Shown piece by piece: positions 1-64,000 of a stretch of DNA of 64,000 nt. The stretch's first letter is position 1. Every line of letters begins with the position of its first letter. The notes beneath the pieces are model-generated. The model ran no database searches, was not told the origin of the DNA, and saw nothing but the letters and a program-made list of their open reading frames with translations. The translations under genes and the position numbers were made by a program. Origin of the DNA: Klebsiella phage vB_KM5a1-KLB31. The stretch is taken from sequence record PP582757.1; one strand, 5' to 3'.

Positions 1-521
1 TTAGGGTCTTTGAATACACCTTTACGGGTGTCCATTTCAGCTTTAAATCCACCACGAGTCATAACACCGCTGAATTCTTTACGGAAGTCAAAGCTATCCA
101 TACCTTTCCATTGGCCTTTATTCTTAGCAAATTCAAGACCTGCAAAGTTAACTGCTTTAGCTAGTTTGTTATCAATTGTCCATTTGCCACCCTTAGGAAC
201 GAAGGTGGGACCTTTCTGCTTAGAGAACAGTTTCAGGTGGACACGACGAAGAGCGGTGTCGGCCTTAACAAAGGCTGGGTCTAAGTTACCCGCAACGTAA
301 TCTTCAATATGAGCAAATTTAAGACCATCGACTTCAATATTTAAATCAGTACGGTTCTGAAGACCTTGCCAAGCGAAAGCTTTAAAGTCGCTTCCTTTGG
401 TGGCCAGATAACGATCAATGGATGCAGTTTTAGAATCAAAACCATTACCGCCATAAGTCCACTCGTCTTTGTTGATACCTTTGATGGCAGATTCAGCTAA
501 AAATTCTTGGTAAGTTTTCAT
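1..521 (-). CDS. Internal protein (ip) with N-terminal capsid-targeting sequence MKTYQEFLAESA; C-terminus runs off the window start (partial)
   Basis: Hand-translated minus-strand ORF starting with ATG at 519-521 and open to position 1 (not in the ORF track because incomplete). The N-terminus matches the T4 IpI/IpII/IpIII CTS, including the LxE protease-cleavage motif. Confidence 0.55.
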   Translation of the reverse strand, partial: MKTYQEFLAESAIKGINKDEWTYGGNGFDSKTASIDRYLATKGSDFKAFAWQGLQNRTDLNIEVDGLKFAHIEDYVAGNLDPAFVKADTALRRVHLKLFSKQKGPTFVPKGGKWTIDNKLAKAVNFAGLEFAKNKGQWKGMDSFDFRKEFSGVMTRGGFKAEMDTRKGVFKDP

Positions 522-560
522 AGAGTATCCTAAATAAGCCATCCTGGCACATTAAAGTCC

Positions 561-1010
561 TTAGAAGTATTTTTTGTATTCAGCCGGCGCTGATGATTTG
601 TCGTACATCTTATCGCCAAGAACAAGACGCAGACCATCGCTATTGAAACGCTTCTTAGATTTCAAGAACGTGTCAGCGTAGTCGATAATAACAGCATTAC
701 TGGAAATCACGTTTTGGATTTTGTATGCATGCATATTTGAAGGATAATCAGGGCGATATTTAGCCATGGTACCCGAAGCGTCTTTAACACCGAGAGAATC
801 ACCGGCATTTAAAGAATAGACTTTTTCACTTGCGGCGGATTTCTTGGCCTGAGACAATACTTTTTTAGAAATCCAAGAATCTTTGGAAGCTTTTGAAGTA
901 CTGTCATACGCAAAATTGTCGATGCCACCCACTAAACCAGGGACAGCAAATTTAGAAAGTTTTACCCACTTATCAGTGGATTCGGCTAAAAATTCTTGGT
1001 AAGTTTTCAT
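561..1010 (-). CDS. Internal protein (ip) family, CTS MKTYQEFLAEST
   Basis: ORF-track protein begins MKTYQEFLAES. This matches the T4 internal-protein capsid-targeting sequence. The gene sits next to denV/e as T4 ipII/ipIII do. Confidence 0.6.
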   Translation of the reverse strand: MKTYQEFLAESTDKWVKLSKFAVPGLVGGIDNFAYDSTSKASKDSWISKKVLSQAKKSAASEKVYSLNAGDSLGVKDASGTMAKYRPDYPSNMHAYKIQNVISSNAVIIDYADTFLKSKKRFNSDGLRLVLGDKMYDKSSAPAEYKKYF

Positions 1011-1018
1011 TTTATTTC

Positions 1019-1438
1019 CTAGTTTTGTGAATATGCCTTACCATAATATTTGTACCACAAAGGCTTTTGAGCAATTTTTTCATCAAGACGTGCCTGAGAC
1101 AACATGATGTCATCCAAAGATGGACGATAATGATTACGAAATTCCTTAGGAATGGCACTGATATCCTGGACAGTAACATCCTTGATATTGAACCCACGTT
1201 TTAAGCATTCGGCAATTAGTTGAGTTTGACGATCAACTAAGTAGTCAAGTTTGTCGTAGAAGAACGTGACATGACCTGTGCCTAACAAGAACTTAGAAGC
1301 AATTTTAAAGTCCTTGAGGCGTTTGCCGTTTTGCACATGCTTACGAACAGCGCCGAATACACGAGGCAGTTCACGATACTCGGCCATGAGATGTTGATCG
1401 GCGAGTTCAGAAACGAGAGTTAAGTTAATACGTGTCAT
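1019..1438 (-). CDS. denV: Endonuclease V (pyrimidine-dimer DNA glycosylase/AP lyase)
   Basis: The protein ([34 protein letters not shown]...[11 protein letters not shown]) is near-identical in pattern to T4 DenV. The true start is taken at the ATG giving MTRINL with a GGAGGA SD; the ORF-track start at 1450 is an upstream alternative start. Confidence 0.9.
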
Positions 1439-1463
1439 GATGTCCTCCAAAGTTTAGGAAGAC

Positions 1464-1493
1464 ATCATACCACGGTACTATCCGGTTGTAAAC
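1464..1493 (-). promoter_or_regulatory. T4-type early promoter (-35 GTTTAC, 18-nt spacer, -10 TATGAT) upstream of denV
   Basis: Minus-strand reading GTTTACaaccggatagtaccgtggTATGAT. One of nine occurrences of the same architecture in the window. Confidence 0.55.
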
Positions 1494-1771
1494 TACTTCT
1501 TAGAGTAGTCAGCCATCAGTTTAGCAACATCGCCTAGTTTCTTACCAAACAGGTAATCAACTTCTTTGCCGGCTTTATTAACGATCTGCCATTGGCCGTC
1601 ACCTTTGTTACCGAAAGTGAAATCACCTACTTTAAAAGAAGTGCCATTAACTTTTTTAATTGGAGTGAATTCAAAACCTTCTTTCTTTGCCAAGAAGGTC
1701 ATACGACGAAGAGTATCATCTTCTTCGTTCAGCTGAGTGCTTTCAGCGATAAATTCATTATAGGTTTTCAT
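1493..1771 (-). CDS. Internal protein (ip) family, [15 protein letters not shown] (start taken at the internal Met of track ORF 1493..1804)
   Basis: The internal Met gives an [12 protein letters not shown]-terminus identical in pattern to the other ip genes. It lies between denV and e, as ipIII does in T4. Confidence 0.5.
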
Positions 1772-2255
1772 ATGCTTTCCAAGTTCCTGTTTTAAATGTT
1801 GCAATCACGCGACGAGCACGATTAGGGGTTTGTGTTTTGTACCAACGAGAATCAGCAAGCTCAATCGCTGCGGCGTCCCATTGTTTTGCTTTCAGAAGAC
1901 GCATTCCTTTAGGGAAGCCTGCAACGCCGGCTACGCCCATTTGGAATACCATATTAATTAATGCACAACGACGAACTTCATCAAGTACATCATAAACTGG
2001 TTTCAGGGTAGCATTAGCGAATATGCCTTTACGAGCCTTTTCTACAGAACCGTTAAACAATTCTTCGGCTTCACGTTGTGTAATACGACCATCACATATA
2101 CGACCCATCAATTTATCCAGAGCATCACGAGCGACGTCTTTAGATGGGTTCTTAGTAATCAGCTGGCCTATACCGATGGTCCAAAAGCCTTCGGTGTCTT
2201 TATACAATTCTAATTTGCAACCTTCGTCGATACGAAGCATGCCAAAAATGTCCAT
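1758..2255 (-). CDS. e: Endolysin, T4 lysozyme
   Basis: The 165-aa protein aligns along its full length with T4 lysozyme ([16 protein letters not shown]..., [38 protein letters not shown]). Confidence 0.95.
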
Positions 2256-2286
2256 AGGACCTCCTATCTATTGATAGGAGTATTTA

Positions 2287-2763
2287 TCAGCCTACAGACT
2301 TACTTTCTTTTGGAAACAGTCGTTGCATAACATTGAACAGACTTGGTCCCATTACGTAGTTCCACATGCATGGTTTAATCAATGCAAAACGATCAATTTC
2401 CGGGAAACGTTCGCCTGTTTCAGAGTCTTCATGATATGCCGTACAAACACAATCCTTGAACTGCTCGTGGCGGACAGGGAGCGGATAAAGGAATACATGC
2501 AAATCTTTATTACTGGCATACTTCTGGCGTCCTAGGTCCACCAGGAGTGACGCATCGTAATCAGTGAAACCTGTTTCTTCCCAGCATTCACGGATTGCTG
2601 CACGTAGAGGAGTTTCACCTTCTTCGACATGACCTTTTGGAATGTCCCAACGGGACGGCATTCCTGCACCAAGTCCTGAATTAGTCACACGACCCATAAA
2701 CAGTTCTTTGTCTTCGGTAAAGAACATAATACCTGCTGATACTTCTTTCTTAATTACTGCCAT
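2287..2763 (-). CDS. nudE: Nudix hydrolase
   Basis: Nudix box GHVEEGETPLRAAIRECWEETG. Position after e is as in T4 (e.1/nudE). The start is taken at MAVIKKEV; the longer track ORF adds a hydrophobic extension judged spurious. Confidence 0.85.
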   Translation of the reverse strand: MAVIKKEVSAGIMFFTEDKELFMGRVTNSGLGAGMPSRWDIPKGHVEEGETPLRAAIRECWEETGFTDYDASLLVDLGRQKYASNKDLHVFLYPLPVRHEQFKDCVCTAYHEDSETGERFPEIDRFALIKPCMWNYVMGPSLFNVMQRLFPKESKSVG

Positions 2764-3259
2764 CTCTGCATCCTTTAATGAAGTTATCAAATTCGTCCCG
2801 TTTTGCTTGTTTCTTTTCTCTTGCTCTAAGAACCGGATAATGAATACCATAAGCCACAATACCAGTGAGAAGAGCAAGAGCACCACCTACTAATACAGAG
2901 AAAATTACCCATGGGATAGCGCAAGCTAATGAAACAAAGATTGCTCCTGCAATAGGTAGGCCTTTAGCCATAAAGATAGGCCATAAAATGAAATACACCA
3001 AAAGTGGATAACCAATCCACCCAAGAGAGTGAATGCCTACATCGACATTGCGGTCTATATTATCATACCAATATTCTTTTTCGTTTAGGTCTTTTTCTTT
3101 CTTAGGTTGATATCCAGCCACTTGACACCCCATATTATATTCCTCGATCAGACTTTGTTTTAAGTCTTCAGGACAACCAGTCCAATCAATCCAGTTCTCT
3201 GAACAACCCCAACAGGGGTCATCCAATTGTCGCCAATCAATTTGATGAATGGCCATCAC
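2750..3259 (-). CDS. Hypothetical membrane protein (Cys-rich N-terminal domain, then 3-4 TM helices)
   Basis: ORF with CWGC...C...C in the N-terminal 60 aa followed by long hydrophobic stretches. No recognisable family. Confidence 0.4.
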   Translation of the reverse strand: MMAIHQIDWRQLDDPCWGCSENWIDWTGCPEDLKQSLIEEYNMGCQVAGYQPKKEKDLNEKEYWYDNIDRNVDVGIHSLGWIGYPLLVYFILWPIFMAKGLPIAGAIFVSLACAIPWVIFSVLVGGALALLTGIVAYGIHYPVLRAREKKQAKRDEFDNFIKGCRDGSN

Positions 3260-3960
3260 CAGCCTTCCATCGGGAACTCAAGATAAACCTGAGCGTTCAC
3301 ACGAATTTCGTTGGTAATCTTTTTGACTCGGTCTGTATTACGAGAGACTCGACCGAACCAGCGCCAACCGTTAAGAACAGCTTTCGAACCAGTGTGCCAC
3401 GTTGCATGGTTAAATTCAAGCAAAGTACGGTCTGGGGCTTCCCACTTTTGGAGAGTTCCTTCTTCAATGTGACGAAGTACTTCCGGGTGCCAATGCTTAT
3501 AAATTGTTTTTCCTTCAGGCACTTCAGAGAACTCAGCCACCCCGGTAGCAAAATGAGTAGGACACACATCAGCATTAACAAGCCCAATAATATGTTCAGA
3601 GAGGTAACGAGGGTTATCATAATCGGGCTGTCCTGCTGTAAGGAAATGTTGTCCTGCAGGAATATCAGGACGAGGAACATCATCATGATGATAACCAGGG
3701 ATAGCAGGGTACCAGCCAGGCATCAACATATGGATACGTGTGTCAATTACAACCTGGTCGGTATTCCAATCATCAGGCAAGTTCATGATAAAGCTACGAG
3801 TAATAGGACCACCATTGTCGAAAGCGAAAGCCAATGAACTATTGAAGAACATTGTTTCATTCTTGATTTTATCATTGTCGATACGTCCAGCAAAACTACC
3901 TACTGCACGAGCCTGAGAATCAAAAGTTTTTGGACCGTTCATAATATTTTTCTCATTCAA
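3256..3960 (-). CDS. Hypothetical protein (His/Asp-rich; possible cupin/dioxygenase-like, speculative)
   Basis: 234-aa ORF, translationally coupled to neighbours. HHDD / H..H motifs only; no confident family assignment. Confidence 0.35.
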   Translation of the reverse strand: MNEKNIMNGPKTFDSQARAVGSFAGRIDNDKIKNETMFFNSSLAFAFDNGGPITRSFIMNLPDDWNTDQVVIDTRIHMLMPGWYPAIPGYHHDDVPRPDIPAGQHFLTAGQPDYDNPRYLSEHIIGLVNADVCPTHFATGVAEFSEVPEGKTIYKHWHPEVLRHIEEGTLQKWEAPDRTLLEFNHATWHTGSKAVLNGWRWFGRVSRNTDRVKKITNEIRVNAQVYLEFPMEGW

Positions 3961-4150
3961 GAGTTATCAGACAGATTTCGATTTGACCTGTGGCCATGTT
4001 CACACATTGTACATCATTCAGCCTTAAGCCTACTTGACCTGTATTGGTAATACCGAGTTCAGTTTTCTCACCTTCAACGGTTGTTTCAGTGTAAGTAACA
4101 TCACAGCCTACAAGAGACATTGCAATCAAAATCATAGCTAAAGTTTTCAT
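3953..4150 (-). CDS. Small lipoprotein (signal peptide + lipobox LVGC)
   Basis: MKTLAMILIAMSLVGC: signal peptide with a canonical lipobox Cys. A T4-type early promoter lies immediately upstream. Confidence 0.5.
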   Translation of the reverse strand: MKTLAMILIAMSLVGCDVTYTETTVEGEKTELGITNTGQVGLRLNDVQCVNMATGQIEICLITLE

Positions 4151-4174
4151 TTCATCTCCTTAGTTGGTAGGAAG

Positions 4175-4204
4175 ACTATACCACATCTTCCTACCATTGT
4201 AAAC
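4175..4204 (-). promoter_or_regulatory. T4-type early promoter (GTTTAC-N18-TATAGT) upstream of the lipoprotein gene
   Basis: Minus-strand GTTTACaatggtaggaagatgtggTATAGT. Confidence 0.5.
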
Positions 4205-4647
4205 TATACTCGGGTCACACCACCAGTAAATTTCTTAAGCTCATTTGCAAAACCTAATGCAACTTCGCGTTCACGGGTTTTAGCATTCATCAATTGGGCT
4301 TTAGAGTCTTTACGTTTTTGAAACCATTTCTTAAAAATATTGTTTGAAGCAATAGTACCATCAGACTTCAGACGGTTTTGCCGACGAAGACGTACATAAC
4401 GACACCAACGAGTCCAGAAATAGAACTGCTGGGCAATAACTGCTGCCCAAGTGAAATACCAAACCTGGGCAGAACCTTGGAACCAAGGACCAAAAATACT
4501 TAATCCCCACCAGGTCATCATACCAGTACCAAAAGCATATAGTGCAGATAAAACTACAATACCGAACATAACAAAGTCTTCATCAGACCAGCTTGCATTC
4601 ATCTTCCATAAGTATAGTTGCTTAATAATCATATTATTTTCCTTCAA
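4204..4647 (-). CDS. Hypothetical membrane protein
   Basis: Multiple hydrophobic helices (WWGLSIFGPWF..., FTWAAVIAQQFYFW). Confidence 0.35.
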   Translation of the reverse strand: MKENNMIIKQLYLWKMNASWSDEDFVMFGIVVLSALYAFGTGMMTWWGLSIFGPWFQGSAQVWYFTWAAVIAQQFYFWTRWCRYVRLRRQNRLKSDGTIASNNIFKKWFQKRKDSKAQLMNAKTREREVALGFANELKKFTGGVTRV

Positions 4648-5563
4648 ATGGCAGAATCATGTGCTCGTTTTTCTTAAAGCGGTCGATGTAATCATTTACA
4701 CCCAGAGTCTTATACATATGAACTACTTTGTGGTAGTTTTCCCAAGCGTATTCACGGAACCAACCACTAGTAATCGACGTACAGACCTTCTCTAAGGCCA
4801 TCATGAAAGAATGCTCTGAAGATACATTCTGGAAGTTATTAGGAACCTGGGAACGTTCCAGGGCTAACACACATGTCTCTTCGTAGACACCTGCCAGTTT
4901 AATAGCTTCAGGCAGTGCTTCGAACTTTTCACGGCTTGTCATGACTTCAGAACCGTCCTTCATGTAGAAGGTATAAGCAGGCCGGTCTGCCAGAGCTACA
5001 GCACGGTGGATTGAATCATGGTCTAATGTGTAGATAGTGTCATTAAAGAACGTCGATTTATTCACATCCAGTTTTGGATGATTATAGCTCAACGTTTCCT
5101 TCTGGCGTTCAGTGACAATCAGCTCAAGAGGAGTTGAAAGTTTAACGCCTTTGTTACGAAGGAAACGAATGTGATGCATTGTCTTACGGAAGAACGGATT
5201 GTTCTTTTTGAAACGATGAGAAAGCTTAATAGCCAGGCACATCTCTGGAGTGGCCCAATGGAAGCCTGAAAGATTATCTTTCTTACATTTAAGATCGGCA
5301 TAATTCAAAAGCATCGCATTCGAATTTGTGTTGTAGCCTTCTTTAACGATATATGCTTCAAAGTAAGTCTCGCGACCATTGTGCATACATTTGAAAGCAC
5401 GAACGTCTTCGTTTTCTACTTCGACTTCAGCACCGAACATACGACCTTTGAAAGCTTCCCAATCAGGTTCTTCTGCGATGAAGTCCCAATCTGAATTTTT
5501 AATATCGTCGTAGCCAATCAAACCGTGGTGCTCAAGAGCACGTGAACCGATAACTAACATCAT
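4634..5563 (-). CDS. Hypothetical 309-aa protein; possible minimal nucleotidyltransferase fold (weak)
   Basis: N-terminal IGSRALEHHGLIGYDDIKNSDWDF resembles the hG[GS]...DxD pattern of Pol-beta-like NTases. T4 has no equivalent-size gene here. Driven by an early promoter at ~5585-5622. Confidence 0.3.
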   Translation of the reverse strand: MMLVIGSRALEHHGLIGYDDIKNSDWDFIAEEPDWEAFKGRMFGAEVEVENEDVRAFKCMHNGRETYFEAYIVKEGYNTNSNAMLLNYADLKCKKDNLSGFHWATPEMCLAIKLSHRFKKNNPFFRKTMHHIRFLRNKGVKLSTPLELIVTERQKETLSYNHPKLDVNKSTFFNDTIYTLDHDSIHRAVALADRPAYTFYMKDGSEVMTSREKFEALPEAIKLAGVYEETCVLALERSQVPNNFQNVSSEHSFMMALEKVCTSITSGWFREYAWENYHKVVHMYKTLGVNDYIDRFKKNEHMILPFEGK

Positions 5564-5592
5564 AATATTTTCCTCTCTGTTTGTGTAGGAGT

Positions 5593-5622
5593 ATCATAAC
5601 ATGGTTCCTACACGTTGTAAAC
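5593..5622 (-). promoter_or_regulatory. T4-type early promoter (GTTTAC-N18-TATGAT) embedded in palindrome GTGTAGGAG...TCCTACAC
   Basis: Minus-strand GTTTACaacgtgtaggaaccatgtTATGAT. The flanking 9-bp inverted repeat is shared with the promoter at 9239-9278. Confidence 0.5.
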
Positions 5623-5624
5623 AC

Positions 5625-5894
5625 TTAAATTTCTTGGCAGTACACATTATGAGTATGGATATACTCTTCGGCAGAACCTCGTACAAGAGGTACGATGCAA
5701 CCGTTGACATCCTCATCATATGGATCGATGCCGCAATGGGCATCTTCGAATCTGATGTTGTAATCAGACTTTTTGTACTTGATGTTGAAGATTTCTTCAA
5801 AACGCTTACGAGTGATTTTGTAACACTCTTCATCGCCATTAGGATGATAAATCATGTTTACCTCAACACCGATAAGATGAAGAAGCCCAGCCAT
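5625..5894 (-). CDS. Hypothetical protein
   Basis: 89-aa ORF in the early operon; no recognisable family. Confidence 0.3.
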   Translation of the reverse strand: MAGLLHLIGVEVNMIYHPNGDEECYKITRKRFEEIFNIKYKKSDYNIRFEDAHCGIDPYDEDVNGCIVPLVRGSAEEYIHTHNVYCQEI

Positions 5895-6105
5895 TTACGG
5901 CGATACTGTTCCCATCGACACGAATACCGTTATGGAAATCAATACCACTACGGTCTGTGAAGTACATAGTTACATCTTCACGTTCTTCGGCGACGATTTG
6001 GAATAGGTTTTCTAATGCTGCCTGAGCAGTACGAACAGCGCAATCTAATTCACGACGAGACATTTTGATTCCTTCTACACATTTGGATGAAAGCATCGAG
6101 TTCAT
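5863..6105 (-). CDS. Small protein, paralog family member (C-terminal ...GWASSSYRC)
   Basis: Shares the C-terminal W-x-SSS-x-x-C tail with four downstream tandem ORFs. Confidence 0.4.
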   Translation of the reverse strand: MNSMLSSKCVEGIKMSRRELDCAVRTAQAALENLFQIVAEEREDVTMYFTDRSGIDFHNGIRVDGNSIAVNGWASSSYRC

Positions 6106-6340
6106 ACATTTTAAATTCAGGTGAATCGACGCTGATAATTTTAGTCCATAAACAACGTATTGGGTCCCAACTCATATCAGGCCAAGTAAACGGGTCTGGT
6201 TGTTGTCGATGATACACAGCTACAGCACGCCTGATATAATCGGTTCCATAAATCGAATGAGCTACATGCGATAATGCTATACATGTTGTCCCATCGAGTC
6301 CATCTACTTCAAGATAGCCATCGACAATACGAAGTTTCAT
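6050..6340 (-). CDS. Hypothetical protein
   Basis: 96-aa ORF overlapping neighbours by a few codons, as is typical of T4 early operons. Confidence 0.3.
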   Translation of the reverse strand: MKLRIVDGYLEVDGLDGTTCIALSHVAHSIYGTDYIRRAVAVYHRQQPDPFTWPDMSWDPIRCLWTKIISVDSPEFKMYELDAFIQMCRRNQNVSS

Positions 6341-6369
6341 TTTCTACTCCTTTCTAAACAAGTACGGGT

Positions 6370-6399
6370 ATCTTATCACTAAGACACCCGTTTGTAAAC
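6370..6399 (-). promoter_or_regulatory. T4-type early promoter (GTTTAC-N18-TAAGAT)
   Basis: Minus-strand GTTTACaaacgggtgtcttagtgaTAAGAT. Confidence 0.45.
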
Positions 6400-6402
6400 T
6401 GC

Positions 6403-6645
6403 TTAGCAACTCTGCATAGAAGAACTATACCAGAAGCCTTGGTCGTGAGGCAAGTAGTTCTCATCACGAATCCATTTGTAGTCCTCGAATTCACTAGAAC
6501 TCACAGGAATGTATTCTTCATTACCGACAGTGAAGATTTCACCTGTAGCGTCGGCTATGTCTACGCCTTTACTGATAAGGTCACGAATGGCCTTTTCAAC
6601 ATTAGCTACAGTTTCAATTTTAATAGTCATATGTTTCCTTAGCAA
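6403..6645 (-). CDS. Small protein, paralog family member (C-terminal ...GFWYSSSMQSC)
   Basis: Conserved C-terminal tail motif shared with 5863..6105, 6639..6869, 6879..7163 and 7157..7477. Confidence 0.4.
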   Translation of the reverse strand: MLRKHMTIKIETVANVEKAIRDLISKGVDIADATGEIFTVGNEEYIPVSSSEFEDYKWIRDENYLPHDQGFWYSSSMQSC

Positions 6646-6869
6646 GAAGAAGGTTGCCAGATGGAGCCATCGGCTTCAACATTGAATTCACGACCAGTTT
6701 CTTCGCCATAACAAGAAGAGTTATTCCAGTCATCAAAACGCATGCTACCATCAGAGGTATCAAATTCAAAACCAAAAGAATCGGCTGCTGCGAGTTCGCT
6801 TACTTTGTTAAACAGAACGGCCAGTTCTTTAGCCGCTTGTTCGAGTTCAATATTACCAGATACAGACAT
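6639..6869 (-). CDS. Small protein, paralog family member (C-terminal ...GSIWQPSSC)
   Basis: Conserved C-terminal tail motif; acidic. Confidence 0.4.
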   Translation of the reverse strand: MSVSGNIELEQAAKELAVLFNKVSELAAADSFGFEFDTSDGSMRFDDWNNSSCYGEETGREFNVEADGSIWQPSSC

Positions 6870-6878
6870 AATAATTCC

Positions 6879-7163
6879 TTAACATTCCATAGAAGAAGAT
6901 ACCCAGCCACCAGATTCGAGGCTAGTATAATATGAGTGTTGATTAACGACAGCCCAATTAGGATGCCCCATTTCGGTTTCACGTTCAAGGTCTTTTTTCA
7001 AAGCACCAGGCGAATAATATGTTCCACCCATACCATACGCTGGTGACATTTCAAAACTTAGACCATATTTGTCGGCTACTTTCTTTGCATGGTTAATAGC
7101 TTCGCAAATGGCTGCCTCGGCAGCAGCCATAGCCAGTTCGGGTTTATGTTTAGACATTAACAC
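6879..7163 (-). CDS. Small protein, paralog family member (C-terminal ...GGWVSSSMEC)
   Basis: Shares KYG[LI]S...YG.G.TYY and the C-terminal tail with 7157..7477. Confidence 0.4.
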   Translation of the reverse strand: MLMSKHKPELAMAAAEAAICEAINHAKKVADKYGLSFEMSPAYGMGGTYYSPGALKKDLERETEMGHPNWAVVNQHSYYTSLESGGWVSSSMEC

Positions 7164-7477
7164 ATCTCGCTTGAAGAAATCCAGACGCCTTCAGTAAGAT
7201 TACCATTACCATCAAGGTCGTAACCATTACATGAACAAGCATATTCAATATAATATTCAGATGCATTACTGCCTTTAGGATAATAGGTTTCGCCATTACC
7301 GTAATCGCCACGGCTCATAGAGATGCCGTATTTGTCCATCAGTTGTTCGGCACGTGCCTCATCAACCGGTTCAAGCAGAGCTTCAATGGCCTTACGAGCA
7401 GAAGCGGCATCAGTTACCAGAGGAATACGGGTTTCGATTACTTCCATTGCTTCAGCTTTGTTTTTAGGATTTTTCAT
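7157..7477 (-). CDS. Small protein, paralog family member (C-terminal ...GVWISSSEMC)
   Basis: Shares internal motifs and the C-terminal tail with 6879..7163. Confidence 0.4.
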   Translation of the reverse strand: MKNPKNKAEAMEVIETRIPLVTDAASARKAIEALLEPVDEARAEQLMDKYGISMSRGDYGNGETYYPKGSNASEYYIEYACSCNGYDLDGNGNLTEGVWISSSEMC

Positions 7478-7869
7478 TTTCTTCTCACATTTCGAATAAA
7501 AAGTTCAGTGGATTTACGCTCATTCACAAGGTCGCGAGCAGCACGTTCGGCAGTCCATTCTTTAAGATGTTTCTTCCACGGCAAATATTCTTTAAAGAAA
7601 TATTGCACACGTTCACATTGATAGGTCATATACCAAGTTAATGGAAACCCACAAATCAAATACTTCGTTACTTCAATAACCCAGGGAGCTACTTCATCTT
7701 TCATGCCTTTGTCAAAAATAATCATATCACTAAAACATGCAGCAAGTGCTAATGTGGCAGAGACCAATGCTGCAATTAGCATAGAGCCAAATTTGTCTAA
7801 GTTACGACGGAACATTGGTTTCATTTTATAACTCATTATTGGCCTCTGCTTTCTGGCGTGCTTTAACAT
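7474..7869 (-). CDS. Hypothetical membrane protein
   Basis: Hydrophobic helix GSMLIAALVSATLALAACF plus further amphipathic segments. Confidence 0.35.
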   Translation of the reverse strand: MLKHARKQRPIMSYKMKPMFRRNLDKFGSMLIAALVSATLALAACFSDMIIFDKGMKDEVAPWVIEVTKYLICGFPLTWYMTYQCERVQYFFKEYLPWKKHLKEWTAERAARDLVNERKSTELFIRNVRRK

Positions 7870-8536
7870 TTGTGCGACATTGCTCTACGAAGTCAAGAAC
7901 AATAACAGATTTATCTTGATTGCGAACATTTTCAGCATGAAAATATTGGTCAATCTTAGGGAACCAATATTCTTTTAAAGACTTGTTCCGATCATCAGAA
8001 TAACCAAGTTTACCTACTTTTGTATGATACGAGCTAACAATAATGCCAAATGGCTTCTTATTATAAGTGAGCTCAATATGATAAAGGTCATCACGACAAT
8101 TATTGAAATCACGTACTGATTTCTTCAATGATGTCCAGTGGTCTGCTTTATCATTAAATGCAAAGATTGAATATTCAAGTGACTTGATATCAACAATCTT
8201 TAATGAACCCTGTGAATCAAGTTCGGCAAAAAATTTCGTGATATTAGCGATATCATCAATAACAAATCCGGCGACTAATGCGGCCTTATAATCATCACGA
8301 TATGCAGAAAAGCGATGAAGTTTCCAATCAGAATCCGAACAACTTCCACCACACGGATATTTCGCTGCTGCCTGAACGACTTCAATAGGCACACGGGTTT
8401 GCATAGCAAATTGCTGAATCATATCCCGTTTTGAACCACTTAAACTACGTGTGATATCAATAACATTATCGGTGTAATCTCCGACTGGCATTTTAGGTTT
8501 AGTTTCGTAGCCGCCATCACCTTCATAGAAACTCAT
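7826..8536 (-). CDS. Hypothetical protein (236 aa)
   Basis: Long ORF with good coding appearance; no recognisable family. Confidence 0.35.
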   Translation of the reverse strand: MSFYEGDGGYETKPKMPVGDYTDNVIDITRSLSGSKRDMIQQFAMQTRVPIEVVQAAAKYPCGGSCSDSDWKLHRFSAYRDDYKAALVAGFVIDDIANITKFFAELDSQGSLKIVDIKSLEYSIFAFNDKADHWTSLKKSVRDFNNCRDDLYHIELTYNKKPFGIIVSSYHTKVGKLGYSDDRNKSLKEYWFPKIDQYFHAENVRNQDKSVIVLDFVEQCRTNVKARQKAEANNEL

Positions 8537-8565
8537 AATATTTTCCTCAAGAAGTTAATCTTAGT

Positions 8566-8592
8566 TCTCCAAAAGAGAGGGCCGAAGCCCTC
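8566..8592 (-). terminator. Rho-independent terminator (GAGGGCttcgGCCCTC + TCTTTT) after the coiled-coil gene
   Basis: Minus-strand 6-bp GC stem with tetraloop followed by a T-run. Confidence 0.55.
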
Positions 8593-8598
8593 TTCATA

Positions 8599-9192
8599 TT
8601 ACTTCAGACTTGCCAGATATTCTTCAACATCTGCATCAGTCGTTACAGTGCCAGGTTCAGCAGTGTGGAAGGTGTCGACTTTCATCAGAGTTTCATCGAC
8701 GCTTACTTTAGTCAGTGCAGCGATTTCGATTACATCATCGGCAGTTGCGATACCCAGGGCATTTGCAGAGCGAGTTTCACGAATGAACTCAAGTTTCACA
8801 GCCAGGTCCTGACGAGCATCATCAAGCTCTACAACCTTGGCTTCAATTTCAGAACGCATACCTGCATATTCATCGGCTTTAGTAAGCAGAGCTGCTGCAG
8901 TACGACGATACAGAAGACCCAGTTTAGCGTGAGTACCGACCGGAGAACCATTAGCCAGAAGACGCTTAATTTCTTTTTCTTTACTTTCAGCCAGAGTTGC
9001 TTTATCAGCAGCCAGAGCACGAATACGTTTTTCTTCATTCACGGACAGAACGTGAGAAGTTTTGAGCTGAGTGATACGGTCAATCAGAGTGTTGGCCGCT
9101 TCAGTGTACTGGTCTTCGACAGTAGTGTTACGAGCAACGAAAGAACCGAATTTAGCACGGATGAATTCAACCAGTTTTTTCAGAATAGCCAT
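8599..9192 (-). CDS. Coiled-coil protein, PspA/IM30-like architecture (speculative)
   Basis: 197 aa, strongly helical with heptad-like A/E/K/L-rich repeats and an amphipathic N-terminus ([18 protein letters not shown]). Early promoter upstream at ~9238-9278 and terminator downstream at ~8566-8592. Confidence 0.35.
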
Positions 9193-9238
9193 TGTTATTT
9201 TCCTTTCATGTGATTAAGAATTAAATTATATCCCGTTT

Positions 9239-9278
9239 GTGTAGGAGCATACTAACACAACTCCTACACGTTGTAAAC
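9239..9278 (-). promoter_or_regulatory. T4-type early promoter (GTTTAC ... TATGCT) with perfect 9-bp inverted repeat GTGTAGGAG/CTCCTACAC
   Basis: Minus-strand GTTTACaacgtgtaggagttgtgttagTATGCTcctacac. Confidence 0.5.
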
Positions 9279-9281
9279 ACT

Positions 9282-9518
9282 TTACTTATAAGTGTTAATC
9301 AGTTCTTCCATTTTGTCAAGAACTTCAATGTCGATGATGTGATACATCGCCGGGTCATCATGATATTTGTGCATGCCTTCATCGATAATACGCTCGATGG
9401 TTTGAAGCGCTGCAGTACGTTCTTCACCTGACGGGAAGTTAGGAGTCTCGCCAAACAGACGAGCAAAAGAACTGAAATACGTTTGTGCCGCAGCTTTGGC
9501 TTTATCAGGATAATGCAT
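9282..9518 (-). CDS. Hypothetical protein
   Basis: 78-aa ORF in the early region. Confidence 0.3.
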   Translation of the reverse strand: MHYPDKAKAAAQTYFSSFARLFGETPNFPSGEERTAALQTIERIIDEGMHKYHDDPAMYHIIDIEVLDKMEELINTYK

Positions 9519-9528
9519 TTTGTTTTCC

Positions 9529-9729
9529 TCACATACGGTTGCCGATTACCAGCTGAGCCGTAGGCCAGTTAGTAACAGAATACTCGATTACATCTTTAAC
9601 ATCTTTAGCTTCAACAATATCGGTCACATGATACTCATGGTCACCTGTGTTCAGGATTGCACGATAATGAGTAACTTCACCGAAATCGTTAGTGATTTCA
9701 TGAATTGTAGAAGTATTGAAAGTTGTCAT
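9529..9729 (-). CDS. Hypothetical protein
   Basis: 66-aa ORF preceded by an early promoter (~9765-9800). Confidence 0.3.
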   Translation of the reverse strand: MTTFNTSTIHEITNDFGEVTHYRAILNTGDHEYHVTDIVEAKDVKDVIEYSVTNWPTAQLVIGNRM

Positions 9730-9770
9730 TTTATTCTCCAGTGGTTTTCATCATTTGTTTCGATGAAGCT

Positions 9771-9799
9771 ATAATAACACAACCACCGGAGAAGTAAAC
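9771..9799 (-). promoter_or_regulatory. T4-type early promoter (GTTTAC-N17-TATTAT)
   Basis: Minus-strand GTTTACttctccggtggttgtgtTATTAT. Confidence 0.5.
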
Positions 9800-9806
9800 A
9801 CTTTTA

Positions 9807-10193
9807 TCAATTTTTAATTCGGCAGATACGCCGGGCTTCATCTTCGGCTAAGTCAATGATGCTACGCAGAACTGGAGTCTTTTGATAAAGGTTTGCAACA
9901 CGAAGTACAACATGTTTAGTCTTACCATCATCATGCCAACCCCATGACTTTTCACCATGAGAACCTTTGATTACAGCAGACACTTCAACAGAGCATCCGT
10001 TATCAGCAATCTTAGTTTCAACAGTCCAGATGCCACGGGCAATTGCTTCAGCCTTACGACGGTTTTCAATAGCCATTTCTTCGGCCCAGTTAGTCTTTTG
10101 GAAACCTAAATGCATATTCTGTGCAAAATGGTCTGCTGCAGCTTTTTGTTCTGGGGTCAACTTTTCATAAATCTTTTGCATATCGAGATTCAT
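9807..10193 (-). CDS. Hypothetical protein
   Basis: 128-aa ORF. Confidence 0.3.
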   Translation of the reverse strand: MNLDMQKIYEKLTPEQKAAADHFAQNMHLGFQKTNWAEEMAIENRRKAEAIARGIWTVETKIADNGCSVEVSAVIKGSHGEKSWGWHDDGKTKHVVLRVANLYQKTPVLRSIIDLAEDEARRICRIKN

Positions 10194-10432
10194 TCCACTT
10201 CCTCGCTGTTTTCCATTGACAGAGGTTCAGACAAAGCCATGAGTTCGTCAACTGTCAGGCATTCGGTATCATCAGTAATAGCGAAACGCTTCAGATAGAA
10301 TGGATAATCCAGACAGTTATGAGTCTGCGCAGTCAAAGGACTGATACGAATCAGTTGTTGACCATTATGCATTACAAAGTTTTCGCCAACTTCAACATCT
10401 TTAAACAGTTTCATATTAATGTCCTTTGCCAA
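10190..10432 (-). CDS. Hypothetical acidic protein
   Basis: 80-aa ORF, translationally coupled to neighbours. Confidence 0.3.
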   Translation of the reverse strand: MAKDINMKLFKDVEVGENFVMHNGQQLIRISPLTAQTHNCLDYPFYLKRFAITDDTECLTVDELMALSEPLSMENSEEVE

Positions 10433-10724
10433 AGAAATAATCGGTCAGAGCAATTTCAACCGATTCATCGAGGAACACAAGTTCGTCATCAGCATCAAGC
10501 ATATCAGGGGTATCTTCCAGAGCGGCTTCACCGTCACGAAGACCTTGAAGTGCTGCTGCCCATGCACCTTCGAAATCACCATCAGCCTGTCGAGCAATAA
10601 GATTTGCATGAGACATTACCCATGATGCCTGCCAATGTTCAGTTTTATCATCGAAGATTTTGAATGAAGGACATTCAAACATCTCGGCAGGATAGTTGTT
10701 AACACCGTTCAGATTACGACGCAT
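10416..10724 (-). CDS. Hypothetical acidic protein
   Basis: 102-aa ORF preceded by an early promoter (~10745-10785). Confidence 0.3.
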   Translation of the reverse strand: MRRNLNGVNNYPAEMFECPSFKIFDDKTEHWQASWVMSHANLIARQADGDFEGAWAAALQGLRDGEAALEDTPDMLDADDELVFLDESVEIALTDYFFGKGH

Positions 10725-10751
10725 TTTGTTTCTCCAGTTCGTTAGTGTAGG

Positions 10752-10784
10752 AACATACTAACACGTCTTTTTATGGTTGTAAAC
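10752..10784 (-). promoter_or_regulatory. T4-type early promoter (GTTTAC ... TAGTAT/TATGTT)
   Basis: Minus-strand GTTTACaaccataaaaagacgtgttagTATGTT. Confidence 0.5.
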
Positions 10785-11237
10785 ACCTGCCCCTAAATAC
10801 CCGAAAGGGTCCCTCGGCAAAGAAGGACCCTTTCAAGTCGGCGCTGTACTTGGTCGCACCCAGAGGTAGCATTCGCCTTACGGTTTCACTTGCGATATCC
10901 ACCGTCGTTCGTTTAAGTTGATTTGTCATAGGGCTCGAACCTACACGCTTAGGTCTGTCGCACCGGCTTCCGCCTTACTCACCTGGGTACCAACCAGGGT
11001 TTCAAACAAGCTATTCCAGTCGTGTCTACCAAATTTCACCACACAAATCATAAATTGTACGGAACGCCTGGATTCGAACCAGGTTACAGGGCAGTTGACG
11101 CTACACTGCATTTTGGATAAGGCCGTCAACGCATTTCCTCAACAGGAGCATCGTCAAATGCTTCATCCTGGAGAAAACTTGTCAAGTCCTCGAACCGATA
11201 GTCAGCAATGCCTACTCAAAGAATAGGCATTAATAAC

Positions 11238-11654
11238 TTAGAAACCGAAACCTACACCGCCGCCATAAACAACTTCTTCGGAGGTAGCTGCTACAGAAAC
11301 TTTAAATGCTGCTGGAGCATCAGTTGGAGTGAAGTTCAGACCTGCTGCCAGGGCTTTTTCACCATCATAACCACCTACAGCCACGCCAACAGAGAATTCA
11401 TGGCCAGGCACTGCAGGAATATTAGACATTGCTGCTACACCGGCAATACCAGCAGAAGCATGTTCTTGTGCTTTCTGAATTTTATGATCGGCGCGCTGGT
11501 TAACATCACCAGTGATTACGCGATATTCGTCAGAGGCACGAATTTTTTCTTCTTTCTTAATTTGATCGATATCGATGTTAGGAATTTCGAATGCTGCCTG
11601 AGCAGTAAAAGAAGCACCAACGATTGCGATAACAGCCAGAGTACGTTTCATCAT
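11238..11654 (-). CDS. Secreted mini-protein with YadA-like (trimeric autotransporter) C-terminal membrane-anchor domain
   Basis: Signal peptide MMKRTLAVIAIVGASFTAQA. A short coiled segment follows, then AGIAGVAAMSNIPAVPGHEFSVGVAVGGYDGEKALAAGLNF...VGFGF. This matches the YadA anchor consensus (AGIAGA.A.A.LP...G.S...G.G...GE.A.A.G.S) and ends in an aromatic residue. Confidence 0.55.
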   Translation of the reverse strand: MMKRTLAVIAIVGASFTAQAAFEIPNIDIDQIKKEEKIRASDEYRVITGDVNQRADHKIQKAQEHASAGIAGVAAMSNIPAVPGHEFSVGVAVGGYDGEKALAAGLNFTPTDAPAAFKVSVAATSEEVVYGGGVGFGF

Positions 11655-12101
11655 TTCATTTTTACCTTTGTCATTGTTAACATTATATAGCCTCCGGGTT
11701 CAGAGAGTACAAACAAGTAGTTTGATATAGAACACCGTTTAACCTCAAGGATTTAATTAACAGTGGGAATAACATCACTTTGGTCCTCGGCATTTACTTA
11801 TAGGACCTCTAACTCATCTCTCTGAACTGCCTCGTATATCTAGTAGGTTGGACGCCACTCTACATTTAAGGGTCGAGTCTCCAACATATCTCGTCACGGT
11901 CCTCGGCGATTTTCCGTGGTCTACTTTAAAAGATTGCGCCCATCTTGTTGTGGTATTAGGCCATACCTTTCGGCTGGGTACTTCCAGGGAACAGAGCTTG
12001 GACGACTTAAGGGTGTACATCCATCTGGGCTTAGGGTCGTCTTACAGACACGAGTATTATTCCAACTCTACCACATCACCAGCTTGGCCCCTCTTGTTTT
12101 C

Positions 12102-12177
12102 TGGCAGGCGCTTGAGGAATCGAACCCCAGACCAATGGATTTGGAATCCACCGCTCTACCAACTGAGCTAAGCACCT
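12102..12177 (-). tRNA. tRNA-Trp (anticodon CCA), CCA end encoded
   Basis: Reverse complement folds as a cloverleaf: acceptor AGGTGCT/AGCGCCT, D-arm GCTCAGTTGGTAGAGC, anticodon loop TTCCAAA, T-arm TGGGG-TTCGATT-CCTCA. Confidence 0.8.
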
Positions 12178-12180
12178 AAT

Positions 12181-12256
12181 TGGGGTGACCTATGGGACTT
12201 GAACCCATGACTACAAGAATCACAATCTTAAATTCTACCAACTGAATTAAGGCCAC
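12181..12256 (-). tRNA. tRNA-His (anticodon GTG), CCA encoded
   Basis: Cloverleaf: acceptor GTGGCCT/AGGTCAC, D-arm ATTCAGTTGGTAGAAT, anticodon loop TTGTGAT, T-arm ATGGG-TTCAAGT-CCCAT. Confidence 0.8.
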
Positions 12257-12289
12257 AGCAATGTTCACTCAAATGAACGAACATTAATC

Positions 12290-12365
12290 TGGCGGATGTG
12301 CACGGATTCGAACCGCGGACCAATCACTTAACGGGCGACCGCTCTACCAACTGAGCTACACATCC
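12290..12365 (-). tRNA. tRNA-Asn (anticodon GTT), CCA encoded
   Basis: Cloverleaf: acceptor GGATGTG/CACATCC, D-arm GCTCAGTTGGTAGAGC, anticodon stem with two G-U pairs, loop CCGTTAA (unusual C33), T-arm CGCGG-TTCGAAT-CCGTG. Confidence 0.7.
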
Positions 12366-12366
12366 T

Positions 12367-12894
12367 TTATCTTGCAGATTTTATTTTGTTTTCTTTAAAT
12401 AGGTCGATAATAGAGTTAACATCGCCTTTAATCCACTCACCATCAGCATTTAAAGCTTTATGGAAAGAAAACTCTTCTTCAAAACGTTTATCACTGAAAT
12501 AGTAACATTCTAATTTATAATCACGTAAAGGGCAGTAGGATTGATAAGTGTTCAACCTATCATAAACATCCACTGTAGAACCTATTTTATACCATCCTTC
12601 AAAAGCAGGATTAGTTACGCAATAAATGAAACCTTCTTTAATACCTTTAGAAGAATTACCATTTCTGAAATACTTTACACGCAACAATGATAACTTGGTG
12701 AAGTTCACTTGTCGTGAAATCAATTTATCAGACTTTCGTGAAGCAGTGTCTGTATACTGGAGCTTAAAATTAGGATGAATATATTTGAAATAAATGTATT
12801 TAGCGAACTCAGTATTTATATCAAAATCAATCCCACTAATACCTTCTTCATTAAGATAAGCACTATATTGATTAATTATTTTGGCCTTATCCAT
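12367..12894 (-). mobile_element. GIY-YIG homing endonuclease (seg-like) gene embedded in the tRNA cluster
   Basis: GIY-YIG core GFIYCVTNPAFEGWYKIGSTVDVYDRLNTYQS. Strongly AT-rich relative to flanks. Sits between tRNA genes as T4 segB does. The stop codon abuts the tRNA-Asn 5' end. Confidence 0.65.
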
Positions 12895-12910
12895 ATTCTT
12901 CTCATAAATT

Positions 12911-12988
12911 TGGTAGGACGTGAGGGATTTGAACCCATCGACATCTCGATTAAAAGTCGAGTGCTCTAACCAGCTGAGCTAACGTCCT
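12911..12988 (-). tRNA. tRNA-Lys (anticodon TTT), imperfect T-stem
   Basis: Acceptor AGGACGT/ACGTCCT, D-arm GCTCAGCTGGTTAGAGC, anticodon arm CTCGA-CTTTTAA-TCGAG, 3' ACCA. The T-stem has only 3 G-C pairs plus 2 mismatches. Confidence 0.6.
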
Positions 12989-13000
12989 TCTTAATTCTAT

Positions 13001-13237
13001 TTATTCAGTATATCTCTTAAACTGTAAAGCAAAATCTTCATCAACTTTAGTTAAGAAGTGTCCTGCCTTAAATCGTTTAGAGCTACCTTCGACTTCTACA
13101 CCATATCCGTTCTTACCAAGGACTCGACCAACTCGCATTTCGCCAGGGTCACCCATTGAATTACAACGAACACCGTACAGAACAAAATCATTTTCGAATA
13201 CCGGAGCATTTTTCCGGTCAGTAATTAATTCTATCAT
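13001..13237 (-). CDS. Hypothetical protein
   Basis: 78-aa ORF within the tRNA region (analogous to the T4 tRNA.x ORFs). Confidence 0.3.
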   Translation of the reverse strand: MIELITDRKNAPVFENDFVLYGVRCNSMGDPGEMRVGRVLGKNGYGVEVEGSSKRFKAGHFLTKVDEDFALQFKRYTE

Positions 13238-13244
13238 ATTAACC

Positions 13245-13700
13245 TTAAAGCATATTACGTTTTAAGTTTTCACGAACTCGATAAAGGTTTGAACAGAATT
13301 CCTGTTCAGTCAAAACAGTTTCGTTCTTTTTCGACTTACCCATCGAGTGAGTTAATGTAGCGTTCTGCGTAGCCAGGAGCGCTCTCTGGAACCCTTCATT
13401 CAAGGCTAATTGATTATATGCTCGTTCGATAAGAAGACTGTAGGCGTCACTCTGGCGTTGCATAGGCACACCTTTCCAGTATAATGTCTGGAGTCGCCAC
13501 CAATTCTTTTTCTTACCTTTGAACTTAGCTTTCTTACCAACTAGAGTACAAACATGTTCCTGCATTTCTACTGAAGAAAATTTCAGTGATTGCAAAAAGC
13601 CTTCCATCGAAGCACATTGTACACCATCAATTTCAAAAGCATGAGGTGCAAAGTTACTTAGTGAAGAAGCAGGATATCCTGCGCCTGAACCGATATCCAT
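13245..13700 (-). CDS. Hypothetical protein beginning MDIGSGAGYP (glycine-rich SAM-binding-like motif I; weak)
   Basis: Start overlaps the upstream ORF stop as TAATG. DIGSGAG...AFEID resembles MTase motifs I/II, but no downstream catalytic motif is seen. Confidence 0.3.
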   Translation of the reverse strand: MDIGSGAGYPASSLSNFAPHAFEIDGVQCASMEGFLQSLKFSSVEMQEHVCTLVGKKAKFKGKKKNWWRLQTLYWKGVPMQRQSDAYSLLIERAYNQLALNEGFQRALLATQNATLTHSMGKSKKNETVLTEQEFCSNLYRVRENLKRNML

Positions 13701-13924
13701 TAATCACCCCATTGCATAATCATTGCGATATCATCAATATCTGTCACGATGTTTTCAATTTCATTGATAAAATTAGACAGATATGGAACCACATTAGGAG
13801 TATAAAGCCAATTGGCACATTGAATGCATTGATTGCCTACTTTATCCTGAAATATTACAGCTTCGGAATGGCTTCCACCTTTCCATCGTATTAAAGCAAA
13901 CCCTAATGGATATTTCTGACGCAT
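13700..13924 (-). CDS. Hypothetical small protein (single CxxC)
   Basis: 74-aa ORF with SD GAGGAAAA. Could be the N-terminal part of a split gene together with 13245..13700. Confidence 0.3.
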   Translation of the reverse strand: MRQKYPLGFALIRWKGGSHSEAVIFQDKVGNQCIQCANWLYTPNVVPYLSNFINEIENIVTDIDDIAMIMQWGD

Positions 13925-14144
13925 TATATTTTCCTCAGTTGTTTGTTCACAGCGGGGTGGATTCGAACCACCAATATTAAGTCACTCATGCTCCAAGCAT
14001 GCTAGGGCACTTACCCCGGACGGAATCGAACCGCATCTACAATACCTATCGCCATGTCTGGTGGCCCTTCTGGGAGTCTAACCCAGCTTACACCGATTAT
14101 GAGTCGGGTACTTTCACACGAAAGTATAAAGGGCCTGAATAAAC

Positions 14145-14233
14145 TTGGTACGGGTGACGAGATTCGAACTCGTAAGAGCTTAAGCCCTATGGCATTTTAA
14201 GTGCCATGCGTACTGCCAATACCGCCACACCCG
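14145..14233 (-). tRNA. tRNA-Leu (anticodon TAA), class II with long variable arm, CCA encoded
   Basis: Acceptor GCGGGTG/CACCCGT, anticodon arm TGGCA-CTTAAAA-TGCCA, 16-nt variable arm, T-arm ACGAG-TTCGAAT-CTCGT, 3' ACCA. T4 also encodes tRNA-Leu(UAA). Confidence 0.7.
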
Positions 14234-14441
14234 CTTTTCTATTTCGAAAGCTCTCACAGGACCGCAGCTTCATGGCCACGTATCTCTAACGTTTGTCTCG
14301 ACTTCACAGATCGCGTATTCCATTTGTCGTCTAGAGAACTTTCTGAATAGAGGCCTCAAATTTTTAGAGAGGGTATAGGATTAGCTTAGCTATCCTTGAG
14401 GCCAGATTGGAGTCATAACTCCAGGTAGTAATAATACTACA

Positions 14442-14744
14442 TTAACATAAAAGCATATTAATGTAAGTGTGTTGAATTCGTTTCAATTTCAACTTATTTT
14501 CAAAGATGTCATATTCACGAACCTGCTTACCATCTTCAGAAATAAAGAAGGAAAGGTTCACACTATTGAATTCCCAACGAATGTCTTTAAGATGCACATC
14601 CGTGGAGCTACGACCAATATCAACACGTTCAACTTCATATAAGTATTCAGAGCCGTTCTGCTCAATATGACGTTTTGAAGCTTCTTGGTCAGGCAGATAA
14701 CCATTTTCAGGCTTAGTAATCTGAGCAAATAATTTAATCATCAA
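14442..14744 (-). CDS. Hypothetical protein
   Basis: 100-aa ORF. Confidence 0.3.
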   Translation of the reverse strand: MMIKLFAQITKPENGYLPDQEASKRHIEQNGSEYLYEVERVDIGRSSTDVHLKDIRWEFNSVNLSFFISEDGKQVREYDIFENKLKLKRIQHTYINMLLC

Positions 14745-15142
14745 TAGTAACCTTTATCAACAATAACATGAGTATTGGCATTAACAATCTGCCACCAATC
14801 AAACTTACCGGAACCGTAGCGAGATTTATTACGATTTGATTCAATTACTTCACGTAATTCATCTTCGGTTGCTGCTTTATGTTTCAGGTCTTCATACCCA
14901 CCAGAAGGATAATAGTTATCACCGGCAAATAAAAGGAAATTAACCTGTTTAGATTTGTGCATTTCAAGGTCGATTACATTGCCATCAGGCCCTACGATAT
15001 CGACATAACTGTAAGGCGTATTTTGAGCAATGTCCACCGCTTCAAGCAGAGAATCAACACTTGTGCCTATTTGGCAATCCCATTTTGCAGAAGGATTTGC
15101 CGATGTATCACCATAAATTTTATAGCTCATCGCAGGCCCCAC
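14741..15142 (-). CDS. Hypothetical protein (YYPxGG..DL motif; paralog of 15120..15356)
   Basis: GDNYYPSGGYEDLKH matches SRYYPNGGSRDLID in the adjacent ORF. Confidence 0.35.
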   Translation of the reverse strand: MGPAMSYKIYGDTSANPSAKWDCQIGTSVDSLLEAVDIAQNTPYSYVDIVGPDGNVIDLEMHKSKQVNFLLFAGDNYYPSGGYEDLKHKAATEDELREVIESNRNKSRYGSGKFDWWQIVNANTHVIVDKGYY

Positions 15143-15356
15143 TATAAATTGTCGTGAATGATGAATCCATTACTTCGTAACGGTCGTAACAATCAGATGC
15201 GCCATTTTCTCTGGCGTACTCTAAAGCTTGTTCAGGCGAGCCAAAAGTATCGATAAGGTCTCGAGACCCACCATTAGGATAGTAACGAGACCACATGAAT
15301 AATGCGTACATATTTTCCTCACTTTGCGATATGGTGCATAACACCTGCAATGCCAC
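15120..15356 (-). CDS. Hypothetical protein (YYPxGG..DL motif)
   Basis: Shares its motif with 14741..15142. Confidence 0.35.
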   Translation of the reverse strand: MALQVLCTISQSEENMYALFMWSRYYPNGGSRDLIDTFGSPEQALEYARENGASDCYDRYEVMDSSFTTIYSGACDEL

Positions 15357-15510
15357 CGACTACAGCACAAACTGCCAGAGAAACCATGTTCTCAGTAGTT
15401 GTCAGCAGACCGGTCATGAATCCAGCAAACATGCTGAAAGAGAAAGCGGTTACTGCTACTAAGGCTGCTACATTACGGATTGCTTCTGCACGTTTCATTT
15501 TATTCTCCAA
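15319..15510 (-). CDS. Small membrane protein
   Basis: 63 aa with two hydrophobic helices. An early promoter lies immediately upstream (~15534-15562). Confidence 0.35.
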   Translation of the reverse strand: MENKMKRAEAIRNVAALVAVTAFSFSMFAGFMTGLLTTTENMVSLAVCAVVGGIAGVMHHIAK

Positions 15511-15533
15511 GTGTTTTTCGTTTTGATGTGTCT

Positions 15534-15562
15534 ATAGTATCACGTTCCCTGGAGAAGTAAAC
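15534..15562 (-). promoter_or_regulatory. T4-type early promoter (GTTTAC-N17-TACTAT)
   Basis: Minus-strand GTTTACttctccagggaacgtgaTACTAT, directly downstream of the ipI terminator. Confidence 0.5.
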
Positions 15563-15576
15563 ACCTTTCTTTAAAT

Positions 15577-15600
15577 GCCAAAAAGGAGCCCGTAGGCTCC
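15577..15600 (-). terminator. Rho-independent terminator (GGAGCCtacgGGCTCC + TTTTTGG) after ipI
   Basis: Minus-strand hairpin plus T-run. Confidence 0.6.
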
Positions 15601-15603
15601 TTA

Positions 15604-16617
<1,014 letters not shown>

Positions 16618-16618
<1 letters not shown>

Positions 16619-17322
16619 TATAATACCTTTTTAAGTTTTTCAAATAATTCTTCAACAGTACCATTATTTTCGATAACGATATCAGTTGGGCCAATTGGAA
16701 GTCCAGCTTCCGTAATATGTAAATCTTCTGAATCGACAGCATCAGGACGAACCACATGAATAATAGTGGCACCCATCGCTCTGAGTGTTTCGATTTCGTG
16801 AACTTGTCTTACATCTGGTACAACGAAGTAATCATAGTCAGAATACATATTATCAAAATACGTATCTGCAAATAACTTCATCCAAAACATGCGATCGAGC
16901 TCATCAACAACAATATCAGTCCCAAGGGTCTGCATGAAACGTCGAATGGTCCATGGCTCTCTGTTATTTAGTGTAAGTTTTTCAACAACATCTTGAACTT
17001 TATACCCGCCATCAGTGCCGAACGTATCAAGTCGATATTGGCGAGATAAAATCATTAATGATTCGTTGAACAAATCTGCAGCGTCACGGTTATTCATTGC
17101 AAATGGACGTTCACGGTCCCATTCACCATTACCTTCCCAATCATCAAAATTCAAATTAGGTTGTGATTGTGTATTACCGAAACGAATATTATATGCACGA
17201 TGCAAAGTTTCTTTAATAGGCTGTGCAAGTTGATACTTCATTGAATTCAATTCGTTGGCAACAAAATTAGCGCAGGTATCTTTACCACTGCGCTTTTTGC
17301 CTACAATACAAACAAGTTTCAT
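16618..17322 (-). CDS. 1: Deoxynucleoside monophosphate kinase
   Basis: P-loop VGKKRSGKDT; size and position match T4 gp1. Confidence 0.9.
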
Positions 17323-17324
17323 AG

Positions 17325-17912
17325 TTATCTCATTGAAGGATGCATAGACATACGGCTCTCAACTTTACCTTGAGCGGCAGAGTCAATCTGTGGCCGACCT
17401 TGTACTATTATACCATCTATCTCTACCGCAAAAGACTTATAGCCGAACGAGACTGTACAAGGGACAGCCGGGTCTGAATCTTCACGATAGTTGAATTCAA
17501 CTTCTGACATGTTTGTAGGAAATGCACCGTAATAATGTATAGAGACAACGATTTTTGTTTTGGTGTTATCCAAGATATGGATGGTCACCGCTTCTGGACG
17601 TCCCTTTGGATGCCAGGCTTTGCTCTCGTGTGTCACGTAGTTGTTTATTGATAACATCCATTTATAGATTTCGAGCCAACCATTGAGCTCTCTGTCCACC
17701 AGGAATGTTACTATCATCGGGTCAAATTCTATCGTACTTGCCGGAGTCATCCCTCGAGAAATACCTTGCGTGCCGCCAGGGTTATCACTAATTGGAATAG
17801 TAATCCCAGGAAGATTGACCGATTGACAGTTCAACTTGAACGTTTCGGTGAGGCCTGCATCAGAGACCTCTAATATAAAGTTAGTTACGTTTGTCTGGTT
17901 ATAAAGACTCAT
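17325..17912 (-). CDS. 3: Tail completion / sheath stabiliser protein gp3 (start placed at the internal Met to avoid a 35-nt overlap with gene 2)
   Basis: Conserved position between genes 1 and 2. The track ORF is 17325..18029. Confidence 0.65.
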   Translation of the reverse strand: MSLYNQTNVTNFILEVSDAGLTETFKLNCQSVNLPGITIPISDNPGGTQGISRGMTPASTIEFDPMIVTFLVDRELNGWLEIYKWMLSINNYVTHESKAWHPKGRPEAVTIHILDNTKTKIVVSIHYYGAFPTNMSEVEFNYREDSDPAVPCTVSFGYKSFAVEIDGIIVQGRPQIDSAAQGKVESRMSMHPSMR

Positions 17913-17994
17913 AGTCCACCTTATTCGCTTAAATCCCAGCCAGTGTATAATGGTGTTAGGTCTGTTCCATTCAATAACTGGCTGGGTTAATAGA

Positions 17995-18837
17995 TTATTT
18001 CTTAGAGTTAGCCCATACTTTCTGAGCACTGAAACGCTTACCTTTAGACATGAATTGCTGCAATGGCATCATGACAACGTTAGCCCAATCTTGAGGTTTG
18101 ATTTCAATCAAGGTCCCCTTGATATTAGCCGGGATATACGCTTTTATCATTTGGTCAGCACCTTGGAATCCTTTCACTTTACTCCAATCAATTTTTAATT
18201 TAGTGCTGTTAGTAATTGTTGGTGTGCTTGCATATTGCTTCAAAAGTTCTTCAAGAAATTGTTGACGAGCTTTAGGTGGAATATAGTGTAAGTTCAACCC
18301 ATACATTAAATTATGCTTACCTAAACCAAGATAAATGATAAGTGGATATTTGTCCCAATATGGTAAAGTTTCTTTATGTTTAGCATCATAGATATATGCA
18401 TAAAGTTTACCTGGTGACGGTTTGGCTACTTTATGACCTCTTACACCTTGTTTGATGCTATCAGTGAACCATTTTGCTGATTTGTTATTAACAGCTGCGC
18501 CTTCGTTAGCAATCTTATCTCTAATGCTTTTACGGAAGCTGTTAATCATTATCAATTGACGTTCTGCTTTAGTTAATTTATGTCCTGGTTTCTTTTCAAG
18601 TTTACTTACTTGAACAGCAGTCTTTATTCTTGACTGATAACGAGACATAGCCTTAGTAAATGAAGCATAATTTAGCCCTCGCTCATCGGCAAAAGCTTTA
18701 CCTGTCATGCCTTTGGCTTTCGCGTTAGCGAATTCAACACCTATAGCAATCCATTGTTGTTCATTTTTTGTAGGTCGAGCACCGGATGATTTAGATTCGG
18801 CCTCTGTGATGAATTGAAATATACTCATCCTTTCCAC
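17995..18837 (-). CDS. 2: DNA end-protector protein gp2
   Basis: 280-aa basic protein (T4 gp2 is 274 aa); conserved position. Confidence 0.8.
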
Positions 18838-19274
18838 CCTAGTTTCTTCAAACTGTTTTCGGTGATTAATCGGAAATGAATACCCATCTTATCAGCAGTC
18901 TTCTGAGCTGCGGTCCATTTATCTTTATTCACAGACCATGTGTAGTATTCATTCATAAATCGTTTTTTAGAAGCTGCCGTCATATTGGCAGGCTGTTTTG
19001 GTGGCTGAGTTTCTTTGGCTGGCTTAACTTCAAAGAAGAATTGTTTGCCGTCATCGAACTTAGCCCAGAAATCCATATAGTACCGACGTTTCTTTCCATC
19101 AGCATTGCTAAAGTAAGGAATAACTACTTCTTCAGAGTTCCATTGGACCACATTCTTATGGTTGTCCAACCACCTCATAAAATACTGCTCCCAAGAAGAA
19201 CGATAAGTGATTTTCTTCCAGTCGCCTTTATATTTTTCTTTATTGACAGGCACGAATTTGCCGGAGTAAGCCAT
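18825..19274 (-). CDS. 4: Head completion protein gp4
   Basis: 149 aa (T4 gp4 is 150 aa). A divergent late promoter is shared with gene 53. Confidence 0.8.
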
Positions 19275-19286
19275 CTTACGCCTCCT

Positions 19287-19312
19287 TATAAATATTCATA
19301 TACTTATTTATA
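19287..19312. promoter_or_regulatory. Divergent T4 late promoters (TATAAATA on + at 19287-19294 for gene 53; TATAAATA on - at 19305-19312 for gene 4)
   Basis: Exact T4 late -10 consensus TATAAATA on both strands in the 4/53 intergenic region, as in T4. Confidence 0.7.
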
Positions 19313-19324
19313 AATGGAGGCTTT

Positions 19325-19927
19325 ATGCTATTCAGTTTTTTCGACCCAATTGATTATGAAGCCAAGACTATAGTTAAGAACTCGCCTTCATTACCAAAGT
19401 CTTTAGCTAATCCTACACCGATGACGGACATATTCCGTAATTATCGGGCTTATTTTGATAAAGTGGCCAAACGTTATACACTAAAAACTTATTATATAAC
19501 CGGAGCGCCACGCCCAGAAGAACTTTCATATCAGCTCTATGGAAACACTCAGTTGTATTGGGTTCTCTTGATGTGCAACAACGTCTATGACCCTTATTGG
19601 GGTTGGATTACCAATCAAGAAGCTGCATACCAAGGAGCAATGCAAAAATACGCTGATGTTGGCGGTAATAAAACCATCTACCATGTTAATGAAAAAGGCG
19701 AGAAATTCTGGAACTTGATTTCATATCCAGAAGCACCGACAACCTGGTATGATAAAGGCGACCGTTTAAAACGTTATCCACAATATCAAGGCGCATTGGC
19801 TGCTGTAGATACTTATGAAGATGCAATCAAACGAAATGAATATAAGCGTGAAATAAAAATTATCGACCCATATGATATTGAATCATTTATTTCAACCTTA
19901 GTTCGTGAAATGGAAAAAGCCGTATGA
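19325..19927 (+). CDS. 53: Baseplate wedge protein gp53
   Basis: 200 aa (T4 gp53 is 196 aa). Late promoter TATAAATA at 19287-19294; precedes gene 5. Confidence 0.85.
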   Translation: MLFSFFDPIDYEAKTIVKNSPSLPKSLANPTPMTDIFRNYRAYFDKVAKRYTLKTYYITGAPRPEELSYQLYGNTQLYWVLLMCNNVYDPYWGWITNQEAAYQGAMQKYADVGGNKTIYHVNEKGEKFWNLISYPEAPTTWYDKGDRLKRYPQYQGALAAVDTYEDAIKRNEYKREIKIIDPYDIESFISTLVREMEKAV

Positions 19928-21663
19928 TTAATGTAAGCGATTCTGTAAGTTGGTTCGTCGGTGTTGTAGAAGATCGAATGGACCCAATGGAACAAGGTCG
20001 TGTACGCGTACGTGTGTGGGGTCTTCACCCTTATGAGAAAACTCAAGGCCCTGTAAAAGGGATAAAAACTGAAGACCTTCCATGGATGTCCGTATTACAA
20101 CCTACAAGTTCAGCATCTGTTTCTGGTGTTCAACAGGCAATTACCGGTATGGTTCCGGGTACGCACGTGTATGGTCATTTTTTAGATAAGTGGAAATTGA
20201 ATGGCCTTGTAATAGGAACATACACAAGTAACAGTAATGTAAAACCAAATAAAAATGAAGGCTTCTCTGACCCAACAGGTCAATATCCTCTTTATGTTGG
20301 TTCTGATACAAACCCATTAATTCGTGGTGGTGCTACCGGTGATAGTTCGACCACTAACGTAATCCAAGATGCTAACCTTGATGTCGGTATTAACCCTGAC
20401 GATACCGACCTAGCTGATATCCCAGAGGATAATAATCCTCGTTATGATATCGAAACAATGCTTCGTCGTGATGAAGGCCTTCGACTTAAAATATTTTGGG
20501 ATGTAAAAGGGTACACCGTAGGTATAGGCCACTTTATTGGTGAATTTAGAAAAGGTGATATGGATGGTGCTAATGCTGCCTTATCAAAACAGATAGGCCG
20601 TGAAGTAACAGGGAATCCAGGTTCTATTTCAATGGATGAAGCTTCAAAGTTATTTGAAGAAGATGTTTCTGAAGTTCAAAGAGACATGAGAACTAATACG
20701 ACTGTAGCACCTGTTTATGCTAAAATGAATAAATCCCGTCAAATGGCCCTTGAAAATATGGCCTTCCAAATGGGTATTGGCGGCTTAGCTAAATTTACTA
20801 ATATGCTTGCTGCGATGTTTATTGGTGATTGGAAAACTGCTTATAATGAGGCACGTGATTCTACTTGGTATAACCAAACTAAAGGTCGTGCATCTAGGGT
20901 ATCAATGATTATCCTTACTGGTAATATGGAATCTTATGGCATTCCAGTTAACCCAGACCAAGGTAATGGTCGTATGGCACGGGCTATGTTAATGGCTGCT
21001 CCAGCCGCAGCAGGCGATGACCCGAGTGACCCATGGACCCCGGAAGATTCAAGAATTCTTTTTAGAGAACCTGAAAGCAGTTATCAAGGCGCTTATCCTT
21101 ATGTCCAAACAATGGCCACTGAAGGTGGACATATAGAAGAATTCGATAATACGCCTGGTCAGGAACGTTATCGTTTGGTGCATCCAACAGGAAGCTATGA
21201 AGAAGTAGCGCCTGACGGTCGCAGGACGATTAAAACTGTTGCAGACGATTATTATATGGTTCAAGGCGATAGTTCCTTGATGGCGTCTGGTGATCGCAAG
21301 GTTAACGTCGGTGGTGATGAAGTTTATTATAATATGGGCTCACGCCGTAGACAAACCGATGGTTCTGAATCAATCTTTATACGAGGCGATGAAACGAAAA
21401 CTATTGAAGGCAATGGTACATTATACGTTAAAGGTAATGTGACTATTGTTGTTGATGGGAATGCTGATATAACTGTTAAAGGCGATGCAACGACATTAGT
21501 CGAAGGCAACCAAACTAATACCGTAAATGGTAATTTGTCTTGGAAAGTAGCTGGTACAGTTGATTGGGATGTAGGTGGTAATTGGACAGAGAAAATGGCT
21601 GCCATGACTTCTACAGCATCCGGACAGTATACTATCGATGGTTCTCGTATCGATATTGGCTAA
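19924..21663 (+). CDS. 5: Baseplate hub / cell-puncturing device with lysozyme domain gp5
   Basis: OB domain, T4-lysozyme-like domain (MLRRDEGLRLKIFWDVKGYTVGIGH...), and C-terminal beta-helix VxGxxxxx repeats. Confidence 0.95.
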   Translation: MINVSDSVSWFVGVVEDRMDPMEQGRVRVRVWGLHPYEKTQGPVKGIKTEDLPWMSVLQPTSSASVSGVQQAITGMVPGTHVYGHFLDKWKLNGLVIGTYTSNSNVKPNKNEGFSDPTGQYPLYVGSDTNPLIRGGATGDSSTTNVIQDANLDVGINPDDTDLADIPEDNNPRYDIETMLRRDEGLRLKIFWDVKGYTVGIGHFIGEFRKGDMDGANAALSKQIGREVTGNPGSISMDEASKLFEEDVSEVQRDMRTNTTVAPVYAKMNKSRQMALENMAFQMGIGGLAKFTNMLAAMFIGDWKTAYNEARDSTWYNQTKGRASRVSMIILTGNMESYGIPVNPDQGNGRMARAMLMAAPAAAGDDPSDPWTPEDSRILFREPESSYQGAYPYVQTMATEGGHIEEFDNTPGQERYRLVHPTGSYEEVAPDGRRTIKTVADDYYMVQGDSSLMASGDRKVNVGGDEVYYNMGSRRRQTDGSESIFIRGDETKTIEGNGTLYVKGNVTIVVDGNADITVKGDATTLVEGNQTNTVNGNLSWKVAGTVDWDVGGNWTEKMAAMTSTASGQYTIDGSRIDIG

Positions 21664-22172
21664 TGGCACAAATAACACCTATTAACACCACCCTCGAAGA
21701 AAAAGTAGAGGGTGAGTCTGAAGATATTACTTTCGGATATATTTTATTAGCCGATGAGACATTCAAGTCAATAAATATAATTGATTATCAGCCTACACCA
21801 GGCATGAATGTTTCTGGGGCTAGGCTTTATGGTACATATCAAAGTGTGTTCTCATTTTCCGGTGATGCTTTAAAGTATCGTCAAGGCGATGAAATAAAAT
21901 CGGCTTCAGCTTGGGAACAACTCCCTCCTCCATCTGAAGCCGATTTGTTTTTATGGAAAGCCCCTGCATCGCTAGAGAGGACATTTACTTATACAGTTGA
22001 GTTAATCTATATGTGGCAGCCTCCTGAGGTCCCTCCCGCCACAGAGGGTGGTTCTGCGGTTGTTCCAGAACCAGTCGAAAAGAAAATTCAACAGGTTTAT
22101 TCCCAACGAGTAGTTGGTAATTGGAGTAAATGGGCTACTCAATTAAGAAATTACGTTTATGCGGGTACATAA
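21663..22172 (+). CDS. 5.1: gp5.1-like protein
   Basis: Starts at an ATG overlapping the gp5 stop (TAATG); conserved position. Confidence 0.65.
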
Positions 22173-22465
22173 TGGCCGGATTAAGTTTTGATAAATGCGT
22201 TACGGCTGGGCATAGTTCATATCCACCTACTCAAATTAACGCAACCCAAGGTAAAGTATTCACAGGTGGAATTGCCGTATTAGTTGATGGCGATCAGATT
22301 ACACCTCATACAAAAACATCAAAGCCATATGATACACATGGCGGTTCAGTCCAACCAAGAACAAGCAAAGTATACGTAACTGGAAAGAAAGCCGTTCAAA
22401 TGGCAGACCCTATTTCATGTGGAGATACGGTTGCTCAATCTTCTTCTAAAGTCTTTATTCACTAG
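22172..22465 (+). CDS. 5.4: PAAR-repeat spike-tip protein gp5.4
   Basis: 97 aa, as in T4 gp5.4. Start overlaps the 5.1 stop. Confidence 0.75.
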
Positions 22466-22473
22466 GAATTAAA

Positions 22474-24426
22474 ATGGCAGACCAACCTACTAATTTTCAG
22501 TTGACCAGGACGGTTAACGCAATCCCACAGGTATTCGTGGGAGCAACATTTGATGAAATTAAAAAGAACATTATCGATTGGCTGACTAGTCAAAAAGAAT
22601 TCCAGGATTATGACTTTACTGGCTCTCGTATGAACGTTCTCATCGATATGTTGGCATACAACACCCTGTATATCCAGCAATTCGCGAACACTGCGGTATA
22701 TGAATCATTTATCGGTACTGCGAACAGACGTTCTAGCGTCGTCCAGGCTGCACAGGATAAAGGGTATCTTCCTTCATCTATGTCTGCGGCTAAAACCAGT
22801 ATTTTACTGACATGTTCTTCTGCTAATCCAGACCCGAGTATCAAGATTCCTCGTGGAACCAAATTCTTGGCTTACGCACGTGATTCTTCTGTTGACCCAT
22901 TTGCATTCGTTACTACAGAAGATGTAATCGCAATTCGTGATAAAAATGGTAAATATCTTCCTATTGTCAATATGGCCCAAGGACGTATTATCCGTACTGA
23001 ATTGCTTTATGACCCAGACCAGCCTATTTTGATTCGCGACCCTAACATCGACCGTAAAGAAGTCCGCTTATTTGTCAACGGCGCTCGTTGGGAAGATTGG
23101 ACTAATAAATCAATGGTCCATGCTGGTTCGACTTCAACTATTTTCTATATGCGCGAAACCGTAGATGGAAATACCGAATTCTTCTTCGGCGAAGGTGAAC
23201 AGTCTCCCTCTGTCGCTGGCGGTGTATTAGAAGCCAACTATATTGGTGGTCTGAAACCTGTTAAAGAATCTACTATCGTTATCGAATATCTTCGTACAGA
23301 TGGTGAGAAAGCTAATGGCGCAGTCGATTTTAGCTATGCAGATACATTAACGAATATCACAATCGATAGTATCACTGAGAACCCAACCGATAGTCCTGAT
23401 TATGTTGGCGCAGATGGTGGTGGTGACCCTGAAGATATTGAACGTATTCGTGAACTGGCCGTAGTTAAACGTGAAGCACAAATGCGTTGTGTGACTGGTA
23501 CAGACTATGATACATTCGTTTCCGAACGATTTGGTTCTATTGTCCAGGCTGTCCAGACATTTACCGATGTTCAAAAACCAGGCTATGCATTCATTGCTAT
23601 AAAGCCTAAGTCTGGTTTATATCTCACGGCTGTTCAACGTGAAGATGTCCAAAACTATCTGAATGGCTTTAACGTTTCGACAATTACGCCAAGTGTAATC
23701 AGTCCTAACTACATGTTCTTGAAACACGATATTAAAGTGACTTATTCGCTTAATAAACTCCAAGAATCTGAACAGTGGCTCCGTGCTCAAGTAATTGACC
23801 AAATGGACCGCTATTACATTGATGAAGTTGAAATCTTTAACGCAGGTTTTGCTAAGTCTAAAATGTTGACTTATATTGATAATAGTGACCACTCGGTACT
23901 TGGTTCTTCAGCGTCTATTACTATGGTTCGCGAAATTCTGAACTTTATGAAAACACCTGAAGCAGGCATTAAATACTATAATCAATATACTAACCGTTCA
24001 GTGGAATCTAGTGTCTTTGAGTTTACGCCTACAACCGGTACTAACTACAACGTTCGTATTGTAGCAACTGACCGAGATTCAAAAGGCGATGGTAAAATGG
24101 TTATAGGTCCTTTCCGTAATGGCGATGTCGTAGAAAATGCGAATGTTAAACCTTATACTGGAACAGACTTCAATAAAATGCCTGGTGCTCCAGCCAATCA
24201 AACCAAGTATTATGTTATTGGTGAGATTGATTATTGGTCAGATTACATTTATTGGGACATAAGCAAACTCGGATTAACATCAGCCCAGTTTGAAGTCCAG
24301 AGCATTGAGCTTTATGCAGGCCCTACACAAGATAACATTTTTACCAAAGACGGTTCACTGATTGTATTTGAGAACGATCTTCGTCCTCAATACACTACCA
24401 TTACTATGGAGCCTATTACTCAATGA
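22474..24426 (+). CDS. 6: Baseplate wedge protein gp6
   Basis: 650 aa; conserved order and size. Confidence 0.9.
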   Translation: MADQPTNFQLTRTVNAIPQVFVGATFDEIKKNIIDWLTSQKEFQDYDFTGSRMNVLIDMLAYNTLYIQQFANTAVYESFIGTANRRSSVVQAAQDKGYLPSSMSAAKTSILLTCSSANPDPSIKIPRGTKFLAYARDSSVDPFAFVTTEDVIAIRDKNGKYLPIVNMAQGRIIRTELLYDPDQPILIRDPNIDRKEVRLFVNGARWEDWTNKSMVHAGSTSTIFYMRETVDGNTEFFFGEGEQSPSVAGGVLEANYIGGLKPVKESTIVIEYLRTDGEKANGAVDFSYADTLTNITIDSITENPTDSPDYVGADGGGDPEDIERIRELAVVKREAQMRCVTGTDYDTFVSERFGSIVQAVQTFTDVQKPGYAFIAIKPKSGLYLTAVQREDVQNYLNGFNVSTITPSVISPNYMFLKHDIKVTYSLNKLQESEQWLRAQVIDQMDRYYIDEVEIFNAGFAKSKMLTYIDNSDHSVLGSSASITMVREILNFMKTPEAGIKYYNQYTNRSVESSVFEFTPTTGTNYNVRIVATDRDSKGDGKMVIGPFRNGDVVENANVKPYTGTDFNKMPGAPANQTKYYVIGEIDYWSDYIYWDISKLGLTSAQFEVQSIELYAGPTQDNIFTKDGSLIVFENDLRPQYTTITMEPITQ

Positions 24427-27400
24427 CTGTAAAAGCACCTTCCGTTACCAGTTTACGTATCGATAAACTGTCTGCTAACCAGGTACACATTCGTTGGGAT
24501 AACGTGGGTGCAAACTTCTACTATTTTGTAGAAATCGCTACAACTCGTACTGATGGGGTCGCCTTAGACCCCTCAAAATACATTTGGCGTGCACTTGGTT
24601 ATACCCCAGACAATGACTGGTTTGAAGATGACGCAATCCGTCCTCTAAATTATTACAAAATGCGGGTATCCGTAGCCGCCAAAGGGTTTGAACAGTCTGA
24701 TTGGGAAACCACTGAAGAATTCCAATCATTTGCAACTAACGCATACACATTTACTCATATGCGCGAGTTCAACCTTGTCACTAAATTTATCCAAGAGAAG
24801 TTCGTTCTTAATAATGGATATATCGATTTCAACAAAGACCAGATTATTGCATCTTTGATGTCTGAAGATTTCCAATTCAGCCCTTCTTATGTCGATATCA
24901 GTTCAATTAAAAACTTTGTTCTGCAAGAAGATGAATTCCATGAGATTCAAGGGCCTATCCAAAAAGTTTGTTCTGATGATTTAGAACGTATTATGCTGGC
25001 CGAGCTCGGTGGCGTTCTTTATGAATTCGAACGTTTCCAACCTATGGTTAAAGTGTCTAATGACAAAGGCCAGAACTGGAAATATGTTAAACTTTTGACC
25101 GACCGTGCTGGGAACCCTGTTTCTAAGGTCCCTTATTACCAGACAACCACAACTACTTATTTGCTCGGTTATGACCGTGTATTTTATGGCCGTAAATCAA
25201 ACGACGTTCGTTGGTCGTCTGATACGGTTAAAATGTCTTCACAAGACGTAACGTTTGCTAAAATTGGTGACCAACTTAAATTAGGTTTTGACGTTGAGAT
25301 ATTCGGTACTTATGCTCGTCTTCCATTAGCAGTATCGACTATTGCCGAAGCAATGACCGTAAGTGATGACTTCATTTATGTTGCTGGTCGTGGTAAAGTC
25401 TATAAAGCTAAAGTAACCAATGCTCCTATCGATTTAGACCCAGGTTCTCCTAGTTTTGGTGAGAAGTTATTTGAAACCGGCTTCAGTACAATTGTCGACA
25501 ATACAAAAGCTGTTTGCTTTAAAATGGATTCAGTCCAGGGCAATACTTATGCTTTGATTACCGGTGAAGTTAAAGAAGAAGGACAAGACCCGACTATTCC
25601 TGATAATGTTATTAGTTCAGAATCTAAAGGCGTTTATCTTTTAGACCCGGAAACAGATGTATGGACTCGTGTATTTGGTAACACTGAAGAAGAACGTCGT
25701 CGAATTGAACATGGTTGGACCTCAATGGGTGCCAATGGTGATGAAGTTTATTTCAGTAGCAGCAACTTTGCATACCAAGTAGAAAATGACCCAGAAGTAG
25801 TTCAGGAATACCCTGACCAGGTCAATGAAGGTGTTAAATTCGTTTACGAACCTCAGTATATTCATGATAAACATTATCTGATGATGAGCTTCAGAACTAG
25901 CGCCGAAAATGGTTGGACCAAATTTAAACCAGGTCGAATGGATTATTATGCAGAGCCGTTTTTTGCTTGGTCACGTCGTGATAAGACTCGTTGTTGGATT
26001 ACTAATTCGCGTCGTTGCATGGTAGTCTATGAAGACATGCTTTATCAGAAAGTTGTTGATGAATTTGGTTCTGGTTCTCCGGACCGTATTATTCATGAGA
26101 CTTGGGACAAAGGCCATGTAACTGTTACCTGTCCTAATATAGAGTTCCAAGGATTTAAACGTTATGCTTCTGGTATTATGCTTCATAAAAATACTGGTGA
26201 GCTCATCGGTTATTTCGAGTTCGATTATCGTGTTCGTGATGAAGTCCGTTTAATCTGGAAACCAAAAGAAATCATGTTCACTGCAGACCTTCAAGGTCAG
26301 GAACGTGAAATTCCTTGGACGCCAGAAGTTACTAATAAAGAACGTGACCCAGACCTTCGTCCTTTACTGAACAAGATGATGCCAGACAGTTATTTGCTCC
26401 AAGACACCAACTTTGAGAAGTTCTGCGAGTATTATCTGCAATTCTTAAGTGATGGTTCCGGAACATATTATAATAACCTTCTGAATCTGATTCGAGACCA
26501 ATATCCTCGTGAAGAAGATGCATGGAACTATTTGTGGTCTGAGATTTACAAACGTAATATCTATTTGAGCAAAGACAAACGTGATGAAGTGGTTCGTTTC
26601 TTTGAAGCCCGTCAATCTGATTTCTGGATGACTAAAGGCACTGAAGCAAGCTATAAATTCTTGTTTAAATTGCTTTATAACGAAGATGTTGAAATCGACA
26701 TCGAATCTAAGAACACAACTGAATATGATATTCTTGTTGAATCTGACAATATTAACGAAGACATCGTAGGTCAAACAATATACACCAAAACCGGTCGTAG
26801 TAATGTGACTTATCTTGAACGTTATTACAATGAAGGTAAACTTCAGTGGCGTGTCACGATTCATAACCTTTTAGGTAATTTTAATGCTGGTCAGGAAATT
26901 CTTTCTGAACGTACCGCATTTAAAGGAATGATTATTCGAGGCGTACGTGGTAAAGAGCTGTTAAGTAATACGATTGAGTACATCAACCGTAACCGTTCTT
27001 ATTATGTGATGACAATTAAATCTAATCTGCCAACCTCTCGTTATCGTGGCGACGTATTACGTTTTGTTCACCCGGTTGGTTTTGGATTCATAGGTATCAC
27101 ACTTTTGACTATGTTCATTAATGCCGGCTTAACATTAAAACATGTTGAGACGATTTTGAATATATACAAAAACTATCGTTGGGACGCAGGACTTCCTTCA
27201 GTTTATCCAGATCGAGTTGCAGTAATGGATTCGAATGGCGATGTTGAAAGAGACCCTGTAACAGGTGAAGTTCGTTATGATACACCTCCTAATGCAGGAC
27301 TTCCGTTCCCTATTCGTCCTGATTATATAGATGAGAACAATAACAGTATGTGGCATGGATTAAATCCTGACGAACGTAGACGTCCTATGTCGCCATTATT

Positions 27401-27518
27401 TGACCAGAGTGCAGTAACATTCGCTCAGTGGCGTGCATTAGTTGATAAACGTTTGAAAGATGATGTTGGCCATCCGCGTGACCCACAGAACCCAACACAG
27501 GTAAAAGTAGATGAATAA
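24423..27518 (+). CDS. 7: Baseplate wedge initiator gp7
   Basis: 1031 aa (T4 gp7 is 1032 aa). Confidence 0.9.
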   Translation: MTVKAPSVTSLRIDKLSANQVHIRWDNVGANFYYFVEIATTRTDGVALDPSKYIWRALGYTPDNDWFEDDAIRPLNYYKMRVSVAAKGFEQSDWETTEEFQSFATNAYTFTHMREFNLVTKFIQEKFVLNNGYIDFNKDQIIASLMSEDFQFSPSYVDISSIKNFVLQEDEFHEIQGPIQKVCSDDLERIMLAELGGVLYEFERFQPMVKVSNDKGQNWKYVKLLTDRAGNPVSKVPYYQTTTTTYLLGYDRVFYGRKSNDVRWSSDTVKMSSQDVTFAKIGDQLKLGFDVEIFGTYARLPLAVSTIAEAMTVSDDFIYVAGRGKVYKAKVTNAPIDLDPGSPSFGEKLFETGFSTIVDNTKAVCFKMDSVQGNTYALITGEVKEEGQDPTIPDNVISSESKGVYLLDPETDVWTRVFGNTEEERRRIEHGWTSMGANGDEVYFSSSNFAYQVENDPEVVQEYPDQVNEGVKFVYEPQYIHDKHYLMMSFRTSAENGWTKFKPGRMDYYAEPFFAWSRRDKTRCWITNSRRCMVVYEDMLYQKVVDEFGSGSPDRIIHETWDKGHVTVTCPNIEFQGFKRYASGIMLHKNTGELIGYFEFDYRVRDEVRLIWKPKEIMFTADLQGQEREIPWTPEVTNKERDPDLRPLLNKMMPDSYLLQDTNFEKFCEYYLQFLSDGSGTYYNNLLNLIRDQYPREEDAWNYLWSEIYKRNIYLSKDKRDEVVRFFEARQSDFWMTKGTEASYKFLFKLLYNEDVEIDIESKNTTEYDILVESDNINEDIVGQTIYTKTGRSNVTYLERYYNEGKLQWRVTIHNLLGNFNAGQEILSERTAFKGMIIRGVRGKELLSNTIEYINRNRSYYVMTIKSNLPTSRYRGDVLRFVHPVGFGFIGITLLTMFINAGLTLKHVETILNIYKNYRWDAGLPSVYPDRVAVMDSNGDVERDPVTGEVRYDTPPNAGLPFPIRPDYIDENNNSMWHGLNPDERRRPMSPLFDQSAVTFAQWRALVDKRLKDDVGHPRDPQNPTQVKVDE

Positions 27519-28521
27519 CTCTTCAGTAGTTTACCGTTCGATTATAACTTCAAAGTTCAGAACGGAAAAGATGTTAAACTTCTATCAAACTATCGGTGAT
27601 GGTGAAGACCAGAATACGATGTATGTAACATTCGGCCGCTCAGAACCTTGGGCGGCCAACGAGAATGACCCTGGCTTTGCACCACCATATCCGGTTGATG
27701 ACGTAGAAGGTGTAGAAGATATGTGGACCCACATGATGGGTTCTGTAAAAGTTTATAAGAGTATGCTGGATTCTATTATCCCTCGTAAAGATTGGGGCGA
27801 TGTTCGTTATCCAAACCCAAGAAATTTCCAGATTGGCGATATCATAGTTGCAAACTCTGCTCCATATAACCGAACTGATGCCGGTTCTGGCTGGATGGTT
27901 TATCGTTGTGTTGATATTCCTGATGAAGGTACATGCTCTATTTTCAGTATTACCGAAAAGCATGAGTGTATTAAGCTAGGTGGTATTTGGACTTCAGATG
28001 CATCAAGTATGCGTCCGCCTTCAGGTACACGAGATACCGAAGGCGACAATATCATTAATATGGGTGATGGTTACTTATGGGAATATCTCTATGAGATTCC
28101 ACCTGACGTAAGTATTAACCGTTGCACAAACGAATATATTGTTGTTCCGTGGCCTGAAGAAGTCAGAGCTGACCCTGAACGTTGGGGTTATGAAAATAAT
28201 CTTACCTGGGAACAGGATGATTATGGAATAGTGTTCAGGGTAAAAGCTAATACTATTCGATTCAAAGCTTTCTTGGACTCTGTTTATTTCCCTGAATTCA
28301 GTCTGCCAGGTAACAAAGGATTCCGTCAAATTTCTATCATAAGCAATCCGCTTGAAAAGAAAGTTATCCCTAGTGACCCTAATGTCAAGGCAATCAAAGA
28401 GTATTATGATGCTGTAGATATGGAACGTCATTCAGGTGAAATGATTTACATGGAAAACCGTCCTCCTGTTATTCGTTCAATGGACCAAACAGAAGAAGTC
28501 AACATTATCTTCGAATTCTAA
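27511..28521 (+). CDS. 8: Baseplate wedge protein gp8
   Basis: 336 aa (T4 gp8 is 334 aa). Confidence 0.9.
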   Translation: MNNSSVVYRSIITSKFRTEKMLNFYQTIGDGEDQNTMYVTFGRSEPWAANENDPGFAPPYPVDDVEGVEDMWTHMMGSVKVYKSMLDSIIPRKDWGDVRYPNPRNFQIGDIIVANSAPYNRTDAGSGWMVYRCVDIPDEGTCSIFSITEKHECIKLGGIWTSDASSMRPPSGTRDTEGDNIINMGDGYLWEYLYEIPPDVSINRCTNEYIVVPWPEEVRADPERWGYENNLTWEQDDYGIVFRVKANTIRFKAFLDSVYFPEFSLPGNKGFRQISIISNPLEKKVIPSDPNVKAIKEYYDAVDMERHSGEMIYMENRPPVIRSMDQTEEVNIIFEF

Positions 28522-28535
28522 ATAAGGGACCGCAA
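28515..28535 (+). terminator. Hairpin GGGACCgcaaGGTCCC + TTTC after gene 8
   Basis: GC stem with GNRA-like loop and a short T-run. Confidence 0.45.
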
Positions 28536-28539
28536 GGTC

Positions 28540-28547
28540 CCTTTCGG
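28540..28547 (+). promoter_or_regulatory. T4 late promoter TATAAATA (gene 9)
   Basis: Exact consensus 28 nt upstream of the gene 9 ATG, after the gp8 terminator hairpin. Confidence 0.65.
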
Positions 28548-28574
28548 GTCTATAAATAAATCTATAAACTAATA

Positions 28575-29450
28575 GTGAGGCAGAATATGGTTACCCAAGA
28601 ACCTAAAAAATTAATTGACGTCGGAGAGATTGGTAACGCCTCTACCGGCGATATCCTCTTTGACGGTGGTGAAAAAATAAACCACGACATGAACCAAATC
28701 TATAACACCTTTGGTGACCAACGTCTTTTTGTAAATGATTCTGGCAATAATACTCAGATGTTGCATGCCACTGGTTATTACCAGAAACCGACTATTGCTG
28801 AATGGTCTGCTCAAGTTCCTCTTGGAGCTTTGCGTGATGTTGATGCATCCACTGGTCCTGTTTTGTGTGTTCTTCAACGTGGTAAAGTTGGCGAAGGCAT
28901 GGTGTTTATTAACTCCAACGGAAGTATAAGCCCTACTAACTATTTTGAAATCCAGGCATTAGATTCATTTGTTTCTGTTCCTACAGGAACTTTAAAAATC
29001 GTTCAACCATTTTGCCGTGTTACTGTTTGGTGTGTATCGGTAGAAGGTGGTATTTCACGTTGGGACTACTCAATTGAAAGCATGTTTGGTAATAAACATG
29101 TGCCATTAGATAAAACGTTCACTTTAAGCTCTGCGCAACGTGAAATTCAAATTGCTCCTGTAAACGCATATCAGACAATTAAACTTTTCTTGACATGTGC
29201 CTCTACAGATGGATTGAAAGTCAAGACATCCGAAGTGATGCTTTATATTGATTCTAAAGCTTCTAAAGTTTACTCTACCGAATATGCAGTAATTCGTAAA
29301 GGTAACGTGGATGAAGATGATGAAATATATTCGATTAACTACATATTTGATAACAACGGATTTATTTCTGCAGTAGCATCCAGTACGACTCAGAACATGC
29401 AACTAGCAGTTAAGGTCGTTAGCACACAATCATTTGGGGTTCCAGTATAA
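28575..29450 (+). CDS. 9: Baseplate wedge / long tail-fibre socket gp9
   Basis: 291 aa. Late promoter TATAAATA at 28540-28547. Confidence 0.9.
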   Translation: MRQNMVTQEPKKLIDVGEIGNASTGDILFDGGEKINHDMNQIYNTFGDQRLFVNDSGNNTQMLHATGYYQKPTIAEWSAQVPLGALRDVDASTGPVLCVLQRGKVGEGMVFINSNGSISPTNYFEIQALDSFVSVPTGTLKIVQPFCRVTVWCVSVEGGISRWDYSIESMFGNKHVPLDKTFTLSSAQREIQIAPVNAYQTIKLFLTCASTDGLKVKTSEVMLYIDSKASKVYSTEYAVIRKGNVDEDDEIYSINYIFDNNGFISAVASSTTQNMQLAVKVVSTQSFGVPV

Positions 29451-31264
29451 TGAAACAAAATATCAAAATTGGTAACGTAGTAGATGACGGTACTGGTGAC
29501 TACCTTCGCCAAGGTGGCTTAAAAATTAATGAAAACTTTGACGAGTTGTACTATCAATTAGGCGATGGTGCTACACCTCATGCCGCCGGTGCTTGGAAGA
29601 AACATTCGAGCGCCACAAGTGCAACTTTAGATGCAGAGTTTGGCCACAGCTACACAATTGACACTACTCCTGGTCGTTGCACCGTTAAGCTCCCTAAAGG
29701 GACCGCAACAGAATATAACTTCGTAATCCGTCTACGCGACGTTTATTCTACTTGGCAACTCAATCCGGTTACTATTCTTCCTGCTACTGGTGATACCATT
29801 AAAGGTTCTCCTAATGCAGTAGAAATTAAACGTAACCTTTCAGACCTTGAATTGGTTTACTGTTCTCCTGGTCGTTGGGAATACATCAACAACAAATCAA
29901 TCGACCGTATTGATAATAATGACGTTGCAACAGTAGCTTCCCAGGAATATATTGCGACTGAAGGTCAAACTGACTTCATGAATATTTTCCCGGCTCATGG
30001 TTATAACCCTGTGAACCTTAAAGTCTATCATCGTGGTAACGTCCTGTTCTACGGTAAAGATGGTATTTTCGATGCAACGAATGCTGAAGTAGGTTCACCA
30101 GGAACGGCGCCTGGTGAACTTATTGCATATGATGGTAAAAACATCAGATTGCGTAATGCGTGTAAAGCAGGCGACACAGTAATCATCGTATCGTATATGG
30201 ACGGCCTCGGCCAATGGCGAAGTTCTTATAATCGCCGTCAAGTCCGTGTTCTTGACTCATCAAGAACAAACAAAACGTCCGTAAACGGTTCTGTTATTGT
30301 TGATGACCTGGCTAACAAACTGATTTACACAGTAGAAGAACTTGGTATTAATGCAAGCCAGCCGGTTAACCCTAATGCATGTGAACTGACCATTAACAGT
30401 ACGCTTCAAAACCAGGCGGGTACTGCAGGTCTTCCATTATTCCGTTGTGAAGGTGCCGAAGGTGAAACTGAAGAAGTATGTTTTGCTAATAATGGTACTT
30501 GGGTTTATTCTGCCACTGACTTCGTATTTGAAATGGACGATACGGGTCTTAAAATTGAATCGGTTCGTTTTGATAAGCCTTTAGAACATGATGATGTTAT
30601 AGGTCTTATTTGGTATAACAATAACATCGGTACTACTCTTGAGATTGAAGAAATCTTGGCAGTAACCGATGATCGTTATATTTCAGGTACAGAACCTATT
30701 ACTCTGACCGGCCAGGTTCGAATCACTGATTTAGATAACCCATTTTCTCCTAATGTGGAAGCTGTAGCCGAAACAGAATTTAAACCGAGCTCTGTTGGTG
30801 CTTTATTTGAACTGTTTTATCCAGTAGGAACCGTATATGAAAACACGGTGAACCCAAATAACCCTTCAACATTTATGGGCTTTGGTTATTGGAAGAGATT
30901 AGAAGATCGTGTTCATGTTGGTTGGTCTGCTGATGCAGGCACTAAATTTAACCTGAACAATAACGACCTTGATTCGTTTGGTAATCCACGTGCTACGGCT
31001 GGTGGTACTGGCGGTTCGACAACCGTTACCTTGAAATCTCAGAATATTCCTAAATTACTTACTGATGATAAAGTTCTTATCGTAGACCCTAACGGTCCTA
31101 TTATTGTAGGTGGTTGTCAGTTTGACCCTGATTCACAAGGTCCTGCTTATACTAAATACCGTGAAGATTACGCTACTATTAACAAAATACAAGACCCGGT
31201 TGCGGTGGCAGTTGATACCATGAACCCGTATCTTGTTGTTCATCGTTGGGTGAGGGTTTCTTAA
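29450..31264 (+). CDS. 10: Baseplate wedge / tail pin gp10
   Basis: 604 aa (T4 gp10 is 602 aa). Confidence 0.9.
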   Translation: MKQNIKIGNVVDDGTGDYLRQGGLKINENFDELYYQLGDGATPHAAGAWKKHSSATSATLDAEFGHSYTIDTTPGRCTVKLPKGTATEYNFVIRLRDVYSTWQLNPVTILPATGDTIKGSPNAVEIKRNLSDLELVYCSPGRWEYINNKSIDRIDNNDVATVASQEYIATEGQTDFMNIFPAHGYNPVNLKVYHRGNVLFYGKDGIFDATNAEVGSPGTAPGELIAYDGKNIRLRNACKAGDTVIIVSYMDGLGQWRSSYNRRQVRVLDSSRTNKTSVNGSVIVDDLANKLIYTVEELGINASQPVNPNACELTINSTLQNQAGTAGLPLFRCEGAEGETEEVCFANNGTWVYSATDFVFEMDDTGLKIESVRFDKPLEHDDVIGLIWYNNNIGTTLEIEEILAVTDDRYISGTEPITLTGQVRITDLDNPFSPNVEAVAETEFKPSSVGALFELFYPVGTVYENTVNPNNPSTFMGFGYWKRLEDRVHVGWSADAGTKFNLNNNDLDSFGNPRATAGGTGGSTTVTLKSQNIPKLLTDDKVLIVDPNGPIIVGGCQFDPDSQGPAYTKYREDYATINKIQDPVAVAVDTMNPYLVVHRWVRVS

Positions 31265-31926
31265 TGTTTAGTTTAACACGTTCTAAGGCGGGATTAGTTT
31301 CTCGCCTTGCAGATTATCTGCAATTCCGTACAAATCCTAAAAAGCCTGCATTCGTTGCAGGCCAAAGACCTTTAGGTGCGGCAAACGTTTCTGCAACTTC
31401 TAAGGGTATTTTTTATCCTACTGTTCAAGGCGCTATTGATGATTTAGCCGGTCGTTGTGAACTTCCGATAGATTCTGTTATCATGAACGTTTCTGGTACC
31501 GCTCCGCGCGTTATTAACCAGTCGGACCAATTAGCTTTTACAGGTGATGTTATTGGTGAAGTTGGAACTCAAATAATGATTTACGTATTTGGCTTCCCTG
31601 TTATTGTCGAAGGTGGTGATTCGTCTATTGCCGTTGCTTCTAAAGTCCAAGCTGTATTAGCCGAAGCGGTTATTTCTGGGACGGCTATTGCATCAGTAGA
31701 AGTAGATGCAACAGATGCTTCTATATTAAATATTACATACAACGACTACCAAGACCATGTATTTGAGCCCGAATCACAATATGGTGTCACAATGACTCAA
31801 ACTACAGTTGTTGAACCTCAGCCTGGATATGGTGATTGGGAATGGCTTGGCAGTGCTGCTCAAACTCTTGCAGGCGGTTCCGTTGATGGCACAATTACCT
31901 TCCATTATTTTAAACGGACGGCATAA
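31264..31926 (+). CDS. 11: Baseplate wedge / tail pin, STF-binding gp11
   Basis: Start MFSLTRSKAGLVSRLADYLQFR parallels the T4 gp11 N-terminus. The ATG overlaps the gp10 stop. Confidence 0.85.
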   Translation: MFSLTRSKAGLVSRLADYLQFRTNPKKPAFVAGQRPLGAANVSATSKGIFYPTVQGAIDDLAGRCELPIDSVIMNVSGTAPRVINQSDQLAFTGDVIGEVGTQIMIYVFGFPVIVEGGDSSIAVASKVQAVLAEAVISGTAIASVEVDATDASILNITYNDYQDHVFEPESQYGVTMTQTTVVEPQPGYGDWEWLGSAAQTLAGGSVDGTITFHYFKRTA

Positions 31927-33500
31927 TGGCAACTAATACACTAAATCACGTAAGTGATGCATCGATTTATAAAACATTCGATCCTGCTGGTACGGCATTT
32001 CCTGCCAGCATTACAAACGTTCAGGCCGCATTAGCGGCCATTAACCAACAGGCCGTAGATGGTATTCCTGGAGCTACTCAAACTATTATTGGTATTAGCC
32101 GTTTTGCTAACCAATCTGAAGTAGATGCAGGCGTATTGACAAACGTGGCTGTTTCACCGGCTACTTTAAAATCTACCGTAACTCGTCCTCAGGCATCAGA
32201 AACCGTAGTTGGTCTTACTCGTTATGCTACTGATGCCGAAGCAGTTGCTGGTACTTTACGTGATGCAGCCATTGTCCCGGCTAGTCTTAAAGCACATACT
32301 AACGATCTTTTCACTCGTGTATTTGCTCGTCAGGCAACAGAAACTGCAACCGGCGTTGCCAAGATTTCTACTAGTGCAGCGGCATTAGCCGGTACCGATG
32401 ATACCACTATTATGACCCCTAAGAAGACGCTAGCGGCAATTAACAATGCTACGTCTAAGATTCCATCACCATCTATTGCAACTACCACCTCTAATGGTCT
32501 AGTACGTATTGCGTTGCCTGGTGAAGTAATTGCTGGGACTCTTGATAACGGTATTGCTGTTTCTCCTAAAGGATTGGCAAGCCTTATTTCTACGACCGAT
32601 CGTCGTGGCCTTGTTGAATTAGCTACTGGCGCTGAAGTTTCCGGCGGTACTGATACTACTCGTGCTATTACACCTGCAACTCTTTTAAGCCGTACAGGTG
32701 CTGTGAACCGTCTTGGCTTGGTTAAATTAACCACGACTGTAGGTTCTGGTGACGGTTCTACTGCATTAGCTTATAATGCTGATGTTGTCCATCTTCGTGG
32801 TGGTCAAACAATTAATGGTAACTTAGGCTTAACTGGCCAAATTACCGCAGGCAACTTTAACCTAACCGGTTCTGGTACTATTGGCGGTAATTTAAACGTT
32901 GTTGGTAACCTTACTCGTAATGGTCGCCAAGTTGTTACTGTTGATATGATTGGCGATGATGTTCCGGTTGGCGTAATTATGATGTGGGCTGGTCCATTAA
33001 ACCGCGTTCCTTCTAAATGGCGTCAGGCCGATGGTTGGACCGGGTATATTGGCAATAGTGCTTATGCAACTCTCCAATCTATATTCCCTAGTGGAATTCC
33101 TGATATGCGTGGTTTATTTGTTCGTGGTGCCGGTGTCGGTGTTCATATTACCAGCCAAGTAGGTACGGATTCAAAAGGTAAACCTAAATTAGGTAATGGT
33201 TGCGGTGGCGGTAGTGTAGGAACTGTTCAACCACAAATGGTTCGTACGCATAAACATGAATCTGGTTGGGGCGAGCATCTTAATCGTCTTAGTGCTAGAA
33301 ACGGTGCTACTGTTCGTAACGGTTATATGGGTTCTAACAAAACCGACTATGACAACTACAAATATTTTACTAACGGTGGCGAAGAAGTTGAAGCTGAAAA
33401 CATTCGTGATAGTTTCGGCACTATGAACTCTGCCGGCCTGATGGGCTCAGAAAACCGTCCGTGGAATATGTCGGTTTATTACATTATCAAAATACAGTAA
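31926..33500 (+). CDS. 12: Short tail fibre gp12
   Basis: Full-length similarity to T4 gp12, including the C-terminal receptor-binding region (IMMWAG..., PDMRGLFVRG, RPWN.S..YIIK). Confidence 0.9.
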   Translation: MATNTLNHVSDASIYKTFDPAGTAFPASITNVQAALAAINQQAVDGIPGATQTIIGISRFANQSEVDAGVLTNVAVSPATLKSTVTRPQASETVVGLTRYATDAEAVAGTLRDAAIVPASLKAHTNDLFTRVFARQATETATGVAKISTSAAALAGTDDTTIMTPKKTLAAINNATSKIPSPSIATTTSNGLVRIALPGEVIAGTLDNGIAVSPKGLASLISTTDRRGLVELATGAEVSGGTDTTRAITPATLLSRTGAVNRLGLVKLTTTVGSGDGSTALAYNADVVHLRGGQTINGNLGLTGQITAGNFNLTGSGTIGGNLNVVGNLTRNGRQVVTVDMIGDDVPVGVIMMWAGPLNRVPSKWRQADGWTGYIGNSAYATLQSIFPSGIPDMRGLFVRGAGVGVHITSQVGTDSKGKPKLGNGCGGGSVGTVQPQMVRTHKHESGWGEHLNRLSARNGATVRNGYMGSNKTDYDNYKYFTNGGEEVEAENIRDSFGTMNSAGLMGSENRPWNMSVYYIIKIQ

Positions 33501-33509
33501 GGAATAAAA

Positions 33510-35171
33510 ATGTTAAACAAACTGGAACTCAAAAAACTTCCGTTTGTTGATGACTGTCCTGAAGCTGACCAGAAGCGCATCCGTTGGGTGCGCAATGGTG
33601 AACTGCTCACGGCCGCATCGACTAAGTACGGTAATGACGGCGTGCTTAATGAATCCGGAGTAGGTATCTTTACGGACGTCCTTACTCTTGAGGATAATGC
33701 TAACGCTACTAAAGATTCACTTAATCTGGTTATTGACAACGTCAATAATATCAATGAAGCCCTTGAAATGGGTAGCGACGTTGATATTATCAAACAGATT
33801 AATACGAACAAAGAGAACATTGAAATTCTCCAAGTTCATATGCAATTCGCAGAAACAAATATTGGCGAACTAGAAACTGATACAGAATTTCTGAAAGAAG
33901 ATGTCGGTGTTTATGACCCTTCTAAAGATAATACTTATCGCCCTATCCGTAATGATTTAGTATTCATCAAAACTGAAATGGGTAACTATCCTGACCAGGA
34001 TATGAACGGTAATACTGAGATTGGTAAACAGTCTACTGGTATGAAGCGTCGTATTATCGACAACAGTTCGGCCATCGTTAATACTATTGCTCGTGTCCAG
34101 AAATTAGAAGACGATTATCAGGATTCTGATGTAGGTTCATTAAGTATTAAAGTAAATGAGCTTCGTGAAGAAGTAGGCCCTCGTACAGAATCTATTGGTA
34201 AGCCGGCAATTTATTCTCGTTTGACTACTCTCGAGACCGGTCAAGCAGGTTTGAAAGTTGAAATGGCCGATGTAAAGACTGCCATTAACTTTGGTTCAGG
34301 TCCTACTATTGCAACTCGTATGACCAATGCTGAAACTCGTTTAACCGGATTAGAAACCATTGTTTCTGCTCCTATTACAGGCCTTGTTCCTCGAGTAACT
34401 GCTAATGAAAATGCTATTGGTACTGCAGCACAACCATTATCCATTAATGGACGTTTGAGCACTCTTCGCACGGATTTAGATGCTTTGTCTATTGTCGTCG
34501 GTAAAGATTCAAGTTCTGGTCTTCGTGGACAGGTTACTTGGCTTACTCAAACAATGGGCACGGAAATTAACCCGGCACCTACTTCTGTTCAAGGACGTTT
34601 AAAGGTTGTTGAAACTCGTTCATTGGCTTCTGCTACTGCCATCCAGGATATTCAGACTGAAATTGGTAATAACAATAGTGGTTTGAAAGGCGCAGTGAAC
34701 CGTCATACTCGTCAATTAGATGGTACGAACCCTAACGGTAGTACTGTTGAAGAACGTGGTGTTGTTTTAAGTTGTAAACAGCTTGAAACTAAAGTTGCTT
34801 CTCAGCTTCCAGACGCACCAAGTGATGGACAGGAATATGTTCGTAAAAATGCCGCTTGGACTGTAGCTTCTGCGTTTTCTGGCGCTGCAGATGTTGCTCA
34901 GTTAAAAATTGATGTAGCAGGTCTTGATTCACGTTTAACGGCGGTTGAACTTAAGGCTAATGGTAACACTAACGATATTATAGCATTAGGTACTCGTGTT
35001 AGTAATGTCGAAACAAGCATTGCTGATTTAGATGATATCCGCCAGGATATAACTACACTTCAGCAGGCAATCGCAACTAAAATTGATGAAGCTCCTTCTG
35101 ATGGTGAAGCATATGTTCGTAAAGATGGCACATGGGTTCTCTTAAGCACGTTCTTAACACCAACTCCATAA
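33510..35171 (+). CDS. wac: Fibritin (whisker antigen control), with C-terminal foldon
   Basis: Long coiled-coil ending ...[23 protein letters not shown] (T4 foldon: [23 protein letters not shown]). At 553 aa it is 66 aa longer than T4 Wac. Confidence 0.9.
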   Translation: [553 protein letters not shown]

Positions 35172-35173
35172 CA

Positions 35174-35196
35174 AAAGGGCTTCGGCCCTTTTTTCG
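35174..35196 (+). terminator. Terminator AAAGGGCttcgGCCCTTTTTT after wac
   Basis: Stem plus a 6-T run. Confidence 0.65.
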
Positions 35197-35204
35197 TATA
35201 AATA
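35197..35204 (+). promoter_or_regulatory. T4 late promoter TATAAATA (gene 13)
   Basis: Exact consensus immediately after the wac terminator. Confidence 0.65.
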
Positions 35205-35228
35205 CGGTTATTAATAAGAGGACTCCTT

Positions 35229-36152
35229 ATGGCTACTGAATCTTACAACCCTAAACAGCTCAAGGACGCCATCTTGCGCCGCCTGGGCGCACCAATAGTA
35301 AATATTGAAGTTACTACTGACCAAGTATACGATTGCATCCAGCGCGCTCTAGAGCTATACGGTGAGTACCATTATGATGGGTTCAATAAAAACTATTTGG
35401 CTTTCCATATTGGCGATGACGATTTAGCTCGTGACCTAGTATTCGATCTTTCGGATAAACGAGTTTTTGCTGTTACACAAATTATTCGTACTAATGTTGG
35501 TTCATTAACTTCAATGGACGGGCAAGCAACTTATCCATGGTTCACCGATTTCGTATTAGGCCTGGCAGGTATTAATGGCGGCATGGGCTCTTCATGTAAT
35601 ACTTTTGGTCCTAATGCCTTTGGTGCTGATTTGTCTTATTTTACCCAGTTAATGCAATATCGTTCTATGATGCAGGACATCATGACTCCATTGCCTGATT
35701 ATTGGTATAATGACGACACAGGACAATTAAAAGTAATGGGTAACCTTCGTAAAGGTGACGTTCTTATAATTGAAGTTTACACTCAAAGTTTTGTTGATGT
35801 TGATGCTATGGCCGGCGGTATTGCTGGGTATGGTTATGCAGGCGTGCCTAAAGATAATTGGTCATTAAGTGATCGTTATGACGACCCATATCGCACTATG
35901 CCAGGTATTCGTGCTGGCGAAACGACTCAGCCAAAACAAGGCGCATATAATAACCGTTGGGTTAAAGATTATGCTACAGCACTTGTTAAAGAAGTGAACG
36001 GTAATATTTTAGCCAGACACCAAGGTATGCAATTGCCTGGTGGCGTGACTGTTGACGGTATGCGGTTAATTGAAGAGGCTCGAATGGAAAAAGAAAGACT
36101 CCGTGACGAACTCGATCTTTTAGACCCACCATTTGGTATTCTGGTAGGTTAA
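35229..36152 (+). CDS. 13: Neck protein gp13
   Basis: 307 aa. Late promoter TATAAATA at 35197-35204, following the wac terminator. Confidence 0.9.
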
Positions 36153-36153
36153 T

Positions 36154-36924
36154 ATGGCTACTTATGATTCAAGTTTATTTGCCAAGTTAGAAAATGACAC
36201 AGGCTATAATAAGACAAACGAAAGTGAAATACTCAATCCTTACGTAAACTTTAACAACTATCAAAACACTCAGACTTTAGCCGATGTTATTGTTGCTGAA
36301 AGTATTCAGATGCGTGGAATTGAAATGTATTACATTCCACGTCAGTTTGTTAAACCTGATATTATTTTTGGTGAAGACCCTCAATCTAAATTTGACAAGG
36401 CCTGGAAGTTTGCGGCTTATCTTGATAGCTTTGATGGTTATTCCGGTGACAATACCTATTTCAGTAAATTCGGTATGATGGTCAATGACGAAGTTACGTT
36501 AACCATTAACCCTAATCTGTTCAAGCACCAAACAAATGGTAAAGAACCTATTGCCGGTGACTTGGTTTATTTCCCTATGGATAACAGTTTGTTCGAAATA
36601 AACTGGGTCCAACCATATGACCCGTTCTATCAGATGGGTCAGAACGCCATGCGTAAAATAACGGCTACTAAGTTCGTTTACTCTGGCGAAGAACTTAAAC
36701 CAGAGCTTCAGCGAAATGAAGGAATTAACATTCCTGAGTTCAGCGAACTCGACTTGATGCCTGTTCAGAATATCGATGGTTTGGCTGATATCGATAATGA
36801 CCAGTATGCAGAAAGTAAAGCTTTCAATGATGAAGCGGAAACATTTGTTGAACCGTATATTGTTATCAATGGCCGAGGTCGAGAAGCTCCTAAAGGTCCT
36901 TTTGATGATGATTTCATGTCATAA
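36154..36924 (+). CDS. 14: Neck protein gp14
   Basis: 256 aa, as in T4. Confidence 0.9.
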
Positions 36925-36967
36925 ATAAAGCATATAACAGCCCGGTTTCCCGGGCTTAGGAGAAATA

Positions 36968-37833
36968 ATGTTTGGACATTGGTACAATTCGTCTTTACGC
37001 CGCTATATCGTGTTAATGGGTGATTTGTTTTCCCATGTTCAAATTGCACGCCAGCGTTCAGACGGTGAAAGATATATTAAGGTGCCTATTACATACGCAT
37101 CTAAAGAACATTTCATGGCACAGATTAATAAGTGGACGGCTATTCAAAACCTTCCTCCAGACCCTAATCAGTGTTCAAAAGAAGAATACATGACGGCTAA
37201 GGCTAAAATAGAAACGGTTCTTCCTCGTATGAACCTTCATTTAGTCGATATGATGTACAACTCACAATATAAAACATCTATCCAAAACCGTACTTTGGCC
37301 CAGTATCAAAATGGTGACCCACGTAAACCTATTTCACAGTTTGCGCCAGTCCCAATGAAAATGATTTTTGAATTAGGCATTCATACTCGTAATCAAGATG
37401 ACATGTTCCAGATTATCGAACAGATTATGCCTTATTTCCAGCCACACTTTAATACAACAATAACGGAAATCTATACGAATGAAATCAAGTTCGAACGTGA
37501 TGTCCGTATCGTATTTCAGTCTTTGGCAATGGATGAACAAGTAGAAGGCGATAATATTTCTCGTCGTAGACTTGAATGGTCTGTTATGTTCGAAGTTAAT
37601 GGATGGTTATACCCGCCAGTTTCAGATTTGAATGGCGAGATTCGAACTGTTTATTTGGATTTCTTTGCCAACAGTAAAGAATTGAATCCGGAAGGTAATT
37701 TTGAATCGGTTGACACTGAAGTAGTTCCAAGAGATGTTGAAGAAGAAGATTGGGACGGAACTTCTAAACAAACTTATTCTCATGACATTCCTATTCCGGT
37801 TGACCCTAACCCACCTGGCCCTAGAGGTACATA

Positions 37834-37834
<1 letters not shown>
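36968..37834 (+). CDS. 15: Tail sheath stabiliser / terminator gp15
   Basis: 288 aa; conserved position. Confidence 0.85.
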
Positions 37835-40156
<2,322 letters not shown>

Positions 40157-40183
40157 AAATAAAGCAATTACTGAGGACATATT

Positions 40184-42163
40184 ATGTTACTATCTCCGGG
40201 CATTGAGCTCAAAGAAACCAGTGTACAGAGCACTGTGGTTCGTAACGCTACGGGTCGTGCTGCTCTGGTTGGTAAATTCCAGTGGGGTCCTGCATTCCAG
40301 GTCGTACAGATTACCAACGAAGTAGAGCTGGTTGACACGTTTGGTACACCAAATAATGATGTAGCCGATTATTTCATGAGTGGCATGAACTTCCTGCAAT
40401 ATGGTAACGACTTACGTACTGTTCGTGTTGTTAACCGTGATGCTGCTAAGAACGCTTCTCCTGTGGCAGGCAACATTGAATCAACAATTAATACCGCTGG
40501 TTCTAACTATAAAGTTGGCGATGCAATTCGAGTTAAACGTCTGACTGATGTTATCGAATCTGAAGGTAAAATTACTAAAGTAGGAACTGGTGGTCAAATC
40601 CAGGCTGTATTCATTCCTTCTGGTAAAATTATCGCTCATGCTAAATCAGTAGGTGAATATCCTAATTTAGGTTCCGCATGGACTGCCGAAATTACCTCGA
40701 GTTCTTCCGGTGTTTCCGGTACTATTTCTATCGGCGCTATTGAAACCGATTCCGGTATTCTTCTGACCGAAGCAGAATCTGCTCTGAGCGAAATCCAGTC
40801 TCTGGAATTCCAGGCAGAACTGGCGAAATATTCTATGCCTGGTATCGTAGCCCTTTATCCTGGTGAAATCGGTTCTACTATCGAAGTTGAAGTAGTTTCT
40901 TATGCCGATTACCAGAAAGGAAATGCTCTTCAGCTGCCAATTTACCCTACTGGTGGTACTCGTGCTTCCGTAGCTAAGGCTATTTTCAATTACGGCCCAC
41001 AGACTGAAAACCAGTACGCAATTATTGTTCGTCGTGATGGCGCAGTGGTTGAAAACGTAATTCTGTCTACCCTTCGTGGTGAAAAAGACGTTTACGGTAA
41101 TAACATCTTTATGGATGATTATTTCGCTAAAGGTACAAGCAACTACATCTTCGCTACTTCTCTGAACTGGCCAGCCGGTTTCAGCGGTGTAATTAAGATG
41201 CAAGGTGGTTTGTCAGCAAACGATCAAGTTACCGCCGGTGACCTGATGCAAGGTTGGGACCTGTTCGCAGATCGTGAAGCCCTGCATATTAACCTGTTAA
41301 TTGCAGGTGCTTGTTCCGGTGAAGGTGATGCTACTGCTTCTACTGTACAGAAACACGTTGTGTCTATTGCAGACGAACGTCAGGATTGCCTGGCATTTAT
41401 TTCTCCGCCTAAAGGTCTGATGGTTAACGTTCCACTTCAGCGCGCTGTTGATAACCTTATCGATTGGCGTGGTGGTACTGGTGCATTCGACACCGATAAC
41501 ATGAACATAAGCACGACTTATGCTGCTATCGATGGCAACTATAAATATCAATATGATAAGTACAACGATGTGAACCGTTGGGTTCCGTTAGCTGCCGATA
41601 TGGCTGGTCTGTGTGCTCGTACGGATGACGTAAGTCAGCCTTGGATGTCTCCAGCCGGTTATAACCGTGGTCAGTTACTGAACGTTATTAAACTTGCTAT
41701 TGAGCCTCGTCAGTCTCATCGTGATCGTATGTACCAGGACGGTATTAACCCAGTTGTTGGTTTTGCTGGTGGTGATGGCTTTGTTCTGTTTGGCGATAAA
41801 ACTGCGACTAAGGTTCCGTCTCCGATGGACCACATCAACGTACGTCGTCTGATGAACATGCTCAAGAAAAATATCGGTGATGCTTCTAAATACAAACTGT
41901 TCGAGCTGAACGACAACTTCACTCGCTCTAGTTTCCGTATGGAAACAGCCCAGTACTTGGCCGGTATTAAAGCATTGGGTGGTATTTACGAAGGTCGTGT
42001 GGTTTGTGATACTACGAACAACACTCCGTCCGTTATCGACCGTAACGAGTTCGTAGCTTCTATCTACGTTAAACCTGCACGTAGCATCAACTATATCACT
42101 CTGAACTTCGTAGCAACCTCTACAGGTGCCGACTTCGACGAGTTGATTGGTCCTGCTCAGTAA
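40184..42163 (+). CDS. 18: Tail sheath protein gp18
   Basis: 659 aa, identical length to T4 gp18. Late promoter at 40149-40156. Confidence 0.95.
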   Translation: MLLSPGIELKETSVQSTVVRNATGRAALVGKFQWGPAFQVVQITNEVELVDTFGTPNNDVADYFMSGMNFLQYGNDLRTVRVVNRDAAKNASPVAGNIESTINTAGSNYKVGDAIRVKRLTDVIESEGKITKVGTGGQIQAVFIPSGKIIAHAKSVGEYPNLGSAWTAEITSSSSGVSGTISIGAIETDSGILLTEAESALSEIQSLEFQAELAKYSMPGIVALYPGEIGSTIEVEVVSYADYQKGNALQLPIYPTGGTRASVAKAIFNYGPQTENQYAIIVRRDGAVVENVILSTLRGEKDVYGNNIFMDDYFAKGTSNYIFATSLNWPAGFSGVIKMQGGLSANDQVTAGDLMQGWDLFADREALHINLLIAGACSGEGDATASTVQKHVVSIADERQDCLAFISPPKGLMVNVPLQRAVDNLIDWRGGTGAFDTDNMNISTTYAAIDGNYKYQYDKYNDVNRWVPLAADMAGLCARTDDVSQPWMSPAGYNRGQLLNVIKLAIEPRQSHRDRMYQDGINPVVGFAGGDGFVLFGDKTATKVPSPMDHINVRRLMNMLKKNIGDASKYKLFELNDNFTRSSFRMETAQYLAGIKALGGIYEGRVVCDTTNNTPSVIDRNEFVASIYVKPARSINYITLNFVATSTGADFDELIGPAQ

Positions 42164-42246
42164 GACGACGCCAGGGCTCTTTAATTAGGGCCCTGACAAT
42201 ATCTTATCAGGTAAAAATTAAATTCAACAGGCCCCGCCTGGAACGT

Positions 42247-42254
42247 TATAAATA
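42247..42254 (+). promoter_or_regulatory. T4 late promoter TATAAATA (gene 19)
   Basis: Exact consensus 12 nt upstream of the gene 19 RBS. Confidence 0.65.
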
Positions 42255-42265
42255 AAGAGAGAACT

Positions 42266-42757
42266 ATGGAACTTACCGATATCACTCGCGCTTTTGAATC
42301 AGGTGACTTCGCACGTCCTAACCTGTTCGAAGTTGAAATTCCTTTCTTAGGAAAAAACTTCAGCTTCAAATGTAAAGCGGCCCCTATGCCAGCAGGCATC
42401 GTAGAAAAAGTACCAGTCGGTTATATGAACCGTAAAATCAACGTAGCGGGCGACCGTACATTTGATGATTGGACAATTACCATCTATAATGATGATGCTC
42501 ATGACACTCGTCAGGCCATTGTTGATTGGCAGAATCTTTGCCATGGTATGACCAACGAAATTACTGGTGCAGCACCGGCAGAATATAAAAAAGTTGCAAC
42601 CGTTCGTCAATTCCATCGTGATGGCAAGACTATTACTAAAGAAGTGACTATTACCGGTTTGTGGCCTACCAACGTTGGTGAAGTTCAGATGGATTGGGAT
42701 TCGAATAACGAAGTTGAAACATTTGAAACAACCTTCGCTATTGACTGGTGGGAATAA
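42266..42757 (+). CDS. 19: Tail tube protein gp19
   Basis: 163 aa, as in T4. Late promoter at 42247-42254. Confidence 0.95.
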   Translation: MELTDITRAFESGDFARPNLFEVEIPFLGKNFSFKCKAAPMPAGIVEKVPVGYMNRKINVAGDRTFDDWTITIYNDDAHDTRQAIVDWQNLCHGMTNEITGAAPAEYKKVATVRQFHRDGKTITKEVTITGLWPTNVGEVQMDWDSNNEVETFETTFAIDWWE

Positions 42758-42760
42758 GCA

Positions 42761-42768
42761 TATAAATA
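42761..42768 (+). promoter_or_regulatory. T4 late promoter TATAAATA (gene 20), followed by 5'-UTR hairpin GGAGACttcgGTCTCC
   Basis: Exact consensus, followed by a hairpin at 42779-42796. Confidence 0.65.
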
Positions 42769-42816
42769 GTATTATCAAGGAGACTTCGGTCTCCTTTCCC
42801 TACTTCGGAGACTCTA

Positions 42817-44394
42817 ATGGCAGCATTTAATAATAACATACTAAGTATTTTTGCTCCGTGGGCAAAAGCCGACGAGCTTGAATACAAAGAACAATTAAAC
42901 AACGATTTAGAGTCCATCACGGCGCCGAAGTTAGATGATGGAGCTCGTGAAGTCGAAGCTCAAGAACGTGATGTCCCATATAACGCGTTGATGCAACAGA
43001 TGTTCGGTACTAATGAACCGTTCATGAAAAATACGCGTGAACTTATCGACACGTATCGTAATTTAATGAATAACTACGAAGTTGATAACGCTGTTGCAAA
43101 CATTGTTTCTGATGCTATCGTCTATGAAGATGACCATGATGTGGTTTCATTAAATCTTGACGGTACCAAGTTTAGTCAAAATATTAAAGATAAAATTCTT
43201 GAAGAGTTCGGTGATGTTTTAAATTGCCTGAACTTCCAACGTAAAGGCACCGACCATTTCCAACGTTGGTATGTTGATTCACGAATCTTCTTCCATAAGA
43301 TTATTAACGTGAACAAACCAAAAGAAGGTATTCAAGAACTTCGTCGTTTAGACCCACGTCAATTACAGTTCGTTCGTGAAGTTGTTACTAAAAACGAAGC
43401 TGGCGTAAAAATTGTAGAAGGATATCGTGAATATTTCATCTATGATACTGGTCTAGAAAGTTATTCGTGTGATGGGCGTATTTACGAAGCCGGAACAAAA
43501 ATTAAAATTCCACGGGCTGCAATCGTATATGCTCATTCAGGTTTGTTATCATGTTGTGGTAAGAACATTATTGGTTATTTGCATCGTGCAATTAAACCAG
43601 CAAACCAGTTAAAATTAATGGAAGATGCGTTAGTCATCTACCGTATTACCCGTGCTCCTGACCGTCGTGTATTCTACATTGATACCGGCAACATGCCTTC
43701 ACGTAAGGCCGCAGCACACATGCAACATATTATGAACACGATGAAAAACCGTGTCGTATATGATGCCACGACAGGTAAAATTAAAAACCAGCAACACAAT
43801 ATGTCTATGACTGAAGACTATTGGCTGCAGCGTCGTGATGGTAAAGCAGTTACCGAAGTTGATACCATGCCTGGTGCTACTGGTATGTCGGATATGGACG
43901 ACGTTCGTTATTTCCGCCAGTGCTTATATCGTGCTCTGCGTATTCCTGAATCACGTATTCCTAGTGACCAGAACAGCGGTGTAATGTTCGATGCAGGTAC
44001 AACTGTTTCACGTGATGAACTTCAGTTTGCTAAATGGATTCGTCAGCTTCAAAACAAATTTGAGGAAATATTCCTCGACCCTCTGAAAACCAACTTAATT
44101 CTGAAGAAAATCATCACAGAAGATGAGTGGAATGAAGAGATAAATAATATTAAAGTTGTGTTTAACCGTGATAGCTATTTCAGCGAAATGAAAGATGCCG
44201 AAATCATGGAACGCAGAATCAATATGCTAACAATGGCCGAGCCGTTTATCGGTAAGTACATTTCCCATAATACAGCTATGAAGGATTTCCTTCAGATGTC
44301 TGATGAGGAAATTAACCAAGAAGCTAAGCAAATTGAATTAGAGTCCGATGAGGCTCGTTTCCAAAACCCAGACGAAGAAGAAGAGGAATTCTAA
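42817..44394 (+). CDS. 20: Portal vertex protein gp20
   Basis: 525 aa (T4 gp20 is 524 aa). Late promoter at 42761-42768. Confidence 0.95.
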
Positions 44395-44660
44395 TGGAAG
44401 ATTTAATCGAAGCTATTAAATCAAACGACCTCGTCGCAGTCCGTAAGGCATTTAGTACCTTGATGACTGAGAAGAAAACTAGTTTGATTGAAGAGCGTAA
44501 GGTCGAAATCGCTCGTTCCGTAATGATTGAAGGCGAAGAAGCTGAAGACGACGAGGACGATGAAGACGAAGGTAAAGACAAAGACGACAAATCTGATAAA
44601 GATGACAAGTCCGATAAGTCTGACAAAAAGCCTGGTAAAGACGATAAAGAGGAAGAATAA
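44394..44660 (+). CDS. 67: Prohead core protein gp67
   Basis: Small, highly acidic ([24 protein letters not shown]...); position after gene 20. Confidence 0.8.
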
Positions 44661-45088
44661 TGTTCCTTATCCCTGATGAATATGAATTAGTAACGGAAAA
44701 CGTTGACAAGTTAATTCCAGAAGCACAGGGTCGTTTTGCCGAATTATCTGCAGCATTAGATAAAGCAGATATAAATAATCTTGTAGAGAACATGATTGCA
44801 GGTGGTGATATCGAAATGGGTATCGCACTTGGTTCATTGAATGAAGAAATGCAGTTAGACGAATTCATCGTAAAACACGTTTCTTCTCGCGGTGAACTTA
44901 CGCGTACTAAAGACCGTAAGACACGTGAGCGTAATGCATTCCAGACTACCGGATTATCTAAAGCAAAACGTCGTCAGATTGCTCGCAAAGCATCTAAGAC
45001 CAAACGTGCTAATCCTTCTATTCAGGTTCGTGGTGAGCGTAAACGTAAAAAAGCTCGTGCGAAACGTAAAGCATTTGGACTCTCATAA
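44660..45088 (+). CDS. 68: Prohead core protein gp68
   Basis: 142 aa (T4 gp68 is 141 aa); basic C-terminus. Confidence 0.8.
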
Positions 45089-45717
45089 TGAATGAACCCA
45101 TGTTACTAATTGAAACATGGGGTCAGCCAGGCGAGATTAAAGACGGTGTTCCTATGATGGAATCCCACGATGGAACGGAATCTGGTTTAAAGCCAGGCCT
45201 TTATATCGAAGGTGTCTTTATGCAAGCCGAAGTAGTTAACCGTAATAAACGCCTTTATCCTAAACGTATTTTGGAAAAAGCCGTGGCCAATTATATGGCT
45301 GAACAGGTTGCTACTAAACAAGCACTTGGAGAATTAAACCATCCACCTCGTGCAAATGTTGACCCTATGCAAGCCGCTATTATTATCGAAGATATGTGGT
45401 GGAAAGGCAACGACGTATATGGTCGTGCAAGAATTATTGAAGGTGACCACGGTCCGGGTGATAAACTCGCTGCTAATATCCGTGCTGGTTGGGTTCCTGG
45501 TGTCTCTAGTCGAGGTCTAGGCTCTTTAACTAAATCGCCTAAAGGATATAACATCGTTAACGAAGGTTTTAAATTGACGGTGGGTGTTGACGCTGTATGG
45601 GGTCCTAGTGCTCCTGATGCATGGGTTACGCCAAAACAAATTACTGAATCTACTGAAGATTACAGTGCCGATAACGAATTCCTTGCTCTTGCTAAAGCAC
45701 TCAAGAATTCGTTATAA
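45088..45717 (+). CDS. 21: Prohead core scaffold protein and protease gp21
   Basis: 209 aa; conserved order and motifs of the T4 prohead protease. Confidence 0.9.
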   Translation: MNEPMLLIETWGQPGEIKDGVPMMESHDGTESGLKPGLYIEGVFMQAEVVNRNKRLYPKRILEKAVANYMAEQVATKQALGELNHPPRANVDPMQAAIIIEDMWWKGNDVYGRARIIEGDHGPGDKLAANIRAGWVPGVSSRGLGSLTKSPKGYNIVNEGFKLTVGVDAVWGPSAPDAWVTPKQITESTEDYSADNEFLALAKALKNSL

Positions 45718-45720
45718 ATA
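45713..45720 (+). promoter_or_regulatory. T4 late promoter TATAAATA (gene 22)
   Basis: Exact consensus overlapping the gp21 stop. Confidence 0.6.
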
Positions 45721-45749
45721 ATTATGTAACTTAACAACAGGACTACAAA

Positions 45750-46577
45750 ATGCTTAAAGAACAACTTATCGCTGAAGCTCAGACTATTGATGCTTCCGTT
45801 GCTCTTGACAGTATTTTCGAAACAGTTAATCTGTCCCCGGAAGCTAAAGAGACCTTTGGCACTGTATTCGAAGCAACCGTCAAGCAGCACGCCGTTAAAT
45901 TGGCAGAATCTCATATTGCTCTTATCGCTGAAAAAGCTGAAGAAGCAGTAGAAAAAAATAAAGAAGAAGCCGAAGAAAAAGCTGATAAAAAAATCGCTGA
46001 ATCTGCCGGTAAATTCTTAGACCATATCGCTAAAGAATGGATGGCTGAAAACCAGGTTGCTATCGACCGTGGTATCAAAGCAGACCTGTTCGAATCGATG
46101 GTTGGTGGTCTTAAAGAACTGTTCGTTGAACATAACGTTGTTATTCCAGAAGAAGCCGTGGACGTAGTCGCTGAAATGGAAGAAGAACTGGCTGAACAGA
46201 AACAAGAAACAGCTCGTCTGTTTGAAGAAGTAAGTAAGCGCGACTCGTACATCAATTACGTGCAGCGTGAAGTAGCGGTTAATGAAGCTACCGTCGATTT
46301 AACTGAATCTCAGAAAGAAAAAGTACAGTCTCTTGTAGAAGGTATGGATTATTCTGAATCCTTCGGTACTAAGTTGGGTGCAATCGTGACCATGGTTAAA
46401 GGTTCTACGGTCACCGAATCTGAAGCAAAACCAATCACTGAAGGTGCTATAAATACACCTGAAGATGATGCTTCAGCACTGAACTTCGTTACAGAAGCAG
46501 TTGAAGAAGATAAAGCCGTTAAGGCTCCAATGACCCTGGCTGACCAGGCTGCTGCTTTCGCAGCTCGAATTTCTTAA
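45750..46577 (+). CDS. 22: Prohead core scaffold protein gp22
   Basis: Acidic helical 275-aa protein. Late promoter at 45713-45720. Confidence 0.9.
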   Translation: MLKEQLIAEAQTIDASVALDSIFETVNLSPEAKETFGTVFEATVKQHAVKLAESHIALIAEKAEEAVEKNKEEAEEKADKKIAESAGKFLDHIAKEWMAENQVAIDRGIKADLFESMVGGLKELFVEHNVVIPEEAVDVVAEMEEELAEQKQETARLFEEVSKRDSYINYVQREVAVNEATVDLTESQKEKVQSLVEGMDYSESFGTKLGAIVTMVKGSTVTESEAKPITEGAINTPEDDASALNFVTEAVEEDKAVKAPMTLADQAAAFAARIS

Positions 46578-46597
46578 TTTAACAAGGTTATCAACAC

Positions 46598-48157
46598 ATG
46601 AAAAACAACACTCTCGTAACTAAATGGCAGAAACTGCTTGAGAACGAAAACCTGCCTGAAATCGTAGGTGCGTCTAAACAAGCTATCATTGCTAAAATCT
46701 TCGAAAACCAGGAAACTGATATTCTTCAGGCTCCTGAATACCGTGACGAAAAAATCGCTGAAGCGTTTGGTTCTTTCTTGACCGAAGCTGAAATCGGTGG
46801 TGACCACGGTTATGATGCAACCAACATCGCTTCTGGTAATGCTTCTGGTGCTGTTACCCAGATCGGTCCAGCAGTAATGGGTATGGTTCGTCGTGCTATT
46901 CCTCATCTGATCGCTTTCGACATCTGTGGTGTTCAGCCTCTGAACAACCCAACTGGCCAGGTATTTGCTCTGCGTGCCGTTTACGGTAAAGACCCAATCG
47001 CTGCCGGTGCTAAAGAAGCGTTCCACCCAATGTACGCTCCAGATGCAATGTTCTCAGGCCAAGGCGCTGCTGAAGTCTTCGAGAAAATCGCTGCTGGTAA
47101 AGCTCTGACCGCTGGTAAAATCTACGTTCACGATTTCGTAGAAACTGGCCGTGCACACGTTCAGGCTGTTGAAGCTGTGACCGTTGATGCTGGTGCTACC
47201 GATGCTGGTAAACTGGATGCTGAAGTTGCTAAGCTCCTGGAAGCTGGTACCGTTGCAGAAATCGCTGAAGGTATGGCTACTTCTATCGCCGAACTGCAGG
47301 AAGGCTTCAATGGTTCTACTGACAACCCGTGGAACGAAATGGGCTTCCGTATCGATAAACAAGTTATCGAAGCTAAATCCCGTCAGCTGAAAGCAAGCTA
47401 CTCTATCGAACTGGCACAGGACCTGCGCGCAGTACACGGTATGGACGCTGATGCCGAACTGAGTGGTATTCTGGCTACAGAAATTATGCTGGAAATCAAC
47501 CGTGAAGTAATCGATTGGATTAACTTCTCTGCACAGGTTGGTAAATCTGGTATGACCCAGACCGTTGGTTCTAAAGCCGGTGTGTTTGACTTCCAGGACC
47601 CTATCGACGTACGTGGTGCTCGTTGGGCTGGTGAAAGCTTCAAAGCTCTGATGTTCCAGATTGACAAAGAATCTGCTGAAATCGCTCGTCAGACCGGTCG
47701 TGGTGCAGGTAACTTCCTGATTGCTTCTCGTAACGTTGTTAACGTATTGGCTGCAGTTGACCCAAGCGTTTCTCCAGCAGCACAGGGTCTGGGCCAGGGT
47801 TATAACGTTGACACTACCAAAGCAACCTTCGCAGGTGTTCTGGGTGGTCGTTACCGTGTGTATATCGACCAGTACGCTCGTCAGGACTACTTCACCATTG
47901 GTTATAAAGGTTCTAACGAGATGGACGCAGGTATCTACTACGCGCCATACGTTGCACTGACTCCACTGCGTGGTTCCGATCCGAAGAACTTCCAGCCGGT
48001 AATGGGCTTCAAAACTCGTTACGGTATCGGTATCAACCCGTTTGCTGATAGCGCTGCACAACAGCCTAAAGGTCGTATCACTTCAGGCATGCCTGATATC
48101 GTGAACAGCCTGGGTCTGAACGGTTACTTCCGTCGTGTATATGTTAAAGGTATCTAA
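46598..48157 (+). CDS. 23: Major capsid protein gp23
   Basis: 519 aa (T4 gp23 is 521 aa); full-length similarity. Strong terminator downstream. Confidence 0.95.
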   Translation: MKNNTLVTKWQKLLENENLPEIVGASKQAIIAKIFENQETDILQAPEYRDEKIAEAFGSFLTEAEIGGDHGYDATNIASGNASGAVTQIGPAVMGMVRRAIPHLIAFDICGVQPLNNPTGQVFALRAVYGKDPIAAGAKEAFHPMYAPDAMFSGQGAAEVFEKIAAGKALTAGKIYVHDFVETGRAHVQAVEAVTVDAGATDAGKLDAEVAKLLEAGTVAEIAEGMATSIAELQEGFNGSTDNPWNEMGFRIDKQVIEAKSRQLKASYSIELAQDLRAVHGMDADAELSGILATEIMLEINREVIDWINFSAQVGKSGMTQTVGSKAGVFDFQDPIDVRGARWAGESFKALMFQIDKESAEIARQTGRGAGNFLIASRNVVNVLAAVDPSVSPAAQGLGQGYNVDTTKATFAGVLGGRYRVYIDQYARQDYFTIGYKGSNEMDAGIYYAPYVALTPLRGSDPKNFQPVMGFKTRYGIGINPFADSAAQQPKGRITSGMPDIVNSLGLNGYFRRVYVKGI

Positions 48158-48167
48158 TACCTAACAA

Positions 48168-48200
48168 ATGGGAGACTTCGGTCTCCCATTTTTGTTTCTT
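48168..48200 (+). terminator. Terminator TGGGAGACttcgGTCTCCCA + TTTTTGTTT after gene 23
   Basis: 8-bp stem with TTCG loop and a long T-run. Confidence 0.7.
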
Positions 48201-48206
48201 GACCAT

Positions 48207-48214
48207 TATAAATA
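48207..48214 (+). promoter_or_regulatory. T4 late promoter TATAAATA (gene 24)
   Basis: Exact consensus after the gp23 terminator. Confidence 0.65.
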
Positions 48215-48240
48215 ATCATATACACTAAGAGGAATGTGCA

Positions 48241-49521
48241 ATGAGTAAAATTCATGACCTGTTGCGCGAATCAACAACTACCGTAGCCAACTCCGAGGCT
48301 CGTCCAAATCTTGTTGCACTGACTCGCGCCACTACAAAATTAATTTACAGTGATATTGTTGCACAGCAACGTACCACTCAACCTGTAGCTGCATTATATG
48401 GTGTCAAATATCTGTCGCCCGATAATGAATTCACATTTGCTACTGCTGCAACTTATGCAGGTGCTATTGGTTCAGAAGAACGTAAAACTATTCCTGAATA
48501 TACTGCTGGTATTAAAGCAGGATTGAAGAAAGGTGATTTTTTCAAATATCAGAATGTCGTTTATAAAGTATTAGTAGATGCGCCATTTGCTAATATCACT
48601 GAAACTGATTTGACTTTGTCTCTTCAAATTGCCTTAGTTCTTCTGACTGTTCGACTTATGTCTGATGCAGCTGATACCGAGAAATTTGAAGGTGGTGACC
48701 ATATTGCAGAAGCTAAATTCAAAATCAACAAATGGCAAGCTCATGTTCGTACTCGTAAACTGAAAAGTTCTCTGACTATTGAATTGGCCCAGGACCTTGA
48801 AGCTAACGGCTTTGATGCTCCTAATTTTGTTGAAGATGTATTGGCTACTGAAATGGCCGACGAAATCAACAAAGATATTTTACAGAGCTTAGTGACCATC
48901 TCCAAGCGTTATAAAGTTGAAGGCATTACCGATACCGGTTTCCTGGATTTAAGTTACCTTGCCGCGCCTGAAGCTGGTCGTTCTCTGTATCGTATGGTTT
49001 GTGAAATGGTTTCACATATTCAGCGTTCAACCACTTATACTGGTACATTTGTTGTTGCGTCTACGCGAGCGGCAGCGGTACTCGCCGCATCTGGCTGGTT
49101 GAAACATAAACCTGAAGACGACCAATATCTCTCTCAGAACGCCTATGGCTTCCTGGCTAATGGTCTGCCACTGTATTGTGATACAAACACTCCACTGGAC
49201 TATGTGATTGTTGGCGTTAAGGAAGATTTAGGTGGGAAGGAAGTAGTTGGTTCACTGTTCTACGCTCCTTATACTGAAGGTCTGAATTTAGATGACCCTG
49301 AACATGTAGGTACGTTTAAGGTTGTTGTTGACCCAGATAGTTTACAGCCTTCTGTTGCATTACTCGTTCGTTATGCATTGGCGGCAAACCCGTATACGGT
49401 TGCTAAAGATGATAAGGAAGCTCGTATTATCGATGCGGGTAATATGGACTTAATGGCGGGACGTAGTGACCTTTCTGTACTGCTTGGTGTCAAGCTTCCA
49501 GAAATCATTATTGAAGACTAA
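48241..49521 (+). CDS. 24: Head vertex protein gp24
   Basis: 426 aa; paralogous to gp23. Late promoter at 48207-48214. Confidence 0.95.
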   Translation: MSKIHDLLRESTTTVANSEARPNLVALTRATTKLIYSDIVAQQRTTQPVAALYGVKYLSPDNEFTFATAATYAGAIGSEERKTIPEYTAGIKAGLKKGDFFKYQNVVYKVLVDAPFANITETDLTLSLQIALVLLTVRLMSDAADTEKFEGGDHIAEAKFKINKWQAHVRTRKLKSSLTIELAQDLEANGFDAPNFVEDVLATEMADEINKDILQSLVTISKRYKVEGITDTGFLDLSYLAAPEAGRSLYRMVCEMVSHIQRSTTYTGTFVVASTRAAAVLAASGWLKHKPEDDQYLSQNAYGFLANGLPLYCDTNTPLDYVIVGVKEDLGGKEVVGSLFYAPYTEGLNLDDPEHVGTFKVVVDPDSLQPSVALLVRYALAANPYTVAKDDKEARIIDAGNMDLMAGRSDLSVLLGVKLPEIIIED

Positions 49522-49525
49522 AAAT

Positions 49526-49552
49526 AAAGGGAACCGTAAGGTTCCCTTTTTC
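49526..49552. terminator. Bidirectional terminator AAAGGGAACCgtaaGGTTCCCTTTTT between gene 24 (+) and rnlB (-)
   Basis: Perfect stem flanked by A-run and T-run. Confidence 0.65.
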
Positions 49553-49555
49553 GTA

Positions 49556-50566
49556 TTAATTCGATACTAATTCAATCCATACAGGACGAATAACACCCTG
49601 TACATAAGTTACAAGTTCTTTCTTCACAACATCTGGCTGGTCGGCATCAGTAATAAAGATTTCTTCACGACCCGCTTCTTCAAGAATATCTTGAACAGTC
49701 AGACCCATCACTTTACCGAAGTCTTTCGGGCCTACTTCACCAATCTTACTAATAACGTTGTTAACACGGTTCAGAGTGGCATAAGCCGCTAATGTAGACA
49801 GTGTAACTTTATCAATATCAGTCAGAACTACTGCGGCCTTAATAGGCTTATCTGATTTAGCCTTTTCACTGAACTTAGAGTTCTTACACTTAATAGCCAC
49901 ACGAGTACCATTAGGGAAGAACTTAGGATAACAAGGCTTCAGAACATAACCTTCTGCAATATTACGTGTGCCTGGCTCGATACCAAACGTGTGTTTATTA
50001 GCCGTTTCAAGGTCAACATGCTTAATCAGAGAATTATATGAACCAACAACTACATCAAAGTCGTTAGGAAGTTGAGCCAAAACATCAAATTTACCGCGAC
50101 CGAGCAATGGAGCCATTTTGAAGCCAAACGTATTACACATGGTTTCCATCATGTAATCATCTACAAACTGATTAGTGCCTTGATCGGTCTTAACCAGGAT
50201 ATCGAAGACATAGAAGTCTTTCTCACCATAATCAACACCCTTCTGAATTCCACCACCAGCAAACTCACCAAAAATCTGCATCGAAGAGCCTTCTTTAATA
50301 GTGTGCTGTACTGCCTTGATACTGTCATTATATTTCTTCAGAATAACAGAGTAACCAAAGAAATCTTCAGCTGGTAGAATAGGACCAGTGCGCTTCGCGC
50401 ATGTGACTGCGTCACGTTCAATTATGATACTAAAGTTTGTACCATGAATCTTTTCACGTGCTACCCAACCTTCAGTTACATCAAGGCCTGCACCACGAAT
50501 CTTCTCAATAAACTTACCATTGTAGTGGTTTTCAAGACTGGAATACTTTTCGAACATAATAAACAT
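49556..50566 (-). CDS. rnlB: RNA ligase 2
   Basis: Full-length similarity to T4 Rnl2, including the KIHG adenylylation motif ([11 protein letters not shown]) and the ...[11 protein letters not shown]-terminus. Confidence 0.9.
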
Positions 50567-50665
50567 CCTATATTAATAGAAACGATCTTCTTACCCGGGC
50601 CGTTATAAATAGCACCCAAACCATTATAACTAAATATAACACATAAAATTTAAAGCATATTTGAA

Positions 50666-51034
50666 TTAGTAAACAATTTCAACCCAATCGCCATCGCGTT
50701 GGTCATGTTTCCAATTAACTACTACGCCTTCATCCTGCATCCACTTTGTCAACTGGTCTTTATATTTCTTTGCCAGAGCAGATGGGTACCAGTTGAATTG
50801 ACGTTTTCCTTTCATTGCCTGGTTTTTAAATTCCAGTTCGACTTCATCTTGTGCCTGTTTGAGCTCGCCTGTGGCGACAGACTCCGCCAAGGCACCGTAA
50901 TGAGCAGCCAGAGTAGTAATACGTGTCTCTTTGTTTGAGGGCTTCAGACCGCCAATAGGATGGCCTGATTCATCCCAACCTTGGATACGACGTTCATTTT
51001 TAAATTGCTCGGATGGAAACATTGGGTCACGCAT
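50666..51034 (-). CDS. Hypothetical protein (24.x-like)
   Basis: 122-aa ORF between rnlB and hoc, as the T4 24.2/24.3 ORFs are. Confidence 0.4.
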   Translation of the reverse strand: MRDPMFPSEQFKNERRIQGWDESGHPIGGLKPSNKETRITTLAAHYGALAESVATGELKQAQDEVELEFKNQAMKGKRQFNWYPSALAKKYKDQLTKWMQDEGVVVNWKHDQRDGDWVEIVY

Positions 51035-51245
51035 TGTAGCCTCTCATTTTCTCAACTAATTTAGTGTGATTGGTGATTAAACGTTTACGATAAACAACAC
51101 GTTCACGGTTCTTTGCACGTTCCTTAGCCTTCTCAACTTTAATCCATTCCTTCATAGCTTCTTTAGCACTGATGCCGAACTGTTTAGCGATATCAATGAA
51201 GGTTACACCGTTCTCGTGCATCATATGAATCTTTAATGCTTTCAT
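51027..51245 (-). CDS. Small basic protein with helix-turn-helix-like segment
   Basis: 72 aa; VTFIDIAKQFGISAKEA resembles an HTH. Confidence 0.35.
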   Translation of the reverse strand: MKALKIHMMHENGVTFIDIAKQFGISAKEAMKEWIKVEKAKERAKNRERVVYRKRLITNHTKLVEKMRGYNA

Positions 51246-51290
51246 TTGTTATCTCACTTATGAATGTAGGGACATTAAATCATCAAGTTT

Positions 51291-51320
51291 TAAAAGCAAA
51301 AAAGGACTCCCGAAGGAGTC
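51291..51320. terminator. Bidirectional terminator AAAAAAGGACTCCcgaaGGAGTCCTTT after hoc
   Basis: Stem flanked by A6/T-run; serves minus-strand hoc. Confidence 0.6.
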
Positions 51321-51326
51321 CTTTAA

Positions 51327-52148
51327 TTAGTAGATAATACCTGCATCTAAAGCAGAACGATGAACAATTCGTCCATTACGGGATTCTTGAACATCAACTT
51401 CAGGATAATCATCAATCATTTTAGCAAGATTAGCTAAATGGCAGTAGTAAGGGGTGTCGGCTGCCGTGGCAGTTTTCCAATCCTTACCTTCGACAGTAAG
51501 TTTCTGAATGGCATCCATAACCCACCAACCAGCCCAGATATAAGCAGAAGTTCGGTGCGGAAGAGGGTGGACATAAAGAATAGGACATTCAGCCGGGATT
51601 TCTGCTTCAGCCGACTGAACGGTTATTACAACTACATTAGATGTTTCTGATGCTGGGTCAAAACCTGCCGCAGTAGCCGATACGGTACAACTTAAATTAA
51701 TAGTTCCTTCGGTAGAAGCCGTAGCAGTAATATTTGCCGTAGTTTCACCAGTAGACCAGCTATAAGTCAATGCAGCACCTGGAGCCTGACCAGTAACTGC
51801 AACAGAGGCGGTATATTCTTCGCCAACTTTAAGAGTCGTTGGCTGAGCTGTTGCAACAACAGATAAAGTCATGACATCATTAACCGTAAGGTTGGTTGTC
51901 TGAGTCTGAACATCATCCGGCTCTGAATCAACTTTAGTGGTGGAAACAACTTTAATTACTTTAACACCTGCCGTAGCGGCTGTGTAATTAAAGGCGTCGG
52001 TTACAGAACTCTGAACTACATTGTCAACAGACCATTCATAAGTGGTCGTTGCACCTTCAGGGGCTCCCGTTAAAGTAGTGGTAAATGCTTGAGAATCACC
52101 AACAGTAATAGTCGGATTACTCGGTAAAAGTGTAAGAACAGTTGCCAT
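51327..52148 (-). CDS. hoc: Highly immunogenic outer capsid protein Hoc (two Ig-like domains + capsid-binding C-terminus)
   Basis: T/S/V-rich Ig-like repeats with a conserved C-terminal region (YVHPLPHRTSAYIWAGWWVMDAIQKL...YYCHLANLAKMIDDYPEVD). 273 aa against T4 Hoc at 376 aa. Confidence 0.75.
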   Translation of the reverse strand: MATVLTLLPSNPTITVGDSQAFTTTLTGAPEGATTTYEWSVDNVVQSSVTDAFNYTAATAGVKVIKVVSTTKVDSEPDDVQTQTTNLTVNDVMTLSVVATAQPTTLKVGEEYTASVAVTGQAPGAALTYSWSTGETTANITATASTEGTINLSCTVSATAAGFDPASETSNVVVITVQSAEAEIPAECPILYVHPLPHRTSAYIWAGWWVMDAIQKLTVEGKDWKTATAADTPYYCHLANLAKMIDDYPEVDVQESRNGRIVHRSALDAGIIY

Positions 52149-52177
52149 ATTAATTCCTTAGTAAAGGGCCGAAGCCC

Positions 52178-52927
52178 TTAATCCAAAATAACAAAACTAG
52201 AGTTACGTGTTTCGCGAATGCGAACTGAACCCTCACGCTTGATGTAATAAATCAAACTTAGAACTGTATCTAACCCGTAGTGATGTGGGAAACTTTTAGG
52301 TTTGGATTTCCAATCTGGGTTCTTTGTAATCCATTCGTAAATCCACCAAGGGAGAGTACAATAACCTTGACCTGGTCCGATTTTAGTTAATGACGGGCTG
52401 TAATTAGCCGGGAGTTCATATAACTCAGCTTTTTCAGATTCGATGATGGTTTGAATAGCCTGATTTAAATGCTCTTCATTAATAGGCTCGACAGGTTTTT
52501 CAATTACTTCACCTTCAGATGTTACGGTGATAGTGACATCGCCGATCGGAGCACTCGGAATAAATGGCGTACGAAGTTCGACTTCAGGAACTTTGATTTC
52601 AAGAACTTCAGGACGTTCGGTAGGACTGTCAAACAGAAGCTTGGCTTCTTCTTTTGCGCCTTCATCATCATTGATAATGAATTCTTTCTTACCTTCAAGT
52701 TCGTCATCAGCATCGATAAGGTCTGAAATAGATAGGCCTTCATTATCTTCAGGCAGAGGTTCAGACGCCAACTCTTTTAAACCGGCTTCGATATCAAGAA
52801 CAAGATTTTCAAACGAACGAGTTTTCTTGACTTTGATACCAAATTGTTCGGCATACGCTACGAGCTTATCTTTAGCTTCTTTTTTATCTTCGAGTGCACG
52901 AAGGTCTTCAATATATTGGTAATCCAT
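52178..52927 (-). CDS. inh: Inhibitor of prohead protease-like protein
   Basis: Position between hoc and uvsW as in T4; acidic 249-aa protein. Confidence 0.6.
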   Translation of the reverse strand: MDYQYIEDLRALEDKKEAKDKLVAYAEQFGIKVKKTRSFENLVLDIEAGLKELASEPLPEDNEGLSISDLIDADDELEGKKEFIINDDEGAKEEAKLLFDSPTERPEVLEIKVPEVELRTPFIPSAPIGDVTITVTSEGEVIEKPVEPINEEHLNQAIQTIIESEKAELYELPANYSPSLTKIGPGQGYCTLPWWIYEWITKNPDWKSKPKSFPHHYGLDTVLSLIYYIKREGSVRIRETRNSSFVILD

Positions 52928-52946
52928 AATGTTGTCTCTTCTAGTG

Positions 52947-52968
52947 TATAAATATGTATGTATTTATA
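52947..52968. promoter_or_regulatory. Divergent late promoters (TATAAATA + at 52947-52954 for uvsW; - at 52961-52968 for inh/hoc)
   Basis: Exact consensus on both strands in the inh/uvsW intergenic region. Confidence 0.6.
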
Positions 52969-52984
52969 ACTGGGACTGACTCCA

Positions 52985-54484
52985 ATGCAAATTAATGTTC
53001 ATTTTGAAAATTTTAGTCATGTTCGTATTGAGTGTGATGAATCCACTTTTTACGAATTAAGAGACTACTTCAGTTTTGAAGCTGATGGGTACAAATTTAA
53101 TCCAAAATACAAGTACGGTCAATGGGACGGACGAATTCGTCTTTTAGACTACAATAAACTTTTACCATTTGGTCTTGTAAGCCAGATGAAGAAATTTGCA
53201 TCTCAATTCGAGTATCATCTTTGGATTGACCCGAAGATTGCAGAAAAAGAAGAGATTAGCAAAGACGATTACACTAAGTGGATTGATGGCCTTGATATTT
53301 ACTCAGGCAATACTCAAATCAAGCCACATTGGTATCAATTTGACGCCGTGTTGCATGGCCTGACAAATCGTCGCTCGATTCTGAATTTACCTACATCGGC
53401 AGGTAAATCATTAATTCAGGCACTCCTGGCACGTTATTACGTTGAGAACTATGAGGGTAAAATTTTAATCCTGGTCCCAACAACTGCTCTGGTCGATCAG
53501 ATGATTAATGACTTTGCCGATTATCGTTTATTTGGCAAACAGCATATGCTTGGTATTCGTGCTGGGACAAAGCGTGATTCTGATGCAATGATTTATGTTT
53601 CAACATACCAAACCGCAGTGAAACAACCTAAAGAATGGTTCCATCAGTTCGGCATGTTTATGAACGATGAATGCCACTTAGCGACCGGTAAATCTATTTC
53701 TACCATTATTGAAGGGTTAACGAACTGTATGTTTAAGTTCGGTCTTTCAGGTTCTCTGAAAGATGGCAAAGCCAACCTTATGCAATACATGGGTCTGTTT
53801 GGTGATATCTTCCGTCCTGTTTCAACATCACAATTAATGGATGAAGGCGCGGTAACCGAACTGAAAATTAACTCAATCTTCCTTCGTTATCCAGATGAAT
53901 TCTGCGTTAAGATGAAAGGTAAAGATTACCAGACCGAAATTAAAGTTATCACTAAAGCTGATAGACGAAATAAATGGATTGCAAATTTAGCCGTTAAATT
54001 AGCTAAGAAAGACGAGAACGTATTCTTGATGTTCAAAAATATCGAACACGGTAAAAAGCTCGTCGAACTAGTTAAAGAAGCAGGTGGCAAGCAAGTTTAT
54101 TATGTGTCAGGTGAAGTGACTACTGAAGTTCGTAATGCTCTTAAAGTTATGGCCGAAAACGGTAAGGGTATTATCGTAGTAGCTTCTTATGGCGTATTCT
54201 CTACTGGTATCAGTGTTAAGAACTTACACCATATTATTTTCGCTCATCCGGTGAAATCTAAAATTATTGTCTTGCAGACAATTGGCCGAGTTCTTCGTAA
54301 ACATGATTCTAAAGATGTTGCCCAAGTATGGGACATCATTGATGATATGGGTGTTAAACCTAAATCAGCATCTGCTAAAAAGAAATATGTTCACTTGAAC
54401 TACGCGTTGAAACACGCATTAGAGCGTATCCAACGATATGCTGATGAAAAATTTAACTACGTTATGAAACAGGTAGAAATCTAA
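52985..54484 (+). CDS. uvsW: UvsW RNA-DNA / DNA helicase
   Basis: SF2 helicase motifs (PTSAGKS Walker A; DECH box MNDECHLATG); 499 aa. Late promoter at 52947-52954. Confidence 0.9.
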   Translation: MQINVHFENFSHVRIECDESTFYELRDYFSFEADGYKFNPKYKYGQWDGRIRLLDYNKLLPFGLVSQMKKFASQFEYHLWIDPKIAEKEEISKDDYTKWIDGLDIYSGNTQIKPHWYQFDAVLHGLTNRRSILNLPTSAGKSLIQALLARYYVENYEGKILILVPTTALVDQMINDFADYRLFGKQHMLGIRAGTKRDSDAMIYVSTYQTAVKQPKEWFHQFGMFMNDECHLATGKSISTIIEGLTNCMFKFGLSGSLKDGKANLMQYMGLFGDIFRPVSTSQLMDEGAVTELKINSIFLRYPDEFCVKMKGKDYQTEIKVITKADRRNKWIANLAVKLAKKDENVFLMFKNIEHGKKLVELVKEAGGKQVYYVSGEVTTEVRNALKVMAENGKGIIVVASYGVFSTGISVKNLHHIIFAHPVKSKIIVLQTIGRVLRKHDSKDVAQVWDIIDDMGVKPKSASAKKKYVHLNYALKHALERIQRYADEKFNYVMKQVEI

Positions 54485-54711
54485 TGAAATCATTTGCCGA
54501 TATTATGTATGAAGCCGCTATTGAAGGCTTTATGGCTAAAATCGGCTCTTGTCAGACCACGGACGGTTTGAAGGAGCTGGAAGGCTATTACAAGAAACGC
54601 TCTAAAGAAGCAGAACTGAAGGATTCTGATGACATCAGTATTCGTGATGCTTTGGAAGGGAAGAAAATTGAACTTTCGTCTATTGATGACGAGAAAGAAG
54701 AAGACTTCTGA
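54484..54711 (+). CDS. uvsW.1: UvsW.1
   Basis: 75-aa ORF overlapping the uvsW stop, as in T4. Confidence 0.7.
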   Translation: MKSFADIMYEAAIEGFMAKIGSCQTTDGLKELEGYYKKRSKEAELKDSDDISIRDALEGKKIELSSIDDEKEEDF

Positions 54712-54746
54712 TACAAAAAAGCCCCAACCGTAAGGAAGGGGCAAAA
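54712..54746. terminator. Bidirectional terminator (A-run) GCCCCaaccgtaaggaaGGGGC (A-run) between uvsW.1 (+) and the uvsY operon (-)
   Basis: GC stem with T6 on the minus strand. Confidence 0.55.
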
Positions 54747-54767
54747 ACCAACAAGTTGGCTATCACA

Positions 54768-54935
54768 CTAGATTAGTAATTGAGTTTCATTAAGCTGCTC
54801 TTCGGTATTTTCCGTAACTGGCAAGCTTTGGGCATAATTATAACATGGACCTGGATGGCAAGGGCCTTTGTCTGAATGAACAACCAATACAGAGTCGATT
54901 GGAGTTTTACAGACAACACAAATCTGTTCTGACAT
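54768..54935 (-). CDS. Small zinc-ribbon-like protein (CxxC ... CHPGPC), uvsY.-2-like
   Basis: Hand-found 55-aa ORF below the 60-aa track cutoff, with an AGGAGA SD. Occupies the position of T4 uvsY.-1/-2. Confidence 0.4.
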   Translation of the reverse strand: MSEQICVVCKTPIDSVLVVHSDKGPCHPGPCYNYAQSLPVTENTEEQLNETQLLI

Positions 54936-54967
54936 GATTGTCTCCTTAGTTTCTTTTACAAATTTAT

Positions 54968-55399
54968 TTATACATCACCTGCTTCGAACTTGCGAATTTC
55001 ATGCATAGTTTTAAGATTAAAACCACGTGCCTTGATTGCATCAAGAGCAGAACTAGCAAAGTCTTGCAACAGTTGCCAATATTGAATGCTTGTATCAATC
55101 TTTAACAGACTTGAATCAGCAGCCAATACGGTTTTCATTTCGGACCTTTCATATTGGTCCATACACACTTCTTCGCCTGGCTCACCACGACCAGTATAGA
55201 AATCCAATGCCTTTTTACCAGCAGTCTTTTTCTGAATTTCCAACCTCATGATTTCCTTCTTACAGTTACTATAAAGGCGAAGCCACTTGCTGTGCAGCAA
55301 GACGTTGTTCTGTACTTCCCACTGCAATTTAGTACTGTCAATCTTTAAATCACCATCCAATTCATCTTGGAAAGCTTCTAACTTAAACTCTACTGCCAT
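54968..55399 (-). CDS. uvsY: Recombination mediator UvsY
   Basis: Aligns with T4 UvsY (KIDSTKLQWE..NNVLLHSKWL, ERSEMKTVLAAD, GFNLK). Confidence 0.9.
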   Translation of the reverse strand: MAVEFKLEAFQDELDGDLKIDSTKLQWEVQNNVLLHSKWLRLYSNCKKEIMRLEIQKKTAGKKALDFYTGRGEPGEEVCMDQYERSEMKTVLAADSSLLKIDTSIQYWQLLQDFASSALDAIKARGFNLKTMHEIRKFEAGDV

Positions 55400-55457
55400 A
55401 ATGTTTTCCTGTTAAACAACCCATAGACCCATTATAACATCACATTCCAGGGAGCAA

Positions 55458-55847
55458 TTAGGCTGATGCCGACAACTGAACTCTGATTTGCTCTAAAGTA
55501 TCTGGGTCATCGACAATACTGAACTGAACTGTGACTATGACGGTGTTATCATCATAGATTGGAGTTACTTGGACCGTTAGACGTGAAATACGTGGTTCGA
55601 AGTTCCGCACAGCGGAAACAATATTTCTTTGAATTGTATCAGCAATTAATGGTGACATGTTTTCGAATAACTGGTCACTGATATCGCATCCAAAATCAGG
55701 CATAAAAGGGCGTGAACCCTTACGTGTGGTTATAATACCTAAAAGACTGTTTTTTACTGCTCGAGCACCAACAACCTTAGCAACGTCATGCTTCCAGTCT
55801 TGAGACATTTCGGGGCTTAAATCCGAATACATCAAATTGATATTCAT
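55458..55847 (-). CDS. 25: Baseplate wedge protein gp25
   Basis: Near-collinear with T4 gp25 (LLGIITTRKGSRPFMPDFGCD..DQLFENM..). Confidence 0.9.
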   Translation of the reverse strand: MNINLMYSDLSPEMSQDWKHDVAKVVGARAVKNSLLGIITTRKGSRPFMPDFGCDISDQLFENMSPLIADTIQRNIVSAVRNFEPRISRLTVQVTPIYDDNTVIVTVQFSIVDDPDTLEQIRVQLSASA

Positions 55848-56476
55848 TATAACACCTTAAAGAACTCTTTAAGTCCCTTGATAACATGGACATGAGATTC
55901 GCCACACTCACAAGAGATAGGCACTGCCAACTGTATTTGAGGGCGTGTTAACATCAAAGATATACGTTCGATGTCTTCAGTTGTTATGGCCGCATAAAGG
56001 TCATCGATTTCAGCGTCTGAAAGATCGTCTACTGAAAGGGTGGTTCCGTCCGGGATAACAATGTATTCAATACATTCTGCTACCATTTGTGCTTTGTTCT
56101 TATCTTGGAATAAGCCTGGGTAACGGAATTTTACTTTGAATTCTTTAAATGAGTACAGAAGCTCTTCTGTTGAATCTACACTCGCATGCATAAGGTTAAT
56201 TGGGATAGGAATTTCTTTCCCACAGGCGCATTCCCAGGTACGTTCTACGTTAACTTCGCCTATAGAGTTAGCCCAAAGATTAACTAACAGAAGTTCACCT
56301 TCATGACGAGTCAAATCTTTTGCATCGGTACATTTTTTAATCAATGAAAGAATCTCATCTTCCATACGACCTTCTAATTTAGCTTGTAAAAGGTCTTTGT
56401 ATTCTCTTAGTGTGAACGCTCTGCACTGGATATCTGTTTTGCCGATGCGAGCAATAAATTTATATTCATTAGGCAT
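55847..56476 (-). CDS. 26: Baseplate hub protein gp26
   Basis: 209 aa (T4 gp26 is 208 aa). Divergent late promoter shared with gene 51. Confidence 0.85.
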   Translation of the reverse strand: MPNEYKFIARIGKTDIQCRAFTLREYKDLLQAKLEGRMEDEILSLIKKCTDAKDLTRHEGELLLVNLWANSIGEVNVERTWECACGKEIPIPINLMHASVDSTEELLYSFKEFKVKFRYPGLFQDKNKAQMVAECIEYIVIPDGTTLSVDDLSDAEIDDLYAAITTEDIERISLMLTRPQIQLAVPISCECGESHVHVIKGLKEFFKVL

Positions 56477-56497
56477 AATTAGCTCCTCTTATATGAC

Positions 56498-56509
56498 TAT
56501 TTATAAATA
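56498..56509. promoter_or_regulatory. Divergent late promoters (TATAAATA + at 56502-56509 for gene 51; - at 56498-56505 for gene 26)
   Basis: Overlapping exact consensus on both strands. Confidence 0.6.
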
Positions 56510-56526
56510 CACGAAAGGAGATACTC

Positions 56527-57276
56527 ATGGCTAATATTATTCGTTGTAAAATGCCGGACGGTGTCCATCGTTTCAAGCCGTTTACAGTCGCAGACTATAG
56601 AGATTTTCTTTTGGTTCGAAATGATATGGGCAATAAGTCCGAAGAAGAACAAATCATTCTTTTAGATGAAATGCTTGAAGATTATTTCGGAGATTATCCG
56701 AAATCTTGGCGTCCATACATGTTCGTCCAGGTTTATTCCGGTTCGATAGGTAAAACAAAAATACCTGTTATGTATGAATGCAGCACTTGTGGTAAAAACA
56801 AACAGTTTTTATTTAACATGGCTCAAGATGAACTTAAAGCTCCTTCAATAGAAGTGGCAGGCCTTAAAATAGAATTTAACTTCCCGGATGAAATACTAGA
56901 AGACAAATCTGAAATGATTCTTTCTACCATAAAGTCGGTTGAAGATTCTAATGCAAAATACAGTTGGGCTTCATTATCCGAAGAAGAACAAGTCGCAGTA
57001 ATTGATGCCATTGATTTAGAATCCTTTGAGTCTCTTATGAAGCAGATGGCTCCAATTCGATTCGATATAAAGTTTGGATGTTGTCAGAAACGTCATATTG
57101 TTTACGAACGTTTCATCGACATTTTCAGATTATTACTGAACCCTGATGAAGTTTTTTCCTTCTATCAAGTAAACCATTTGCTGGTCAAAAATCATTACAA
57201 TTTAGAAAGTATTATGCAAATGATTCCTATTGAACGCAGTATTGCACTCTCACTAGTTGAAAAGGACCTTAAATGA
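56527..57276 (+). CDS. 51: Baseplate hub assembly catalyst gp51
   Basis: 249 aa, as in T4. Late promoter at 56502-56509. Confidence 0.85.
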
Positions 57277-58460
57277 GTAAGACTATTCAACGTGAAGGTT
57301 ATCCTAATATAAGCATCAAACTTTATCAAGACTATGATGCTTGGCTTGAACACCGATTTGTCGAGTTGGCTGCAACCTTTACTACATTAACAATGCGTGA
57401 TGGCCTTTACGGTCGCAATGAAGGCCTTCTTCAGTTTTATGATGCAAAGAACCTTCACACTAAAATGGATGGCGAACAGATTATTCAAATATCCGTAGGT
57501 AACGCTAATACTCAGCGTACTCAAACCAGGATATATGGATGCAAACACTTTTCAGTGAGTGTTGACTCTAAAGGTGATAACATAATCACAATCCAATTGG
57601 CAACCATTCATTCATTAGAAGATTTGAAGTTTAGTCGGATGTTCTTCCCTAGTGTTCAAGAAACACTGACAGAAATGATTGGTGTGATTTATCAAGACAG
57701 ACCTTTGATAGCTCCTCCTATAAATGGAATAAACGTTTATGTTCCTAACGTTCCATGGTGTGACAATATAAACCAATACATGAGCTTTGTTCGTGATATG
57801 GGTCTCGCCGTTGATTCAGACAAATTCGTATTTGTCTGGGAAGATATCGACGGGATTGAAATCATGGATTACGAAATGATGATAGCCCAAGAGCCTATTA
57901 ATTTCGTCGTCGGTGAACCACGACTCATTGGTCAATATGTTCAGGACCTTGAAACTCCTATTGCTTTTGATTTTGAATGGCTTGTAAAAGCTAACCAACA
58001 TTCACGTAAGCCGTATGAGAACGCTACTGTGTATGCACATAGTTTTCTTGATAAAAGTGCTACACGAGTTACATTTGGTGAAGGACAAAACAGTATTCTG
58101 GTTTCTCGCTCCGGTGCTTATTCTGAAGCAACATATCGAAATGGTTTTGAAGAGGCCCAACGATTAATTACTATGACACAATATGATGGGTATGCTCATT
58201 GTAAGACGTTTGGTAATTTTGAATTGACTCCTGGCGATAAGATTAACTTCTATGACCCTAAGAACCAATTCCAGTACGATTTTTACGTAGATGAAGTTAT
58301 TCACGAGATGAGTAACAACACGTCTATAACGAACTTATACATGTTTACAAACGGCAAGGCAATTAAAGTCGAAGAGCCGCCTAAGGTTAAAAATGAACTT
58401 AAAACTTATTCTCCCGATCAAGAAAATAACGATGAAGGGGAAGACGGTCAGTCTTCCTAA
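57273..58460 (+). CDS. 27: Baseplate hub protein gp27
   Basis: 395 aa (T4 gp27 is 391 aa). Confidence 0.9.
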
Positions 58461-58917
58461 GCTTGGTCTTAAACACCACAATATGGTAAAAGATGAGAAG
58501 AACCCCTTAGTGGCTCTTAAAACTATAATGAATTCGATTCATCCTGGATTGAATGCAGCCGAAACCGACTTCATTAGTTTGCATCTTTTAGAATTCAATA
58601 ACAAATTAAAAAGTGAAGTCACTAAAGATGGGTTCACTTATAAATTAGACGATGTTTATATTTGCCAAAGGCTTGAGTTCCAATTTGGTGGTAAAGAATA
58701 CAAGTTTCGTTCACATGAGCCATTTGAACAATTTGGTCCTGTTGATGACGTACTGAAAACTCTTTATCTTGGTGATGATATACCAGATTTTCTGGATATG
58801 CCGGCCTTTGTTTCTAAATGGGCCGACGACATAACTAGCACAGTAGCTATTCCAGGTCCTAATGGTCCTATTAAAGGAATGCTCCAGATTATGGACCTAT
58901 TAAATGAAGAAAAATAA
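58429..58917 (+). CDS. 28: Baseplate hub distal protein gp28 (start uncertain; track ORF begins at 58393)
   Basis: Conserved position between genes 27 and 29. Confidence 0.65.
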
Positions 58918-60670
58918 TTCCGAATCACAGAGCTTCCGTCGTAAGAAGCTCATTGAAGATATGGCGCCTCAACGTCGTGCTGAGGCCCTGGCGTCTTCTC
59001 AAAATGAAGAGCTAAGTAACATTGCCGATCAGATGAAAGACGCCCAGGCGGCGTCTGAGATGACTGCAGAGGCTATTGAGAACAAAGGCAACCAGATTAT
59101 AGGTTCTTTGAATAATCTGGATAAAAGCATTAAAGACGTAGTCGCCGGTACGGAAATAACGTCCGAAGCAGTAGAACGTGTAGCCGTTAATACCCAAGCA
59201 ACGACCGGAGCAGCAAGAGCAATTTCCGCAAAGATTTCTAAGCTGACCGATATGCTTGCGGAGAAATTGTCTAGTGAGGTTAAAAAATCTCCTAGCACTC
59301 AAGAAACAACCACTTTAGCCGCTCTTCAAGAAGCTATGCCTATTCAGGTTGAACAACCTAAATTGGAAGAACTTATAGCTCAATTGATACCACAAGGTCC
59401 TATTCCAGAAGATGCCCCTTTCTTACCACCTCCGACGACTCCACAGGAAGAAACGGAAAATAAGAAAGACAAGGATAAAAAGACCGATGATGCCGGCTTT
59501 AAAATGGATGACCTCCTTAAAATAACTAAAGGCGGTTTTAAGGCTGTTGTTTCTGTTTCTGATAAAATTGCTAGTATGCTTTTCAAATATACTGTGACGG
59601 CTTTAGCTAATGCAGCTAAATTTGCTGCCCAGATGTTTGCATTAGTCCTTGGTATCGACATGATTCAAGTCTACTTCCAGTATTTCATGAAGCAATTTGA
59701 AGCCGGATGGAAAGACTTCAATGACAAATTCAAGGAATGGGGACCAATTCTAGAAGGCTTAATGACCTTTGCTAAAAATGCCCAGACGATGTTCAGTGAG
59801 AAAAACTGGATTGGATTGGCTACTGCAATAGTTAAAGGAATGGTATCGCTGACAGAAAATATGGCAAATCTTTTAATGTTAGGCATCGGCAAATTAACTG
59901 CCGCCATGCTCCGTGCATTAGGTTTTAATGATGCAGCCGATAATGTTGAAGGTTCATCTTTAATGACGTATCAGCAGAAAACTGGTGCCACATTAGATGA
60001 CCAGGACCAGACAACTTTGGCTAAATACCAAGACCGTAAAGATGCTGAAGCATTTGAAGCTAAAAAGGACATGGACAAACGCTTTAAAGGTAAAGACAAA
60101 GGACTTGCCGTAGCCGAGCAATACGGAACTGTTTCAAAAGAAACAGCCGAAGAAATTCGTTCAGGTGGAATCGATTCTACATTCCGTGATATGCCAGAAG
60201 AGCAACGTCTCGACATAATCAAAAAGCGTAATAATGCCCAGGCTGATATTATTCGTCTGACTAAAACGGCCGAAGATATTATGAAGCCTGATGCAGTCGA
60301 TAAGAAAAATGCTAAAGAGTCTTATGATGATATTCAAAAACAACTTAATGACCCTGCATTAAAGGCCGCTCCTAAAGATTTAAATATGGAACAGCTTATC
60401 GATAAAATGAACAAATCACTTGAGAAATTTAATGACCAACCGGCATTAAAACCTCAGCCGATAGAACAACGTGAAGAAACCCAACAGGCTAAACGCGTTG
60501 ATGAAGGTTTGAAAGCTAAAGCTTCTTCAGTAAATACTCCGGCTGGTACAGGTTTACAAAATCTGGTCCAGCAAGTGAACGTTCAGAAAAATAGTAAAAC
60601 CCAGTACAACGTGCCACCACAATCAGCTACACCTGCTCCTGGTATGCACGGTGCTACTCGAGTTAATTAA
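58904..60670 (+). CDS. 29: Baseplate hub / tail tube tape-measure protein gp29
   Basis: 588 aa (T4 gp29 is 590 aa); helical. Confidence 0.85.
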   Translation: MKKNNSESQSFRRKKLIEDMAPQRRAEALASSQNEELSNIADQMKDAQAASEMTAEAIENKGNQIIGSLNNLDKSIKDVVAGTEITSEAVERVAVNTQATTGAARAISAKISKLTDMLAEKLSSEVKKSPSTQETTTLAALQEAMPIQVEQPKLEELIAQLIPQGPIPEDAPFLPPPTTPQEETENKKDKDKKTDDAGFKMDDLLKITKGGFKAVVSVSDKIASMLFKYTVTALANAAKFAAQMFALVLGIDMIQVYFQYFMKQFEAGWKDFNDKFKEWGPILEGLMTFAKNAQTMFSEKNWIGLATAIVKGMVSLTENMANLLMLGIGKLTAAMLRALGFNDAADNVEGSSLMTYQQKTGATLDDQDQTTLAKYQDRKDAEAFEAKKDMDKRFKGKDKGLAVAEQYGTVSKETAEEIRSGGIDSTFRDMPEEQRLDIIKKRNNAQADIIRLTKTAEDIMKPDAVDKKNAKESYDDIQKQLNDPALKAAPKDLNMEQLIDKMNKSLEKFNDQPALKPQPIEQREETQQAKRVDEGLKAKASSVNTPAGTGLQNLVQQVNVQKNSKTQYNVPPQSATPAPGMHGATRVN

Positions 60671-60678
60671 GGAATAAC

Positions 60679-61746
60679 ATGCAGATTAAAGAACTAACTG
60701 GTGAAGATGTTTGGAATACATGGAAAGGCGGAGAATCGGTCTCCGCTGGCCAATCCAAAATGAAAAGCACCCAGAAAACAATTAGCGCTCAATACCCAGC
60801 CGAACGTGCTGCCGGTAATGATAACACTCTGGACCTGCGTGTTAACGATCTTTATAAGAATGGGCTGTTATTTACAGCCTATGACTATTCTGCTCGAACT
60901 ACGCCAGATATGCGTTCATTACGTGAGCAGTTCCAAAAAGGTGTATTAAAAGGTGGTTTTAACCCACTTAAGAAATTTATTGCCGGTTCATATAACACAG
61001 ACAATTTTGATTCTACTCCGGTTGCGAACCTTTTACTTCCGAGGTCTAAATCTGACGTTGAATCGGTTTCCCATAAATTCAACGATGTTGGCGAATCACT
61101 TATTTCACGCGGCGGCGGTACTGCAACAGGTGTTTTAAGTAACTTGGCTTCTCATGCTGTATTCGGTGCCCTTGAATCCATGACTAATGGTGTAATGGCC
61201 GATGCTGGAGAACAAATTTATACTACGGCACGAAGCATGTACGCAGGTCCTGATAACCGTACTAAAGTATTTACTTGGGAAATGACTCCACGTAATGTAC
61301 AGGACCTTATTCAAATCATCAAAATTTATGAAGTGTTTAACTATTATTCTTATGGTGAAACAGGCAACAGTGCTATGGCTTCTGAACTTAAAGAACAAAT
61401 AGACACTTGGTATAAGTCTACATTCTTTAAAAAGGAAGCTATTGATTCATTTGAAGGAACTACAGCTGGTGAAGCTATTACTAGTTTCCTTTCAAACGTA
61501 ATTGTCGTAAGCAACCCGACTGTATGGTTTATTCGCAACTTTGGTCAGACAAGTTCATTTGATGGACGAGCCGACGTATTTGGCCCTTGTCAAATACAAA
61601 GTGTTCGATTTGATAAATCTCCGGATGGTCATTTTACGGGTCTTGCCGTAGCGCCTAACTTGCCGAGTACGTTTGTTCTGGAAATTACTTTCCGTGAAAT
61701 CCTGACACTGAACCGTGGCTCACTTTATTTGGGTGGTATTCAATAA
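60679..61746 (+). CDS. 48: Baseplate-tail tube junction protein gp48
   Basis: 355 aa; conserved order. Confidence 0.85.
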   Translation: MQIKELTGEDVWNTWKGGESVSAGQSKMKSTQKTISAQYPAERAAGNDNTLDLRVNDLYKNGLLFTAYDYSARTTPDMRSLREQFQKGVLKGGFNPLKKFIAGSYNTDNFDSTPVANLLLPRSKSDVESVSHKFNDVGESLISRGGGTATGVLSNLASHAVFGALESMTNGVMADAGEQIYTTARSMYAGPDNRTKVFTWEMTPRNVQDLIQIIKIYEVFNYYSYGETGNSAMASELKEQIDTWYKSTFFKKEAIDSFEGTTAGEAITSFLSNVIVVSNPTVWFIRNFGQTSSFDGRADVFGPCQIQSVRFDKSPDGHFTGLAVAPNLPSTFVLEITFREILTLNRGSLYLGGIQ

Positions 61747-62708
61747 TGTTTACATTACAGGAATTTCAAAACCAAGCGGCGAATATAGACTTTCAGCGTA
61801 ATAACTTATTCAGTGTGGTCTTTGCGACCACACCTTCTTCTAAATCTCAGGCATTACTTGACCAGTTTGGTGGAGCATTATTTAACAATTTGCCATTAGA
61901 CACCGACTGGTTCGGTATTACTCAAGGTGAAGTGACTCAAGGTATTACTACACTGATTACGGCGGGTACACAACAGCTTATTCGTAAATCAGGTGTAAGT
62001 AAATATTTGATTGGGGCAATGAGCAACCGTGTTGTTCAAAGTTTATTAGGCGAGTTTGAAGTCGGGACTTATTTGATTGACTTCTTCAATATGGCTTATC
62101 CTACTGCCGGATTATTAGTTCATACGGTTAAAGTTCCTGACAACCAATTGAACTATGAAATGGACTTGAACCATAACGCCCCGAACATTAAAATAACAGG
62201 TCGTGAATACGCTCCGTTTATTTTAAGTTTCCGTATGGATTCAGAAGCGGCAAACTATCGTGCATTCAATGATTGGGTTAACGCAGTCCAAGACCCAGTG
62301 ACAGGTCTTCGTGCTTTACCTGAAGACGTCGAAGCCGATATCCAAGTTAACTTACACGCACGTAATGGTTTACCACATACCGTAGTAATGATGCAAGGAT
62401 GTGTCCCTGTGGGCGTCAGCGCGCCCGAGCTCAGTTATGATGGTGATAATCAGATTGCTACGTTCGATGTGACCTTCGCATACAGAGTGATGTCTACCGG
62501 CGCCGTAGGTGAACAAGCAGCATACGACTGGTTAGAAGATAAAGCTATCAACGTCATCAACAAAATAAATCCTATGCAATCACTTTCACAAGAAGTTGCA
62601 AGATTAAGTCGTTTGTCGGGTGCTCAGAGTGGAATGAGAAACTTACTGAATGGATTTGGCAGTGGTGGCTTGACAGGGGTTGTATCTGGCGGTGGCAGGA
62701 TATTATAA
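61746..62708 (+). CDS. 54: Baseplate-tail tube junction (tube initiator) protein gp54
   Basis: 320 aa, identical length to T4 gp54. Confidence 0.85.
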   Translation: MFTLQEFQNQAANIDFQRNNLFSVVFATTPSSKSQALLDQFGGALFNNLPLDTDWFGITQGEVTQGITTLITAGTQQLIRKSGVSKYLIGAMSNRVVQSLLGEFEVGTYLIDFFNMAYPTAGLLVHTVKVPDNQLNYEMDLNHNAPNIKITGREYAPFILSFRMDSEAANYRAFNDWVNAVQDPVTGLRALPEDVEADIQVNLHARNGLPHTVVMMQGCVPVGVSAPELSYDGDNQIATFDVTFAYRVMSTGAVGEQAAYDWLEDKAINVINKINPMQSLSQEVARLSRLSGAQSGMRNLLNGFGSGGLTGVVSGGGRIL

Positions 62709-62711
62709 CGA

Positions 62712-62752
62712 AAAAAGGGAGAGCGTTTGCTCTCCCTTAGGGGTTTATTTAC
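62712..62752. terminator. Bidirectional terminator AAAAAAGGGAGAGCgtttGCTCTCCCTT + GGGGTTTATTT after gene 54
   Basis: 9-bp stem flanked by A-run and T-rich tail. Confidence 0.6.
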
Positions 62753-63074
62753 GGAAGCCTAAGAATGCAGGCACAACCATATCTGCATCAGGCAATTCAG
62801 CTTCTGATTCAAATTCTTCCATCGGTTTGGCATTGAAGAAAACAGAAATATTAACAGGCGCTTCACTTTCGAATTGACCTGTGATAATACCAGTAAAGAT
62901 ATTATCAGTCTGCGCTTCATTAATGAAGTTTGCTGCTGGTCTGATGTTGAACTGAGCTTTTTCACCAAACACCTTACGAAGTTCAGTAATCAGCATTTCG
63001 TTAAAAGCTGGTTCCACGATACGAACGTTGTCCATGGAAGTTTCAGTGCCGTTAAAACGAATGAATGAACGCAT
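62745..63074 (-). CDS. Hypothetical protein (alt.-x-like)
   Basis: 109-aa ORF between gene 54 and alt, as the T4 alt.-1..-3 ORFs are. Early promoter at ~63105-63133. Confidence 0.35.
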   Translation of the reverse strand: MRSFIRFNGTETSMDNVRIVEPAFNEMLITELRKVFGEKAQFNIRPAANFINEAQTDNIFTGIITGQFESEAPVNISVFFNAKPMEEFESEAELPDADMVVPAFLGFRK

Positions 63075-63104
63075 TTTGATATCCTCACTTGTGATTGAGA
63101 TTAC

Positions 63105-63133
63105 ATCATAACACGTTCATTCGGCGTTGTAAA
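63105..63133 (-). promoter_or_regulatory. T4-type early promoter (GTTTAC-N17-TATGAT)
   Basis: Minus-strand GTTTACaacgccgaatgaacgtgtTATGAT. Confidence 0.5.
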
Positions 63134-64000
63134 CTACCCTTCAATAAACTTAGGTGGAGTGTCATCTGGGTCAATAAAGGACGCTAATAGACCAAGTGCT
63201 TCGCGTTTAGCTGCGGCATCATAACCAGAAGAACTAAATGAAGCAAAGCTTACAGGAGCATCCGAATCATCAGTACTGTCCATTGTTACCAGTTCACCAC
63301 TTTCTAGAAGAGCATCGCCATCATAGACTACCATGGATTCGTTCAGAGCATCAGAAGTCATGACTTCCGCCTGGATGAATTTCTGGTTATTGTATTCCAT
63401 GCCATCATTATAAGAAGCATCAGTGATTTTGTTAATCTGGACCATAGTACCACGCGGGAGAATGATTTCCATTTCACCGCCCATATTACTGATATCGCCA
63501 GGATAAACAACGTTAATCTTCTCTGCACCACTAATAGCCCAACCTACCATCATACGAACAACTTCTTCGCCTTTCAACTCGACAACATCAGCCATGATAG
63601 ATGGGACAATAGCTTCTTCGTCATTCTTATCAATGTTAAGAACATTACGAGTATTATCTGACGCCATACCAACGCCAAGATTACCTTTCCAACCACCAAA
63701 GATAATAGGCATCAAAGAAGTTGAAACAAAGTTCCTGAAATAGAATACACGGTTTTTAACCATTGCTTCGTAAATAGGCTTACGAATCGACTGTGCACGC
63801 CATAAGGTAAGACCTTCAGGAATACGATCACCTTTCTTAAATGCATCATCAAGGTTTTTAATAGCAGTGGTTACTTCTTTTTCATTTAATGTATCTTGAG
63901 TAGCATCAGAGAAACGACCTAAGAGCATGTTATTGATGTCATGATAACCAGAGCCGCAATATTCTTTAATACCACGTTTTTCAGCCGGAGTATATTGCTT
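63134..64000 (-). CDS. alt: Alt-like ADP-ribosyltransferase, C-terminal portion (ORF continues beyond window end)
   Basis: R-S-EXE ART signature: LWRAQ (Arg), FVSTSL (STS), GGEMEII (ExE). Position after gene 54 as in T4. No stop upstream of the Met at 63928, so the ORF is open to the window edge. Confidence 0.6.
   Translation of the reverse strand, partial: KQYTPAEKRGIKEYCGSGYHDINNMLLGRFSDATQDTLNEKEVTTAIKNLDDAFKKGDRIPEGLTLWRAQSIRKPIYEAMVKNRVFYFRNFVSTSLMPIIFGGWKGNLGVGMASDNTRNVLNIDKNDEEAIVPSIMADVVELKGEEVVRMMVGWAISGAEKINVVYPGDISNMGGEMEIILPRGTMVQINKITDASYNDGMEYNNQKFIQAEVMTSDALNESMVVYDGDALLESGELVTMDSTDDSDAPVSFASFSSSGYDAAAKREALGLLASFIDPDDTPPKFIEG

What the first reader, a model, noticed from the sequence alone, without database searches (positions are those of the whole stretch)
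11238..11654. Phage-encoded mini trimeric-autotransporter: signal peptide + YadA-like membrane-anchor domain only
The 138-aa product has a cleavable signal peptide, a ~45-aa charged coiled segment, and a C-terminal ~70 aa that tracks the YadA/Hia anchor consensus almost residue by residue. That region reads AGIAGVAAMSNIPAVPG..SVGVAVGGYDGEKALAAGLNF...VGFGF-COOH, ending in an aromatic residue. Such anchors trimerise into a 12-strand outer-membrane barrel. A T4-like phage carrying a passenger-less TAA anchor in its early region is unusual. It could act in superinfection exclusion or receptor masking, as an OM-integrity or lysis-timing factor, or as a decoy. It sits directly downstream of the tRNA/ncRNA block.
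Basis: partly seen in the sequence, partly recalled or inferred. Interest (0 to 1): 0.7.

Follow-up and report, generated by a model that had tools for sequence, protein, structure and literature searches.

The report
Anchor-only trimeric autotransporter in T4-like phage
A T4-like phage carries a real, conserved gene for a tiny outer-membrane protein that is essentially only the membrane anchor of a bacterial trimeric adhesin; the identification is solid and already present as a database label, but what the protein does for a lytic phage has never been tested.

Summary
ORF 11238-11654 (minus strand, 138 aa) has a Sec-type signal peptide and a short charged helical segment. Its C-terminus matches Pfam YadA_anchor (E 4.4e-11, 43 bits against a cut-off of 22.7). 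An AlphaFold model shows one long helix plus four strands, and its only significant PDB matches are the Hia, AtaA and YadA anchors. The gene is under purifying selection (dN/dS about 0.2; 0.08 in the anchor).

The window is a Kanagawavirus close to Edwardsiella phage PEi20. The identical protein exists in Kosakonia phage 305, and UniRef already labels it with this domain. Proteins of 122-142 aa with the same layout sit in the tRNA clusters of five Tevenvirinae genera and of a probable T5-like phage. Other virulent phages carry longer versions with collagen-like stalks.

Several relatives have a T4 middle-type promoter, none has a late promoter nearby, and the gene lies outside the structural module, so the RefSeq label "tail protein" is probably wrong.

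Most likely mechanism: Sec export, then BAM-dependent assembly into a 12-strand trimeric barrel that exposes only about 30 residues per chain. The physiological role is inferred only; an adsorption or superinfection block is my leading guess. No function was found in the searched literature.

The parts
11238..11654 (-). Coding sequence of the 138-aa mini trimeric autotransporter (stop codon at 11238-11240)
   Evidence: ORF list and sequence. Pfam YadA_anchor. phrog_8062 at E 6.7e-61. Purifying selection.
11595..11654 (-). Signal peptide, residues 1-20 (MMKRTLAVIAIVGASFTAQA), with predicted cleavage after AQA
   Evidence: Heuristic features: 2 positive charges, a hydrophobic core with KD mean 2.55, small residues at -3 and -1, no Cys. 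Modelled as helix 3-17 with low pLDDT. The layout is conserved in all homologues.
11460..11594 (-). Vestigial passenger and linker, residues 21-65. It is a 40% charged helical segment. By alignment to Hia and YadA, roughly residues 21-51 would lie outside the barrel and residues 52-77 inside its lumen.
   Evidence: Composition. Helices 29-39 and 42-77. Alignment to Hia and YadA. No head or stalk Pfam domain. 49% identity to CF1, dN/dS 0.21. The split at residue 51/52 is my inference from the length of the aligned helix.
11241..11459 (-). Membrane anchor, residues 66-138. It comprises the small-residue lumen helix end (AGIAGVAAM), the periplasmic turn NIPAVPG, four beta-strands and the C-terminal aromatic signal GFGF.
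   Evidence: Pfam hit on residues 83-138. Strands 87-96, 99-108, 115-124 and 128-136. Foldseek hits to Hia, AtaA and YadA. 85% identity to CF1, dN/dS 0.08. Invariant G105 aligns with the Gly of YadA 'ALAIG'.
11665..11669 (-). Shine-Dalgarno-like AAAGG, 10 nt before the start codon
   Evidence: Read directly from the sequence.
11682..11687 (-). A -10-like TATAAT, 27 nt before the start codon, with no good -35 or MotA box. It is a candidate promoter only.
   Evidence: Sequence. Not called by the sigma-70 scan. No strict MotA-type or late promoter within 450 nt upstream.
11201..11237 (-). Strong hairpin (12-bp stem) starting directly after the stop codon and not followed by a U run. It may mark a 3' end or stabilise the transcript.
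   Evidence: RNA fold of 10925-11237, z-score -3.5. Not called as an intrinsic terminator.
12102..12365 (-). tRNA-Trp, tRNA-His and tRNA-Asn upstream on the same strand. This is the tRNA cluster in which the gene family is embedded.
   Evidence: ARAGORN. Rfam tRNA at 60-65 bits.

Best explanation
The gene encodes a minimal type Vc (trimeric) autotransporter, essentially an anchor without a passenger.

Proposed mechanism:
1. The precursor is exported by Sec and cleaved after AQA (residue 20). This gives a 118-aa, 12.2-kDa mature chain.
2. Three chains are inserted by the host BAM machinery. Each contributes four beta-strands (residues 87-136), forming one 12-strand outer-membrane barrel.
3. The three helices (about residues 52-77, rich in small residues: AGIAGVAAM) fill the barrel lumen.
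4. Only about 30 N-terminal residues per chain emerge on the cell surface, as a short trimeric cap.

The gene is expressed before the late period. It needs no phage partner protein. The infected cell's outer membrane therefore becomes populated with a very stable phage-made trimer.

What is shown: the domain, the fold, the signal-peptide features, conservation, purifying selection, the genomic position, and middle-type promoters in relatives.

What is inferred from established knowledge of YadA, Hia and the engineered YadA anchor: trimerisation, outer-membrane localisation, BAM dependence and topology.

Physiological role (inference only; my probability is about 0.3). The protein changes the infected cell surface so that further phage adsorption or productive superinfection is reduced. 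This would also reduce loss of progeny on cell debris. It would be analogous in logic to T5 Llp, Cor or TraT, although unrelated in structure.

The confidence given below applies to the molecular identity and mechanism, not to the role.
For: Identity and fold:
- Pfam YadA_anchor at E 4.4e-11, above the gathering score.
- PDB sequence hits to Hia, AtaA and YadA anchors.
- The AlphaFold2 topology is a helix plus 4 strands.
- The top five Foldseek PDB hits are all trimeric-autotransporter anchors with probability 1.00; the next hit has E 0.18.
- 18 BFVD hits at E at or below 1e-3, all those with names being phage YadA-anchor proteins.

Assembly-relevant features:
- Signal-peptide features and absence of a lipobox.
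- C-terminal aromatic residue.
- Invariant Gly aligned to YadA 'ALAIG'.

Selection and conservation:
- dN/dS is 0.08 in the anchor and 0.21 in the passenger.
- Close Winklervirus pairs show 0 non-synonymous against 4-6 synonymous changes in the passenger.

Size and precedent:
- The mature size of 118 aa is comparable to the crystallised or NMR minimal translocator units: YadA 2lme at 105 aa and Hia 2gr7 at 129 aa.
- An engineered YadA anchor-only construct assembles in the E. coli outer membrane as an SDS-stable trimer with only a short surface stretch (PMC5681912).

Timing and context:
- Strict MotA-box middle promoters lie 23-29 nt upstream of the start codon in X20, CHI14, phiR1-RT and fHe-Yen9-01.
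- No TATAAATA late promoter occurs within 400 nt upstream in any copy.
- Three strict MotA-type promoter matches lie upstream on the same strand in the window.
- There is no conserved neighbouring partner gene; the neighbours are tRNAs.
Against: - Trimerisation, outer-membrane localisation and surface exposure were not tested. No multimer prediction was possible.
- The monomer model has only moderate confidence: mean pLDDT 63, and about 42-55 (10-residue block means) over residues 1-50.
- The signal peptide was judged by heuristics, not by SignalP.
- The window copy has no recognisable middle promoter, only a -10-like TATAAT. Its timing is therefore extrapolated from relatives.

Against the exclusion role specifically:
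- There is no direct evidence for it.
- There is no PADLOC match.
- There is no sign of diversifying selection on the exposed segment, as an arms-race surface protein might show.
- T-even phages are known to exploit secondary adsorption for lysis inhibition, so blocking adsorption is not obviously advantageous (established knowledge).
Confidence: 0.8

Rival explanations
1. Envelope-state or lysis-timing factor. Mass insertion of a very stable barrel stiffens or perturbs the outer membrane, or occupies BAM or an envelope-stress pathway. This would tune when and how the infected cell bursts. No receptor is involved.
For: What is most conserved is the anchor itself and its periplasmic turns: the invariant I79-P80-x-V82-P83-G84 and F108-x-P110, with dN/dS 0.08. 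The exposed part is very short in some relatives. By my alignment-based estimate it is about 16-19 residues in phiR1-RT and X20. This suggests that the barrel may matter more than the tip.
Against: Relatives use middle rather than late promoters. The gene is not next to holin, endolysin or spanin genes. The NIP..PG turn is a general feature of trimeric autotransporters and is not specific to the phage family.
Confidence: 0.15
2. Aggregation factor. The protein makes infected cells clump or stick to neighbouring cells or surfaces, which would raise local host density for released progeny.
For: Cells expressing the engineered YadA anchor-only construct tend to clump (PMC5681912). Longer phage relatives are annotated as autoagglutinating adhesins and carry collagen-like or long passengers.
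Against: Autoaggregation by trimeric autotransporters is reported to be homotypic and mediated by head domains (abstract of PMC7568254). This protein has no head domain. Clumping of over-expressing laboratory strains may be an artefact.
Confidence: 0.1
3. Virion tail or adhesin protein, as labelled in RefSeq for Kosakonia phage 305 ('tail protein') and in PHROG families 17426 and 26246.
For: The RefSeq product name. PHROG category 'tail' for related families.
Against: - The protein has a cleavable signal peptide and an outer-membrane beta-barrel anchor.
- The gene lies in the tRNA/small-ORF region and not in the structural module.
- No late promoter lies upstream, and relatives have middle promoters.
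- The best PHROG match, phrog_8062, is 'unknown function'.
- The longer relatives in phiEco32 and the N4-like phage TR2 also sit among non-structural genes, as PMC3728262 noted for SP-058 and SP-076.
- The label most likely propagated from the word 'adhesin'.
Confidence: 0.03
4. Host-virulence or 'auxiliary' gene, as the literature proposes for yadA homologues in N4-like and Salmonella phages. The protein would increase adhesion or serum resistance of the bacterium.
For: This interpretation is offered in PMC10654107 and PMC3728262. Prophage-borne Eib trimeric autotransporters are the precedent (and established knowledge).
Against: - These are strictly virulent T4-like phages that kill the cell within one cycle.
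- No integrase was identified in Kc305 (PMC8402661).
- There is no adhesive head or stalk domain.
- Known serum-resistance and adhesion functions map to passengers (established knowledge).
Confidence: 0.04
5. Largely neutral hitch-hiker. The ORF persists because it lies in the co-conversion tract of a homing-endonuclease-like gene in the tRNA region, not because it benefits the phage.
For: A block 99-100% identical to Kc305 runs from the stop codon of this gene (about 11240) to about 13140. It is centred on a T5orf172-domain ORF. The surrounding 25 kb is only 80.8% identical.
Against: - Strong purifying selection across genera.
- The full architecture is retained in five T4-like genera and in a probable T5-like phage.
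- Copies in other genera are not next to such an endonuclease gene.
Confidence: 0.05

Closest known systems
Membrane anchors (translocator units) of trimeric autotransporter adhesins: YadA (PDB 2lme), Hia (2gr7, 3emo), AtaA (9vnj); Pfam PF03895
   Same: The same domain by profile and the same fold of one lumen helix plus four strands per chain. Also shared are the small-residue helix motif, the conserved strand glycine and the C-terminal aromatic residue. The mature size (118 aa) is comparable to the minimal constructs used for structure determination (105-129 aa).
   Different: In bacteria this unit is the C-terminal end of a protein of 239 to more than 1800 aa in the bacterial loci examined here. 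Here it is the whole protein. Sequence identity to the solved anchors is only 22-26%.
Engineered YadA membrane-anchor-only construct (YadAM; Wollmann et al. 2006, as used in PMC5681912)
   Same: A signal peptide plus the anchor with only a short surface-exposed stretch. It assembles as an SDS- and urea-stable trimer in the E. coli outer membrane. It is the closest functional analogue of what this natural protein should do.
   Different: It is a laboratory truncation and not a natural gene. It has no biological role. It carries a foreign signal peptide and a tag.
Longer trimeric autotransporters of other virulent phages: phiEco32 phi32_119 (265 aa), N4-like TR2 gp24 (325 aa), FSL SP-058/076 'agglutinating adhesin', Erwinia jumbo phage Yoloswag (742 aa)
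   Same: A signal peptide and the same anchor, at 43-53% identity over the anchor. They are encoded by virulent phages outside the structural modules (PMC3728262). Their function is also unknown.
   Different: They carry real passengers: collagen triple-helix repeats or long head and stalk regions. The window protein has none.
Eib immunoglobulin-binding proteins (EibA, C, D, E, F, G) of E. coli prophages
   Same: They are phage-borne trimeric autotransporters. The EibD structure 2xqh is listed under 'Enterobacteria phage P'.
   Different: They belong to temperate phages and act by lysogenic conversion. They are full-length proteins whose functions (immunoglobulin binding, chain-like adherence) depend on passengers. 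They are not located in tRNA arrays.
Phage- or plasmid-encoded outer-membrane exclusion proteins: T5 Llp, phi80/N15 Cor, F-plasmid TraT (established knowledge)
   Same: The proposed logic is the same: a small envelope protein, made before lysis, that alters the cell surface against further phage adsorption. T5 Llp also protects progeny from receptor in debris.
   Different: They are lipoproteins that act on a defined receptor (FhuA or OmpA). The window protein has no Cys and no lipobox. It is unrelated in fold, and no target is known. This is an analogy only and not a membership claim.

Membership tests
Trimeric autotransporter (type Vc secretion), defined by the YadA-like anchor | C-terminal YadA_anchor domain (PF03895) scoring above the curated threshold | tested here: met
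   43.1 bits against a gathering score of 22.7, E 4.4e-11, residues 83-138 on profile positions 5-60 of 60. All relatives tested also pass.
Trimeric autotransporter (type Vc secretion), defined by the YadA-like anchor | Per-chain topology of one long helix followed by four antiparallel beta-strands | tested here: met
   The AlphaFold2 model has helix 42-77 and strands 87-96, 99-108, 115-124 and 128-136. The Foldseek top five hits are Hia, AtaA and YadA anchors with probability 1.00 and target-normalised TM-scores of 0.61-0.78. Model confidence is moderate (pLDDT 63).
Trimeric autotransporter (type Vc secretion), defined by the YadA-like anchor | N-terminal Sec signal peptide | tested here: met
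   Heuristic only: K3 and R4, a hydrophobic core with KD mean 2.55, AQA at positions -3 to -1, and no lipobox. The layout is conserved in all family members. SignalP was not available.
Trimeric autotransporter (type Vc secretion), defined by the YadA-like anchor | C-terminal aromatic residue (beta-signal for BAM) and the conserved pore-facing glycine in strand 2 (YadA G389; residue number recalled from the literature) | tested here: met
   The protein ends in GFGF. Invariant G105 aligns with the Gly of YadA 'ALAIG' in the profile alignment.
Trimeric autotransporter (type Vc secretion), defined by the YadA-like anchor | Obligate homotrimer forming a 12-strand barrel in the outer membrane, dependent on BAM | not testable with these tools
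   Only monomer prediction was available. This is inferred from homology and from the behaviour of the engineered YadA anchor.
Trimeric autotransporter ADHESIN (functional class) | Passenger with head, neck or stalk modules that mediate adhesion | tested here: not met
   Pfam detects no domain other than the anchor. Only about 45 residues lie between the signal peptide and the anchor, and about 30 of them are predicted to be outside the barrel. NCBIfam Ata and Vomp matches are far below their cut-offs and cover only the C-terminal end. It should therefore be filed as an autotransporter anchor and not as an adhesin.
Phage tail protein (RefSeq and PHROG label) | Encoded in the structural or late module, expressed from a late promoter, and present in virions | tested here: not met
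   The gene lies in the tRNA/small-ORF region. No TATAAATA occurs within 400-450 nt upstream, and relatives have middle promoters. Virion presence could not be tested.
Outer-membrane lipoprotein exclusion factors (Llp, Cor, TraT type) | Lipobox with the Cys that is acylated | tested here: not met
   The protein contains no cysteine.
Known anti-phage defence or exclusion proteins (PADLOC-DB) | Profile match to any catalogued defence protein | tested here: not met
   0 families at E up to 1.

The most novel reading that the evidence does not exclude
Anchor-only trimeric autotransporters may form a distinct, mobile class of phage accessory genes. They would spread as cassettes through the tRNA arrays of unrelated virulent phages (T4-like and T5-like), by homing-endonuclease co-conversion or tRNA-flank recombination. 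Their barrel, with a 16-31-residue cap, would be a dedicated tool for remodelling the infected cell's outer membrane. Possible effects include blocking adsorption of competing or sibling phages, or protecting progeny from debris. If so, the type V secretion anchor would have an effector function of its own, independent of any passenger.
Probability: 0.25. Interest if true: 0.65.

Novelty: new variant of a known kind. Interest (0 to 1): 0.45.

Why it matters
Trimeric autotransporters are normally understood as a passenger (the adhesin) delivered by an anchor. Here, natural selection keeps the anchor alone in strictly lytic phages of at least five T4-like genera. This implies that the barrel, or its tiny cap, does something useful during a single infection cycle of roughly tens of minutes.

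If that role is exclusion or receptor shielding, it would add a new structural class to the few outer-membrane-level exclusion mechanisms known for virulent phages. It would also be relevant to phage-cocktail design, because several carriers infect Edwardsiella, Yersinia, Salmonella, Serratia and Erwinia.

The protein is also a naturally minimal model substrate for BAM and type Vc assembly.

On the practical side, the RefSeq label 'tail protein' for this family is probably wrong and should not be propagated.

Tried and rejected
- NCBIfam gave only sub-threshold hits to Ata and Vomp C-termini. They add nothing beyond Pfam.
- PADLOC gave no match.
- The sigma-70 promoter and intrinsic-terminator scan found nothing usable next to the gene.
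- The Rfam scan of 10400-14600 found only the tRNAs. No known ncRNA family lies in the flanking gaps.
- The upstream gap 11690-12101 folds no better than shuffled sequence, z 0.14. I therefore do not support a structured ncRNA there.
- I looked for diversifying selection on the exposed N-terminal segment, between Kanagawa- and Moonvirus and among seven Winklervirus copies. I found only purifying selection.
- I looked for a phage-specific anchor clade. The best bacterial anchors (47% identity; Enterobacter MAG, Klebsiella) are as close as the best non-mini phage anchors (45-48%). No such claim is made.
- I considered a heterotrimer 'poison subunit' acting on host autotransporters. I rejected it as unlikely because host gene expression is shut off in T4-type infection and existing host fibres are already assembled (established knowledge).
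- I considered a spanin-like lysis role. I rejected it for lack of a lipobox, lack of a late promoter and lack of lysis-gene neighbours.
No paper in the searchable library tests the function of any phage YadA-anchor protein, and the LC53 paper does not discuss its annotated copy.
- Trimer prediction was not possible with the monomer-only structure tool.
Full report
**What is there**

The window is a T4-like phage of the genus Kanagawavirus. Its first 25 kb are 96% identical to Edwardsiella phage PEi20 and PEi26 and 80.8% identical to Kosakonia phage 305 (Kc305) (taxonomy).

The finding corresponds exactly to an ORF at 11238-11654 on the minus strand, 138 aa long. All neighbouring genes and tRNAs are on the same strand. 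PEi20 annotates the ORF as a hypothetical protein (ORF-150). GenBank annotates it as hypothetical in Kc305, and RefSeq as 'tail protein'.

**Checking the observation**

- Residues 1-20 have the features of an Sec signal peptide: K3 and R4, a hydrophobic core, AQA at positions -3 to -1, and no cysteine and hence no lipobox. This is a heuristic check, since SignalP was not available. The same layout is found in every homologue.
- Residues 21-65 are 40% charged and predicted helical.
- The C-terminal part matches Pfam YadA_anchor at E 4.4e-11, 43.1 bits against a gathering score of 22.7, covering 56 of the 60 profile positions.
- Sequence search of the PDB finds only trimeric-autotransporter anchors: Hia, AtaA and YadA. 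A profile of the family improves this to about 2e-6 for AtaA and YadA.
- An AlphaFold2 monomer model (mean pLDDT 63, which is moderate, as expected for one chain of an obligate trimer) gives a long helix at 42-77 and four strands.
- Its only significant Foldseek hits in the PDB are the five solved anchor entries, each with probability 1.00. The next hit has E 0.18.
- The family's invariant G105 aligns with the glycine of YadA 'ALAIG'. The literature, as I recall it, describes this glycine as important for autotransport.
- The protein ends in GFGF.

The reading frame is real.
- Against the orthologue in Citrobacter phage CF1, dN/dS is 0.20 overall, 0.08 in the anchor and 0.21 in the passenger.
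- Against Kc305 there are 2 nucleotide differences, both synonymous. Against PEi20 there are 7, of which 6 are synonymous.

**How anchor-only it is**

Pfam finds no head, neck or stalk domain. By alignment with Hia and YadA, the helix segment at about residues 52-77 should lie inside the barrel. That leaves about 31 residues per chain on the surface.

By the same estimate, the shorter relatives X20 and phiR1-RT would expose only about 16-19 residues. This split is my inference from the alignment.

The mature chain is 118 aa and 12.2 kDa. That is comparable to the minimal translocator constructs used for structure work, at 105-129 aa. An engineered YadA anchor-only construct is known to assemble in the E. 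coli outer membrane as an SDS-stable trimer with only a short exposed stretch, and cells expressing it tend to clump (PMC5681912). This is direct precedent that a protein of this design can be assembled.

- The identical protein occurs in Kc305, and UniRef already names it 'Trimeric autotransporter adhesin YadA-like C-terminal membrane anchor domain-containing protein'. The LC53 copy is annotated 'Yad_anchor domain-containing protein'.
- Proteins of 122-142 aa with the same layout occur in Kanagawavirus, Moonvirus (CF1), Winklervirus (X20, CHI14, CBH8, LC53, Virsaitis27, Kc304, Gravdalen, Vettismorki), Tegunavirus (phiR1-RT, TG1, fHe-Yen9-01) and Gelderlandvirus (CGG4-1). In every case the gene lies inside or at the edge of the tRNA cluster.
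- The gene is absent from the closely related Enterobacter phages, which match only the flanks. No Tequatrovirus appears among the listed hits. This probably explains why the gene has never been studied.
- In all, 72 phage records carry a related anchor. IMG/VR yields 37 loci whose first-ATG ORF calls span 62-860 aa, the shortest being truncated calls. Complete proteins of 122-142 aa occur only on T4-like genomes.
- The longer phage versions, for example phiEco32 phi32_119 and gp24 of the N4-like phage TR2, combine a signal peptide, collagen triple-helix repeats and the anchor. They also sit among non-structural genes.
- A scan of one genome per bacterial species found only anchor-level matches, at no more than 47% identity. 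The complete ORFs there were 239-1872 aa.
- Unrelated short YadA-anchor proteins do exist in Oxalobacter (135 aa) and Enterobacter hormaechei (147 aa).
- The exhaustive profile search found 1097 representatives at E up to 1e-3. Only 3 reached E up to 1e-30, and all three are mini proteins of this family.

**Literature**

yadA homologues in virulent phages have been noted since at least 2013. That paper pointed out that they lie away from tail genes (PMC3728262). A 2023 survey listed them as presumed virulence-type auxiliary genes in N4-like phages (PMC10654107).

No paper in the searchable library tests their function, and none describes the anchor-only form in T4-like phages. Prophage-borne full-length trimeric autotransporters (the Eib proteins) are the established precedent for phage carriage.

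**Expression timing**

In X20, CHI14, phiR1-RT and fHe-Yen9-01, a strict T4 middle-promoter match lies 23-29 nt upstream of the start codon. The match is a MotA box TGCTTYA, 11-13 nt of spacer, then TAnnnT. No copy has the late-promoter motif TATAAATA within 400 nt upstream.

The window copy, like those of PEi20 and Kc305, has a different upstream sequence. It has only a perfect -10-like TATAAT 27 nt before the start codon and no convincing -35 or MotA box. It could also be reached by read-through from three strict MotA-type promoter matches further upstream on the same strand, at 12722-13252.

I therefore infer pre-late expression. This fits a protein that must be exported and assembled before lysis. 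It argues against a virion or lysis-cassette role. For the window copy itself this remains an extrapolation.

**Mechanism**

The molecular mechanism is well supported by homology (confidence about 0.8):
1. Sec export.
2. Cleavage after residue 20.
3. BAM-dependent insertion.
4. Trimerisation into a 12-strand barrel whose lumen is filled by three helices.
5. Display of a very short trimeric cap on the surface.

No conserved partner gene accompanies the gene, which is consistent with the self-sufficiency of autotransporters.

The physiological role is not determined by anything I could compute. My leading inference, at about 0.3, is a change of the infected cell surface that lowers adsorption or productive superinfection and lowers loss of progeny on debris. 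This is an analogy with the small envelope proteins T5 Llp, Cor and TraT, which are structurally unrelated lipoproteins.

Three points count against it. There is no PADLOC match. There is no diversifying selection on the exposed segment. T-even phages also exploit secondary adsorption for lysis inhibition (established knowledge).

The rivals are listed below with my rough probabilities.
- An envelope-state, lysis-timing or BAM-occupancy role of the barrel itself: about 0.15.
- Aggregation of infected cells: about 0.1.
- A near-neutral hitch-hiker of homing-endonuclease co-conversion: about 0.05, contradicted by purifying selection across genera.
- A host-virulence gene: about 0.04.
- A tail protein: about 0.03.

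**Mobility (a by-product of the check)**

Against Kc305, the window is 99-100% identical from about 11240 to about 13140, apart from a short indel-rich stretch at about 12040-12139 (69%). The left boundary is the stop codon of this gene. The flanks are 76-93% identical and the 25-kb average is 80.8%.

The block contains this gene, four tRNA genes and a T5orf172/MUG113-domain ORF at 12367-12894. That ORF is plausibly a homing endonuclease, like T4 SegB in the T4 tRNA region (the SegB comparison is from memory).

Three further observations point the same way.
- Winklervirus has two divergent alleles of the gene. Virsaitis27 is classified in the chi14 species but carries the X20-type allele.
- A 123-aa family member with 37% identity lies between tRNA-Gly and tRNA-Glu in a 27-tRNA array on metagenomic contigs. 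Patches of those contigs match T5-like Proteus and Providencia phages. Contigs carrying members of this protein's 90%-identity cluster reach 106 kb.
- Its closest relatives among cultured phages are the T4-like mini proteins.

Together these suggest a cassette that moves between phage tRNA arrays.

**Verdict**

The protein is a member of the trimeric-autotransporter family by its defining anchor. It should not be called an adhesin or a tail protein.

It is a natural anchor-only variant that is conserved and mobile among virulent phages. Its function is unknown and easy to test. The domain assignment itself is already in public databases, so the novelty lies in the architecture, the recurrent tRNA-array context and the open functional question.

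Interest is moderate, at 0.45.

Noticed in passing
window 11240-13140: This block is 99-100% identical to Kosakonia phage 305, apart from an indel-rich stretch at about 12040-12139. The flanks are 76-93% identical and the 25-kb average is 80.8%. The block runs from the stop codon of the mini autotransporter through tRNA-Trp, His and Asn, a T5orf172-domain ORF and tRNA-Lys. The pattern looks like a recent exchange or a homing-endonuclease co-conversion tract.
   Followed up: partly
window 12367-12894 (-): A 175-aa ORF lies between tRNA-Asn and tRNA-Lys. It has T5orf172 (E 2e-7) and MUG113 domains. It is plausibly a homing-endonuclease-like insertion in the tRNA cluster, comparable in position to T4 segB. 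A T5orf172 gene also lies at the edge of the tRNA array in the T5-like contig L078.
   Followed up: partly
window 10925-11237 (-): The 313-nt non-coding stretch downstream of the gene folds much better than shuffled sequence (z -3.5, 0 of 100 shuffles). It starts with a 12-bp hairpin right after the stop codon. It contains T-arm-like GGTTCGA motifs. ARAGORN at a relaxed threshold gives weak tRNA-like calls at 10920-11124. Window 10930-11043 is 92-95% identical to unannotated sequence in Klebsiella and Raoultella T4-like phages. It may be decayed tRNAs or a stable tRNA-like RNA. No Rfam family matches.
   Followed up: partly
window 11655-12101 (-): This is a 447-nt gap between tRNA-Trp and the gene. 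It folds no better than shuffled sequence (z 0.14). Even so, 11785-11926 is 89% identical to Yersinia phage MHG19. PEi20 annotates a tRNA-Asp in the corresponding region, which neither ARAGORN nor Rfam calls in the window.
   Followed up: partly
L078 5001-5372 and L079 2290-2661 (metagenomic contigs); L081 139-567: Mini autotransporters of the same family (123 and 142 aa) are embedded in tRNA arrays outside the T4-like phages. One array has 27 tRNAs in 10 kb, and patches of its contig match T5-like Proteus and Providencia phages. The association of this gene with phage tRNA clusters therefore recurs across phage families.
   Followed up: partly
L007 1955-2752 (phiEco32 phi32_119); L008 1802-2779 (Salmonella phage TR2 gp24): These virulent podophages encode proteins with a signal peptide, collagen triple-helix repeats and a YadA anchor. 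The genes lie among early or non-structural genes, yet RefSeq labels them 'tail protein'. The phiEco32 annotated start is probably too far upstream. A good signal peptide begins at MKAIVLSS.
   Followed up: partly
L004, L012, L073-L077 (Winklervirus copies): The gene has two divergent alleles within one genus. They share identical first 37 residues but have saturated synonymous divergence downstream. Virsaitis27 (species chi14) carries the X20-type allele, which indicates allelic replacement by recombination inside the gene or the tRNA cluster.
   Followed up: partly
window 12722-12745, 13007-13031, 13228-13252 (-): Three of the four strict T4 middle-promoter (MotA-box) matches in the 64-kb window cluster in the tRNA region, on the transcribed strand. 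The total of four is not itself significant, since 7 of 100 shuffles reach it.
   Followed up: no
window 14065-14133 (-): A sub-threshold tRNA-like match (Rfam tRNA at 22 bits against a gathering score of 29, E 0.33) lies next to tRNA-Leu. Homology to PEi20 breaks here: PEi20 has about 530 bp, including a tRNA-Met, where the window has about 75 bp. It is possibly a tRNA remnant.
   Followed up: no
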